Assembly (NCBI GenBank): GCA_043822885.1
Contig: JBDRBI010000034.1
Coordinates: forward strand, 1 to 42,138
DNA from: Candidatus Omnitrophota bacterium
GTDB lineage: Bacteria; Omnitrophota; Gorgyraeia; Tantalellales; Tantalellaceae
Direction: 5' to 3'
DNA: 42,138 nt
The notes beneath the pieces are model-generated. The model did no database searches. It was not told where the DNA came from and saw nothing but the letters and a program-made list of their open reading frames with translations. A program made the position numbers and the translations under genes. How positions within the stretch are numbered: the stretch's first letter is position 1; the number at the start of each line of letters is the position of its first letter. Below, piece by piece: positions 1-42,138 of this stretch.

Positions 1-50
1 ATCCAGACCGCTTACGTAGTCAGGTCTGGATTCAGGACAAGGTTTAAATT

Positions 51-82
51 ATAGAGATTGCTTCGCTACGCTCGCAATGACG
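51..82. repeat. Right half of a GTCATTGCGA...TCGCAATGAC palindromic element
   Basis: ATAGAGATTGCTTCGCTACGCTCGCAATGACG is identical to 12627-12658; a variant lies at 17104-17142. Confidence 0.85.
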
Positions 83-116
83 AGAGTGAGGATAAGGTTC
101 GAGTTAAGGAATGGTG

Positions 117-134
117 CCCCGGGCATGCCCGGGG
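117..134. repeat. Perfect 18-bp palindrome
   Basis: CCCCGGGCATGCCCGGGG. Confidence 0.6.
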
Positions 135-152
135 AGAACCAAAAATTTTTTC

Positions 153-181
153 TTGACAAACTTGGCGCGGGATGATATTCT
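153..181 (+). promoter_or_regulatory. Sigma70-type promoter for the sulfur operon
   Basis: TTGACA-17 bp-TATTCT with an extended TG. Confidence 0.7.
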
Positions 182-211
182 ACTTATTGTCTGCAGAGAA
201 ATAGGAGAATT

Positions 212-646
212 ATGCTTGTTGGAAAAACCAGTTACTATGTGTTGAAAGTTGTTCTATTTTTTGCGTTCAGCAAAAGGGATTCTTTTTCCATAAAAGAGAT
301 ATCTAAGAGATTGGAGGTCTCGGAAAAAATACTGGAGCAGGTGCTCCTACTACTAAAAAATAAAGGTATACTAGCGAGTAAAAGAGGACCTCAGGGTGGA
401 TATTGGCTTATCGCGGATATATCCGAGTGTACGCTTTTAGACGTTATGTACATGTCGGGAAGAAAATTCGATATTATGCCCATAAATGTTGAGGTCAAGG
501 AGAACATCATAGGGGAGATCGTTGAGGACATAACACTGGACCTGGAGAAGAAGATCGTTGAAGAATTTAAAAAAATAAAAATTAAAGATATATTGTTCTC
601 CATAAAGAAAAAAGTGACCAAAAAGGGTTTGAGTTATACCATATAG
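212..646 (+). CDS. Rrf2-family transcriptional regulator (CymR-like)
   Basis: wHTH 'IKEISKRLEVSEKILEQVL' and wing 'SKRGPQGGY'; no IscR Cys triad; heads the cys/met genes. Confidence 0.85.
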   Translation: MLVGKTSYYVLKVVLFFAFSKRDSFSIKEISKRLEVSEKILEQVLLLLKNKGILASKRGPQGGYWLIADISECTLLDVMYMSGRKFDIMPINVEVKENIIGEIVEDITLDLEKKIVEEFKKIKIKDILFSIKKKVTKKGLSYTI

Positions 647-664
647 TACGGTGAATAAGAAATA

Positions 665-788
665 GTCACCAGGTCACCAGTCACCTAGTCACCAGTAGGA
701 TAGAAGCGAGAGGCGAGAGGGTAGAAGGGAGAAAAAACATAGTAGATCGGTCAATCACTATGAACTACGAACTATGAACTATTAACTA
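665..788. repeat. Short tandem repeat cluster (GTCACCA/GTCACCTA, TAGAAGC/GAGAGGC and ACTATGA families)
   Basis: gtcaccaggtcaccagtcacctagtcaccag at 665-695; tagaagcgagaggcgagagggtagaagg at 701-728; actatgaactacgaactatgaactattaacta at 757-788. Confidence 0.85.
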
Positions 789-802
789 AACAGGAGGAAG
801 AA

Positions 803-2104
803 ATGAGCGGACAGAAATGGAATGCGGGAACGATCGGGCTGCATGGAGGATATACTCCTGAGGCAACGACGGGAGCGAGAGCCGTTCCCATATATCAGAC
901 AACATCTTACGTTTTTAAAGATACGGAAGACGCCGCCGATCTTTTTGCTTTGAAAAAATTCGGGAATATTTATTCCCGGATAATGAACCCCACTGTAGAC
1001 GTTCTGGAAAAACGAATTGCCGCGCTGGAGGGAGGTGCGGCTGCTTTGGGTACCGCTTCGGGACAAGCCGCTATCACTATCAGCGTATTGAACCTTGCTT
1101 CCTGTGGGGATGAAATCGTTTCTTCCGGAAGTTTATACGGAGGAACATACACTCTCTTTAGTTCAACGCTGCGTAAACTCGGCATCAATGTTAAATTTGT
1201 GGACTCTACGGATCCTGAAAATTTCCGTAAAGCCATAACAAAAAAAACTAAATTAGTATATGCGGAAACATTTGGAAATCCGAAGCTCGATACTCTTGAT
1301 ATAGAGAAAGTCGCTAAGATAGCGCATGAGAACGGGATACCTTTGGTAATAGATAACACCGTAGGAACGCCGTTTTTAGTTAATCCCATACGTTACGGGG
1401 CGGATATAGTCGTGCATTCTACGACCAAATACATAGGGGGAGCCGGGACTTCGATCGGAGGAGTTCTTGTAGATTCGGGTAAATTCAACTGGGCTAACGG
1501 GAATTTTCCGCAGTTCACCGAACCTGATCCCACTTATCATGGTGTAAAGTTCATGGAAAGTTTCGGTAATGTTCCCGGGATGGGGAATATCGCGTTTGCG
1601 ATAAGAGCGCGCGTAAGCCTCTTAAGAGATATGGGCGGATGCATGAGCCCTTTCAACGCGTTCTTATTTCTTCTGGGACTGGAAACGCTTCATCTGCGCA
1701 TGCCCAGACACAGTGAGAACGCTAAAGAAGTCGCGCTGTTCCTGGAAAAGCACAATAAAGTCACATGGGTAAATTACCCGGGACTTAAGAGTCATCCGCA
1801 GTATGCTCTGGCTGAGAAATATTTTAAGAACGGATGGTATTCCGGGATCCTTGGATTCGGAATAAAGGGAGGCTTAGAAGCGGGGAAGAAGTTCATAAAT
1901 TCATTAGAACTTTTCAGTCATCTCGCTAATATCGGTGATGCCAAGAGTTTGGCGATACACCCGTCTTCTACTACGCATCAGCAGCTTACACGTGAAGAAC
2001 AGGAAGAAGCCGGAGTTACCGAGGATTTCGTCAGATTATCCCTTGGGATAGAGGACATAAAAGATATAATCAAGGATCTGGAGCAAGCGCTTTCTAAGGT
2101 GTGA
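803..2104 (+). CDS. metY: O-acetylhomoserine aminocarboxypropyltransferase (sulfhydrylase)
   Basis: [19 protein letters not shown] Lys motif [26 protein letters not shown]; RBS AGGAGG. Confidence 0.93.
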
Positions 2105-2167
2105 CCCGTGACCCGCCTGCCCCCGGAGGGGGTGTCCCGGGACACGGCCGAACAAGGGAGTTGGATG

Positions 2168-3100
2168 ATGAAAATTTATGATGATATTACTAAGACGACC
2201 GGTAACACGCCGCTGATACGGCTTAACAGGATAGGGTCAGACTTGCCCGGGAAAATTATCGTAAAGGCGGAGTTCTTTAATCCTTTATCCAGCGTTAAAG
2301 ATCGTATAGGAGTGGCTATGTTGAACGCGGCCGAAAAAGAAGGAAAAATAAAAAAAGGCACGGTTATAATAGAGCCGACCAGCGGGAATACGGGTATAGC
2401 TCTGGCGTTTGTAAGCGCAGCAAGGGGGTATAAACTGATACTCACGATGCCGGATACGATGAGTTCCGAGAGAAGGGCATTGCTCAGGATATTGGGAGCC
2501 GAGATCGTTCTTACTCCCGGAGAGAAAGGAATGAAGGGTGCGGTAGAAAAAGCCGAAGAACTGGTAAAAAATACCGAAAAAGCTTTTATGCCCCAGCAAT
2601 TTAATAACGAAGCGAACCCTGCCATTCACAGAGAAAACACCGCGCGGGAGATATGGGATGATACGGACGGTACCGTGGACATATTTGTAGCGGGAATCGG
2701 GACCGGCGGAACGATCACGGGTGTAGGAGAAATGCTTAAAGAGAAAGATCCCGGGATCAGGATCGTGGGCGTTGAACCTGAAGGTTCACCGGTTCTTTCC
2801 GGGGGAAATCCCGGTCCTCATAAGATACAAGGTATAGGCGCGGGTTTTATCCCTAAGGTCTTGAAAAAAGAGCTAATAGATGAGATAATAACGATCTCCG
2901 ACGAGGAAGCCGGAGAGTACGCGCGCAGACTTGCCAGAGAGGAAGGACTTTTAGTAGGCATATCCGGAGGAGCTAATGTCGCGGCAAGTATTCGCATTGC
3001 CGAAAGGAAAGAAAATAAAGGAAAGAATATTGTTACGATCCTCCCGGATGCCGGAGAAAGATATTTGAGTACGTGGCTTTTCGAGGGGTATCTGGACTAA
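2168..3100 (+). CDS. cysK: Cysteine synthase A
   Basis: [42 protein letters not shown]; start moved to ATG 2165/2168 after GGGAG because the ORF-track N-terminus runs through a hairpin. Confidence 0.95.
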
Positions 3101-3175
3101 AAGTTTTTCTCGGGCTTTCGGACGGCGGCAAGACTTCAGGATGCGTGAAAATATCGATCCAACAAGATCTCAGGG

Positions 3176-4330
3176 ATGATAATGACTAAAAAAGATAAAA
3201 CTAAAAGTGTAGGCGAGGCAGAAACAAAATATTACAATCTGCCTAACGGTAAAGAATTTGTCCTGGAAAGCGGAATAAAACTTAAAGGCCTTAAAATAGC
3301 TTATGAGACTTACGGAAAGCTAAATAAAGAAGCTTCAAATGCTATCCTCATCTGCCACGCGCTTTCCGGGGACGCTCATGTTGCCGGCTATCATTCGGGA
3401 GAAAAGAAGCCCGGGTGGTGGGAAGATATGGTAGGACCGGAGAAAGCGTTTGATACCGATAAATATTTTGTGATATGTTCTAATGTAATAGGCGGATGCA
3501 AAGGTTCCAGCGGTCCGAATTCAATAGATCCTTCCACAGGTAAACCTTACGGACTTAGTTTTCCGATCGTGTCAATTAAAGATATGGTGAATGCTCAGAA
3601 AGAACTGGTCGAGCAGCTAGGCATTAAGAAACTGCTTTCAGTATGCGGCGGATCTATGGGCGGTATGCAGGCTCTACAATGGTCGGTATTGTACCCCGAG
3701 ATCACTTTTTCCTGCATTCCTATCGCGACGACCTATAAACACTCGGCACAGCAAATAGCCTTTGATGAAGTGGGAAGACAGGCCATAATGTCCGACCCGG
3801 CATGGAATGGAGGGGATTATTACGAGAAAGAGCATCCTTCGGCCGGACTTGCGGTAGCGCGCATGATAGGACATATAACGTACATGAGCAATAGTTCTAT
3901 GGAACAAAAATTCGGACGTATGCTTAAAAAAGAGAAACTCGGATATGAGTTTTCCGCCGATTTTGAAGTAGAGGGATATTTGCGCTACAGGGGCGACAGT
4001 TTTGTTAAACGATTTGACGCCAATTCTTACCTTTATATCACCAAGGCAATGGATTATTTTGATCTGCAGAGTAAGGGAAGCCTGCAGCAGGCATTTAAAG
4101 GCGTTAAGACCCGGTTTTTGATCATTGCGTTCAGCTCGGATTGGATATATCCGCCTTTTCAGTCGAAGGAGATCCTGAAAGCCCTTAAGATGAACGGTAT
4201 AGATGTTACTCATTGCGAGATCAGCTCGGATTACGGACATGACGCGTTTCTTCTGGAATTTGAAGAAGAAACCAAACTGATAAAACATTTTTTAACAAGC
4301 ACAAAAAAGAAATTGGATAAAGAAATATGA
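3176..4330 (+). CDS. metX: Homoserine O-acetyltransferase
   Basis: CHALSGD, nucleophile [21 protein letters not shown]. Confidence 0.93.
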
Positions 4331-4929
4331 CCGGTAAAATAAAAGAAGAATTAAGATTAGACCATAAGATCATCGGTGAAATGGTGGAAGCCGGATCAAG
4401 GGTGATAGATATGGGCTGCGGAGACGGAGACCTTTTGGAATATCTTGTTTTAAATAAAAAAGTGGATGGGACTGGGGTCGAGATAAACGAAAGAGCCATC
4501 TATCAATGTGTAGAGAAGGGACTCAGCGTGTCACACGGAGATATCGATTCGGGTCTTAAGGAATATCCGGAGGATGTTTTTGATTATGTGATATTTAATC
4601 AGACAATGCAGCAAATACATAGACCCAAAGAGGCTATACTTGAGGCGCTGAGAATAGGGGCCAAAGTTATAATAGGGTTCCCCAACTTTTGTTATCTAAA
4701 CGCGCGCATTCAGCTCTTTTTCAAAGGACATGTGCCCGTAACTCCTTCTTTGCCTTATTCCTGGTATGATACTCCCAATCTTCATTTCCTGAGCATAAAA
4801 GATTTTAAACGGTTCTGCCAAAAACAAGGTATAAAAGTAGAGAAGAGTGTTTTTCTCAATGAAAAAGGCAAGATCAGGATCCTTCCGAATCTTTTTGCGC
4901 TGAACGCTATCTTTCAGATATCGAAATAA
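4327..4929 (+). CDS. metW: Methionine biosynthesis protein MetW
   Basis: SAM motif [19 protein letters not shown]; ATGA overlap with metX. Confidence 0.9.
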
Positions 4930-4938
4930 GACAGGGTT

Positions 4939-7900
4939 ATGCAGACCGATACATTCCAAAAACATTATAACTTACTGAACAGCGAACAGAGAGACGCCGT
5001 AGATACGATCGATGGTCCTCTTCTTGTTCTTGCGGGACCGGGTACGGGCAAGACACAGCTTTTATCGGTACGCGCCGCAAACATCCTTAAAAAGACGGAA
5101 GTCCTTCCCGAGAACATATTAATACTTACATTTACGAATGCCGCGGCTAGAAATATGCGAGAAAGGCTTGCCGGGATCCTGGGGTATGACGGATACAATG
5201 TTGTAGTGGAAACCTTTCATAGTTTCGCGAATTCAATAGTATTGGAGTCGGAAGGGGCGATAAAATATGTCAAAGATAAAATAGAGATAAACGAAGTAGA
5301 AAAAGTAAGGGCTTTCGAATATATTTTAGACAACATAAAGGGAGTAGAAGCGCTAAGACCGTTTGGGGCGCCGTACATACACCGCAGGGAGATCGAAAAA
5401 AGAATAAGCGAGCTGAAGAACGAAGGTATAGCACCCGAAGAGTTTAAGAATAGTCTGAAGAACATTAAAGCGGATGGAATTATTCTTGAGGATAAACACA
5501 TTGAACGTTTAAAGGCTTTGTCCGCAACATATGAGACATACGAAAAACTTAAAGATGAAGACTCTTCTGTGCTTTTTGATGAGAGGGGACGCAGAGATTA
5601 TGACGATATGATACTTATCGCTATAGATGTGCTGAGGGAGGACCCTCTTGTTAGAAAAGCATTTACCGAACAATTCAAATACATAATGATAGACGAATTT
5701 CAGGATACAAACGGCGCTCAGCTTAAACTGTTGTTCCATCTCCTTGGGCAGGAAAAGAATAATCTTTGCTGCGTAGGGGACGATGACCAGTCAATTTTTA
5801 GGTTTCAAGGCGCGACGCTTTCTAATTTTCGGGATATTGAGAAAAAACTACCCTCTTTGAAAACGATAATCCTTAAAGACAATTATAGGTCCTGTGAGGA
5901 AATAATAAGGCTTTCGGATAAAATAATATCTCAGTTACCTCCTAACGAACGTATAGATATAAAAGAGCTTAGAAGTAAGCGCAAATACAAGAATAGAGCA
6001 ACGCGGTTTTTAGAGTTTTCTACGGAAGAAGAGGAGCTTTTATTTTTGACGGGTGAGGTAGAGCGTCAAGCGGAGCTGATGCGCGCGGATGATTCTCTCA
6101 GCGAAGAAGAAAGAAAGAACCCTTTTAACAATATGGCCGTACTTGTCAGGAAAAGAGCCCAGATACTGAAGATCATTGATATGTTCCTTAAGGCGGGAAT
6201 CCCTTACGCTACGGACGGGGAGGAGGATATTCGCGGAGAAAAACGCGTAAAACAGATGTTGGATGTACTTCACTTGGCCGGGGCTTATTCGGAAAGAGAC
6301 CAAAGCAGAGACATAGTATTGTACCGGATATTGGTTTCGGATTACTTCAATATACCTCATACGGACGTTATTAACTTTGTGGGCTTTGTAGCTAAAAAGA
6401 AAAAAACGGCACACAAGGACAATATAGGTAAAAATAAAACAATAGATCTATTTCAGGAATTTCAGGCACAGTTCGGGATCTTTGAAAAAGATATGAACGG
6501 AGAGGCCGTCTTTCCGACAAAAAAAATATCCGAAGGGCTTTCCATACAAAAAGAGCTGGAGTTCAAAGATCCGCATGCTTTGCATAAAGCCGGATGGGCC
6601 ATTACCAGACTCGTCGTAGACGCAGGGAACAGGCCTGTACATGATCTCGTAATGCGGTATATCGAAGATACGGGCTTGTACCGGTTCATTCTCAAACGGT
6701 ACGAAAATGACAAAGTTCTAAGAGTCAGAGAATTCAGGGCGCTTACATCTTTTGTGACCGCTATTAAGAAAGCGGATCTGGCGGATCCGGCTTTGAGGCT
6801 GGACGACTTTATTAAAGAACTTAATCTGCGAGATATGCATAATATGCCTATAAGAGGAGAGCTGGCAACATTTACTCAGGACGGAGTAAGGATCTATACC
6901 TCTCACAAGTCCAAGGGGCTTGAGTTTTACACTGTTTTTGTTCCGTTTTGTCTGCAGGGTAAAAGCTGGCCGATAAGAAAAAAAGCGGATACCATTCCTC
7001 TTCCTCCGGAGATCTACAAAATCAAGGAAAAGGCGGAAGACAAAAATAAACTTAAGTTACTGGATCTTTATGATGAAACGCGTTTATTTTATGTGGCGTC
7101 AACCAGAGCAAAAGCGAATTTATTCTATACGGCCACACCCAAAGAAAAAGTCATTGCGAGTCCCTTTTTGGGAAAAATGGGGCTTCCCGTGGAAAAAGGG
7201 ATGCCGGCAGATGAAGAAAAATTTTTAATAAAAGTTTTAAGGACAAAGAGGTCCGAAGATACATTCCTAGGCATGGAAGGTGTACTAAAAGACATTATCT
7301 CTGATCTTACCATAAACCCTACGAGTCTCAATAATTACATATCCTGTAAAAGGAAATTTTTGTACGATAATGTATTGAGATTGCCGGGCAGGAAAAACCA
7401 GCATCTAACCTTTGGTAATTGCGCTCATGAAGCACTGGAAGAGGTCTATGAGGAATTTATGGACAAAAAAAGTTTTCCGTCATTTGCGTTCTTTAAAAAT
7501 ACCTTTCTGACGGAATTGGAATATCAGGGGGTAAGTGACGAAATAAAAATATGGTGCAAAGACCGCCTCAATACACTTGAGAAATGGTATGATATAGAGA
7601 AAATACATCCGATAATGCCGATAGCGCTGGAAAATAAACTTGAAATATCCATCAAGGGAGGTCCGTATTTTAGAGGAACTTTCGATAAAATAGAAAAAGA
7701 CGGGGAGAACATGATAAGGGTAGTAGACTACAAGACCGGCAAGCCCGACAAACATGTGAAGGCGATCGAAGAATGCCGGGACATAGAGAGTTCTGAATGC
7801 GATGATTATTACCGTCAGCTCGTAGCCTATAAGATGCTGTATGAGCGTTCGGGTGTTGATAAAGACGGCAGGAAGGTAAGAAGCGGAGTGCTTCAGTTTT

Positions 7901-8121
7901 TAGAACCGGTAGGACGAGAAGTAAAAAAGTACGACCTCAGAAAAGGGGAATATAAGAACATAAGCCTAGAACTTACGGATGATATGGTCGAGAGTTTGGA
8001 AAAACTGATAGTAAACTGTTGGAAAAACATACAATCTCTTGATTTCGAGAAATTGAAAGAAAGAGACAGTAAGGATAAATGCGTAAGATGCGAGTACGAT
8101 AGTATTTGTTGGGAAGGGTAG
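4939..8121 (+). CDS. UvrD/PcrA-family SF1 helicase fused to a C-terminal PD-(D/E)XK nuclease
   Basis: AGPGTGKT, IDEFQD, VGDDDQSIFRFQGA, NYRS, HKSKGLEF, RLFYVASTRAK; nuclease GTFDKIE...VVDYKTG, QLVAY; Cys ...CxxCxxxxxC. Confidence 0.9.
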   Translation: MQTDTFQKHYNLLNSEQRDAVDTIDGPLLVLAGPGTGKTQLLSVRAANILKKTEVLPENILILTFTNAAARNMRERLAGILGYDGYNVVVETFHSFANSIVLESEGAIKYVKDKIEINEVEKVRAFEYILDNIKGVEALRPFGAPYIHRREIEKRISELKNEGIAPEEFKNSLKNIKADGIILEDKHIERLKALSATYETYEKLKDEDSSVLFDERGRRDYDDMILIAIDVLREDPLVRKAFTEQFKYIMIDEFQDTNGAQLKLLFHLLGQEKNNLCCVGDDDQSIFRFQGATLSNFRDIEKKLPSLKTIILKDNYRSCEEIIRLSDKIISQLPPNERIDIKELRSKRKYKNRATRFLEFSTEEEELLFLTGEVERQAELMRADDSLSEEERKNPFNNMAVLVRKRAQILKIIDMFLKAGIPYATDGEEDIRGEKRVKQMLDVLHLAGAYSERDQSRDIVLYRILVSDYFNIPHTDVINFVGFVAKKKKTAHKDNIGKNKTIDLFQEFQAQFGIFEKDMNGEAVFPTKKISEGLSIQKELEFKDPHALHKAGWAITRLVVDAGNRPVHDLVMRYIEDTGLYRFILKRYENDKVLRVREFRALTSFVTAIKKADLADPALRLDDFIKELNLRDMHNMPIRGELATFTQDGVRIYTSHKSKGLEFYTVFVPFCLQGKSWPIRKKADTIPLPPEIYKIKEKAEDKNKLKLLDLYDETRLFYVASTRAKANLFYTATPKEKVIASPFLGKMGLPVEKGMPADEEKFLIKVLRTKRSEDTFLGMEGVLKDIISDLTINPTSLNNYISCKRKFLYDNVLRLPGRKNQHLTFGNCAHEALEEVYEEFMDKKSFPSFAFFKNTFLTELEYQGVSDEIKIWCKDRLNTLEKWYDIEKIHPIMPIALENKLEISIKGGPYFRGTFDKIEKDGENMIRVVDYKTGKPDKHVKAIEECRDIESSECDDYYRQLVAYKMLYERSGVDKDGRKVRSGVLQFLEPVGREVKKYDLRKGEYKNISLELTDDMVESLEKLIVNCWKNIQSLDFEKLKERDSKDKCVRCEYDSICWEG

Positions 8122-8123
8122 TG

Positions 8124-8380
8124 CGAGAGGCGAGAGCAGAAAAAAAGTCACCCCCGGCTGCCTTCTTTTGGGGCATATGGCCGGGGCAGGCAGGTCACCT
8201 AGTCACCAGTCACCAGGTCACCGTGGGATAAAGCTAGAAAATATAAGCTCTTGAGTTTGTCGTTATGAGTCCATGTTTTCTGGGTATAGCGTTTAGAGCT
8301 CAGCATTTTTGTCTTTTGTCTATCTTCTAGTTTCTCGCATCTATCTTACTGGTGACTAGGTGACCGGTGACTAGGTGACA
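8124..8380. repeat. Intergenic inverted bracket of GTCACCA arrays with an inserted GC-rich palindromic module
   Basis: GTCACC arrays at 8147-8222 and TGGTGAC arrays at 8349-8379; module 8147-8195 is the reverse complement of 29888-29937. Confidence 0.85.
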
Positions 8381-8447
8381 CAACTAACGTAGTTTATATT
8401 TGTGTAATGTGAGTACGATATTGAAATGTAGGCGGGAGGGAGATGTT

Positions 8448-9458
8448 ATGGAGAAGAGATTTATTCAGGATATTAAGGTTAATGAACAGATCGACTCTGT
8501 TTTCATGCTTAGGAAAAAGAATCTGAAACTTACAAAATACGACAAACCTTATTTAGAAATAGGACTTTCCGACAAGACCGGGAAGATAGAAGGGCGCCTG
8601 TGGGATGACGCGCATAAATATAACGAAGTAGCGGAGACCGGTGATGTTATCAGGGTACGCGGGACGGTAGACAAATATCGCGAGGAAAAGCAAATTAAAG
8701 TTGATGCTATCGATAAAGCGGACGACCGGTCATATAAGTACGAGGACATGGTCCGTGTCGCGGAAAACAGGGATAAAATACTGAACAATATCAACACTTA
8801 TCTCAAGGCCATAAAAAATCCATGGATACTTGCTCTTGCGGAAAAATTTCTAGAGGATAAGGATCTTATTCATGCTTTCGAAGAAGGAGTAGGGGGGAAA
8901 AGCTGGCATAACGCGTATATCGGCGGATTAATGGAACACACGTATGAAGTTATGTACATTTCGGATAAAATATGCGAGTTATATCCCGACGCGGACAGAG
9001 ATGTGGCCGTTTTCGGAGCATTTGTTCACGACATAGGAAAAGTCAAAGAGATCGATCCTCGGAAATTAGAATATACGTCCGAAGGAGGGCTCCTTGGACA
9101 TATAGCTATAGGTTATCAGATATTGAGCGAGAAGATGACGGATATCAAGGATTTTCCGGAAGATCTCAAACTTCGCTTGGGTCATATTATTTTGAGCCAT
9201 CACGGAGAATATGAACAGCAGTCTCCGGTTTTGCCTAAGACGCTGGAATCTACCATAGTTTATCAAACGGATGAGCTGGTATCCCAGACCAATGCCGTTA
9301 AAGAGATACAAGTAAATCAAGCCGAAGAGGGCAAAGTTTGGAGCGATTTCGTTTTTATAAAAAACCGTAAATATTTTATTAAAAAAGCTGAAGATGAAGA
9401 TTGGAAACAAAACCCCGATGAAGAGAAGCCCTCTCCCGAAGATCTGTTTGGTGAATAA
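8448..9458 (+). CDS. yhaM: 3'-5' exoribonuclease YhaM/Cbf1 family (OB-fold + HD)
   Basis: N-terminal OB fold (DKTGKIEGRLWD), WHNAYIGGLMEHT, HDIGK, SHHG; ATG 8448 after GGAGGGAG. Confidence 0.85.
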   Translation: MEKRFIQDIKVNEQIDSVFMLRKKNLKLTKYDKPYLEIGLSDKTGKIEGRLWDDAHKYNEVAETGDVIRVRGTVDKYREEKQIKVDAIDKADDRSYKYEDMVRVAENRDKILNNINTYLKAIKNPWILALAEKFLEDKDLIHAFEEGVGGKSWHNAYIGGLMEHTYEVMYISDKICELYPDADRDVAVFGAFVHDIGKVKEIDPRKLEYTSEGGLLGHIAIGYQILSEKMTDIKDFPEDLKLRLGHIILSHHGEYEQQSPVLPKTLESTIVYQTDELVSQTNAVKEIQVNQAEEGKVWSDFVFIKNRKYFIKKAEDEDWKQNPDEEKPSPEDLFGE

Positions 9459-9460
9459 GT

Positions 9461-9873
9461 AACAGTTTAAAAGTCTAAGGTCTTTAAAAAGTCACCAGTC
9501 ACCAGGTCACCTAGTCACCAGTTTATAGATGCGAGAAGATAGAGAGTAGAGGGGAAACGTAAAAAAAGTCACCTAGTCACCAGTCACCTAGTCACCAGTT
9601 TATAGATGCGAGAAGCGAGCGGATAGAGAGAGTCACAGAGTCATCGTTCGCTTCGCTCTCTAGAGTCAATATTTTGCCGCTGACTCTTTGCCTCTCTGAC
9701 CCTCTGACTCTTATTCCCCGCATCAGTCGATCACTCATAACTCTGAACTCTCTCGCATCTCGCTTCTAACTTCATTTTTTTATTCAACTGGTGACTATGT
9801 GACTAGGTGACTGGTGATTTGCGGGTTAAAACCCGCACTACATTCTGGTGACTAGGTGACTGGTAACTAGGTC
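9461..9873. repeat. Composite nested repeat region between convergent genes
   Basis: Two GTCACC arrays (33-bp exact duplication 9506-9538 / 9583-9615), AGAGTCA/TGACTCT 8-mers, two TGGTGAC arrays; 9638-9689 matches the reverse complement of 29815-29867. Confidence 0.9.
9820..9841 (-). repeat. GTAG-type REP
   Basis: Minus strand GTAG-TGCGGGTT-TT-AACCCGCA. Confidence 0.7.
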
Positions 9874-9884
9874 AAGTTTCAATT

Positions 9885-10811
9885 TTACGGTGAGACTTTG
9901 ACTTCGTCGATATATGCGAATCCTGAGTAGGGCATACCGTTAGAGGTAATCCTTAACGCGATCTTGCGGATGTCTTTCCTGAAAGCGTCATCAATTTTCG
10001 TTCTTTTCCAATCGATACTGCCTTCGGAAATATCAGCGGTTATTGTCGTCCATTTTCCGGGGATGAGCTTCACAGTGTGAGACATTTCCACAAAATTCCA
10101 AGTATCGCTTGTTGTCAAAATAATTTCCCCGCGCAGGCGATCTGTCGCGTCCGGTGGAAGATAAATTTTTGCCGATATAGTCCTATATTCGCTCAGATCC
10201 AAATAACGCTGGTTTTCGATAAGAGCCGCGGACCATATTCCGGGAATAAATTCGGCATAGATCCTTGCGCTGCTTTTTCCCGAGCTTGAAATGTTACTTA
10301 CGGATTCCAAGGATACCGCCACATGATCCGGTTTTTCAGTGGCCCAAAAAGGTATTTCCCATCCATCATCACCGTTCTCAAAATCGTAAAGGACGGTCTC
10401 TTTTCCGGATATCTCCGGAAAGGGGAGGGATAAGCTTGTGGTCATAATACCGGGGACTACTGCCTTCTGCACGTCCTGCGCGACGTTGACCGGAGTTGTC
10501 TCGAGGTTTACGCTGAATATCAGGCGCTCATGCGCTAAAAACCAGATTATAGAAAGTACCAGCCCCGCGAGGAGCGCAACAGTAATGAAAAAAGGCCGCA
10601 ATCTTCCCATGACCACTACCGCATCTACGAGAAAAGATCTAAATTTTCTGGAAGACCTTTTTTTGTGATCTTTTTCCGCGGGAGCTTGGGAGTTTTTTGG
10701 CGCGGAGAGAGAAACTCCTTTGAGGTCGATGGTACGCAACGTATTTCCAAAATACGTTTTAGAAAGCTCTTCATCAATTTTGTCGCGGGTTCTGCTTTTA
10801 TTCATGGACAT
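9885..10811 (-). CDS. Bitopic membrane protein with a C-terminal galactose-binding-like/CBM beta-sandwich domain
   Basis: Basic N-terminal tail, one TM (FFITVALLAGLVLSIIWFL), 'VLYDFENGDDGW', 'LDLSEY', 'GKWTTITAD', 'YIDEVKV' typical of Ca-binding CBM jelly-rolls. Confidence 0.7.
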   Translation of the reverse strand: MSMNKSRTRDKIDEELSKTYFGNTLRTIDLKGVSLSAPKNSQAPAEKDHKKRSSRKFRSFLVDAVVVMGRLRPFFITVALLAGLVLSIIWFLAHERLIFSVNLETTPVNVAQDVQKAVVPGIMTTSLSLPFPEISGKETVLYDFENGDDGWEIPFWATEKPDHVAVSLESVSNISSSGKSSARIYAEFIPGIWSAALIENQRYLDLSEYRTISAKIYLPPDATDRLRGEIILTTSDTWNFVEMSHTVKLIPGKWTTITADISEGSIDWKRTKIDDAFRKDIRKIALRITSNGMPYSGFAYIDEVKVSP

Positions 10812-10876
10812 ATTTTAACATAATACCGCAAGTGTGGATACAGAAATCCGCACTCCATTAAAATGGTTATTTTTAT

Positions 10877-10904
10877 TTGCAGCATCATGATAATATGATA
10901 TAAT
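10877..10904 (+). promoter_or_regulatory. Sigma70-type promoter for parA-CBM
   Basis: TTGCAG-16 bp-TATAAT with an extended TG. Confidence 0.55.
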
Positions 10905-10929
10905 CTTCGCAATAACAAAAGGGGTGTTT

Positions 10930-11973
10930 ATGAAAATCATTTCTGTTGCTAATCAAAAAGGCGGTTGTGGTAAAACAACTTTGGCTGTTAACACGGCAGC
11001 TACTTTGGCTAAGCTGGGAAAAGAAACACTGCTCATAGATCTTGATCCTCAAGGACACGCGACTTTCGCCTTAGGATACGGTAGAGAACTACCTGAAAGA
11101 AAAACCTCTTATGATATTTTTCGTTCACATTTTGACAGAACAGAAGTCCCTTTCGACGAACTTTTGGTGAGTAACAGAGAAAAACTATCGTTTATCCCCG
11201 CGAATATGATGCTGAGCGCCGCGGAAATCAATCTAGGCGGAGTAAACGGGGCGGCAGCGATCTTATACCGCACATTGTCGGACCCTTATTTTAATAAATA
11301 CGAGTATGTGGTTATAGATTCACCTCCGAGTTTCGGGTTCCTGACTTTGAATTCCATGTATGCGGCCGATGTAATACTTGTTCCGATCGATCTTAGCTAT
11401 TTCTCTTTTAACGGGATCAACGGACTATATCGAGTTATGGGGCTTTTGAAAGAGGAAACCGGCCGGGATCCGTCAATACTGTTTGTCATGAATATTTTTG
11501 ATAAGCGGTCAAATTTTGCCAAACAGTTAGAAGCAGATGCGAAGAAACGGCTGGGGTCGTATCTTTTGACATCCAAGATCAGATCTAGTGTACGTCTAAG
11601 GGAAGCCGCAAGTTTGGGGAAGACAATATTTGAAAAAGATCCGAAGAGTTCCGCCGCGTTGGATTTTTACAATTTGACCAGTGAACTGTTGAGCTCCGAG
11701 AATAGAGATGCAAAAGTAAGCGTCAGAGAATTCTCTCTTCATGCTCCCAAGGCCGGGTCTGTATACGTTCTGGGAGATTTTAATGGATGGAAGAAGTCAG
11801 AGGCGACACATCTTTCCAAGCTCGAAAGCGGAGAATGGACGGCGTATTTTACCCTCGATAAAGGGCGGTATCGTTATAAATTTCTGGTAGATAATGAATG
11901 GATAAACGATCCCCGCAATCAAGAGACGGAACGGAATGTTTTTGGAACTTCTGATTCGGTTCTTGAAATATGA
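10930..11973 (+). CDS. ParA/Soj-family ATPase fused to a C-terminal glycogen-binding CBM48/AMPK-beta-like domain
   Basis: NQKGGCGKTT, IDLDPQG, IDSPPSFG, IRSSVRLREA; C-terminus 'VYVLGDFNGW...GEW...L.KGRYRYKFLVDNEWINDP.N...FG..DSVLEI'. Confidence 0.9.
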   Translation: MKIISVANQKGGCGKTTLAVNTAATLAKLGKETLLIDLDPQGHATFALGYGRELPERKTSYDIFRSHFDRTEVPFDELLVSNREKLSFIPANMMLSAAEINLGGVNGAAAILYRTLSDPYFNKYEYVVIDSPPSFGFLTLNSMYAADVILVPIDLSYFSFNGINGLYRVMGLLKEETGRDPSILFVMNIFDKRSNFAKQLEADAKKRLGSYLLTSKIRSSVRLREAASLGKTIFEKDPKSSAALDFYNLTSELLSSENRDAKVSVREFSLHAPKAGSVYVLGDFNGWKKSEATHLSKLESGEWTAYFTLDKGRYRYKFLVDNEWINDPRNQETERNVFGTSDSVLEI

Positions 11974-12103
11974 CCGTTTTCTAAAAGTTTTTCCGATATA
12001 AAATAAAAATTTTTTTAAATGATTAAGGATTTTAAGTCCCTGCAGATCTTGATTTTGGATCTTTAATTTTGGATTTTTAATTTTGTCTTTTGGGTCTCCA
12101 AAC

Positions 12104-12511
12104 ATGCCTATTTCCTCCTCCAAAGAAAAAGCTCTTAAAGAAAAGATGAGACATCTTGGTATCAAAGAGTCTGATCTTACGGAGCGTTTCATAAGGTCTT
12201 CCGGACGCGGCGGCCAGAATGTGAACAAAGTGTCCACCTGTGTTTACCTTAAACATAATCCCAGCGGGATAGAAGTGAAATGCGGCAGAGAGAGATCCCA
12301 GATACTTAATAGGTTCTTGGCCAGAAGGATCCTGTCGGACAAGATAGAACAAATTAAACTTGGAAAGGCTTCCGAAAAAAGAAAGAGCATAGAGAAAATA
12401 CGAAGGCAAAAGAGAAAAAGGTCAAAAAGGGCGAAAGAAAAGATGCTTGATACGAAGAAGAAACGGGGTGCGGTTAAAAAGCTGAGAAAAAGCGTAACAG
12501 GGGAAGAATAG
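12104..12511 (+). CDS. GGQ-domain ribosome-rescue peptidyl-tRNA hydrolase (ArfB-like)
   Basis: RSSGRGGQNVNKV, RSQxxNR, basic C-terminal tail. Confidence 0.8.
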   Translation: MPISSSKEKALKEKMRHLGIKESDLTERFIRSSGRGGQNVNKVSTCVYLKHNPSGIEVKCGRERSQILNRFLARRILSDKIEQIKLGKASEKRKSIEKIRRQKRKRSKRAKEKMLDTKKKRGAVKKLRKSVTGEE

Positions 12512-12557
12512 AAGCGAGATTAGAGTTAGGTTGTGTAAAGGAGAATCGTCTCGAATT

Positions 12558-12657
12558 GTCATTGCGACCCCCGCTGCTCCGCTTTGTGGAGCAAAGCGAC
12601 GGGGGGAAGCAATCTGTTCTACGATCATAGAGATTGCTTCGCTACGCTCGCAATGAC
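12558..12657. repeat. Complete 100-bp branched palindromic element (RPE-like GTCATTGCGA family)
   Basis: GTCATTGCGA/TCGCAATGAC termini; internal GAAGCAATCT/AGATTGCTTC and CCCCG/CGGGG stems. Confidence 0.85.
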
Positions 12658-12683
12658 GCGAGTTGTAGTATTTTAAACTAGTT

Positions 12684-12726
12684 AGACTTTAGACTTTAGA
12701 CCTTAGACTTTAGACCGTCAGACCGT
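12684..12726. repeat. AGACTTT heptamer array
   Basis: agacttt agacttt agacctt agacttt agaccgt c agaccgt. Confidence 0.8.
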
Positions 12727-12736
12727 TTATAAAAAC

Positions 12737-14293
12737 ATGGCTAATAATAAAAGAGAGGGTTGGGGTTCTCGACTGGGCATGATAATGGCTGTCGCGGGAT
12801 CGGCAGTTGGGCTGGGGAATTTTCTTAGGTTCCCGGTCCAGGCCGCGAAAAATGGCGGCGGAGCTTTTATGGTGCCTTACTTTGTGGCGCTCCTTGTGGT
12901 GGGTATACCTCTTATGTGGATAGAATGGTCCATAGGACGTTATGGAGGAGGACTGGGGCATTCGACCGCTCCGGGAGTTTTTCAAAGTTTATGGAAAAAG
13001 AACCGCTTCATAAAGTATTTCGGGATAGTAGGTATCTTCGGTCCTTTGGTAATAATGGTTTATTACACGTATGTAGAATCCTGGACACTTGCGTACAGTT
13101 TCTTTTCGCTTGCGCAAAAGTACGGCGGCATTACAGACCAGCTTTCTATGCAAGCCTTTTTAAGGGGGTTTCAGGGGCTGGAAAAAAATCAATATTTTTC
13201 CAGCATCGCCACAGCATATGTTTTTTTTCTTATCACGTTTGTTGTCAACATGGTTGTTCTGAATCATGGGATACGCGGAGGAATAGAAAGATTTTGTAAA
13301 TTTGCCATTCCGACATTATTTATATTCGCGGCTATATTAGCGATAAGGGTGCTATCGTTGGGGGCGCCTTTAGCGGATCATCCGGATTGGAACGTGGTAA
13401 ATGGACTAGGGTATTTATGGAACCCGGATTTTACCCAGCTTAAAAATGCTAAAGTCTGGCTGGCCGCTACCGGGCAGATATTTTTCACTCTTAGCATAGG
13501 GATGGGGGTTATTCTCACATATGCCAGTTATCTAAAAAAAGGAGATGACGTAGCATTGTCGGGACTTACCGCGGTAAGTATGAACGAAACGGCCGAAGTT
13601 ATACTCGGGGCAAGCATAATCATACCCGCGGCGTTTATTTTCTTTGGGCCGGCAGCTATAGGAAGTATAGCCGAATCAGGAGCGTTCAATTTAGGATTTG
13701 TAACAATGCCTCTTATCTTTGGAAAGATGCCTCTTCCGGAGGTGATGGGATTCCTTTGGTTTGGGCTTTTGTTCCTTGCGGGAGTTACTTCATCGGTTTC
13801 TATGGCTCAGCCCGCGATAGCTTTTCTTGAAGATGAGTTCAATGTCACTAAAAGGCAAGCGGTGCTGATATTAGGCGCTGCGATGTTCCTATTATGTAAC
13901 GCGGCCATATTTTTTTTCAGGTATGGAGTGGTAGACGAACTGGATTTTTGGGGAGGAACATTTTGTTTAGTGCTCTTTGCCACATTCGAAGTTATCCTTT
14001 TTGGATGGATCTTCAATATCAACCGTGCTTGGGAAGAGGTGCATCACGGGGCAGATATGAAGATCCCCGGGTTTTATAAACATATAATCAAATACGTGAC
14101 CCCGACCTTCCTCATAATATTGTTAGCGGCATGGTTCTTACAGGAGTGGCTACCGATAATACGGATGGAAAATGTCTCGGAAATTGACCGTCCTTATGTC
14201 CTAGCTACACGTATAGGATTAGGGATGATCTTCCTTATATTGGCATTACTGGTAAAGCACGCTTGGAAAGTTCGGGGAAAAGAAATAGTTTAG
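12737..14293 (+). CDS. Sodium-dependent transporter, NSS (LeuT-like) family
   Basis: AGSAVGLGNFLRFP, GGGAF, W..A.GQIFFTLSIG, AGVTSS; about 12 TMs. Confidence 0.93.
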   Translation: MANNKREGWGSRLGMIMAVAGSAVGLGNFLRFPVQAAKNGGGAFMVPYFVALLVVGIPLMWIEWSIGRYGGGLGHSTAPGVFQSLWKKNRFIKYFGIVGIFGPLVIMVYYTYVESWTLAYSFFSLAQKYGGITDQLSMQAFLRGFQGLEKNQYFSSIATAYVFFLITFVVNMVVLNHGIRGGIERFCKFAIPTLFIFAAILAIRVLSLGAPLADHPDWNVVNGLGYLWNPDFTQLKNAKVWLAATGQIFFTLSIGMGVILTYASYLKKGDDVALSGLTAVSMNETAEVILGASIIIPAAFIFFGPAAIGSIAESGAFNLGFVTMPLIFGKMPLPEVMGFLWFGLLFLAGVTSSVSMAQPAIAFLEDEFNVTKRQAVLILGAAMFLLCNAAIFFFRYGVVDELDFWGGTFCLVLFATFEVILFGWIFNINRAWEEVHHGADMKIPGFYKHIIKYVTPTFLIILLAAWFLQEWLPIIRMENVSEIDRPYVLATRIGLGMIFLILALLVKHAWKVRGKEIV

Positions 14294-14307
14294 CTTGCTG
14301 AAAAAAC

Positions 14308-14420
14308 GCACAGGGCATAGGGCATAGAGCATAGTGTTAAAGTAAGGGTTCGAGATAACGATTCTTATTGCTGTAATGCTATGCGCCATGCTCTTTGCTC
14401 TATGCAATTTATGCGAGCTA
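14308..14420. repeat. Inverted GCATAGG/CTATGC heptamer arrays
   Basis: gcacagggcatagggcatagagcatag at 14308-14334 faces ctatgcgccatgctctttgctctatgc at 14379-14405; 14379-14420 is similar to 15779-15820. Confidence 0.8.
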
Positions 14421-14450
14421 ATATGTTACAAAAAACGAAGGTAAGGACAT

Positions 14451-14555
14451 ATGACGGTTTTAGGATGGATATTTTTGACGGTTTCCTGGGGGCTTATAAT
14501 GAGTCTCACAATAACTTGTTTTGTGAAAATATTCAGCAAAAAAAAGATAGATTGA
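14451..14555 (+). CDS. 34-aa single-TM protein, probable NSS transporter small subunit (MetS-like)
   Basis: MTVLGWIFLTVSWGLIMSLTITCFVKIFSKKKID; AAGGA RBS; directly downstream of the NSS gene; absent from the ORF track. Confidence 0.7.
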   Translation: MTVLGWIFLTVSWGLIMSLTITCFVKIFSKKKID

Positions 14556-14560
14556 TTTGG

Positions 14561-14590
14561 TTGCATATTTTTTTATCATTGTGGTATAAT
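14561..14590 (+). promoter_or_regulatory. Sigma70-type promoter
   Basis: TTGCAT-18 bp-TATAAT with an extended TG. Confidence 0.55.
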
Positions 14591-14649
14591 AATGATACCT
14601 ATTATTATAGAGGCCCATGAAAGCCTTGTTAGTAAAAAAAGGAGACATG

Positions 14650-14883
14650 ATGGAAAAAGACGTAGCGGTATTCGCAAAGAACAAATATCAGGATGTCAAA
14701 GTGCGTTTGTCCGAATATCAGGGCAATGATGTGATCGATATTCGTATTTGGACACAACCTCCTCAGGGAGAGGAAAAAGTACCTACGGGAAAGGGGGTTA
14801 ACATAAATGTTAAACTTTTCCCTGAGCTTAAGAAAGCTATCGAAAAACTGGAACAGGATCTGAAATCCGGAAATTTCCTGTAA
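14650..14883 (+). CDS. PC4/p15-family ssDNA-binding protein
   Basis: VKVRLSEYQG..VIDIRIW...PTGKGVNI; RBS AAGGAG. Confidence 0.8.
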   Translation: MEKDVAVFAKNKYQDVKVRLSEYQGNDVIDIRIWTQPPQGEEKVPTGKGVNINVKLFPELKKAIEKLEQDLKSGNFL

Positions 14884-14969
14884 AATATAGTTTGAAACGA
14901 TGAAATAGATAGAATGTATTTTGATCTGGTTTCATCCTAATTTTCACAATAAACCGTTCGGAGGAAGAC

Positions 14970-15407
14970 ATGTCTCATCACGAAAAAAGACGTTTTATAA
15001 GACATCTCCTGGTGAATCCTTTGGAATTTCAAATATCGGAACAAAAGGAATTTCAAAAGAGTGAAACTGAGGATATTAGCGAGGGCGGGCTGATGTTCAT
15101 GTCCACAAAGAGTGTTCCTGTGGGTTCTGTGATCCGAATACAGATGCCTGTATATGATAAGGTTTTCAAAATACAAGGTAAGGTTGTTCATTCATCAAAA
15201 GATCTGTCCACAGATCTTTATAAAATTGGTGTATCTTTCGAAACATATGTTGAAGCATTTAAAGTAAAGCTGATAGAACAGATATACTTGATAGAGGAAT
15301 ATCGCGTACTAAGGTCTCTTCAGGAAGGAAAAGACATCTCTCTCCAGGAGGCTTCTAAGGAGTGGATAAAGAGATATTCTGAGAGATTCGAAAAATTATA
15401 CTGGTAA
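14970..15407 (+). CDS. PilZ-domain protein with a C-terminal helical extension
   Basis: RRFIR (RxxxR) and DISEGG (DxSxxG). Confidence 0.85.
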   Translation: MSHHEKRRFIRHLLVNPLEFQISEQKEFQKSETEDISEGGLMFMSTKSVPVGSVIRIQMPVYDKVFKIQGKVVHSSKDLSTDLYKIGVSFETYVEAFKVKLIEQIYLIEEYRVLRSLQEGKDISLQEASKEWIKRYSERFEKLYW

Positions 15408-15410
15408 AAA

Positions 15411-15758
15411 ATGGAAGAAAGCTGCATTTTTTGTAAAATAGCCAACAAAGATGTCCCGGCTGAAATTGTATATGAGGACGGGGATATCATAGCTTTCAAT
15501 GACTTGAATCCTCAGGCGCCCATGCATGTTTTGTTAATCCCAAAAAAACATATACGGACAGTGAACGAACTTGAAGAAGAGGATATGGGCTTAATAGGAA
15601 AGATCGTTTCGAAAGCCAAAGATCTTGCGGGTATCGAAAGAATAGATAAGGATGGGTACCGCCTGGTAATTAATTGTAACAGAGGAGCGGGACAGGAAGT
15701 ATTTCATCTTCATGTGCATCTTATGGGGGGAAGGACCTTCTCTTGGCCTCCGGGGTAA
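15411..15758 (+). CDS. hinT: Histidine triad nucleotide-binding protein (HINT)
   Basis: CIFCKI, GQEVFHLHVHLMGGR, WPPG. Confidence 0.92.
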   Translation: MEESCIFCKIANKDVPAEIVYEDGDIIAFNDLNPQAPMHVLLIPKKHIRTVNELEEEDMGLIGKIVSKAKDLAGIERIDKDGYRLVINCNRGAGQEVFHLHVHLMGGRTFSWPPG

Positions 15759-15778
15759 AGATTTCCAGCTCTATAGTA

Positions 15779-15820
15779 CCATGCGCCATGCCCTCTGCGC
15801 TATGCAATCTATGCGAGCTA
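15779..15820. repeat. CCATGCG/CTATGC heptamer block
   Basis: 42-bp near-copy of 14379-14420. Confidence 0.75.
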
Positions 15821-15873
15821 GCTTATGAAAGAAATGGTCAGAATATGTCACAACAAAGACAGGCAGGTTTATT

Positions 15874-16236
15874 ATGGTGAGACCAGAAGAGAGACGGAGA
15901 TATCCCAGGATAAAAGACGACAGAATATCAATAAAATTATCAGCGGACGGATGCGAAACTATAACGCAAAGTCTTGATGTGAGCGCTTCGGGGCTATATT
16001 GCAAAGTGGCGCAAAGAATACCGCTTATGACGCGCGTTCAGGTAGTACTTTCTCTCCCAGGTCTAAAAAAAGGTTCTCCGGCGGTGACCATGGATGTCGA
16101 TGGTGTTGTCGTGCGGGAACATCCCGTCAAAGAAGGCGATAAGGTGCAGCACTATGATGTCGCTATCTTTTTTAATACGCTCCTCCCCAGAGAGAGGGAA
16201 CGTTTGATCAAATACATAAACTCAAGATCAAAGTAA
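15874..16236 (+). CDS. PilZ-domain protein
   Basis: ERRRYPR and DVSASG. Confidence 0.85.
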   Translation: MVRPEERRRYPRIKDDRISIKLSADGCETITQSLDVSASGLYCKVAQRIPLMTRVQVVLSLPGLKKGSPAVTMDVDGVVVREHPVKEGDKVQHYDVAIFFNTLLPRERERLIKYINSRSK

Positions 16237-16250
16237 ATCTCCGCAGAAAA

Positions 16251-16667
16251 ATGATCGTAACAAGATATCTTCCAGTCTCCACAAGAGGCAATGTCGACAT
16301 TTTGGATATTACTTCGAGATGTCAAAAAATGGTGAAAGAAGCCGGAGCAAAAGACGGCATACTGACCGTTTTTAATCCCGGCTCGACAGGGTCGTTGACG
16401 ACAATAGAATATGAGCCTAATTTGATAAAAGACGTCAAGTATGCTTTAGAGAAAATAGCCCCGAAAGACAAAATTTACGAGCATAGCAAGACCTGGCATG
16501 ATGACAACGGAGCGTCGCATGTTAAAGCAACTTTGATGGGGCCGTCAATAACAATCCCTTTCGTGGATAAAAAATTGACATTAGGGACTTGGCAGCAGAT
16601 AGTATTCTGCGATTTTGATACCAGGCCGAGGGAACGAGAATTGGTAGTTCAGATAATGGGTGAATAG
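16251..16667 (+). CDS. yjbQ: YjbQ/UPF0047 family protein
   Basis: GSTGSLTTIEYEP, NGASHVKATLMGPS, LGTWQQI. Confidence 0.88.
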   Translation: MIVTRYLPVSTRGNVDILDITSRCQKMVKEAGAKDGILTVFNPGSTGSLTTIEYEPNLIKDVKYALEKIAPKDKIYEHSKTWHDDNGASHVKATLMGPSITIPFVDKKLTLGTWQQIVFCDFDTRPRERELVVQIMGE

Positions 16668-16785
16668 GGAACAGTTTAAAGGTTTAAAAGTTTAAAGGTT
16701 AAAAGGTCCGGGGTTGACAGATGTGCGGAACAGTTTAAAGGTTTAAAAGTTCAAAGGTTAAAAGGTTCAGAATTGACCAATGTGC
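16668..16785. repeat. 2 x 59-bp tandem duplication made of GTTTAAARG 9-mers
   Basis: 16668-16726 and 16727-16785 both start GGAACAGTTTAAAGG and end ATGTGC. Confidence 0.85.
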
Positions 16786-16870
16786 TAATTAATGGTGAAT
16801 GGTGGCGAGCTTGTGTAACGTGTCATGTGTAATGTGTTATGAGAAAGGTACGAGGGGATATCGTTATAGC

Positions 16871-17057
16871 TAAAACTGTATGCCTGAATGAACAGTTGCG
16901 GTATTTTAGTATTTTTATAACTTTTTAAAGGAAAGAGTGTAAAATACTGTCTGAGTCCTGTACCGTTCCCGGTACAGGACGAGTTTATTTTACACCCCTT
17001 AAAAAGTTAGAAAAGTACGTTAAAAAATACCGCTGTGAATGAAGGTATACAGTTTTA
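16871..17057 (+). repeat. Long imperfect hairpin element, family C (copy 1)
   Basis: TAAAACTGTATGCCT/AGGTATACAGTTTTA termini, apex GTCCTGTACC/GGTACAGGAC; homologous to 36328-36515 and to the reverse complement of 33743-33939. Confidence 0.88.
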
Positions 17058-17103
17058 ACATATGTATGCGCACGCGAGAAGATAGACTTTGTTGGTAGTC
17101 AAC

Positions 17104-17226
17104 GAGATTGCTTCGTCGGCCTACGGCCTTCTCGCAATGACAGAGTTAAGTACGACTTCTTGCAATGACAGAGTTAAGTACGACTTCTTGCAATGACAGA
17201 GTTAAGTACGACTTCTTGCAATGACA
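17104..17226. repeat. Half palindromic element followed by 3 x 28-bp perfect tandem repeat
   Basis: GAGTTAAGTACGACTTCTTGCAATGACA at 17143, 17171 and 17199. Confidence 0.9.
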
Positions 17227-17251
17227 AGTAGTGGTGAAAGGGAGTTGGAAG

Positions 17252-17785
17252 ATGGGGAAGATCTGTGTTCAGGCGCCGGTTAAGCTTGTAACCAGTATTA
17301 TTTTTAACGATGAAAAGGCCGCCGAAGAAGCCGAGAAAAAGCTTTGTAAACTTTTCGGAAAAAAAGAAGCTTTGGAGAAAGTTCTGCCGTTCGATCTTAC
17401 GGATTATTATTCCAAGGAGATGGGCAAAGATCTCAAAAGAAAACTTATTTGTTTTGAAAAATTAGCGGAAAAAGAAGGCATTTACGATATTAAGATCAGA
17501 ACTAACCGGATAGAGGATCTTTTTAGCCAAAACGGGAAAAGAAAGGTAAATATAGACCCCGGATATGTAACAGAAGCAAAGCTGGTTCTTTTGACCACTA
17601 AAGATTATACTCATCGAATCCATATAGGCAGGGGGATCTTTGCAGAGTCAACACTTTGTTTCAAAGATGGAGCTTTTGGGTCTTGGTCATGGTCGTATCC
17701 GGATTATGCTTCGGAAGCGATGAGAGATTATTTTAAGGAAGTAAGGACGCTATACGTGAAACAGATGAAAAAGAGGAGTGAATAG
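17252..17785 (+). CDS. DUF4416-family protein
   Basis: F..TDYY.KEMG..LKR, RKVNIDPGY, TTKDYTHRI, W.YPDY. Confidence 0.8.
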   Translation: MGKICVQAPVKLVTSIIFNDEKAAEEAEKKLCKLFGKKEALEKVLPFDLTDYYSKEMGKDLKRKLICFEKLAEKEGIYDIKIRTNRIEDLFSQNGKRKVNIDPGYVTEAKLVLLTTKDYTHRIHIGRGIFAESTLCFKDGAFGSWSWSYPDYASEAMRDYFKEVRTLYVKQMKKRSE

Positions 17786-17788
17786 AAC

Positions 17789-18358
17789 GTGTTCATAAAA
17801 AAGAAACACATGTCCGTTGTTATCTTCTCATCTGTAATAATCTCTGTTGTTTTTATAGTGACACTTGCGGGATATCACATTTACATTCAGTGGAAACAGG
17901 ATACTCTTGCTTCGAAATATCGGAATTCCATATACAAATTAACGGCGGAACTTTTCAAGAATGATGTTCTTTTATCGAATGTTAGTTTTAGATCAGCAGA
18001 AAAGGAAGGAGCTCCGGCCCTGCCGCTTTTAGAGGGAAATCTGAAGAATAACTCGGAGAAAAAGATAACATCGATCTCCGTCGAAATAGCTCTTGTGGAT
18101 CCCGAGGGAGTAGTTGTTTACAGAGAATTGGTCAATCCTTTGGAAGGAGGTTTTTTGGGTTTTAGCGTAAACCCTTCCGTTAGAGTGTATCCCGAAAAGA
18201 TATTGTTACCGGGAGAAGATATGACCTTTTGCCATTTTGATAAGAATTGTCCCCGTGAAGTAACGGAAAAAATGTCAACTAAGACCAAATTTGCCAAAGA
18301 CGGTTCAGGGGGAGAGTTAAAACTCGTCTTTTCGATAGCAGGAATGTCGGTATTATGA
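17789..18358 (+). CDS. Hypothetical N-terminally anchored membrane protein
   Basis: N-terminal TM, beta-rich C-terminal part; operonic spacing. Confidence 0.65.
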   Translation: MFIKKKHMSVVIFSSVIISVVFIVTLAGYHIYIQWKQDTLASKYRNSIYKLTAELFKNDVLLSNVSFRSAEKEGAPALPLLEGNLKNNSEKKITSISVEIALVDPEGVVVYRELVNPLEGGFLGFSVNPSVRVYPEKILLPGEDMTFCHFDKNCPREVTEKMSTKTKFAKDGSGGELKLVFSIAGMSVL

Positions 18359-20169
18359 AAAAATTTTCTATAATTTTAGCTCTATCTTTTATCCTGATCG
18401 CGATCCTTTTTGTGTCAGCGTTCCTTTATGTGGATTTCAGCGGACACAAAGGATTTATCTTTGATGTATATGAATCGGAAAAGCCGGCAGGGACGGTTAA
18501 AATAGATAAATTTGTTACGGAAGACAAAATAATATACAAGTCTCACGCGGAATATCCCGCTTCTCTTGAATATCCGGTCATAGATGAAAAAATGTACTTA
18601 AAAAGAAAAACAATGACCCTCCAAAAATTCAGGGAAGAATCTAAGGACGTGAAAGGAAGAAAGAGATTAATATGGCTGTTTCAAAAAGGAGAGATCATAG
18701 ATTTTTTGTTTTTGGAGCATCCCCGGGTTTTTTCTTTTCAAGGGTTTGAAGTAGGGGATAAAACGGTAGTATATTCACCTTACAGCAGCATGTTATGTAT
18801 GTCGATCGTTGACAAATATAATTTTTGGAAAAAAGGATCACAATTTTTTGAGATCATGGTCCCCATTAGAGAGCCGGTACTTCCCATGAGGACCAAGGTG
18901 GAGATGAGGGACAGCCACGACACATACGTTTCTATAGGCGGACACAAGACAGAAGCGGAGGTTTTCGTACTTGCGGCGGCCGGAGTTCCCCAAGCAGAGA
19001 TAGTTTTGTCAAAATATTCACATGAGATATTGGAGATCGAATTAAAGGGCGGGAAAACAAAGATAATACTTACAAATTACCTGGAAAATCCGTACAAACG
19101 GATCAGATTTATTGTCGACAGAATGATCCGAATTCTTGAGGAAATGGCAAGAAATAGAAAACCTATCAGCGAAAAGCTTTTGTATGAAGACAATAAAGTA
19201 ACAGAAGGCAGGGGATCACTATTACCTTCGGCAGGAGTGGAATCTTCAATAGAAAAGAAGGACGTGTTTTTCGGGAACGAAGAGACAGCGCTTTCAGGAA
19301 AGATCTGGGCCCCTTCTAATGCGGGAAAATATCCGGGGGTGATCCTTGTCCCGGCAAATGCTCCTACCAAAAGAGGTGAAGAGAAGCTGATAAATGATAT
19401 GGGTAAAGAATTGGCAAGGGCCGGATTCGTTGTCCTAGCTTTTGATTTTTCCGCTAAAGGAACGGTGAGGACGACCTTATCCGGGATAAACGATGAAGCG
19501 GCCTTAAAAAGCATAACAGCGGCAGTTTCTTATTTCAAAGAACATTCCAAAGTCATGAAGAACAATATCAGCCTTATGGGATACAAGGGAGGGGGATATC
19601 TAGCTCTGAAAGAGTCTTCAGCTAATACATCAGTTTCCGGATGTGTACTTTTAGGAATACCGCCGGGAAATTCAAGAATAGATATTTGCGGATCGTCTAC
19701 AAAAGAGGATATGGATAAAATGCTGTTATTATACGATCTTGGTCCTTTTGAGAGCGTTTTTAGCGGAGTGGTCATAGGTATAGTTACTCAATATTGCAAC
19801 AGGATAATGTCATCTGGGGATGGATATTCCTTTTTCAAAGGCGCAAAACTTCCTACGGGGGAATATGGTGATTTTCTTAAAAGAAAACCCTATGAGGTCA
19901 TTTCAAACTATAATAAACCGCTTCTTTTCATATACGGCAGAGATGATAAGAGGTTTGACGATAAGGCGCGGGGGCTTATTGAAGAGTTAGGCAAGAAAAA
20001 AGAGAACAAAATTAAGATAGCGGAGATAAGAACCTCGGGCGAATACATGGGAGGAAAATCAGAAGAAAATGGAAGTGATGGGTTTTCTGTCGATAAGGAT
20101 ATATCCAGACTTATCATATCCTGGCTTAAAGAGAGGATCCCTCCGGATGAAACAGAAAAAGAAGGCTAA
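18355..20169 (+). CDS. Membrane-anchored protein with a degenerate alpha/beta-hydrolase domain
   Basis: LSGKIWAP...YPGVILV, LARAGFVVLAFD, elbow 'LMGYKGGG', KPLLFIYGRDD. Confidence 0.65.
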   Translation: MKKFSIILALSFILIAILFVSAFLYVDFSGHKGFIFDVYESEKPAGTVKIDKFVTEDKIIYKSHAEYPASLEYPVIDEKMYLKRKTMTLQKFREESKDVKGRKRLIWLFQKGEIIDFLFLEHPRVFSFQGFEVGDKTVVYSPYSSMLCMSIVDKYNFWKKGSQFFEIMVPIREPVLPMRTKVEMRDSHDTYVSIGGHKTEAEVFVLAAAGVPQAEIVLSKYSHEILEIELKGGKTKIILTNYLENPYKRIRFIVDRMIRILEEMARNRKPISEKLLYEDNKVTEGRGSLLPSAGVESSIEKKDVFFGNEETALSGKIWAPSNAGKYPGVILVPANAPTKRGEEKLINDMGKELARAGFVVLAFDFSAKGTVRTTLSGINDEAALKSITAAVSYFKEHSKVMKNNISLMGYKGGGYLALKESSANTSVSGCVLLGIPPGNSRIDICGSSTKEDMDKMLLLYDLGPFESVFSGVVIGIVTQYCNRIMSSGDGYSFFKGAKLPTGEYGDFLKRKPYEVISNYNKPLLFIYGRDDKRFDDKARGLIEELGKKKENKIKIAEIRTSGEYMGGKSEENGSDGFSVDKDISRLIISWLKERIPPDETEKEG

Positions 20170-20174
20170 AACAG

Positions 20175-20203
20175 TTTACAAAAGCAGGGGTATATGTTAA
20201 CAT
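20175..20203 (+). promoter_or_regulatory. rpsO promoter
   Basis: TTTACA-17 bp-TAACAT with an extended TG. Confidence 0.5.
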
Positions 20204-20277
20204 GGTAACCCGTTACAGCAAAAACAATAACGTATTACGATTATAATACATGTGTAGCGAAGAATGGAGGTGAGAAA

Positions 20278-20547
20278 ATGTCTACGATCAAAGAAAAAAA
20301 GAAAGAGATCATAAATGATTTCAAAAAACATGATTCAGATACGGGTTCGCCGGAAGTGCAAATAGCCCTTTTGAGTGAACGCATAGTTAGTTTAACTGAT
20401 CATTTTAAAAAGCACAAAAAGGATCATCACTCGAGACGGGGTCTTTTAATGCTTGTAAATAAGAGAAGAAAACTCCTAAGTTATCTGAAATCATCGGATG
20501 ACGATAAGTACAAGGAAGTTATTAGCAAACTAGGTTTGAGAAAGTAA
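20278..20547 (+). CDS. rpsO: 30S ribosomal protein S15
   Basis: [27 protein letters not shown]. Confidence 0.98.
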
Positions 20548-20588
20548 GCAAAAACAACATATAGGACAAAAAAAGGGTAGGGAAAATA

Positions 20589-22688
20589 ATGGAACAAGTA
20601 AGAGCTAAGTTGGGGAAAGAAGAAATAATAATAGAAACAGGAAAAATAGCGAAGCAAGCTAGTGGATCTGTGACGGTTCAATGCGGAGGGACTATGGTGC
20701 TGGTCACCTGTGTATGCTCGCGAGAAGCCAGAGAAAATATGGGATTTTTCCCTTTGACAGTAGAATATCAGGAGAAGACATTCGCGTCAGGAAGAATACC
20801 CGGAGGGTTTTTCAAGAGAGAAGGCAGACCTACGGAGAAAGAAATACTTACTTCCCGCATGATAGATCGTCCCATCAGACCGCTTTTTCCTGAAGGGATG
20901 TTAAATGAGGTTCAGGTTATAGCGACCGTACTTTCTTCTGACGGGAAAAATGATTCCGATGTTCTTGCCATGATAGGCGCTTCGACCGCTCTTACTATAT
21001 CGGATATTCCTTTCAACGGTCCCATAGGCGGGGTCCGAGTGTGCCGGGTGAACGGTGAGTTTATCGTAAATCCTACCTTTTCTGAAGTGGAAGAAAGTGA
21101 TGTTGAGGTTATTGCGGTAGCAAATGAAGAAAGCGTTATTATGCTTGAAGTCGGCGCTAATAAGGTGAAAGAAGAAATTGTGATAGAAGCGATAAAGACG
21201 GCGCACGAAGCCCTTAAACCGCTAATAAAGATCCAAGAAGTTTTTCGGAAAAAGGTCGGCAAAGAGAAAAGAGAAGACATAACTTTCGCCCAGACCGATG
21301 AAAGTGTGTACAAAACGGTCAAGGAAAAAGGCGCGAAAGAACTTAAAAAGAGATTAATGATCCGGGACAAAAAAGAAAGATCCGAAAGTCTTAAAGATCT
21401 GAAAGAACAGCTCCTAAATGAAATAGACCCTTCCGATGAAGGGAAAATAGGAAAAGAGATATCAGATGCTTTCGAAAAAATAGAAAAAGAAATAGTCCGG
21501 GATATGATCATAGATGAGAATAAACGCATCGATGGGAGAAAACCCGACGAGATAAGAGAATTGTCTTCCGAGATAAATATTCTTCCTTGCGCGCATGGAA
21601 GCGGACTTTTTACACGCGGACAGACACAAGCGCTTGTTGTTACTACTCTAGGGAGCAGTGCCGATGAGCAGAGAATAGAGACACTTAAGGGCCCGGGAGT
21701 AAAATCGTTCATGCTTCATTACAATTTTCCGCCTTTTAGTGTCGGCGAGACACGTCCCATGAGAGGACCCGGGAGAAGAGAGATCGGGCACGGTGCTTTG
21801 GCGGAAAAAGCCCTTAGGGCGGTGTTGCCTGAAAAAGAAAGTTTTCCATACACGATACGTGTTGTGTCCGAGATACTTGAATCTAACGGATCAAGTTCTA
21901 TGGCAACAGTATGCGCGGGTTCATTGTCTCTTATGGGAAGCGGAGTGCCGATAACAGCCGCTGTAAGCGGGATAGCAATGGGACTTATAACTAGGGGAGA
22001 CAAGTACGCGATACTTACGGATATCGCGGGTACGGAAGATCATTGCGGAGATATGGATTTCAAAGTAGCAGGTACCAAGGACGGAGTGACCGCGGTACAG
22101 ATGGATCTCAAGATAAAAGGCATAAGCCATAAGATGCTCGAGGAAGCGTTTGAAAGGGCTAAAAAAGCCAGACTGGAAATATTGGAGCATATGAACAAAA
22201 CAATTGCAGAGCCGTTAAGCGAAGTAGCTCCTAACGCTCCCCGCATCGTGACAGTGATGATAAAACCCGATAAGATCGGCGCGGTTATAGGTCCCGGAGG
22301 GAAAATGATACGCAAGATAATAGCCGAGACCGGGGCAGACATAAACATCGAAGATGACGGTTCTTGCCAGATAGCTTCCTCGGATAAAGAATCTTTGGAG
22401 AAGGCCGTAGAATGGGTAAAAAGCATAACAGAGGAACCCGAAGTCGGCAAAGTTTATAACGGACGTATAACCAAGATCATGAACTTCGGAGCATTCTGCG
22501 AATATTTACCCGGACAGGAAGGACTTATTCACGTATCCGAACTTTCGGATGGATTTGTAAAAAACGCGGCTGATGTCGTTAAAGAAGGACAAGAGACTAA
22601 GGTTAAACTTATCGGCATAGACGATCAAGGCCGGGTTAAACTTAGTATTAAAAAAGTTGAAGACGGTAAAGATAAAAATAAAGCGTAA
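20589..22688 (+). CDS. pnp: Polyribonucleotide nucleotidyltransferase
   Basis: [39 protein letters not shown] and S1 domains. Confidence 0.98.
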
Positions 22689-23106
22689 AGAAGACGCAAA
22701 AGATCTGCCTATCCCGGATTATGCTACCGGCGGCTCAAGCGGAGTGGACTTGTACGCGGCGGTAGACGAGAAAGTTATGATCTCTCCGGGAGAGATAAAG
22801 CTTATATCCTGCGGTATATACATCGAGATCCCCAAGGGGTATGAAGCCGAGATAAGGCCCAGAAGCGGATTGGCCTTAAAGCACGGCATAAGTCTAGTCA
22901 ATGCTCCCGGGACTATTGACAGCGATTACAGAGGATTGATCAATCTGATAATTATTAATCTGGGAAAACATAATTTCTCGGTTGAGCGAGGACATAGATT
23001 AGCGCAAATGGTCATACGAGAGGTCACTCGCGCGGAATTCGTGGAAACAGAAACTCTCGGAGAGACTGAAAGAGCGCACGGCGGATTCGGGCATACCGGC
23101 GCATAA
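22657..23106 (+). CDS. dut: dUTP diphosphatase
   Basis: [27 protein letters not shown]; overlaps the pnp end by 32 bp. Confidence 0.95.
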
Positions 23107-23124
23107 ACGGATCTTAATAACACT

Positions 23125-23895
23125 ATGACACTGATCGAAGCTTTGATATCCGGACTTGCTCAGGGAGTCACGGAATTTCTTCCGGTTTCCAGTTCCGCCC
23201 ATCTAGTTTTAATCCATAATTTTTTTGGACTTAAAGAGAACAATATTTTTTTTGATATATGTCTACACGCAGCGACATTGGGAGCGGTAGTAGTATTTTT
23301 TAGGGAAGATCTAAGAAATATACTGAGGAATAAGAATTATAAGATAGTGCTTTATCTTTTTCTGGGAACCATTCCCGCGGTTTTGATGGCATTGTTCTTT
23401 GAAGAAAAGATATCTTCATTTTTTATGTTCCCGCGAAAAGTGGGACTTATGATGATGGTAACGGCTCTTATGCTTTTTTTTGGGCAAAGGGCGATGATGC
23501 AAAAAAAAAAGTATAAGAAAATAGGGACTCGGAACGCGCTTATTGTCGGACTGGCTCAGGCAATTGCTCTATTTCCGGGAATTTCCCGCAGTGGGGCGAC
23601 AATATCCACGGCTATCGCGGTCGGAATAGAAAAAGAAGAGGCCTTTAGATTTTCTTTTCTTTTGTCAATACCGGCTGTTCTTGGAGCGGTTGTGTACAAG
23701 ATCGTTGGTGCAGCGGATATAGGGGGGATTGAAGCGATCGTATCGGTGAATTATCTTGCGGGGATCATAACAGCTTTTGCTGTGGCTCTGGCAAGTTTGC
23801 ATGTTCTAGAACTGGTGATACGAGCGAAAAGACTGTATATATTCGGGATATATTGTTTTGTACTGGGGACCACAGTTCTTTTATTTGTGAGATAA
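23125..23895 (+). CDS. uppP: Undecaprenyl-diphosphate phosphatase
   Basis: QGVTEFLPVSSSAH, PGISRSG, FSFLLSIP. Confidence 0.95.
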   Translation: MTLIEALISGLAQGVTEFLPVSSSAHLVLIHNFFGLKENNIFFDICLHAATLGAVVVFFREDLRNILRNKNYKIVLYLFLGTIPAVLMALFFEEKISSFFMFPRKVGLMMMVTALMLFFGQRAMMQKKKYKKIGTRNALIVGLAQAIALFPGISRSGATISTAIAVGIEKEEAFRFSFLLSIPAVLGAVVYKIVGAADIGGIEAIVSVNYLAGIITAFAVALASLHVLELVIRAKRLYIFGIYCFVLGTTVLLFVR

Positions 23896-23896
23896 T

Positions 23897-26170
23897 ATGG
23901 ATCAAACAAGAAAAAACGAAATAATAGCGGTTATTCTTTTTACGGGAAGTCTCTTTTTGTTCTTGAGCCTTTTTACTTTCAGTGAATCCGATCTCGCTTT
24001 CTATACTTCCAGTTCTAATCATGATCTCCATAATGTTACCGGGGTTGTCGGGGTCTATATCGGAGGCATATTGCGTTTTCTGATAGGACGCGCGGCCTAT
24101 GTTGTACCCATGCTTATCTTTGTCTGGGGTGTGTCTAAACTTATTCAATCTGAAGAAAGAAAACTATATTTTAAATTTTTTGGCGCGTTAGTGCTATGCG
24201 CGGCGGTAAGCGCGAGTTTGAGTATGATGGCAGACGCAAGTCCTAAACTGTCCTTTGCCGGAGGGGGTCTTATGGGGGCAGTTGTATCGGGGTTTTTGCT
24301 GGAATATCTAGGGCGTTTAGGAGCGGTAGTGTTTATTGCGGCCATGATAATACTTTCGGTTCTTGTTGCTACAGAATTTCTCATATTGCCGCTGTGTTCC
24401 GTGATTTTCGCATCGATCCGAGGCGCGTTCGAACGCATAAGATCGTTCGTCTCCCAAAATATATTTACCGAAAGGGAAGAGAGTAGAACCGCCCGAGTAG
24501 GTCTAGGAGAGACAAAGAAAGATATCGCCAAAAAGATCGAAAAGATAAAAAAACAGGTCGAAGCGGTGCGTAATACATCATTTGCCTCAAGGGTCGGTCC
24601 GGCACAAAAAAAAGAGATTTTTTCTGAGAGTACGAACGGACCCAAGATCGTTGTTCCTGAAAGATCAAAAAGATCGGCAGATAGGTATTCCTCTCGCAAT
24701 GCCTCAACTTCAGTTTTTCCCGACGGAGAAGGGTCGGAGAAAAACTACCGACTCCCGAATCTGGATCTTTTAACAAAGCCTTCATCAGTAGATTCCAAAG
24801 AAAAAGAGGAGTTATTACGTCAAAAGGCTACTATGCTTGAGAACACCCTTATGGAATTTGGGGTGGAGGCGTCAGTGGTAAAAATAAACCGCGGACCCGT
24901 TATAACTATGTATGAGCTGGAACCCGCGGTAGGCACAAAAGTGAACAAGATAACTTCACTAAGTGATAATATCTCTCTTTCTATGAAATCCGCTAATATA
25001 CGCATAGTTGCTCCTCTTCCGGGGAGAGGAACTATAGGGGTAGAGATACCTAATACGAAAATCGAAAAAGTGCTTTTGAGAGATATTCTGGAAACGGCGG
25101 AATATGAGGAAGAAAAATCTCCTTTAAAGCTGGCTTTAGGAAAGGATATTTCCGGGAAGACCATAGTTACGGACTTAGCAAAAATGCCGCATCTTCTTAT
25201 AGCCGGCGCTACGGGATCGGGAAAAACAGTATGCATAAACGCGGTAATAAGCAGTATATTGTTCAATGCTTCTCCCGATGAAGTAAGGTTCCTTATGATA
25301 GATCCTAAAAGGGTGGAACTTATGATGTTCGAAGGAATACCGCATCTGGTATCTCCCATAGTTACTAATCCGAAAAAAGCGGCGGTAGCTCTGAATTGGG
25401 TGGTCGGAGAGATGGAAAGACGATACCTTGTATTTGCCGAAAAGGGTGTAAGGAATATCGGGCTCTATAAAGAGAAAATGAAAGAAGGGGAGGAGAACCT
25501 TCCGTACATAATCGTCATAGTAGATGAACTGGCAGATCTAATGACGGTAGGGCAGCAGGATGTCGAGACGGCGATCATGAGAATAGCCCAGCTTTCCAGG
25601 GCCGCCGGTATTCATATGATACTTGCTACACAAAGACCTTCGGTAAATGTTATTACGGGCGTTATTAAGGCCAACTTTCCGGCCCGAATATCTTTTAAGG
25701 TAACTTCAAAAGTAGATTCCAGGACTGTTCTGGATGCTAACGGAGCCGAGAAGCTTTTGGGGCGAGGCGATATGCTTTTGATGGAACCGGGAAATTCTTC
25801 TCTTGTACGCGGACAATGCAGCCTGGTAGAGGATAACGAGATAAAGAATATCGTAAAATTCATAAAAGAACAATCAGGACCGCAATATCTTACGGATATT
25901 ACGGAAAAACAGGAAAATAAAACTTCAGGTGTAGAACAGGAAAAAGACGACCTGTATAGACAAGCCGTTGATATAGTAATAGGGACCCAGCAGGCTTCTG
26001 TTTCGATGGTCCAGAGGAAGCTCAGGGTGGGATATACCCGTGCGGCAAGAATGATAGACATGATGGAGGAAGAAGGTCTGGTGGGCCCTTATAACGGATC
26101 TAAACCGAGAGATATCCTTGTTGAGGGATCCGGATATAGCGAAGAAACAAAGGAAGAAGAAGCAGAATGA
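23897..26170 (+). CDS. ftsK: DNA translocase FtsK
   Basis: N-terminal TMs, PHLLIAGATGSGKT, DELADLM, ATQRPS, gamma domain QRKLRVGYTRAAR. Confidence 0.96.
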   Translation: MDQTRKNEIIAVILFTGSLFLFLSLFTFSESDLAFYTSSSNHDLHNVTGVVGVYIGGILRFLIGRAAYVVPMLIFVWGVSKLIQSEERKLYFKFFGALVLCAAVSASLSMMADASPKLSFAGGGLMGAVVSGFLLEYLGRLGAVVFIAAMIILSVLVATEFLILPLCSVIFASIRGAFERIRSFVSQNIFTEREESRTARVGLGETKKDIAKKIEKIKKQVEAVRNTSFASRVGPAQKKEIFSESTNGPKIVVPERSKRSADRYSSRNASTSVFPDGEGSEKNYRLPNLDLLTKPSSVDSKEKEELLRQKATMLENTLMEFGVEASVVKINRGPVITMYELEPAVGTKVNKITSLSDNISLSMKSANIRIVAPLPGRGTIGVEIPNTKIEKVLLRDILETAEYEEEKSPLKLALGKDISGKTIVTDLAKMPHLLIAGATGSGKTVCINAVISSILFNASPDEVRFLMIDPKRVELMMFEGIPHLVSPIVTNPKKAAVALNWVVGEMERRYLVFAEKGVRNIGLYKEKMKEGEENLPYIIVIVDELADLMTVGQQDVETAIMRIAQLSRAAGIHMILATQRPSVNVITGVIKANFPARISFKVTSKVDSRTVLDANGAEKLLGRGDMLLMEPGNSSLVRGQCSLVEDNEIKNIVKFIKEQSGPQYLTDITEKQENKTSGVEQEKDDLYRQAVDIVIGTQQASVSMVQRKLRVGYTRAARMIDMMEEEGLVGPYNGSKPRDILVEGSGYSEETKEEEAE

Positions 26171-27042
26171 GCACTCCAAAAGAAATAGGAAAGCTTTTTT
26201 GTGAAGCCCGGGAAAAAGAGGGCATGACTTTAGCGGAAGCCGGAACAAAGAGCCGTATTCATCTTAGGGTCATCAAAGATATTGAAACGGGGATATTCGA
26301 TAGGATAGGCAGGCCGTATCTCAAAAGCTTCATGAAAAAATATGCCGATTTTCTCGGCATGGATGTCGAAGAGATATTAAGAAGATATGAGATGGCTTCT
26401 TCGAATGTGCCGGCAAAAGAATTTACTTTGAACGTAGAAGAAAAGGAAAAAAAAGAAGAAGAGATATTTTTCTATGTGAAAAAAAATATCAAAAAAAATG
26501 CCGGGCTGGTGCTCTTTGCGGGACTGATGATACTGATATTTATTCTGATGGGCTTATCCAGAGGGGGGAGAGAAGAGGCGAAAGTCAAAAGTCAAAAGTC
26601 TAAAGTCAAAAGTCTAAAGTCTGATAGGGCTGAAGACAAGAAAAATAATCCGAAAGACAAAAGCAAAAAGCAAGAAGCAGAAGGCCAAGAGACAAAGGCT
26701 AAAAGTGAAGCGCAAATAGAAAAAATAAAAGAGAAAGGAACAGAAGAAAAAATAGCAACATCTAAAGCGGCTCTTACTTTGACCTTGGCGGCCCGTGATA
26801 AAGCATGGATACATGTTACGGAGGGAGAAAAACTTCTGTTTTCCGGGATACTTGAAAAGGGAACTTCCAAGACATGGGAGTCAGAGGGACGCATAGATGT
26901 ATGGACGGGAAAAGCCGAGATGCTCGATTTTACGGTTAATGATAAGGATATGGGAAAAATAGCTTCCGGTGTTGTTAAAAACATCAAAGTCTCCCCTGAA
27001 GGTGTAAAGGTCGGAAAAACATGGGCCGCCCGCATTGACTAA
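26167..27042 (+). CDS. rodZ: RodZ-like cytoskeleton protein (HTH-TM-DUF4115)
   Basis: N-terminal HTH, YADFLG, single TM, C-terminal beta domain; ftsK-rodZ-rimO-pgsA context. Confidence 0.8.
   Translation: MSTPKEIGKLFCEAREKEGMTLAEAGTKSRIHLRVIKDIETGIFDRIGRPYLKSFMKKYADFLGMDVEEILRRYEMASSNVPAKEFTLNVEEKEKKEEEIFFYVKKNIKKNAGLVLFAGLMILIFILMGLSRGGREEAKVKSQKSKVKSLKSDRAEDKKNNPKDKSKKQEAEGQETKAKSEAQIEKIKEKGTEEKIATSKAALTLTLAARDKAWIHVTEGEKLLFSGILEKGTSKTWESEGRIDVWTGKAEMLDFTVNDKDMGKIASGVVKNIKVSPEGVKVGKTWAARID
26581..26622 (+). repeat. 6 x AAAGTC(A/T) heptamer in frame within rodZ
   Basis: aaagtca aaagtca aaagtct aaagtca aaagtct aaagtct, encoding KVKSQKSKVKSLKS. Confidence 0.9.
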
Positions 27043-28384
27043 ACCATATCGCATGAAGAACATTTACCTGATAAGCTTAGGATGTCCTCGTAATCTGTTA
27101 GACAGCGAGGTCCTGATAGGTCTCCTTAAAAAAAGCGGATTTAATTTAGTGGAAACCGCCGAAGAAGCCGACGCGGCAATTGTGAATACCTGCGGTTTTA
27201 TAGAAGAGGCAAAAAAGGAATCCATAGACATCATTCTTCGTCTTGCGGAACTTAAGAGAACGGGTCAAATAAAAAGACTTGTAGTTTCGGGATGTTTAAG
27301 TCAACGTTATCCCGGAGACCTTACCAATGAGATAAGGGAGATAGACGGCATATTCGGTTCTTCAGATTTCGTAAAAATTCCGGAACTTATGAAGAAATTA
27401 ACGGGTGAAGGACAAACGAAAGAAGTTTCCGAAAAGCCCGGATTTTTGTATGATCACACTCACGATAGAACGCTTTTGACCCTTTCTCACTATGCCTATG
27501 TAAAAATACAAGAGGGATGTTCCAATAGATGCACATATTGTGTTATCCCCGATATCAGGGGGCCGCGGCGAAGCAGAAAGATCGGATCGGTCATGAAAGA
27601 GATAGAAATACTTAACAAAAAGTATGACATCAAAGAGGCGGTGATAATCGGACAGGATATAACCTCTTTTGGCCTGGATAGATTTGAGGAAAATGAATTG
27701 GCTCTTCTCCTTGAAAAGATCAGCCCTATGATGAAAGATAAATGGATACGTCTTTTGTACACACATCCCGAAAAATTCACGGATGAATTGATAGAAAAGA
27801 TAGCCCACACAGAAAATATCTGCAAATACATAGATCTTCCTATACAGCATATCAATAACAGGATATTGAACAAAATGAACAGGAAAGTGTCAAAAGATGA
27901 GATAAAAGCCCTGATAAAAAAATTGCGCTCAGAAATAAAAGATATTACACTTCGTACTTCCATTATTGTGGGGTTTCCCGGGGAGACAGAAGAGGAATTT
28001 GATGAATTAATGGATTTTCTTAAGGAGACAAGATTTGACCGTTTAGGAGCTTTTATATACTCCAGAGAAGAAGGAACTCCCGCATATGATTTTGAAGGAC
28101 AGGTCCCGGTAGAAATAAAAGAAAAAAGATTTGATAGGGTTATGCGGCTCCAGCAGGAGATATCGTCGGAAAATAATTTCAATATGATCGGTAAGACGGT
28201 AAAGGTCTTGATAGATGAAAAGTCGGAGGAAGAAGAGGATCGGTTCATAGGGAGATCTCAGATGGACGCTCCTGAAGTGGACGGATCGGTTTTTGTAAAA
28301 GGAAAAGATCTTAAGGTGGGGTCTTTTGTTCAGGTCAGGATAACGGGCGCGATGGAATATGATCTTGTAGGAGAAATAATATGA
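27035..28384 (+). CDS. rimO: Ribosomal protein S12 methylthiotransferase
   Basis: SLGCPRN..DSE, NTCGFI, CSNRCTYC, APEVDG, TRAM domain; start may be ATG 27053. Confidence 0.93.
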   Translation: MTKPYRMKNIYLISLGCPRNLLDSEVLIGLLKKSGFNLVETAEEADAAIVNTCGFIEEAKKESIDIILRLAELKRTGQIKRLVVSGCLSQRYPGDLTNEIREIDGIFGSSDFVKIPELMKKLTGEGQTKEVSEKPGFLYDHTHDRTLLTLSHYAYVKIQEGCSNRCTYCVIPDIRGPRRSRKIGSVMKEIEILNKKYDIKEAVIIGQDITSFGLDRFEENELALLLEKISPMMKDKWIRLLYTHPEKFTDELIEKIAHTENICKYIDLPIQHINNRILNKMNRKVSKDEIKALIKKLRSEIKDITLRTSIIVGFPGETEEEFDELMDFLKETRFDRLGAFIYSREEGTPAYDFEGQVPVEIKEKRFDRVMRLQQEISSENNFNMIGKTVKVLIDEKSEEEEDRFIGRSQMDAPEVDGSVFVKGKDLKVGSFVQVRITGAMEYDLVGEII

Positions 28385-28971
28385 ACTTGCCGAATAAGAT
28401 AACGGTAGTAAGAATACTTTTGACATTTATTTTTATGGTATTTTTATTTTTTCCGGGTATCGCGGCTAAATTTACCGCGCTGGTGATATTTATTGTTGCC
28501 GCTTTTAGTGATTATCTGGACGGGTTCATAGCAAAAAAATACAATATCACATCGGATTTCGGGAAAATAATGGATCCTGTGGCGGACAAGATCCTTACGA
28601 TAGCCGCGTTCTTAGCATTTGTCGAGATGAAATTGATCCCGGCATGGATGGTGGTCATCATACTTCTAAGGGAGCTCGTGATAACCGCGATACGTATCGT
28701 GGCCCTTAAAAATAACGATGTTCTTTCCGCGGGAATGGGAGGGAAACATAAGACCGTGTCTCAGATGCTTTCTATACTCGTTATCCTTGTTTTTATCGTA
28801 ATAAGAGAAGCAGGGGTAAAGACCTTCGGTTTTTGGAACGCTTCTTTTGAGTATTGGTACAGACAGCTTATTTTTATCATGATGATCATAACGACTCTTT
28901 TGACCATAATAAGCGGAGTATCGTATCTAGTTGGAAATAAAAAGTATCTATTGAATGGGGGAGGCCGATAG
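28381..28971 (+). CDS. pgsA: CDP-diacylglycerol--glycerol-3-phosphate 3-phosphatidyltransferase
   Basis: NLPNKIT, DYLDG.IAK...FGKIMDPVADK. Confidence 0.93.
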   Translation: MNLPNKITVVRILLTFIFMVFLFFPGIAAKFTALVIFIVAAFSDYLDGFIAKKYNITSDFGKIMDPVADKILTIAAFLAFVEMKLIPAWMVVIILLRELVITAIRIVALKNNDVLSAGMGGKHKTVSQMLSILVILVFIVIREAGVKTFGFWNASFEYWYRQLIFIMMIITTLLTIISGVSYLVGNKKYLLNGGGR

Positions 28972-29122
28972 CTAGGTCACCTAGTCACCGGTTGATAGAA
29001 GGTAGAGGATAGAAGGTAGAAAAAGTCACCTGGTCACCAGTTGGATAAAAAAATGAAGGTAGAGGCGAGAGCGAAGGTGTGATAAAAGTATCTACCTTCT
29101 ACCTTCTATCTTCTAACTTCTC
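28972..29122. repeat. GTCACC and TAGAAGG/CTTCTAC heptamer cluster
   Basis: 29037-29074 resembles the reverse complement of 9753-9791. Confidence 0.75.
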
Positions 29123-29146
29123 GACAGTGCTTTAAGAGACAATACT

Positions 29147-29599
29147 ATGCGCAATAAAATTTACAGACTGATCGCTACAGTTTTCGGTATCGGGTATTCT
29201 CCGGTCGCTCCCGGAACTATGGGGAGCTTAGCGGGACTCGGACTATGTTTGCTATTGCATAAATATACAGCTTTATACATTTTGGTCTTTCTTGCTTTAT
29301 TCGCGAGCGGGGTAATAGTATCAAAAAGAATAGAAAAAGAAGCAGGGGAAAAAGATCCGTCCTTCATAGTTATAGACGAATTTGCCTGTATTCTTATAGC
29401 GTTTCTTTTTGTTCCGATCAGACCGATGATCCTGATAACAGGTTTTGCGATATACCGCTTTATTGACATATCAAAAATATTTCCTCTCAAAAGATTGGAA
29501 CGCCTCTCCGGAGGCTGGGCGGTAATGCTGGATGATCTGGCGGCAGGCATATACACTAACCTCGCGCTGCAAGTTCTTATCTCGCTTAGGGTATTGTAG
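29147..29599 (+). CDS. pgpA: Phosphatidylglycerophosphatase A
   Basis: APGTMGS, DPSFIVIDE, RFIDISK, GG..VMLDDLAAG. Confidence 0.92.
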   Translation: MRNKIYRLIATVFGIGYSPVAPGTMGSLAGLGLCLLLHKYTALYILVFLALFASGVIVSKRIEKEAGEKDPSFIVIDEFACILIAFLFVPIRPMILITGFAIYRFIDISKIFPLKRLERLSGGWAVMLDDLAAGIYTNLALQVLISLRVL

Positions 29600-30128
29600 A
29601 AGATAGAAGCGAGAAAAAAAGGGTAGGAAAAGTCACCCCCTCGACTTCGCTCGGGACAGGCAGGTCACCTAGTCACCAAGTCACCAGTAGATTGACTGAT
29701 GCGAGGAATAAGAGTCAGAGAGTCAATCCCTCGGCTTCGCTCCCCTCGACTTCGCTCGGGACAGGCGGGACAAGAGAGTCATAGAGTCAGGTTGGACCGA
29801 TGCGGGAGTCGAGTCAAAGGGTCAGTGGCAAAATATTGACTCTAGAGAGCGAAGCGAACGATGACTCTAATGAGCAAAGCGAATGATGACTGCCTGCCCC
29901 AGCCATATGTCCCAAAAGAAGGCAGCCGGGGGGTGACTCTTAAAGGGCGGTTCGCGAACCGCCCCTACATTTTCTATTTTCTACCCTCTATCTTCTACCT
30001 TCTTTTACTGGTGACTAGGTGACCTGGTGACTGGTGACTCATTTCTATCCTCTAGCATTCACTTCAATTTCCTAGGCCCTATCAACTGGTGACTGGTGAC
30101 TGGTGACTATCTTCTCGCATCTATCTTC
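29600..30128. repeat. Largest composite nested repeat region
   Basis: GTCACC array on the left and TGGTGAC arrays on the right; CCCTCGACTTCGCTCGGGACAGG modules; AGAGTCA 8-mers; segments shared in inverted orientation with 8147-8195 and 9638-9732. Confidence 0.9.
29945..29968 (-). repeat. GTAG-type REP
   Basis: Minus strand GTAG-GGGCGGTTCGCGAACCGCCC. Confidence 0.75.
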
Positions 30129-30164
30129 TGTTCCCCTAACAAAAGCGTACCTATATCTGTAAAT

Positions 30165-30192
30165 TTGACTTAGATAAATATTTCATTATACT
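30165..30192 (+). promoter_or_regulatory. Possible sigma70 promoter for the signalling operon
   Basis: TTGACT-16 bp-TATACT. Confidence 0.45.
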
Positions 30193-30286
30193 CTTCCTAA
30201 CGGGCGTATTTCACAAAGATACATAGATAAATATCAAAAGACAGCATTTTGTAACAAGAAACAACAAAGAATGCGGAGGTTTTTGA

Positions 30287-30376
30287 ATGGTTTTATATCT
30301 ATTGGAAATGTTTAGGAACGTTATTGAACATATGAGTCCATTTTATTCCATGCTGAGAGAAGAGAAAAGAGATTAA
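30287..30376 (+). CDS. Possible 29-aa small protein
   Basis: GGAGGT RBS 6 nt before ATG; MVLYLLEMFRNVIEHMSPFYSMLREEKRD. Confidence 0.35.
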   Translation: MVLYLLEMFRNVIEHMSPFYSMLREEKRD

Positions 30377-30406
30377 GTATACCGATCTATAACAACGGGA
30401 GTTGAA

Positions 30407-30592
30407 ATGGCTAGCGGGGTAATGACAGTAGAAGAAGTAGCTGATTATTTAAAGATGAAAGTGGTAACGATATACAAGCACGCCCAAGAAGGGAAAATAC
30501 CGGCTTTCAAAGTAGGTTCAAAATGGCGTTTCAAGAAAGATACGATCGAGAGGTGGATCGAAAAACAGGAAAATGGGCATATGTGCGGATAA
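30407..30592 (+). CDS. Excisionase-like HTH_17 DNA-binding protein
   Basis: MTVEEVADYLK...TIYK.AQEGKIPAFKVG.KWRF...I.RWI. Confidence 0.88.
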   Translation: MASGVMTVEEVADYLKMKVVTIYKHAQEGKIPAFKVGSKWRFKKDTIERWIEKQENGHMCG

Positions 30593-30607
30593 AACGGAGT
30601 GGTGTTT

Positions 30608-31339
30608 ATGTTTAAAGATGAAGTAAAAGATTTTCAGAAAGATAAGATAGATATAATAAGCGCGCTTGCGATAGGAGTGAATCACGATATATGTAATCCT
30701 CTTGGTATCGCTAGAGGGCAATGCGAGATGTTTTTGCTTAATCTCGAGGATGGTGTGTATGAAAGTAAGACCGAGAAAGAGTTGCTTGAAAAAGCTGCGG
30801 ACATAATGAATAAAGTTATACGCGAGACAGATAGAGTAACCGTGATAACCAGAAGACTTGCGTCTTTTGCCAGATGTCTTAAAAGTGAAAAGACTGAAGA
30901 TATCGAAATAAAAAAAGAAATGGAAGAGATCATCTCCCGTGTCAGAGAGGAAGAAGATTTTAAAGAGAGAGAGATCAGGCTTGAGATCAAAGATGATACA
31001 TTGCATGTGTCGGCGGACGGGTGTCAGATACGCGAAGTGCTTTGCAATGTTATACAAAATGCCGCGGAAGCCGCGGGGGATAAAGGCAAGGTAGAAATAC
31101 AGGCAAAAAAAACAGATGATGGAGTGTCTGTCGAGGTAAAAGATAATGGTCCCGGTATAAATGAAAAAGACGCGGAAAAAATATTTGATCCTTTCTTTAC
31201 TACGAAAAAGGCGGCAAACGGAGCGGGATTGGGGCTTTTCATAGCGAAGCAGATCATGGAAAAGAACAAAGATACAATGCAGGTTAAAAGTAATATAGGA
31301 GAAGGTACGGTCTTTACGTTAAGATTTTCCGACAAGTGA
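30608..31339 (+). CDS. Sensor-less histidine kinase (HisKA + HATPase)
   Basis: H box NHDICNPL, N box NVIQNAAEA, DNGPG, FDPFFTTK, GAGLGL. Confidence 0.9.
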   Translation: MFKDEVKDFQKDKIDIISALAIGVNHDICNPLGIARGQCEMFLLNLEDGVYESKTEKELLEKAADIMNKVIRETDRVTVITRRLASFARCLKSEKTEDIEIKKEMEEIISRVREEEDFKEREIRLEIKDDTLHVSADGCQIREVLCNVIQNAAEAAGDKGKVEIQAKKTDDGVSVEVKDNGPGINEKDAEKIFDPFFTTKKAANGAGLGLFIAKQIMEKNKDTMQVKSNIGEGTVFTLRFSDK

Positions 31340-31401
31340 GTTCGGGTTGAAGCAATTAAACAGGCAAAAAATAAAGTCACTGTAAGGAAAGGCAGGGAGA
31401 G

Positions 31402-31770
31402 ATGCTGAAACTTTTGGTCGTCGACGATGAAAGAGACATCTGTGATTTTGTAAAAAATTTTTTCAAAGAACGCGATTTTGATGTGTTAATGGCTTATAAT
31501 GGAAAAGAGGCGCTTGAAATAATCGAAAGAGAGAAGCCCGATATTATACTCTTAGACATGAAAATGCCCACAATGAACGGGTTCGAGACCCTTAAGAAGC
31601 TCAAAGGAAAAGGGATCAAGGTCATAATGGTCACAGCTATAGAGGACGAAGAAAAAGCCAAGGAAGCGAAGCTGGCGGGTGCGATAGAATATATAACCAA
31701 GCCCTTGATGCTGGAGCAGCTCGAAAGAACGGTGTTTATCGTTGCCGAGCAGATCAAAATGGAAGGATAA
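31402..31770 (+). CDS. Single-domain response regulator
   Basis: VVDDE, LLDMKMP, MVTA, ITKP. Confidence 0.93.
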   Translation: MLKLLVVDDERDICDFVKNFFKERDFDVLMAYNGKEALEIIEREKPDIILLDMKMPTMNGFETLKKLKGKGIKVIMVTAIEDEEKAKEAKLAGAIEYITKPLMLEQLERTVFIVAEQIKMEG

Positions 31771-31776
31771 AAGTAT

Positions 31777-33099
31777 ATGTCGTACGAAGAAAACTGGCAC
31801 AAACTGCAGGACTGGACAGTTGAAAAGATCAAGAACTGTGACGGGTCCCTGCTTCCACTGGACAGAGAAAGTCTTCTCAAGCGCCAAGAACCTGAACTGG
31901 ATTATCAGTTTTTTTTGGAAAGCGCCTCAAGGACGATGATACGGTTCAAAAAGCCGGAGCACTTGATCCGCATGATAGTGCGCCTTATAGACGAACAGGT
32001 AAAGGTCACACATACGGCCATGCTCATGTATGATAAAGTCCGGAATTGCTATACGCTTACTGACAGTAAAGGCGCCGAAGGAGTAAAAATACCCATAGGT
32101 TTTATAAAGCTCACGTTTGAGAATCCTCTTATCAAGCTTTTTAATGAACGGCACAATTTTAAAGTGTCGGATTCCGGTTCTGTGGGATACAAAGAACTTT
32201 TGGATATATTGAATAGAAATGAAGACGTAAAAAAGGATCCGGTCCTTAGAGAGACGATAAGTCTCACGGTAAAACAGATGGAACTTTTGAAAGCAAATAC
32301 GTGCATACCGATATATTACAAAAAGGACCTGATGGGGATATTTATTCTTGGTAAGAAACTTTCAAATATAAAATTTTCAAAACAAGAAATAAGTTTTTTT
32401 AAAACGCTTGCCAATGACGTGGCGATGGCGCTATCCAACGCTCAGCTTATACAGGATCTTCAGGATAAAATATTTGAAGTACATCGCCTGTATGAGAGGG
32501 AACACAGTATATTTATCCATACGTCCATATCTTTGGCGGCCGCTATAGACGCAAGAGACCCTTACACGCACGGGCATACTGAACGGGTCACTCAATACGC
32601 GCTTTGCATTGCGGAAGAACTGGAAGATATGCCGGAGGCAAAAGCGTATAAGAATTTCAGAGAAACACTGCATGTAGCCGCTTTATTGCATGATGTCGGA
32701 AAGATCGGCGTTCCGGACAGTATCCTCAATAAAAAAGGATCTCTTACGGCGAAAGAATATGAAAAGGTGAAAGAGCATTCCACGACGGGAGCCGCTATTC
32801 TATACCCGATACGGGAACTAGGCGATATTGCCAGTGAAGTACGGGCTCATCACGAGAGATATGACGGAAACGGGTATCCCGATCAAATGAGAGGAGAAGA
32901 CATACCTTTCATCGCGCGAATTATAGCCGTTGCCGATACATTTGACGCTATTACCAGCGACAGGCCGTATCGTCAAAGAAAGATGGACGAGGTAGCCGTG
33001 CAGATAATAAAAGACAATTCGGGGACGCAGTTCGATCCTATAGTGGTAAGCGCGTTTCTCCTGAAACACAGAAAGGGCAGCCTTCGAACTAACAGCTGA
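31777..33099 (+). CDS. GAF-like + HD-GYP cyclic-dinucleotide phosphodiesterase
   Basis: DPYTHGHTERV, LHDVGKIG, HHERYDGNGYP, VADTFDAITSDRPYR. Confidence 0.92.
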   Translation: MSYEENWHKLQDWTVEKIKNCDGSLLPLDRESLLKRQEPELDYQFFLESASRTMIRFKKPEHLIRMIVRLIDEQVKVTHTAMLMYDKVRNCYTLTDSKGAEGVKIPIGFIKLTFENPLIKLFNERHNFKVSDSGSVGYKELLDILNRNEDVKKDPVLRETISLTVKQMELLKANTCIPIYYKKDLMGIFILGKKLSNIKFSKQEISFFKTLANDVAMALSNAQLIQDLQDKIFEVHRLYEREHSIFIHTSISLAAAIDARDPYTHGHTERVTQYALCIAEELEDMPEAKAYKNFRETLHVAALLHDVGKIGVPDSILNKKGSLTAKEYEKVKEHSTTGAAILYPIRELGDIASEVRAHHERYDGNGYPDQMRGEDIPFIARIIAVADTFDAITSDRPYRQRKMDEVAVQIIKDNSGTQFDPIVVSAFLLKHRKGSLRTNS

Positions 33100-33109
33100 A
33101 GAATATCTT

Positions 33110-33661
33110 TTATATGAACGACGGAGACATTACACAGATAGCTTCGGCTTGTCCTTTACTTTTATTTTTGAAAGAGTGAGGCAGGGAAGCGTCGAAATAA
33201 AGACTGTCACCTTTTTTGAGAAAGTATTTGGTCTTGCCGATAGAAGCTTCAAAAGATCCCTGCATTACATAAATAAATTTCTCCACACCCGTAGGGTTAT
33301 GTTCTTCCTGGGTTTCTCCTCCCGGAGAGATCTTCATTATCAGAGGAAGGATCTTTTTATCAAGAGTTTTTGTCACCAGAAGCTCATAAACGGTCTTGTT
33401 CCCGTGAATAAAATGTTCCGCTCGGTTCTTTTTTAAGACAGGTTCAACGGTCTTACTTTCGTCCTCTAATTCTCTGTATAATTCCGTTATAGAGACCCCG
33501 AGCACTTTACAGATATTAATGTGAGACTCGATAGTTCCGGGCATCTTATTGTTTTCCATGCGGCTCAATGTGGCCAAAGCAACACCACTTCTTTCGGAGA
33601 GTTCTTCAAGCGTGATATCTTTTTCTTTCCTGAGTTCACGTAACCTTTTACCTATCCTCAT
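33110..33661 (-). CDS. XRE-family HTH + cupin regulator
   Basis: IGKRLRELRKEK.ITLEELSERSGV, cupin EKFIYV..G...LKKGDSLYFDASLPH. Confidence 0.9.
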   Translation of the reverse strand: MRIGKRLRELRKEKDITLEELSERSGVALATLSRMENNKMPGTIESHINICKVLGVSITELYRELEDESKTVEPVLKKNRAEHFIHGNKTVYELLVTKTLDKKILPLIMKISPGGETQEEHNPTGVEKFIYVMQGSFEASIGKTKYFLKKGDSLYFDASLPHSFKNKSKGQAEAICVMSPSFI

Positions 33662-33742
33662 ATTGTCTCCTTATAGCGGAAATTTGTATTTGATTAACAA
33701 TGAACATTCTATTATACTTTTAACGAAAAATCAAATTAAAAT

Positions 33743-33939
33743 AAAGATGAGAGGCAAGGCCTTCCTTCACAAGTGTCATTTTTTAACGCTTATTTTCTAA
33801 CTTTTTAGGGGTGTTAAATGAACTCGCCCTGTACCAGGAGCGGTACAGGGCTCATACAGCATTTAACACTTATCCCTGAAAAGTTATAAAATAAGCTAAA
33901 ATGCCACAATTGTTCTTTCAGGCCTTGCCTCTCATCTTT
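33743..33939 (-). repeat. Long hairpin element, family C (copy 2, inverted)
   Basis: Perfect 20-bp terminal IR AAAGATGAGAGGCAAGGCCT/AGGCCTTGCCTCTCATCTTT; body is close to the reverse complement of 36328-36515. Confidence 0.9.
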
Positions 33940-33961
33940 TGCACGAAAAAAGATAAGTTTC

Positions 33962-34191
33962 CAAGGGCAGACGGTACCTGTTGGAGTGAATTGCGATTTT
34001 AGGCAAAGCAGCTTGGATATTGAGGGGACCCAAAAGGCCGGAGTAAGGCCTTTTGGACGCGAGTTCCGCGACCGAGGACGAAAGGTCCGAGGAAGTGTCG
34101 ATTTCTCCTGAAATCGACCAAGCGCCTCAATATCCGAGACCTTTGCCGTCAAAAAATCGCTCTGAACGGAAACGGGTGCCGTCTGTCCTTG
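33962..34191 (+). repeat. Long branched hairpin element, family D (copy 1)
   Basis: CAAGGGCAGACGGTACCTGTT/AACGGGTGCCGTCTGTCCTTG termini; GGATATTGAGG/CCTCAATATCC stem; apical hairpins. Confidence 0.88.
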
Positions 34192-34272
34192 CGGGTGGCT
34201 TTTGACTTTCAGACTTTTAGCTCCTTTGACGGATGATTGCTATCATCAGGCAGAACATTCAGGCAAAAAAGG

Positions 34273-34301
34273 TTGCACAACTACCTTTTCGTTGGTATAA
34301 T
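34273..34301 (+). promoter_or_regulatory. Sigma70 promoter for the orphan gene
   Basis: TTGCAC-17 bp-TATAAT with an extended TG. Confidence 0.65.
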
Positions 34302-34366
34302 AACGCGTAATATTGGAGCACTAAAATTATGATTATTTACATTGTGTGTATAACTGTGGAGCCGCT

Positions 34367-35923
34367 ATGATCGGTAAAGCTTTTATAACTATCAGTAAGA
34401 TTGTAGCCATCCTAATAGTAGCCTTACTACTATCCAATACCATTTCTCTAGCCGATATTTCAGAAATATATAATTACCAGAATACATTGTTACCCGCTTC
34501 AGGAATAAGTTCTATTTTAGATGATGGGATAGAAGATAGTTTTCGGGATATTGTTTATTTCAGGACTCTGGTAGAAACAATGGACAAGATATTATCCTGG
34601 CCGAATTTCCAAAGCTCTGAAATAAATGCCATAAAGCAAGTTGTGGTGAATCAAGTACCCGGGATAGATCTTGATGTTTTTCGGGTAGATATAATGAATA
34701 AAAGCGATAGGGGTGTTTTATTCTTACCGTATAATAAAAAAGATGCAGAAAAAGCTTATGTCTTAAGATTTTATCATAGGGGTGTTGATCCTGATGATAC
34801 TTCTAATTGGAGTACAAGAGGGATCAAGCACACGGTCATCGGTAGGATAAAAACCGGTAACGATAAAATAATATGTGAAGTGACCGACCCCAAGAGCAAA
34901 GACCGAATTGCTGCAAAAAGCATGAATGTAAAGGATCTGCTTGAGGTATCATCTCCCGTTAATTCCGAGGAGCTAATACCGACAATGGAGAGGTATCTTA
35001 AAGAAATAACAGGATACCTGGTTGAGTTAAAAAAGCTTGTTGAACTAGTGAAGAAAGATCCCATGAAATACGGAAATGAAATGTTAACAAATGCTCGATC
35101 AGTGGAGAAAATATGCTATGGTTGTGCGATCCCCGAGATCAGGTCCATTGTAGTGGATAATGTAGTTAATAAATCAGTAGGGATTTTCGGCTTATTAAAA
35201 AGAGATCTAAAAAAAACCGGAACTATATCCGAAGGCACATTAGCATTTTTCCCGGAAATAGAAGAGGCAATAGAAAAATGTAAGAAAGAGATAAAAGAGA
35301 TAATTTTTCAAAAAAGAGACGCGTTAAATGCCGGAGGATTTATTGAAATCATAGAAGAAAAAGCCCTGAACGCTTTCCTTGGGGGGCAAAAGATAGTTAT
35401 AGCGGTAGATGAAAGCTGGATCCCTCTCGTCCAGAAAGAGTGCATGCAGGAACTCTTGCCCGAACTGCAGCGCATATCGTCCAAAAGGGGATTTGAGAAT
35501 ATAATTTTTGTAAGGGAAAACGGAACGGAACTAGCCGGAGTATTGAATGAGGTTATAGAGAAAGAAAATGTAAATTTGTCAGATGTTATTATTCTCGGAG
35601 GTGTTGATATTTTAAGATCAAAAAAGTTTGAGGATTTTAAAATAGATGAGGATAAAGAAGAAGGCGCGTTCTTTGTAGAGATCGTAATGCAGGAACATTC
35701 TAAAGGGTACGGTTATATAAAACTCCTTGATCTGATAAGGTTCTCCATAAGGGTCGCATTTGATGAGGATCTATCTACGAAAAATCCTTATATAGACATT
35801 ATTCATGCCAATGCCGAACAAAGATTTATTTTGCTCGCTCCTATACCCGATATAAGCGTGGAAATTGATGAACTTGGAAAAATATACGATGCCCAAGCAA
35901 GAGCCATAGCCCGCATGGCGTAG
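34367..35923 (+). CDS. Hypothetical exported protein
   Basis: Signal-peptide-like MIGKAFITISKIVAILIVALLLSNTISLA; GGAG RBS; no recognised catalytic motif. Confidence 0.75.
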   Translation: MIGKAFITISKIVAILIVALLLSNTISLADISEIYNYQNTLLPASGISSILDDGIEDSFRDIVYFRTLVETMDKILSWPNFQSSEINAIKQVVVNQVPGIDLDVFRVDIMNKSDRGVLFLPYNKKDAEKAYVLRFYHRGVDPDDTSNWSTRGIKHTVIGRIKTGNDKIICEVTDPKSKDRIAAKSMNVKDLLEVSSPVNSEELIPTMERYLKEITGYLVELKKLVELVKKDPMKYGNEMLTNARSVEKICYGCAIPEIRSIVVDNVVNKSVGIFGLLKRDLKKTGTISEGTLAFFPEIEEAIEKCKKEIKEIIFQKRDALNAGGFIEIIEEKALNAFLGGQKIVIAVDESWIPLVQKECMQELLPELQRISSKRGFENIIFVRENGTELAGVLNEVIEKENVNLSDVIILGGVDILRSKKFEDFKIDEDKEEGAFFVEIVMQEHSKGYGYIKLLDLIRFSIRVAFDEDLSTKNPYIDIIHANAEQRFILLAPIPDISVEIDELGKIYDAQARAIARMA

Positions 35924-35985
35924 GTCAGGATATCCTTTAATCAGTTGATCCAAAAAAAAGACACCGAAACTTTCCTGATTATTTC

Positions 35986-36021
35986 AAACTCAATAAATCC
36001 CATAAACCCGACAAACTCCAT
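35986..36021. repeat. Degenerate 9-mer array
   Basis: aaactcaat aaatcccat aaacccgac aaactccat. Confidence 0.55.
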
Positions 36022-36048
36022 GATACAGATGAGAGGCAAGGCACAGGG

Positions 36049-36259
36049 TCAGCGTGGGCGGCACCTATTTCCGTTCAGAGCGATTTCTTGACGGCAAAGG
36101 TCTCGGATATTGAGGCGCTTGCGGAACTCGTCCGCCCTGAGGCGGACTCAAACAGTCCTCGCGCCCAAAAGACCTTATTCAGGCCTTTTGGGTTCCCTCA
36201 ATATCCAAGCTGCTTTGCCTAAAATCGCAATTCACTCCAACAGGTACCGTCCACGCTGA
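36049..36259 (-). repeat. Long branched hairpin element, family D (copy 2, inverted)
   Basis: Reverse complement of 33962-34191 in the arms; different outer stem (TCAGCGTGG/CCACGCTGA) and different apical module. Confidence 0.88.
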
Positions 36260-36327
36260 GCGCGTCTATTCCTGCTTGGTTTTATTTAGAAAGGATCACG
36301 ACTGTGCTTTTCGTTGCTATGCAAAGA

Positions 36328-36515
36328 GCGAAAGGCAAGGCCTGAATGAACAATTGCGGCATTTTAGCTTATTTTATAACTTTTTAGGGATAAGTGTTAA
36401 ATGCTGTCTGAGCCCTGTGCCTCTCCTGGTATAGGGCGAGTTCATTTAACACCCCTAAAAAGTTAGAAAATAAGCGTTAAAAAATGTCGCTGTGAAGGAA
36501 GGCATTGTCTTTTGC
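36328..36515 (+). repeat. Long hairpin element, family C (copy 3)
   Basis: GCCTGAATGAAC...CTGTCTGAG-stem-CGAGTT...TGTGAAGGAAGGC, as in the other copies. Confidence 0.9.
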
Positions 36516-36561
36516 CCTTAGACTTTAACTTTTGCTCCTTTGACGGCTGATTGCTATCATC

Positions 36562-36590
36562 TTGTCCTAACAAGAGTGATATGTTACAAT
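36562..36590 (+). promoter_or_regulatory. uvrA promoter
   Basis: TTGTCC-17 bp-TACAAT with an extended TG. Confidence 0.55.
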
Positions 36591-36597
36591 TACACTC

Positions 36598-39381
36598 GTG
36601 AGCATGGACCATATTATTATCAGGGGGGCGAGAGAGCATAATCTTAAGGGGATAAATGTTACTATTCCTAGGAATGCTTTATGTGTGGTAACGGGCCTTT
36701 CCGGATCGGGTAAATCATCTTTGGCCTTTGATACCATATACGCAGAGGGGCAACGACGTTATGTTGAGTCATTGTCAAGCTATGCGAGACAGTTCATAGA
36801 ACAGCTTCAGAAGCCTCGTGTAGACCAGATAGAAGGGTTGTCTCCTACCATAAGCATAGAACAGCGTACGGGGGGAAGAAATCCCCGCTCGACCGTAGGA
36901 ACGCAAACAGAAATTTATGACTATCTTAGGGTGTTGTTCGCGCGAGTCGGGCTGCAGCATTGTCCCAAATGCGGAAAGAGGATAACGGGACAAAGTTCAC
37001 AGCAAATAGTGGACAGCATCTTTTCTTTGCCCAAAGAAGAAACCATATTTATTTTGGCGCCTTTGATCAGCGGAAGAAAAGGCGAGCATCTCGACATAAT
37101 GAAAAACGCGCGCAGCGAAGGGTTTGTGCGGTTACGGCTGGACGGGAAGATAGAGGAGATAGCGGATAACATTCCCGCGCTCAATAAAAAAACAAAACAT
37201 ACCATAGAAGCGGTCGTCGACCGGATAAAGATAAAAGACGGCATAAAAAAAAGACTCGCGGATTCCGTTGAAACGGCTCTCAGGGCGGGCAACGGTATTA
37301 TTAAAGTCTCTTTCCAGGACGCGAAGAGAAAAGATGTTTTATTCAGTGAGCATAATGCGTGCATGAAATGCGGCATAAGTTTCGAAAAACTCGCTCCGAG
37401 GAATTTCTCTTTCAATAGTCCTTACGGAGCGTGTCCGGGATGTAACGGTCTTGGCAATAAAATGGAAATAGACATGGATCTGGTAGTGCCCGACAAAACA
37501 GAACCCCTTTTGAAAGCGGTTGTTCCATGGAAAAGAGGAGGGAAAGGGATAGTTCTTCATTTTCGAAGACGCCTCAGACGGCTTGCCAGATATCATGGTT
37601 TTGATCCGGATATCCCCTTTTGTAAACTGTCACTTGGACAAAAGAAGATGGTTCTTTTTGGGGATGGCGATTCAGCGTTCGAAGGAGTTATTCCCAATCT
37701 TGAAAGACGGTTCAGGGATACGGAGAGTGATTTCATGAAAGAGATGATAGGGTCTTTTATGTCCGTACAGCCCTGTCCCGAATGTAACGGAGAACGATTG
37801 AAAGAAGAATCCAGGAATGTTTTTATCGGTAAAAAAAATATATCAGAGGCATGTAAATTATCTATAATAGAGGCCAAAAAATACTTTTCTTCCGTCAAAT
37901 TTGACAGTATGAGAAAAAAGATAGCGGAAGATGCCCTGAAGGAGATAAAAGCGAGAATTGACTTTATGATAAATGTGGGTTTAGGCTATCTTACTTTGGA
38001 TCGAAAAAGTAATACTCTTTCGGGAGGTGAGGATCAAAGGATAAGGCTGGCCACACAGATCGGATCCGCGCTTTGCGGGGTCCTTTACGTTCTGGACGAA
38101 CCGAGTATAGGATTACATCAGAAAGATAACAAAAAACTGCTCGATACATTGAATGTCCTTAAAGATCTTGGAAACACTCTTATAGTGGTCGAGCATGACG
38201 AGGCGACTATAAGAATGGCCGATCACATCATAGATCTGGGTCCCGGAGCCGGTGAATATGGAGGCAAAGTGATCGCGGAAGGAGATCTGAAAACGATCTT
38301 AGATAGCAAGGAATCTCTTACCGGGCGATATCTGAGAGGGGATCTTAAAATTGAAACACCTAAAACGAGGCGGAAATATGATCATGATAAATGTATTGAG
38401 ATCATCGGGGCCGAAGAGCACAATTTAAAAAAAATAGACGTAAAAATACCTCTTGGACTGTTTAACTGTGTTACGGGAGTATCAGGTTCGGGGAAAAGCA
38501 CGTTGGTTGATGAGATCCTGTATCGAGGGGTCGCCGGAAAACTTTATGGCGCGAAGGACCGTCCGGGTAAACATAAAAAGATAAAAGGGGTGGAGCATAT
38601 AGATAAGATCATTGTTATCGATCAGGATCCTATCGGGAGGACACCAAGATCCAATCCCGCTACGTACACGGGAGCTTTTGATGTTATTCGCAGGCTTTTT
38701 AGCGCTTTGCCGGAAGCGCGTATGCGGGGATATCAGCCCGGCAGATTTAGTTTTAATGTAAAGGGCGGGAGATGCGAATCCTGCCAGGGAGGCGGAGTGA
38801 AACGGATAGAGATGCATTTCCTGCCGGATGTATATGTTACCTGCCGGACATGTAACGGCAGAAGATTTAATGAACAAACGCTCGAAGTAAAATATAAAGG
38901 TTACAGCATACATGAAGTTCTTGAGATGAGCGTGGGAGACGCGCTTAAAATATTCGAACATATACCGGCTGTAAACGGCAAACTGCAAACTCTTTATGAT
39001 GTTGGGTTAGGTTATATTCGGCTGGGGCAGGCGGCTACAACATTATCGGGAGGAGAGGCGCAAAGGGTGAAGATCGCGACCGAACTGTCAAAGAAGGCTA
39101 CAGGCAGGACTCTTTATATTTTAGATGAGCCAACGACCGGTCTTCACTTTGCGGATATAAGTAAATTACTGGAGGTCTTACATAGGTTAGTTTCATCAGG
39201 AAATACCGTTTTGGTCATAGAACATAATTTGGACGTTATTAAGTCCGCCGATCACATAACGGATCTTGGACCCGAAGGAGGTGAAGGAGGAGGAGAGCTT
39301 GTTGCGTGTGGGACGCCCGAACAGGTAGCCGAAAATAAGATGTCCTATACAGGAGCATATCTCAAGACCAAAGATATATGA
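36598..39381 (+). CDS. uvrA: Excinuclease ABC subunit A
   Basis: GAREHNLK, GLSGSGKSSLAFDT, two ABC domains (LSGGE), zinc fingers. Confidence 0.98.
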   Translation: MSMDHIIIRGAREHNLKGINVTIPRNALCVVTGLSGSGKSSLAFDTIYAEGQRRYVESLSSYARQFIEQLQKPRVDQIEGLSPTISIEQRTGGRNPRSTVGTQTEIYDYLRVLFARVGLQHCPKCGKRITGQSSQQIVDSIFSLPKEETIFILAPLISGRKGEHLDIMKNARSEGFVRLRLDGKIEEIADNIPALNKKTKHTIEAVVDRIKIKDGIKKRLADSVETALRAGNGIIKVSFQDAKRKDVLFSEHNACMKCGISFEKLAPRNFSFNSPYGACPGCNGLGNKMEIDMDLVVPDKTEPLLKAVVPWKRGGKGIVLHFRRRLRRLARYHGFDPDIPFCKLSLGQKKMVLFGDGDSAFEGVIPNLERRFRDTESDFMKEMIGSFMSVQPCPECNGERLKEESRNVFIGKKNISEACKLSIIEAKKYFSSVKFDSMRKKIAEDALKEIKARIDFMINVGLGYLTLDRKSNTLSGGEDQRIRLATQIGSALCGVLYVLDEPSIGLHQKDNKKLLDTLNVLKDLGNTLIVVEHDEATIRMADHIIDLGPGAGEYGGKVIAEGDLKTILDSKESLTGRYLRGDLKIETPKTRRKYDHDKCIEIIGAEEHNLKKIDVKIPLGLFNCVTGVSGSGKSTLVDEILYRGVAGKLYGAKDRPGKHKKIKGVEHIDKIIVIDQDPIGRTPRSNPATYTGAFDVIRRLFSALPEARMRGYQPGRFSFNVKGGRCESCQGGGVKRIEMHFLPDVYVTCRTCNGRRFNEQTLEVKYKGYSIHEVLEMSVGDALKIFEHIPAVNGKLQTLYDVGLGYIRLGQAATTLSGGEAQRVKIATELSKKATGRTLYILDEPTTGLHFADISKLLEVLHRLVSSGNTVLVIEHNLDVIKSADHITDLGPEGGEGGGELVACGTPEQVAENKMSYTGAYLKTKDI

Positions 39382-41813
39382 GAAGAACATTGTTTACACT
39401 GATACTTGTTTTTATGATGAGCCCGGTCTCCTCTGGCGATGACGCTATGGTCAGAGCAGAGCTTGACTTTGCCGAAAAAGCCGTAAAAGACGGTTTTTAT
39501 GATCTGGCCGAGAAAAAAATAAATTCTCTTCTTCTCTTGGATGTGGAGCAAAAGAGCGAAGCCGAGGCGCATTTATTGCTGGGAAAAGTGTTTTATGAAA
39601 AGAAAGAACCTCTAAAGGCCGTTACAGAGTTCAATCTGATAATCGACAGGTTCGGCGGTACGGATTTTGCCGCGCGCGCTTTATACTGGATCGCAGAGAC
39701 GTATTTTAAAGAAGGAGATTACGAACAAGCTCTTACTTGTTATCAAAAGGTCATAAGCGAGTATCCTTCGAATGAATACGTTCCGTATTCGAAATATTCT
39801 CAGGCATGGTGCTATGAAGAACTAGGGGAAAAAAACACGGCATTCGAGGTCTTTCAAGATGTCGTAGAGCTCTATCCCACGCACGAACTCGCGATAAAAG
39901 CGAAGTATAGAATAGCGGAAATGCGGTATAAGGAAGGAAAATATAAAGAAGCTATCGTAGAAATTAAAGATTTCATCAATAAATATCCCGTAAGCGAAAG
40001 GATATTCGACGTTTATTACATGCTGGGAGACTCGTATTTCAAAATAAAGGACCATACGAACGCTATATCTTACCTTACTTCATCCGTCACGGGAAATACC
40101 GATAAAGATTCAAAAGCCGCGGCGGAATATAAACTGGCAGCAATATATCTGGAAAAAAAGGAAAAAGATAAGGCCGGTGAATGGTTCCAGAAAGCCTATG
40201 AGGATTCGACGGTTTCAAAAGTGAAAAGCGCGGCGCTGATGGAAAGGGCAAAGATATATTTTGATAAAGGAGAAATGACGGAAGCTTTGGAGGAATACGC
40301 GAAGATCATTGACGTTCTCCCGGAAAATGAATGGACAGATGACGCATATTACTGGAAAGGAGAGGCTCTCTACAAGAAAGGAGATATGCAGGGCGTTATC
40401 GATACTTATACGAGGGCGTTAGAAAAGTTCCCTAACGGGGAGTTTTCATCGCGTATGCATTATGACATGGGATGGGCATATCAAAGCATCGGTGAAGATG
40501 GGAATGCTTTAAAAGAGTACGGCCTCACGGTCGAGACCTCGGATAACAGAGACATGGTGTCCAATGCGCTGTGCAGTATAGCGGAGATCTTGTACAGAGA
40601 GGGAGAGGATAAAAAGGCAATTGATGTGTATGATCGTGTTCTTAGAGAGTTCCCGGATAGTATCTTGGCAGATTACGCCCAGTATGAAGTAGGGTCTATA
40701 CTGAAAAAGAAAGGGCATACAGATTCGGCTATACTCGCGTTTCAGTCATTAGTGGTGAACTTCCCTAAAACCACATTTTTGGACAAATCTTTGTATCAAT
40801 TGGGGCTTCTGTATTCCGAGAAAGGAGATTATCAGAGCGCTATCAATCAGATGGACAGACTTATCGAAGAAGTGCCGGAAAGCAGATTGAGGGACGAAGC
40901 GTTAATGAACAAAGCGCACGCTCTTTATAACAGAGGAGATAATAAAGAGGCTTTGAAAATATATTCGGATATTTCAAGCAGAGCCAAAGACAAGGATATG
41001 CTGTCGAGAGCCAAATATCATATAGGATGGACTTATTACAAGATGGGCAAAGAAAAAGAGGCGCTTGATACTTTCGATAAAATTTTAAAGGAAGAAGGTA
41101 ACGACAGATTTGTGCCCGGGATAAAATTATGGTTCGGCGAATATTATTATGGGAAAGGTGATTTTACCGGAGCCATAAAGTATTTTTCCGACATAATCGA
41201 GAATTTCCCGAGCACCAAAGTCGCGCTTGACGCCTCATATTGGCTGGGATGGGCTTATCATGACAATAATATGCAGAAAGAAAGCATTGCCCAATTTGAA
41301 AAGATCATTAGCGAACAACCTTTGAGTAAATGGACCCCTCAGACAATACTGGCAATGGGTGATGTTTATAAGAGAAAGGGAGATTATGCTAAAGCCATAA
41401 TGCAGTATGAGAAGCTTATAAAAAAATATCCCGAAAGCGCGATAACCAATATAGCGAATAATCGTATAGGCACGATATTGAAAATACAGGAAAATTATAC
41501 TTTGGCCGCGGAATATCTCAAGATAGCTCTGACGGGAGAAAATTCCGAGGTCAATGCGCAGATACAATTTGATATAGCGGAATGTTACGAAAAGATGGGC
41601 AGAGAAGAAGAAGCTGTGGGTGAGTACTTAAATACCGAGTACAGGTACCCTCAAGGCGGGTTTTGGGTGAAACGCGCGCGTTTAAAATGCGCGGAACTTT
41701 TAGAAAAACACGGGGATATAGAAAGGGCCCTTCTTTTATATCAGAAACTGGCCGAGGGCGAGGGGCAAGAAGCCGAATATGCGAGAGGAAAAATGCAACT
41801 TTTGGGGAAATAG
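39378..41813 (+). CDS. Exported multi-TPR protein (CpoB/BamD-like repeats)
   Basis: Signal peptide; many TPRs with 'YP.S..A..A.Y' motifs; ATGA overlap with uvrA. Confidence 0.85.
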   Translation: MRRTLFTLILVFMMSPVSSGDDAMVRAELDFAEKAVKDGFYDLAEKKINSLLLLDVEQKSEAEAHLLLGKVFYEKKEPLKAVTEFNLIIDRFGGTDFAARALYWIAETYFKEGDYEQALTCYQKVISEYPSNEYVPYSKYSQAWCYEELGEKNTAFEVFQDVVELYPTHELAIKAKYRIAEMRYKEGKYKEAIVEIKDFINKYPVSERIFDVYYMLGDSYFKIKDHTNAISYLTSSVTGNTDKDSKAAAEYKLAAIYLEKKEKDKAGEWFQKAYEDSTVSKVKSAALMERAKIYFDKGEMTEALEEYAKIIDVLPENEWTDDAYYWKGEALYKKGDMQGVIDTYTRALEKFPNGEFSSRMHYDMGWAYQSIGEDGNALKEYGLTVETSDNRDMVSNALCSIAEILYREGEDKKAIDVYDRVLREFPDSILADYAQYEVGSILKKKGHTDSAILAFQSLVVNFPKTTFLDKSLYQLGLLYSEKGDYQSAINQMDRLIEEVPESRLRDEALMNKAHALYNRGDNKEALKIYSDISSRAKDKDMLSRAKYHIGWTYYKMGKEKEALDTFDKILKEEGNDRFVPGIKLWFGEYYYGKGDFTGAIKYFSDIIENFPSTKVALDASYWLGWAYHDNNMQKESIAQFEKIISEQPLSKWTPQTILAMGDVYKRKGDYAKAIMQYEKLIKKYPESAITNIANNRIGTILKIQENYTLAAEYLKIALTGENSEVNAQIQFDIAECYEKMGREEEAVGEYLNTEYRYPQGGFWVKRARLKCAELLEKHGDIERALLLYQKLAEGEGQEAEYARGKMQLLGK

Positions 41814-41863
41814 GACTAAGGATTTAGGGTAGAAAGATTAAGTGACTATAGACCATTGACCAT

Positions 41864-42138
41864 CACTAGTGTCCGGTTATAAGTCGAACAATAATAGCTG
41901 GTTATGAGAATCGCCCATTTCGTTTTTGCTATCAAACTGTGCAAGTGCCCGTAGAATGGGGGTTTTCTCGAAAATAGTAATACTTAAAATCTGTAATATT
42001 GTGTAGAGACTATGCTCTATTTTTAGTTGTTTTTTAATTATTGCGATCAGTACATATGTTGAAATCGCTATCCAAATTTGAGTTTTTACAGCATTTTCGG
42101 ATGTTCCGTAAAATGCTTTTATGCGCAAATGTTGTTTT
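41864..42138 (-). mobile_element. 3' end of an IS4-family insertion sequence, truncated by the window edge
   Basis: Transposase C-terminus; putative terminal IR CACTAGTGTCCGGTTA at 41864-41879 overlapping the stop codon. Confidence 0.85.
41877..42138 (-). CDS. IS4-family transposase, C-terminal fragment
   Basis: KQHLRIKAFYGTSENAVKTQIWIAISTYVL. Confidence 0.88.
   Translation of the reverse strand, partial: KQHLRIKAFYGTSENAVKTQIWIAISTYVLIAIIKKQLKIEHSLYTILQILSITIFEKTPILRALAQFDSKNEMGDSHNQLLLFDL

Follow-up and report, generated by a model that had tools for sequence, protein, structure and literature searches.

ParA/MinD ATPases give spatial order to chromosomes and plasmids, to carboxysomes, chemoreceptor arrays and flagella, and to the site of division. 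In McdA/McdB, the carboxysome system, the partner protein binds the cargo and the nucleoid serves as the matrix. A link between a storage body and the nucleoid is known from PhaM, which tethers PHB granules to the nucleoid, with even inheritance by the daughters; PhaM is no ATPase, nor does it contain a carbohydrate-binding module (CBM). Glycogen is the most common bacterial carbon store. To our knowledge, the placement and inheritance of its granules are essentially unstudied and no ParA/MinD system has been described for it. A literature search, to which most subscription journals were closed, found no account of a glycogen-binding domain on a ParA, nor of ParA-based glycogen positioning.

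The locus considered here lies in a 42,138-nt stretch of DNA from a Candidatus Omnitrophota bacterium (GenBank GCA_043822885.1, contig JBDRBI010000034.1), hereafter the window. A first-pass annotation had read it as an orphan ParA fused to a glycogen-binding module, divergent from a membrane-anchored CBM protein, and had proposed that the two position glucan granules. This interpretation is partly supported by the present analysis. The locus represents a real, widespread and uncharacterised two-gene ParA-type system that is found in several phyla, namely, among the named loci, Omnitrophota and at least five others. Glycogen organisation is our best hypothesis for what the pair does, and we hold it at slightly less than even confidence.

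A ParA-type ATPase with a C-terminal CBM48

The ATPase gene occupies 10924–11973 of the forward strand, with its stop codon at 11971–11973. The open reading frame encodes 349 residues from a GTG at 10924 and 347 from an ATG at 10930; the latter is the likely start, as it gives the length of the database forms. Residues 1–255 of the 347-residue form (10930–11694, forward strand) make up a ParA/Soj-type core that contains the deviant Walker A motif KGGCGKT (residues 10–16, 10957–10977). The protein matches Pfam AAA_31 (E 5e-43; 147.5 bits, cut-off 27) and CbiA (E 5.6e-17; 62.3 bits, cut-off 25.4), and phmmer against the PDB aligns residues 2–255 with ParA (8ray, 5e-36) and Thermus Soj (1wcv, 4e-35). 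Matches were also obtained to H. pylori Soj (1e-31) and, over residues 1–195, to McdA (6noo, E 7.8e-15). Across 110 family representatives, each from a cluster at 50% identity, the catalytic and dimerisation residues K10 and K15 of Walker A, D37/D39 of Walker A' and D130 of Walker B are invariant, and the Walker A cysteine, C13, is kept in 104 as a signature of the family. The AlphaFold2 model has a mean pLDDT of 90.6. The protein is therefore a member of the ParA/MinD superfamily, having its signature lysine, its Walker A' and B aspartates and its profile match. Judged by the motifs, the ATPase is catalytically intact and Soj-like.

The C-terminal module, a CBM48 of the AMPK-beta type, spans residues of about 263–347 (11716–11970, forward strand). 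It scores above the cut-offs of both Pfam AMPK1_CBM (E 4.1e-12; 46.6 bits, cut-off 26.8) and CBM_48 (E 1.8e-7; 31.8 bits, cut-off 22.4). Together with the AAA_31 match, these scores bear out the earlier reading of a full Soj-like ATPase and a CBM48-like module in one protein, and all of the motifs quoted for it (KGGCGKTT, FDKRSN, SVRLRE, GDFNGW, YRYKFLVD and W.NDP) are present in the translation. The fusion is no peculiarity of the window: more than 100 homologue clusters of about 347 residues were retrieved at 60–80% identity, all 110 representatives examined carry both ATPase and CBM48, and AMPK1_CBM is matched by 110/110. This conservation and the confident model rule out chance open reading frames or an artefact, and the recurrence of the same single-frame architecture in hundreds of independent assemblies rules out a split or fused mis-assembly.

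The best solved match of the module is the CBM of AMPK beta1/beta2 (E about 3e-7). Residues W287, K317, W324 and G339 align with W100, K126, W133 and G147 of AMPK beta1, and are kept in 110, 108 (as K/R), 108 and 106 of the 110 representatives, respectively. The position aligned with N150 is N or D in 102/110 and D in the window protein, and that aligned with L146 is F or Y in most members. Overall, the AMPK-aligned glycogen-binding positions are 93–100% kept in these diverse representatives. In AMPK beta1, glycogen binding is lost or weakened when W100, K126, W133 or G147 is mutated (PMC6274970). As the first-pass annotation had claimed, the glycan-binding signature is thus intact at the level of aligned contact residues. 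The setting differs from that in AMPK, in that the module, here a putative glycogen binder, forms one polypeptide with a bacterial P-loop ATPase instead of being part of a kinase scaffold subunit. Members of the family separate core and CBM by linkers of 27 to 382 residues, as expected if the CBM is a tethered module.

Could this domain be a protein–protein module that binds no glycan, for instance a dock for the partner's helix, in an otherwise ordinary ParA-like pair with some other cargo? The Ig-like beta-sandwich fold is often reused for protein binding, and the CBM of AMPK is likewise packed on the kinase domain in the holoenzyme. In addition, the domain and the partner motif described below co-occur across phyla, and in NCBIfam the CBM48 region weakly resembles a T9SS plug protein. 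Against these points, the glycogen-binding positions taken from AMPK are the most conserved of the domain (W287 in 100%, K/R317 in 98%, W324 in 98%, G339 in 96%), which leads us to regard a purely protein-binding role as quite improbable.

Soj/ParA proteins, which act with Spo0J/ParB, are the closest relatives in sequence and structure, sharing the signature lysine of the deviant Walker A and the aligned surface Arg/Lys. At the surface positions aligned with the conserved arginines of Soj/ParA structures, the presumed DNA-binding residues, we find R193 in 101/110 representatives, K/R222 in 87/110 and K/R224 in 91/110, which upholds the arginines claimed for these positions, as Arg/Lys conserved in the family. 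Soj contacts DNA through surface arginines, as summarised in a review (PMC9178275). The differences from Soj/ParA–Spo0J/ParB are the absence of an adjacent parB, the sub-threshold ParA_partition score, the cysteine in Walker A and the extra CBM48. The window's neighbours comprise a UvrD/PD-(D/E)XK helicase-nuclease, an HD and OB-fold protein, an RF-1-domain protein and an SNF transporter, and no ParB or HTH domain was found among them. The sole ParB_N match of the genome lies on another contig (C89) beside a second ParA, in a canonical parA-parB arrangement. The ParA of the window is therefore an orphan, in agreement with the first reading.

These data also bear on whether the ATPase might be a second DNA-partition enzyme, for a mobile element or some region of the chromosome, its neighbour then being a centromere-binding protein or adaptor of an unconventional kind. 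Its top PDB and NCBIfam similarities are indeed to ParA/Soj partition ATPases, the Soj-aligned Arg/Lys are conserved, a MerR-type HTH gene lies upstream in five inspected loci of Nitrospirota and Gammaproteobacteria, and one of the 110 members has a fused HTH_17. However, the protein stays under every NCBIfam partition cut-off (ParA_partition, 110.3 bits vs 180; RepA, SopA and PrgP, far under each), the window has no adjacent ParB or HTH gene, and the partner spans the membrane and is predicted to hold a beta-sandwich outside. The genome already possesses parAB, the locus lies in the chromosome among housekeeping genes with family-wide synteny, and an invariant CBM48 would be left without explanation. 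Such a role is thus very improbable. A mobile-element or plasmid partition gene, in particular, is rejected on the grounds of the chromosomal synteny across the family.

The divergently encoded partner

Head to head with the ATPase gene, across a gap of 112 nt (10812–10923), lies the gene for a bitopic membrane protein (9885–10811, reverse strand). Its open reading frame encodes 308 residues; the database form, from the ATG at 10805, has 306. A consensus scan of the intergenic region gave overlapping promoter-like sites toward both genes, eight in total versus 4.1 ± 2.1 in shuffles. One, on the forward strand at 10876–10904 (TTTGCA-17-TATAAT, with a TG), matches 10 of 12 consensus positions, and another, on the reverse strand at 10918–10890, matches 9 of 12; both are consensus matches only.

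The AlphaFold2 model of the partner has a helix at residues 9–19, a disordered basic stretch at 24–52, a transmembrane helix at 58–92 (10530–10634, reverse strand) and a beta-sandwich at 137–305 (9891–10397, reverse strand) with pLDDT above 90. The tail preceding the single transmembrane helix contains 10 K+R and 3 D+E, and from this basic character we infer an N-in/C-out topology. Thus, the N-terminal motif is predicted to be cytoplasmic and the beta-sandwich is probably extracytoplasmic; paralogues of the sandwich domain, both in this genome and in G053, a relative in the window's family, have signal peptides or lipoboxes. Foldseek relates the sandwich to CBM27/CBM11/CBM28 domains (1wky, 1.1e-9; CBM27 1pmh, 1.7e-8; 1of3, 8.6e-7), and many partner homologues have weak precomputed matches to Pfam PF21253/PF09212. 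The resemblance to CBM27 and other type-B CBMs is one of fold: by sequence the domain stays below the gathering score (Mann_GBD_bact, 21 bits vs 27), and it is joined to a transmembrane anchor and a cytoplasmic tail at its N-terminal side instead of a glycoside hydrolase. The model and the Foldseek matches corroborate the earlier description of a head-to-head bitopic protein with a basic, disordered N-tail and a CBM-like sandwich.

The first-pass annotation had further singled out the basic tail as the feature by which such a partner might activate its ATPase. The tail is present, but what is conserved in it is a short helical motif at residues 8–20, whereas the basic disordered stretch that follows varies in both sequence and length. 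The motif, D-x-I-D-x-E-L-S-K-T-Y-F-G (10746–10784, reverse strand), falls on the helix of the model. In an alignment of 33 sequences, L14 and F19 are invariant, and each of I10, E13 and Y18 occurs in 90% or more. When two ATPase copies were modelled with partner residues 1–40, using their own alignments, the complex prediction scored 0.30 versus a mark of 0.32, a value that is neutral as to binding.

The two genes stay together. In the window's family, the divergent partner lies beside the ATPase gene in 16/16 evaluable loci; in other families of the class (the distant tier), a bitopic partner is found upstream on the same strand in 12/12, and in further loci of the same class a partner is present in 21/24 (20 upstream, one downstream), these counts not being independent, as the surveyed genomes are related to one another. 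In other phyla, a downstream gene has the motif in its first 70 residues in 54/71 evaluable loci, versus 49/1950 control ORFs (2.5%), an enrichment that is partly post hoc in that the pattern was composed after examples had been seen. G053, the sole member of the window's family without the fusion, also has no tail-bearing partner. In other Omnitrophota classes the fusion occurs with no recognised adjacent partner (0/13 loci). The proposal that the divergent gene is a partner thus holds up well, since a motif-bearing neighbour persists through three arrangements and across phyla, and a functional link between the two genes is supported by this conserved neighbourhood. The TM-CBM form of the partner is found beside the ATPase at all 16 loci of the window's family but is not general: partners in other phyla show no transmembrane segment and are soluble proteins of 260–650 residues with no Pfam family. 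The homologues of the window's partner form 44 clusters, the named ones all from Omnitrophota or from a candidate genus that we take to belong there. The TM/CBM part is therefore lineage-specific.

How the partner types are related was approached by profile comparison. Small alignments gave, with hhalign, a 35% probability over the C-terminal end between window-type and other partners, and deeper ones 62% (E 7.6e-5) over the N motif and transmembrane helix between the window and distant-tier partners. An HMM of nine distant-tier partners did not match the window partner at E ≤ 10; one of 28 sequences from other families ranked it first of 8044 genome ORFs, at E 0.038. Given such marginal scores, we call the types, which share architecture and motif, probable remote homologues.

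This arrangement resembles McdA/McdB in several respects. First, an orphan ParA-type ATPase is encoded beside a small, fast-evolving partner with no broad family. Second, the partner is dedicated, adjacent and co-conserved (in the counts given above). Third, the nucleoid is presumed to be the matrix over which a non-DNA cytoplasmic body is spread. In McdA/McdB, however, the cargo is held by the partner, whereas here the putative cargo-binding module sits on the ATPase. The N-terminal motif of the partner is a distinct one, and in the window's lineage the partner also has a transmembrane helix and a CBM-like domain predicted to lie outside. The putative cargo would be a polysaccharide granule, not a protein shell.

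A different division of labour would be that the ATPase positions or regulates the partner, as its cargo or target, while the CBM48 senses glycogen or maltodextrin status, such that the state of the carbon store tunes an envelope, division or surface-polysaccharide process. ParA/MinD ATPases do position membrane-associated protein clusters, as with ParC/PpfA, PomZ and FlhG. Furthermore, what is constant across phyla is the ATPase and a motif-bearing partner, glycogen genes being rarely adjacent, and Pfam CBP_BcsQ is above cut-off in 110/110 members. The CBM of AMPK beta is itself described as a regulatory glycogen sensor in PMC6274970 and PMC2642990. The body of the partner, however, is wholly different between lineages, which is hard to fit with one conserved cargo, and envelope or division genes are not consistently adjacent in the inspected loci. 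The likeness to BcsQ is confined to the shared P-loop core (Pfam, 27.3 vs 21.3, residues 3–153), with the equivalog model cellulose_yhjQ at 74.7 bits vs 157.85, and no bcs gene is among the four Pfam-scanned neighbours in the window. On balance, we consider this reading rather unlikely.

Distribution and the glycogen context

The fusion is common in Omnitrophota and occurs also in Nitrospirota, Gammaproteobacteria, Planctomycetota, Latescibacterota and Methylomirabilota. The window's genome (1.55 Mb) encodes a GT5 glycogen synthase, a GH13 cluster of several genes, a glycogen phosphorylase and five GH57 matches. Commonness of the fusion in genomes lacking glycogen pathways, which the first-pass annotation had named as evidence against its reading, is not what we found in Omnitrophota: GT5 is present in 249/260 CBM-positive genomes, a weak test because 275/301 surveyed genomes carry the synthase anyway. 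Conversely, the CBM is present in 249/275 genomes with GT5 versus 11/26 without. Those 11, defined by the absence of a GT5 match at E 1e-20, include G268, of the window's own genus and 92% complete, and two of genus g82. Ca. Aadella gelida, the closest named relative, is tabled under trehalose synthesis, not glycogen synthesis, in PMC8542988. In three families the CBM is absent though GT5 is present (f5, 0/5 vs 5/5; f8, 0/3 vs 3/3; f10, 0/5 vs 4/5), and since whole Omnitrophota families thus have glgA but no AMPK1_CBM, the system is dispensable for glycogen metabolism.

Gene neighbourhoods provide a further, sparser connection. A GH57 gene lies directly upstream of the partner and ATPase genes in 5/70 Omnitrophota loci, in five families; these are the only five of the 70 with glycogen genes within ±4 kb, and in other phyla none was found within ±4 kb of the pair in 80 loci. 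In at least 13 genomes, one of which was checked individually, a small gene for a stand-alone AMPK1_CBM directly precedes glgA. Both the stand-alone paralogues and the five GH57 loci count against a CBM48 that binds only protein. The link of the pair to glycogen is therefore drawn from the conserved residues, the glycogen-rich genome and the GH57 genes beside the pair in 5/70 loci.

A possible organiser of glycogen stores

We propose, with confidence that falls just short of the midpoint, a dedicated ParA-type two-component pair in which the ATPase organises glycogen stores and the partner controls the ATPase. The ATPase would dimerise on ATP and bind non-specific DNA, while the CBM48 on its flexible tether would let the ATPase itself hold alpha-glucan, that is, glycogen granules, a task that ParB and McdB perform as separate adaptors. 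The N-terminal helix of the partner, displayed in the cytoplasm, would probably dock on the ATPase and set its ATP cycle or location. In the window's lineage the partner would be anchored in the inner membrane with its CBM27-like domain outside, and in other phyla it would be soluble. Most likely, the output would be glycogen tethered to or distributed on the nucleoid, and released or recruited at the partner. PhaM offers a parallel in the concept of linking storage granules to the nucleoid, a likeness of function that is purely hypothetical. Reports describe the cells of Omnitrophota as very small, so that the need for active positioning is less obvious.

A more specific version, which we think somewhat doubtful, is that the system is dedicated to glycogen granules, that otherwise unrelated partners share one short N-terminal peptide which controls the ATPase, and that in Omnitrophota the membrane-spanning partner links external glycans, which it would sense, to where the cell's glycogen lies or how it is mobilised.

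The hypothesis is directly testable, as one carrier of the fusion, Fontivita pretiosa B-254 (Planctomycetota), is in culture. Were the more specific version to hold, the pair would be the first organiser of polysaccharide storage to be based on ParA, and the partner motif would represent a new class of ParA-regulating peptide. As a variant of design in which the ATPase, not an adaptor, holds the cargo, the system would also bear on models of ParA-gradient transport. Should the CBM serve as a sensor instead, the system would be a bacterial counterpart of the sensing of glycogen stores by AMPK.

An orphan ParA-type ATPase carrying a CBM48 module

The ParA-CBM48 ATPase is encoded on the forward strand at 10924..11973 (349 aa if it starts at a GTG; the ATG at 10930 gives 347 aa, as in its database forms), head to head with the reverse-strand gene for its partner (9885..10811, 308 aa), with 112 nt in between. 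The ORF list thus agrees with the first-pass annotation that both reading frames are real and lie where it placed them. The flanking genes encode, by Pfam, a UvrD/PD-(D/E)XK helicase-nuclease, an HD and OB-fold protein, an RF-1-domain protein and an SNF transporter, and none of these neighbours in the window ties the pair to partition. The assembly (1.55 Mb, 92% complete), in which the window is contig C34, holds a single ParB_N match, beside a second ParA on contig C89 that scores higher than ParA-CBM48 in a search of the genome. ParA-CBM48 is therefore a true orphan, as the earlier observation that no parB adjoins it had implied.

The core is assigned to AAA_31 (E 5e-43) and CbiA over residues 3-234, both above Pfam gathering scores, and residues 1-255 align end to end with solved ParA/Soj structures (8ray, 5e-36; Thermus Soj, 4e-35; H. 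pylori Soj, 1e-31). The AlphaFold2 model has a mean pLDDT of 90.6. An exhaustive representative search returned 53,377 hits, mostly ordinary ParAs; the 110 family representatives scanned among the best 150 of them, each standing for a cluster at 50% identity, all carry AAA_31 and AMPK1_CBM. K10 (the signature lysine), K15, D37 and D39 of Walker A' and D130 of Walker B are invariant in 110/110, which upholds the initial description of a Soj-like ATPase with a deviant Walker A. R193 (101/110), K/R222 (87/110) and K/R224 (91/110) align to conserved Soj arginines and, on the Soj residue numbers that we take to be the relevant ones, would occupy the DNA-binding positions. A cysteine inside the Walker A (KGGCGKT) marks the family and is found in 104 of the representatives. 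For Soj itself, a review (PMC9178275) describes non-specific DNA binding via surface arginines. Judged by sequence, these data show a ParA-type ATPase with intact motifs. It reaches no curated NCBIfam cut-off for partition, MinD or BcsQ proteins, which places it outside BcsQ and, together with the lack of an adjacent ParB, outside ParABS. With a Soj-like core on the one side and the genome's ParB beside another ParA on the other, a role as a second DNA-partition ATPase is among the readings rated less likely, and we regard it as very improbable.

The C-terminal AMPK-beta/CBM48 module proposed from sequence alone is recovered by two Pfam families above their gathering scores, AMPK1_CBM (4.1e-12) and CBM_48 (1.8e-7), on residues 269-348; the last 85 residues resemble the carbohydrate-binding module of AMPK beta1/beta2 with an E-value of about 3e-7. 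Counted along the alignment, W100, K126 and W133 of AMPK beta1 correspond to W287, K317 and W324 of the ATPase, and L146, G147 and N150 to F338, G339 and D342. According to a review (PMC6274970), W100G and K126Q abolish glycogen binding in AMPK beta1, and W133L and G147R reduce it. In the family, W287 is found in 110/110 representatives, K/R317 and W324 each in 108/110, G339 in 106/110 and N/D342 in 102/110. The stretch from the ATPase core to the CBM tryptophan, in turn, varies from 27 to 382 residues, as expected for a module on a flexible tether. The alignments thus show a tethered CBM48 whose putative glycogen-contact signature is under strong conservation.

AMPK-beta-type CBMs also occur in long repeat arrays: four proteins devoid of the ParA core, P0121 (1812 aa), P0164 (1409 aa), P0206 (1436 aa) and P0236 (1337 aa), align with the query's CBM48 in 7-18 separate stretches.

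The named ATPase homologues among the database clusters matched are all Candidatus Omnitrophota, the nearest being Ca. Aadella gelida at 80% identity. Contiguous full-length ATPase-CBM48 matches occur in at least 76 of 301 Omnitrophota species genomes and, among the matches listed, in 17/18 genomes of the window's family; for AMPK1_CBM the figure is 260/301, which takes in small stand-alone CBM genes. Named loci that cover the architecture's two ends were also found in Nitrospirota (Leptospirillia), Gammaproteobacteria (Thiogranum, Ectothiorhodospiraceae), Latescibacterota, Methylomirabilota and, many times, Planctomycetota (Tepidisphaeraceae, Phycisphaerae, including the complete genome of the cultured Fontivita pretiosa B-254). 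Krumholzibacteriota and Thermodesulfobacteriota are the commonest phyla in further clusters from the protein atlas. Public databases name the architecture generically ('AAA family ATPase', 'chromosome partitioning protein', 'Soj (modular protein)'). In five loci inspected from Nitrospirota and Gammaproteobacteria, the gene directly 5' of ParA-CBM48 codes for a MerR-family HTH protein (L100 3418-3900, PF13411 at 1.2e-15; L103 3419-3907; L106 3356-3940; L108 3347-3940; L111 3439-3900), and one of the 110 representatives has a fused HTH_17 domain.

A partner that begins with a conserved, predicted helical peptide

By Pfam, the partner has only a sub-threshold galactose-binding-domain-like hit. 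Its 44 homologous clusters are, where named, all from Omnitrophota or from a candidate genus presumed to belong there. In their alignment, residues 8-20 form a sharply conserved motif, D-x-I-D-x-E-L-S-K-T-Y-F-G. Beyond it come a basic segment that varies, a single TM helix and a spacer, also variable, before conservation returns in a domain of about 170 residues. In the predicted structure, residues 9-19 are helical, 24-52 are disordered and 58-92 form the TM helix; residues 137-305 fold into a beta-sandwich (pLDDT above 90), which resembles structures of CBM27, CBM11 and CBM28. The model therefore favours the bitopic protein with a CBM-like fold put forward in the first-pass annotation. The basic, likely disordered N-terminal tail that it also described is present in the model (24-52); the conserved part, however, is the motif, and the basic stretch varies. 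Ten K+R against three D+E precede the TM helix, compared with two against three after it, and paralogues of the partner's C-terminal domain have a signal peptide or lipobox (C125 of the same genome; genome G053 of the window's family). Taken together, the charge bias and the exported paralogues indicate that the motif is cytoplasmic and the sandwich faces outward.

These CBM27-like paralogues form an expanded and secreted domain family in both genomes. They occur in tandem (C125 3797-4516 and 4526-5143; G053 C21, L093 707-1405 and 1492-2076), and a larger gene adjoins them; their signal peptide or lipobox stands where the partner has its cytoplasmic tail and TM helix.

The partner gene is divergently adjacent in 16/16 evaluable loci of the window's family; this alone proves little, since the whole four-gene block is syntenic there. 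G053, the sole family member without the fusion, also lacks a tail-bearing partner and keeps only the secreted paralogues. Comparison with other lineages is more telling. Directly 5' of fusions from other families of the class (33-44% identity), a same-strand bitopic protein of 225-280 aa was found in 12/12 evaluable loci. It has an N-terminal motif of the Q-E-Q-L-A-E-I-Y-F-S type and a TM helix, and weak hits to CBM30/CBM11 fall in its C-terminal domain. Among 40 further Omnitrophota loci, 24 of the same class and 13 of other classes were recognised by pattern. The former had an upstream partner in 20/24, with motif variants such as IYDHLAKVYLGK or MYEYLAKTYFEP, a downstream partner in 1/24 and none in 3/24, all of family f2; the latter had an adjacent partner in 0/13.

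In other phyla, 80 loci were taken, and 54 of the 71 evaluable had a downstream gene of the motif class (start -60 to +250 nt relative to the stop of the ATPase gene, motif in the first 70 residues) against a background of 49/1950 ORFs of the window's own genome, an enrichment that is partly post hoc because the pattern was drawn up after examples had been seen. Its forms include ISHLFLS, ISQYFLS, IARLFLD and LAELYLT, and several misses are near-variants. The 12 partners inspected are soluble proteins of 260-600 aa with no TM segment, and six that were scanned have no Pfam family, bar one weak ParA-like trace; the protein atlas offers a lead towards MinD/ParA-like clusters. Those downstream in Planctomycetota (L113-L179; for example L140 5370-6971, Fontivita pretiosa) have 470-650 aa, no Pfam family, a proline/arginine-rich stretch after the motif and a conserved C-terminal end; for their fold, the atlas and L158, with a weak CbiA hit, give a lead towards a degenerate form of MinD/ParA.

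By sequence, homology among the types of partner is marginal; when an HMM from other-family partners is run against the 8044 ORFs of the genome, the window's partner comes first (E 0.038). What the comparison shows is a dedicated partner of which the N-terminal helical peptide is the only universally shared part, and topology argues that this peptide is cytoplasmic in the bitopic forms. The proposed link to the divergent gene thus gains in scope, as a motif-bearing neighbour persists across three arrangements and several phyla. Because adjacency has outlasted three gene arrangements and a complete change of partner body, there is strong evidence, genomic in kind, that the ATPase and its motif-first neighbour form a functional pair with the peptide as putative shared interface. 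In many partners an Arg or Lys lies a few residues ahead of the motif. The activating peptides of ParB, ParG and MinE likewise have Arg/Lys. The main rival to glycogen positioning keeps this pair and makes the partner the thing positioned or regulated, with CBM48 sensing the glycogen state in the manner of AMPK; the constancy of the neighbour across phyla would suit it, and the glycogen genes beside some pairs (see below) would suit a positioning role. We consider it unlikely, if worth keeping in mind.

Glycogen genes in the host and its relatives

By gene content, the host is shown to be glycogen-rich: its small genome has a cluster of several GH13 genes, a glycogen phosphorylase, five GH57 matches and a glycogen synthase that is a GH57-GT5 fusion in a single 1025-aa frame (C83 539-3613). 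The GH13 cluster (C51, about 44-14418) comprises five frames of 618-1113 aa and a GH57 frame of 829 aa on one strand, probably enzymes of glycogen/trehalose interconversion. In the synthase, GH57 forms the N-terminal half, followed by the GT5 starch-synthase domain, an architecture shared by family f1 genomes (frames of 1025-1046 aa); the GH57 half is 37-41% identical to a stand-alone homologue 5' of the pair in five other families. There, a GH57 gene (PF03065, 3.9e-68) lies directly 5' of partner and ATPase on the same strand (5/70 Omnitrophota loci, five families).

Stand-alone AMPK1_CBM genes (about 95-130 aa) lie directly 5' of glgA/GT5, on its strand, in at least 13 genomes (G188 C116, G180 C97, G110 C75, G076 C18, G050 C101, G048 C26, G114 C186, G168 C12, G140 C7, G134 C16, G106 C1, G040 C1 and G022 C10). 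In G053 (C5, L098 1429-2936), a case checked with Pfam, a 115-aa CBM gene is followed without a gap by a 386-aa GT4/GT5 transferase. Such pairs look like a synthase with a free glycogen-binding subunit.

The co-occurrence with glycogen synthase to which the first-pass annotation had looked is present but of low power: on our reading of the match rows, CBM is found in 249/275 GT5-positive and 11/26 GT5-negative Omnitrophota genomes, raw counts over related genomes with kinship uncorrected, and almost all of the phylum has glycogen synthase. Families f5, f8 and f10 have glgA without CBM. The 11 CBM-positive genomes with no GT5 match (E 1e-20) include G268, of the window's genus and with a full-length fusion (80% identity), and G205 and G258 of genus g82; these three, 92-95% complete, may have another type of synthase, or truly lack glycogen synthesis. 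The G268 case fits a table in PMC8542988, where the entry for Ca. Aadella gelida stands under trehalose, not glycogen, synthesis. Outside Omnitrophota, 0/80 loci have glycogen genes within 4 kb. A purely protein-binding CBM48 would fit poorly with the conserved glycogen-contact residues; this reading, too, is rated less likely, and we hold it to be quite doubtful.

Comparison with known systems and a proposed mechanism

Among known systems, McdAB-type cargo positioning is the one that the pair would most resemble in its working. Two features set the pair apart: its ATPase itself bears the putative module for cargo binding, and no described family includes the partner. In the literature covered, with most subscription journals outside its scope, no account was found of this architecture or of ParA-based glycogen positioning.

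We tentatively prefer the possibility that ParA-CBM48 and its partner tether and distribute glycogen bodies. The ATP-bound dimer would bind the nucleoid while CBM48 holds glycogen, and docking of the partner peptide would either trigger hydrolysis or recruit the ATPase, leaving glycogen bodies tethered and distributed. In the window's lineage, a further input, spatial or sensory, may come from the partner through its membrane anchor and its external CBM-like domain.

Follow-up and report, generated by a model that had tools for sequence, protein, structure and literature searches.

We lean toward the view that the two mirror-image hairpin blocks around a solitary gene, designated ORPH, arose locally, when one unit next to an inserted gene was duplicated and inverted, and are not the ends of a gene-carrying cassette. 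The unit consists of a doublet of two long hairpins, C and D, and an adjoining direct repeat, b. The locus lies within a 42,138-nt stretch of an Omnitrophota genome (the window), from a 1.55-Mb assembly designated G000. The doublet belongs to a superfamily of hairpin repeats that are scattered across intergenic regions of G000 and of related genera, and ORPH itself is specific to its lineage and atypical in composition. The features of the locus are collected in Table 1.

Table 1. Features of the locus with their positions in the window
Feature	Position	Strand	Remarks
XRE-family HTH and cupin regulator gene	33110–33661	−	Pfam HTH_3 and Cupin_2; conserved left neighbor
Repeat a, left copy	33741–33760	+	forms the outermost stem of hairpin C′ and the left-hand terminal inverted repeat of its doublet
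Hairpin C′ (C-a subfamily)	33743–33939	−	co-directional with the XRE-cupin gene; nhmmer 218 bits on the minus strand; in the 36-copy alignment
Hairpin D, left copy	33962–34191	+	apex (about 34059–34120) swapped for a separate small conserved motif, E
Small terminator-like hairpin	34178–34199	+	coincides in part with a decayed, inverted a copy where the left doublet ends on its inner side (overlap read from alignments)
Direct repeat b, copy 1	34201–34247	+	44–47-nt repeat; holds a palindrome of 6 bp with a 4-nt loop
ORPH promoter, sigma-70-like	34274–34301	+	10/12 consensus matches with TG extension; consensus match only
ORPH	34367–35923	+	518 aa; N-terminal hydrophobic, signal-peptide-like segment by eye; C-terminal alpha/beta domain
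Repeat a, right-doublet copy	36023–36042	+	inner (D′) end; mirrors the decayed left-doublet copy (about 34184–34193)
Hairpin D′, right copy, inverted	36049–36259	−	apex like that of the third D copy (contig C131)
Hairpin C, right copy	36328–36515	+	co-directional with ORPH and uvrA
Direct repeat b, copy 2	36518–36561	+	its end is the exact start of similarity to both same-genus genomes
uvrA promoter-like site	36562–36590	+	conserved in relatives
uvrA	36598–39381	+	Pfam UvrA domains; 73–81% identity in relatives; conserved right neighbor

Architecture of the Inverted Flanks

Three inverted arm pairs were obtained in a repeat search of the window. The first pairs 33772–33943 with 36320–36491 (172 nt, 92% identity), the second 33970–34063 with 36158–36251 (94 nt, 95% identity), and the third 34119–34181 with 36059–36121 (63 nt, 95% identity). 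When the left flank was compared with the right flank using BLAST, the three pairs were united in a single minus-strand alignment with 377/493 identities and an E value of 7e-97. Each arm is about 450 nt long, with C′ and D on the left, D′ and C on the right, and ORPH between them. The mirror-image order C′-D / gene / D′-C, which had been proposed from the letters of the sequence, was confirmed with its coordinates by both searches, and the ORF list for the interval contains no recombinase, as had also been noted. The D copies of the two blocks fail to match in their central ~60 nt, as the apex of the left copy is occupied by an additional small repeat. The terminal stem of the right hairpin C has drifted, yet it pairs on the plus strand by means of five G-U pairs.

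A 16-mer from repeat a occurs three times in the 1.55-Mb assembly, at 33745 (+), 36027 (+), and 33922 (−), all at the ORPH locus. The first two occurrences are the direct repeat originally seen at the start of both flanks. That repeat is present, and the third copy changes how it is to be read: the 16-mer heads either flank because the copies of a sit at the outer ends of the doublet in opposite orientations. A scan of genome_contigs for the 16-mer returned at least 119 matches in unrelated phyla, where hundreds are expected by chance at that size, and two matches labeled Omnitrophota have otherwise nothing in common with the locus.

The direct 28-mer described at 34220 and 36534 was also found, but the two copies match at 27 of 28 positions and are not identical. 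With indels allowed, it stretches to the full length of repeat b. Repeat b adjoins the right side of both blocks irrespective of the orientation of the block, so that copy 1 is between the blocks and copy 2 beyond them. The 13-mer core of b is found only at these two places in the assembly, and a pattern scan of metagenome_contigs gave zero matches. A function of b as an operator was considered and rejected, as b is not kept upstream of uvrA in the 10 relatives with the adjacent arrangement described below or in the two same-genus genomes, G001 and G002.

The XRE-cupin to uvrA Interval in Related Genomes

The interval between the XRE-cupin gene and uvrA was compared in relatives, as the original prediction had recommended. 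Orthologues of the XRE-cupin gene were identified in 27 of the 37 genomes searched. In 10 of the 13 relatives compared, uvrA lies next to the XRE-cupin gene and is transcribed away from it, with spacers of about 150–530 nt. Other genes are found in the two genomes of the same genus. The interval of G002 is 8.8 kb long and encodes proteins of 1654 and 993 aa; in G001, the genes upstream of uvrA are small and unrelated, and no XRE-cupin gene occurs within 8.4 kb. The similarity of the DNA to G001 and G002 restarts at about 36560–36580, and the orthologous "empty" site in these genomes is too diverged for the exact ends of the element to be read. The relatives are without the 33740–36561 interval, with flanking genes that are only about 75–80% identical. 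On these comparisons, the ancestral site was a short divergent promoter region between the XRE-cupin regulator gene and uvrA, and the 33740–36561 interval is supported as an insertion into this arrangement.

The region upstream of uvrA is a variable genomic spot. Its genes differ among all three members of the genus that were compared, and in two of the three it includes a gene that ends in the uncharacterized C-terminal domain found in ORPH. A heptamer-like stretch at 35986–36018 was examined as a possible orthologous match to G002 (33 nt, 88%) and rejected, as the match sits elsewhere in G002.

The Enclosed Gene

The impression that the enclosed gene is AT-rich was borne out: the GC content of ORPH is 0.375, which is the 1.4th percentile of the 566 ORFs of at least 300 aa. 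The promoter attributed to it corresponds to a promoter-like site located by consensus match only (Table 1). Its orphan status also holds. No full-length relative was found, and one copy is present in G000; no second copy was detected in G000, in 61 genomes including G000, in a library of 1.84 billion proteins, or in metagenome_contigs. In a search of 5.8 billion sequences, the only protein of similar length to be recovered was ORPH itself.

The N-terminal region of ORPH has no relatives, and the matches from HMMER and genome searches are confined to the C-terminal part, where a conserved alpha/beta domain of ~190 aa spans residues ~320–515. Elsewhere in this bacterial family, the domain is found at the end of proteins that are large and often giant. 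A single-sequence structural model of the whole protein is poor (pLDDT of 45), and the model of the C-terminal domain is confident (pLDDT of 92.7). Foldseek returned no structure at E ≤ 1e-3 for the domain; the best VIA-align match has a Z of 6.6 and is a generic alpha/beta fold. Nothing usable for the domain was obtained from Pfam, a PDB sequence-profile search, or the protein atlas.

The C and D Hairpin Family

Both hairpins fold far more stably than their shuffled counterparts, with −89.1 kcal/mol (z of −11.2) for C and −98.3 kcal/mol (z of −6.9) for D. In G000, C was located at 49 loci using nhmmer, and D is present as three full copies and one partial copy. C-like matches also appear in genomes from other genera, with 18 in G033, 13 in G023, and 8 in G024; the same-genus genomes provided only one weak match each. 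Pieces resembling D were matched 17 times in G036, which belongs to another genus. Rfam 15 gave no matches in the window at gathering thresholds, and with relaxed thresholds only three weak ones (E of 0.46–0.99) within 33600–36650. A full-text literature search returned no paper on intergenic repeats in Omnitrophota.

In an alignment of 36 C copies, 98.2% of the paired cells are canonical and double-sided changes occur at 9 of the 40 pairs. The stems of the D copies vary in concert. A basal stem module is common to C and D, which indicates that the two hairpins are related. C and D constitute a modular superfamily of long hairpins with a common basal stem, swappable cores, apices, and terminal stems, and fixed head-to-head doublets.

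The doublet is a recurrent unit. A C-a copy lies 22–68 nt from each of the three full D copies in G000, in the identical head-to-head arrangement. The third of these C′-D doublets is found at C131:200–664, and its spacer is unrelated. An additional head-to-head pair of C hairpins occupies a divergent intergenic region of G000 (C23:24533/24758). Six related head-to-head doublets were found at four loci in G033; five of them were aligned, and all are heterotypic, with both orientations represented. In that genome, two doublets that are 86–95% alike enclose a Na/Pi cotransporter-PhoU gene, and two others enclose a stretch of three ORFs, one of them aroB-like (3-dehydroquinate synthase). Because doublets bracket housekeeping genes in G033, bracketing alone is no mark of a cassette; mirrored repeats around an orphan gene are not evidence for one in a small, repeat-rich genome. 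The dispersal of C and D over the genome, raised at the outset as a possible objection to a cassette, was observed for the 49 C loci and for the doublets of G000 and G033, and no second ORPH was found between doublets.

The strand polarity of C is strong but genome-specific. In G000, 25 of the 26 elements between co-oriented genes run in the direction of those genes, and the co-oriented strand of C folds more stably in 34 of the 36 copies. Three of the seven copies sampled in G024 lie between co-oriented genes, and all three are opposite to them. A role for C as a sense-strand RNA is favored by the polarity and strand stability in G000 and is not claimed here given the opposite orientation in G024.

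Origin of the Bracket

Both flanks represent one unit, in paralogous copies whose interiors are oppositely oriented; this is the second of the two readings that the original prediction had offered. The divergence is alike among the duplicated parts: 19/20 positions match for a, 27/28 for b, about 89–93% for C, and 95% for the arms of D. The two inner spacers, between C and D, align as mutual deletion variants. In the favored reading, the doublet (~0.45 kb) and the adjoining b would have been duplicated so that a copy stands both to the left and to the right of the inserted gene, and one of the two doublets would have been flipped. The flip may have occurred by recombination between the inverted ends of the doublet or by excision followed by re-insertion. 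Alternatively, b or the doublet could have been the site of a single crossover that imported the gene and the unit together and so produced the duplication. One observation runs against the flip. The sequence from the hairpin to b aligns poorly in either orientation, whereas a flip predicts a direct match there that is as good as that of b.

It is less probable, though it is the alternative that survives best, that the doublet is itself a mobile, non-autonomous unit bounded by inverted repeats and was inserted twice, independently and in opposite orientations, once beside each of the divergent promoters, with the gene arriving separately. The two C copies are ~0.89 alike, which is no closer than either is to the other C-a copies (0.85–0.90 for the copies on contigs C11 and C135), so the data for C alone fit independent insertions equally well. 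Each C is moreover co-directional with its adjoining gene, like nearly all of the G000 elements between co-oriented genes, and the doublet recurs with an unrelated spacer on contig C131 and in both orientations in G033. The arms of D point the other way, as those of the two blocks are 95% alike and only 82–93% identical to the third copy. The C-D spacers also seem to be related through deletions, and no target duplication was seen. Repeat b is unique to the locus and lies on the same side of both blocks; therefore, b must have been duplicated in any case.

No support was found for the claim that the unit captures or moves a gene: ORPH and b are confined to a single locus, no target duplication is apparent, and the flanks are dispersed repeats. 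We thus regard as improbable a transposon of the MITE-pair type that has the inverted doublets as its ends, brought ORPH to the site, and could be moved by an enzyme acting in trans. A simple composite would not be expected to place one copy of b between the blocks and the other beyond the right block. The outer flanks, 33730–33742 and 36516–36530, share no direct repeat, neither the gene nor the composite has a second instance in the collections searched for ORPH, and similar doublets surround housekeeping genes in G033. In favor of a composite are the long inverted arms around a single AT-rich gene, which has its own promoter-like site and which all relatives lack, the coincidence of the insert boundaries with the outer ends of the blocks, and the Y1/HUH enzymes encoded in the genome.

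A broader proposal is similarly doubtful. The heterotypic head-to-head doublet may be the working unit of a class of elements, undescribed and belonging to this phylum, that are mobilized as single strands. The inverted pair would then be a cargo-carrying composite by which rapidly evolving genes for secreted or surface proteins are moved into hot spots close to promoters, among them the region upstream of uvrA. In such a class, the arms of the doublet would regenerate each other through a fold-back intermediate, and the concerted change of the stems would follow from this.

An invertible switch is very unlikely. The doublet would flip between its terminal inverted repeats as a continuing phase-variation device acting on the promoters of ORPH, uvrA, or the XRE-cupin gene, with the two copies fixed by chance in opposite states. 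In its favor, a is present in opposite orientations at the two outer ends of each block, the two units differ in the orientation of their interiors, and a terminator-like hairpin at the end of the left block lies just upstream of the promoter-like site of ORPH. Against it, no dedicated invertase was found in G000 among the tyrosine recombinases or of the IS110 type, in an assembly that is 92% complete and so could have missed one. No alternative junctions and no empty-site or flipped variant were found in four public runs, whose short, low-depth contig pieces are unable to show rare variants.

The assembly is a fragmented, metagenome-type one of 142 contigs in which C copies are often at contig ends, yet a contig mis-joined through repeats, with ORPH not truly between the XRE-cupin gene and uvrA, is hardly credible, since exact contig pieces from public runs, one of which may be the source sample, bridge the junctions XRE-upstream/C′, C′/D, D/b1, b1/ORPH, and ORPH/a/D′, and the arms differ by 5–8%, which is sufficient for an assembler to separate them.

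Mobility and Candidate Enzymes

Flanking target duplications were sought in the 36-copy C alignment using 40-nt flanks, with ends blurred by the variable terminal stems, and at the five aligned doublets of G033; none was consistent in either set. Inverted copies of a 16–19-nt stem form the termini of every hairpin and every doublet, a property that discriminates weakly as the whole element is palindromic.

Candidate enzymes were sought in G000 among the Y1_Tnp, IS110, and Phage_integrase families. Six Y1_Tnp genes are present. Four were scanned, and all match the NCBIfam model for REP-associated tyrosine transposases: one scores above the cutoff, one reaches 79.4 against a cutoff of 80, and two are lower. 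Around each of these four lie short REP-like hairpins that are particular to the gene and unlike C and D, and neither C nor D was found in the flanks of any of the six. The only two tyrosine recombinases found reach the equivalog cutoffs for XerC and XerD and fall far below those for integron integrases. No IS110-type enzyme was detected. The suggestion of a trans-acting HUH enzyme or tyrosine recombinase is supported in part: Y1/HUH genes exist in the genome but are unlinked to C and D, and the tyrosine recombinases match the XerC and XerD models.

The spread of the hairpins was probably driven in trans, and Y1/HUH (RAYT-like) enzymes may plausibly have processed them in the form of folded single strands. 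Neither C nor D flanks any of the Y1 genes, and the link to these enzymes is inferred. If the doublets prove to be mobile, they would provide a tractable case of hairpin DNA spread and promoter reshaping in uncultivated, ultra-small bacteria.

Comparison with Known Systems

Integron gene cassettes differ from the present locus in that the hairpin blocks are mutually inverted here and are not attC sites in the same orientation; in addition, no integron integrase was found among the tyrosine recombinases of G000. A closer parallel is provided by TIME-COMPs and integron mobilization units, composite transposons made from MITE pairs, in which, as outlined in the cited account, a gene lies between two small non-autonomous inverted-repeat elements with no transposase inside (PMC13367494). 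Compared with TIME-COMPs as described there, the ORPH locus has no target duplication and no second copy, its flanks are long hairpin doublets, and b is placed asymmetrically.

The ERIC/IRU and Correia repeats are imperfect palindromes of 100–200 nt in the intergenic regions of proteobacteria. C and D resemble them in size class, in being imperfect palindromes, in their location between closely spaced genes, and in occurring at tens of copies per genome. They differ in their unrelated sequence, in the phylum, in the modular stems, cores, and apices, and in the fixed head-to-head doublets; in addition, the TA target duplications of Correia elements are not seen for C and D. REP modules are about 20–40 nt long with a conserved 5′ tetranucleotide, whereas the C and D modules are hairpins of 130–230 nt each. 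Repeats of the ERIC/IRU and Correia type are treated in a review (PMC3184786).

The REPIN/RAYT system is also among the closest to the present one. REPINs are described as inverted doublets of REP sequences mobilized by RAYT Y1 transposases (PMC3337134, PMC3116915). The C/D doublets differ from that system in pairing a C-type with a D-type hairpin and in the lack of C or D around the Y1 genes. As in the parts of the system set out in those two papers, the repeats in G000 are gene-less, intergenic, and hairpin-forming, number in the dozens, have an inverted doublet of related palindromic modules as their unit, and share the genome with RAYT-like Y1 genes.

Architecture of the Mirrored Blocks

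ORPH, the gene under study, is enclosed by two blocks of ~0.45 kb, each a head-to-head doublet of the long hairpin repeats C and D (inverted copies C' and D'). The coordinates are collected in the table. The predicted mirror-image arms were confirmed by a repeat search of positions 33000-37200, which returned three inverted pairs, and by sensitive BLAST, where the two flanks form a single minus-strand alignment that unites these pairs (377/493 identities, E 7e-97). The short repeat a holds the 16-mer predicted to begin both flanks in direct orientation. It is present there, but a third copy lies on the minus strand, and all three occurrences in the 1,552,414-base assembly (G000) are at this locus. 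As the alignments are read here, each block carries a at its outer C end and an inverted second copy past its D end, intact in the right block and decayed in the left. A unit with inverted end copies of a starts alike in either orientation, which explains the direct 16-mer with no extra event. The 28-mer predicted to be identical at both flank ends is a real direct repeat, but its copies agree at 27/28 positions and belong to a longer repeat with indels (b), whose 13-mer core occurs at just these two sites in the assembly. Outside the blocks, this leaves b as the sole true direct repeat. In the right block, the D'-C spacer has a weak resemblance to the ORPH promoter's -10 region at 34268-34300 (25/32 aligned columns, E 0.07), which hints at repeated local duplication and is not significant alone.

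Features of the ORPH locus and transposase-like genes of the same genome
Feature	Position (strand)	Remarks
C', left block	33743-33939 (-)	
D, left block	33962-34191 (+)	terminal stem 33962-33985/34170-34191
D', right block	36049-36259 (-)	terminal stem 36049-36075/36235-36259
C, right block	36328-36515 (+)	
Inverted pair	33772-33943 / 36320-36491	172 nt, 92%
Inverted pair	33970-34063 / 36158-36251	94 nt, 95%
Inverted pair	34119-34181 / 36059-36121	63 nt, 95%
16-mer of a	33745 (+), 36027 (+), 33922 (-)	
Second copy of a	36023-36042; ~34184-34193	intact; decayed
Repeat b (b1/b2)	34201-34247 / 36518-36561	direct
D-left apex motif	34059-34120	
Promoter-like site	34274-34301	
ORPH	34367-35923 (+)	518 aa; only substantial ORF between blocks
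ORPH C-terminal domain	35324-35920	residues ~320-518
Heptamer-like stretch	35986-36018	after ORPH stop codon
Spacer D'-C	36260-36327	
Y1/HUH transposase-like gene	C23:11560-12156	
Y1/HUH transposase-like gene	C32:6941-7639	
Y1/HUH transposase-like gene	C91:6022-6666	
Y1/HUH transposase-like gene	C27:5328-5996	
Y1/HUH transposase-like gene	C138:11424-12803	
Y1/HUH transposase-like gene	C61 (-)	

The Locus in Related Genomes

The XRE-cupin side of the region was fetched in 13 relatives. In 10 of these the XRE-cupin regulator gene and uvrA, which lie to the left and right of the blocks here, are adjacent and divergent and the interval is absent; the spacers measure ~150-190 nt in six relatives and 270-530 nt in four. 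By our own reading, three of the longer spacers (L041, L048, L049) hold hairpin-type repeats or a local duplication, and in part of the fourth (L044) a small ORF may be present. No uvrA was found inside the 12 kb fetched from the XRE-cupin side in G009 and G004. Both same-genus genomes have other genes at this place: in G002 a distance of 8.8 kb, containing ORFs of 1654 and 993 aa, separates the XRE-cupin gene from uvrA, and in G001 the 8.4 kb upstream of uvrA contains unrelated small genes and no XRE-cupin gene. DNA similarity restarts at 36560 (G002) and 36580 (G001), the end of b2. At the left end, relatives share a short conserved motif upstream of the XRE-cupin gene, and this motif stops just before 33741. 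From these comparisons ORPH is an insertion, and positions 33740-36561 are specific to this genome, with limits that match the outer ends of the bracket structure.

Within the L041 spacer (G003:C1), ~250 nt are duplicated in tandem, the first ~33 XRE-cupin codons among them, and runs of heptamer-like repeats also occur; the region is therefore rearrangement-prone in another genus too. The heptamer-like stretch after ORPH is unique in its own genome and matches G002 just downstream of the XRE-cupin gene (33 nt, 88%).

ORPH and its C-Terminal Domain

ORPH has a GC content of 0.375, at the 1.4th percentile of 566 ORFs of at least 300 aa (mean 0.432, sd 0.025). This bears out the predicted AT-rich composition, and a promoter-like site fits the predicted promoter of its own. 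The N-terminus looks by eye like a signal peptide or membrane anchor. No match was obtained in Pfam and no close relative in metagenome_contigs, and in a search of 5.8 billion proteins the one protein of similar length returned was ORPH itself. An HMMER search of 1.84 billion representatives detected 213 proteins at E <= 1e-3; among the matches listed, coverage of ORPH is about residues 270-517 alone, and the match runs to the C-terminal end, or close to it, of proteins of 117 to 6375 aa. A genome search gave a match in 33 of 61 genomes (this one included) and in 31 of the 36 in the same family, and the first 165 residues were covered by none. One such C-terminal match, at 29% identity, is to the 1654-aa ORF that G002 has at the corresponding position. 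The domain is apparently restricted to this bacterial family.

This uncharacterized alpha/beta domain of ~190 aa is found only at the extreme C-terminus (213 protein clusters). It was modeled confidently by AlphaFold from a 42-sequence alignment (pLDDT 92.7, pTM 0.89, alpha/beta fold). Structure searches gave generic similarities, with nothing in Foldseek at E <= 1e-3 and a best VIA-align Z of 6.6, and nothing usable came from Pfam, PDB sequence profiles, or the protein atlas. The domain is not mentioned in the passages found of a preprint on giant Omnitrophota genes (10.1101/2023.11.21.568195).

Hairpin Families C and D

Hairpin C has a predicted fold of -89.1 kcal/mol (z -11.2). A profile built from four long copies gave 77 matches, which merge to 49 loci; these are spread over 34 of 142 contigs, often at contig ends, and C is thus a dispersed repeat. 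An alignment of 36 copies resolves three subfamilies that have a conserved asymmetric core in common and differ in terminal stems and apex. Of the paired cells in the consensus fold, 98.2% are canonical, with both-sided changes in 9 of 40 pairs. C-like matches were found in other genera of the family (18 in G033, 13 in G023, and 8 in G024), and one weak match in each of the two same-genus genomes. The window has a further C site at 16882-17046, where the intergenic spacer is ~700 nt, versus ~230 nt in the G001 orthologue.

Hairpin D (-98.3 kcal/mol, z -6.9) is rare in the assembly, which has three full copies, two at the locus and one at C131:443-664, and a half copy on contig C83; D-like arm matches number 17 in G036 and 7 in G033. 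The outer parts of both arms are similar in the two families, and D is a relative of C. This kinship also explains why the D-left end plus b1 aligns in direct orientation with the C-right end plus b2. Neither hairpin matched an Rfam family. Each full D copy lies 22-68 nt from a copy of the C-a subfamily, invariably head to head.

The D terminal stem is a few bases longer on both arms in the right copy than in the left, the arms having changed in concert with pairing kept. The middle of D-left is unlike that of the other two D copies and holds a separate motif of ~33-60 nt that is multi-copy in many related genomes. The motif has a ~33-nt core with a small, variable hairpin after it and is conserved at ~90-97% identity. 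Further copies lie in the same genome (C4:~4641; C51:~3669, minus-strand count; C115:~3310; C63:9271-9332) and at loci L054-L065. Several related genomes, other families of the class included, have ~10 or more copies each, with 15 matches in G005, 13 in G027, and 12 each in G002, G009, and G040. The motif is sometimes tandem with a 49-nt period, has no match in Rfam, and reaches ~10x the depth of its flanks in four groundwater/biofilm runs. Two C copies (C104:1992-2239 and C131:40842-41106) are each split by ~100 nt inserted at the hairpin apex. Together with the D-left motif, they suggest that apices are favored for nested insertion or module exchange.

Recurrence and Orientation of the Doublets

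Judged by their common basal module, C and D are oppositely directed in each block. A head-to-head C pair occurs in a divergent intergenic region at C23:24533/24758. G033 has six head-to-head doublets in its four doublet-holding loci; all five that were aligned pair two unlike hairpin types, of which one has a D-like basal stem, and three point one way and two the other. Two doublets of G033, 86-95% alike, bracket a Na/Pi cotransporter-PhoU gene whose neighbors are aspartate-dehydrogenase-like and IMPDH-like genes, and a three-ORF stretch including an aroB-like (3-dehydroquinate synthase) gene is likewise bracketed. The doublets simply occupy successive intergenic regions. C-like elements of G033 at L217-L220 are mainly heterotypic head-to-head doublets. 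The third C'-D doublet (C131:1-700) has a minus-strand gene on one side and groES on the other, and is directly upstream of both the groES promoter and a CIRCE-like inverted repeat.

Among elements located between co-oriented ORFs of this genome, 25 of 26 point with those ORFs by our count (27 of 28 when profile loci are counted). The binomial p of 8e-7 makes too strong a case, since the copies share ancestry and the ORFs come from simple calling. As RNA, the co-oriented strand gives the more stable fold in 34 of 36 copies (by a mean of 7.2 kcal/mol); the difference is largest for C-right (-89.1 vs -64.7 kcal/mol, five G-U pairs vs none). Each C copy at the locus is directed like its adjoining gene, XRE-cupin on the left and uvrA on the right, so that the mirror arrangement parallels the divergence of the genes. 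The polarity rule is not general across genomes. Among seven copies sampled in G024 (L224, L228, L229, and other loci), all three between unambiguously co-oriented ORFs are opposite in orientation, and in G033 the symmetric doublet prevails. For these reasons the polarity is assigned neither to RNA function nor to replication.

Candidate Enzymes

A trans-acting hairpin-recognizing enzyme, HUH or tyrosine recombinase, had been proposed. The 1.55-Mb assembly encodes six Y1_Tnp-domain proteins. All four that were scanned match the NCBIfam model for REP-associated tyrosine transposase (88.2 against a cutoff of 80, 79.4, and two lower). By our reading of the flanks, the Y1 genes on contigs C23, C32, C91, and C27, three of which were also among those scanned, each have short hairpins of their own alongside; two of these hairpin types are multi-copy, one with 21 exact copies and the other with 15. 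No Y1 gene has C or D at its flanks. Two Y1 proteins have long C-terminal extensions, in which a hydrophobic stretch can be made out by eye. Phage_integrase domains occur in just two proteins, which reach the cutoffs of the XerD and XerC equivalogs, and no IS110-type enzyme was found in this 92% complete assembly. A hairpin-handling enzyme class is thus present, and its link to C and D is putative.

Origin of the Bracket

The duplicated parts are alike in divergence (a 19/20, b 27/28, C about 89-93%, D arms 95%), and the two inner spacers align as mutual deletion variants. In the simplest account, a unit of doublet plus b would have been duplicated, leaving one copy on each side of the inserted gene, and one of the doublets would then have flipped by way of its inverted ends. 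The same order would also result if a circle with b, the gene, and a doublet had joined the chromosome by one crossover in b. The predicted duplication with interior inversion is thereby retained in part; counting against the proposed steps, the short hairpin-to-b stretch aligns poorly in either orientation, and b is without any other copy that could show its origin. The two locus C copies are also no closer to each other than to copies on contigs C11 and C135. Two independent insertions beside a pre-duplicated b are a possible alternative.

No support was found for movement of ORPH by the bracket, predicted as a non-autonomous cassette. ORPH has no second copy in the genome, b occurs at this locus alone, the outer ends of the blocks have no target duplication, and the doublets bracket other genes in G033, the Na/Pi cotransporter-PhoU gene being the most telling point. 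Read data from four runs contained no alternative joints, at a low depth where rare forms could escape. It is quite improbable that the inverted doublet pair truly serves as a cargo-carrying element. Mis-assembly is argued against by exact, low-depth contig pieces from four runs, one maybe the source sample, that span XRE-upstream/C', C'/D, D/b1, b1/ORPH, and ORPH/a/D'. The structure is real; repeat colonization, with duplication and inversion on a local scale around a lineage-specific gene, explains it best.

Comparison with Known Systems

A full-text search of the Omnitrophota literature (giant; intergenic repeat) found no paper on the C/D repeats. Among known systems, intergenic palindromes of the ERIC/Correia type are among the closest to C and D, and MITE-pair composites such as TIME-COMPs are closest for the cassette reading; no target duplications were seen for the C-D elements. 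The doublets of inverted palindromic modules resemble REPIN/RAYT systems, but the C-D elements differ in module size and are without a cognate flanking RAYT. The C-D elements are an addition to an already known kind of repeat.
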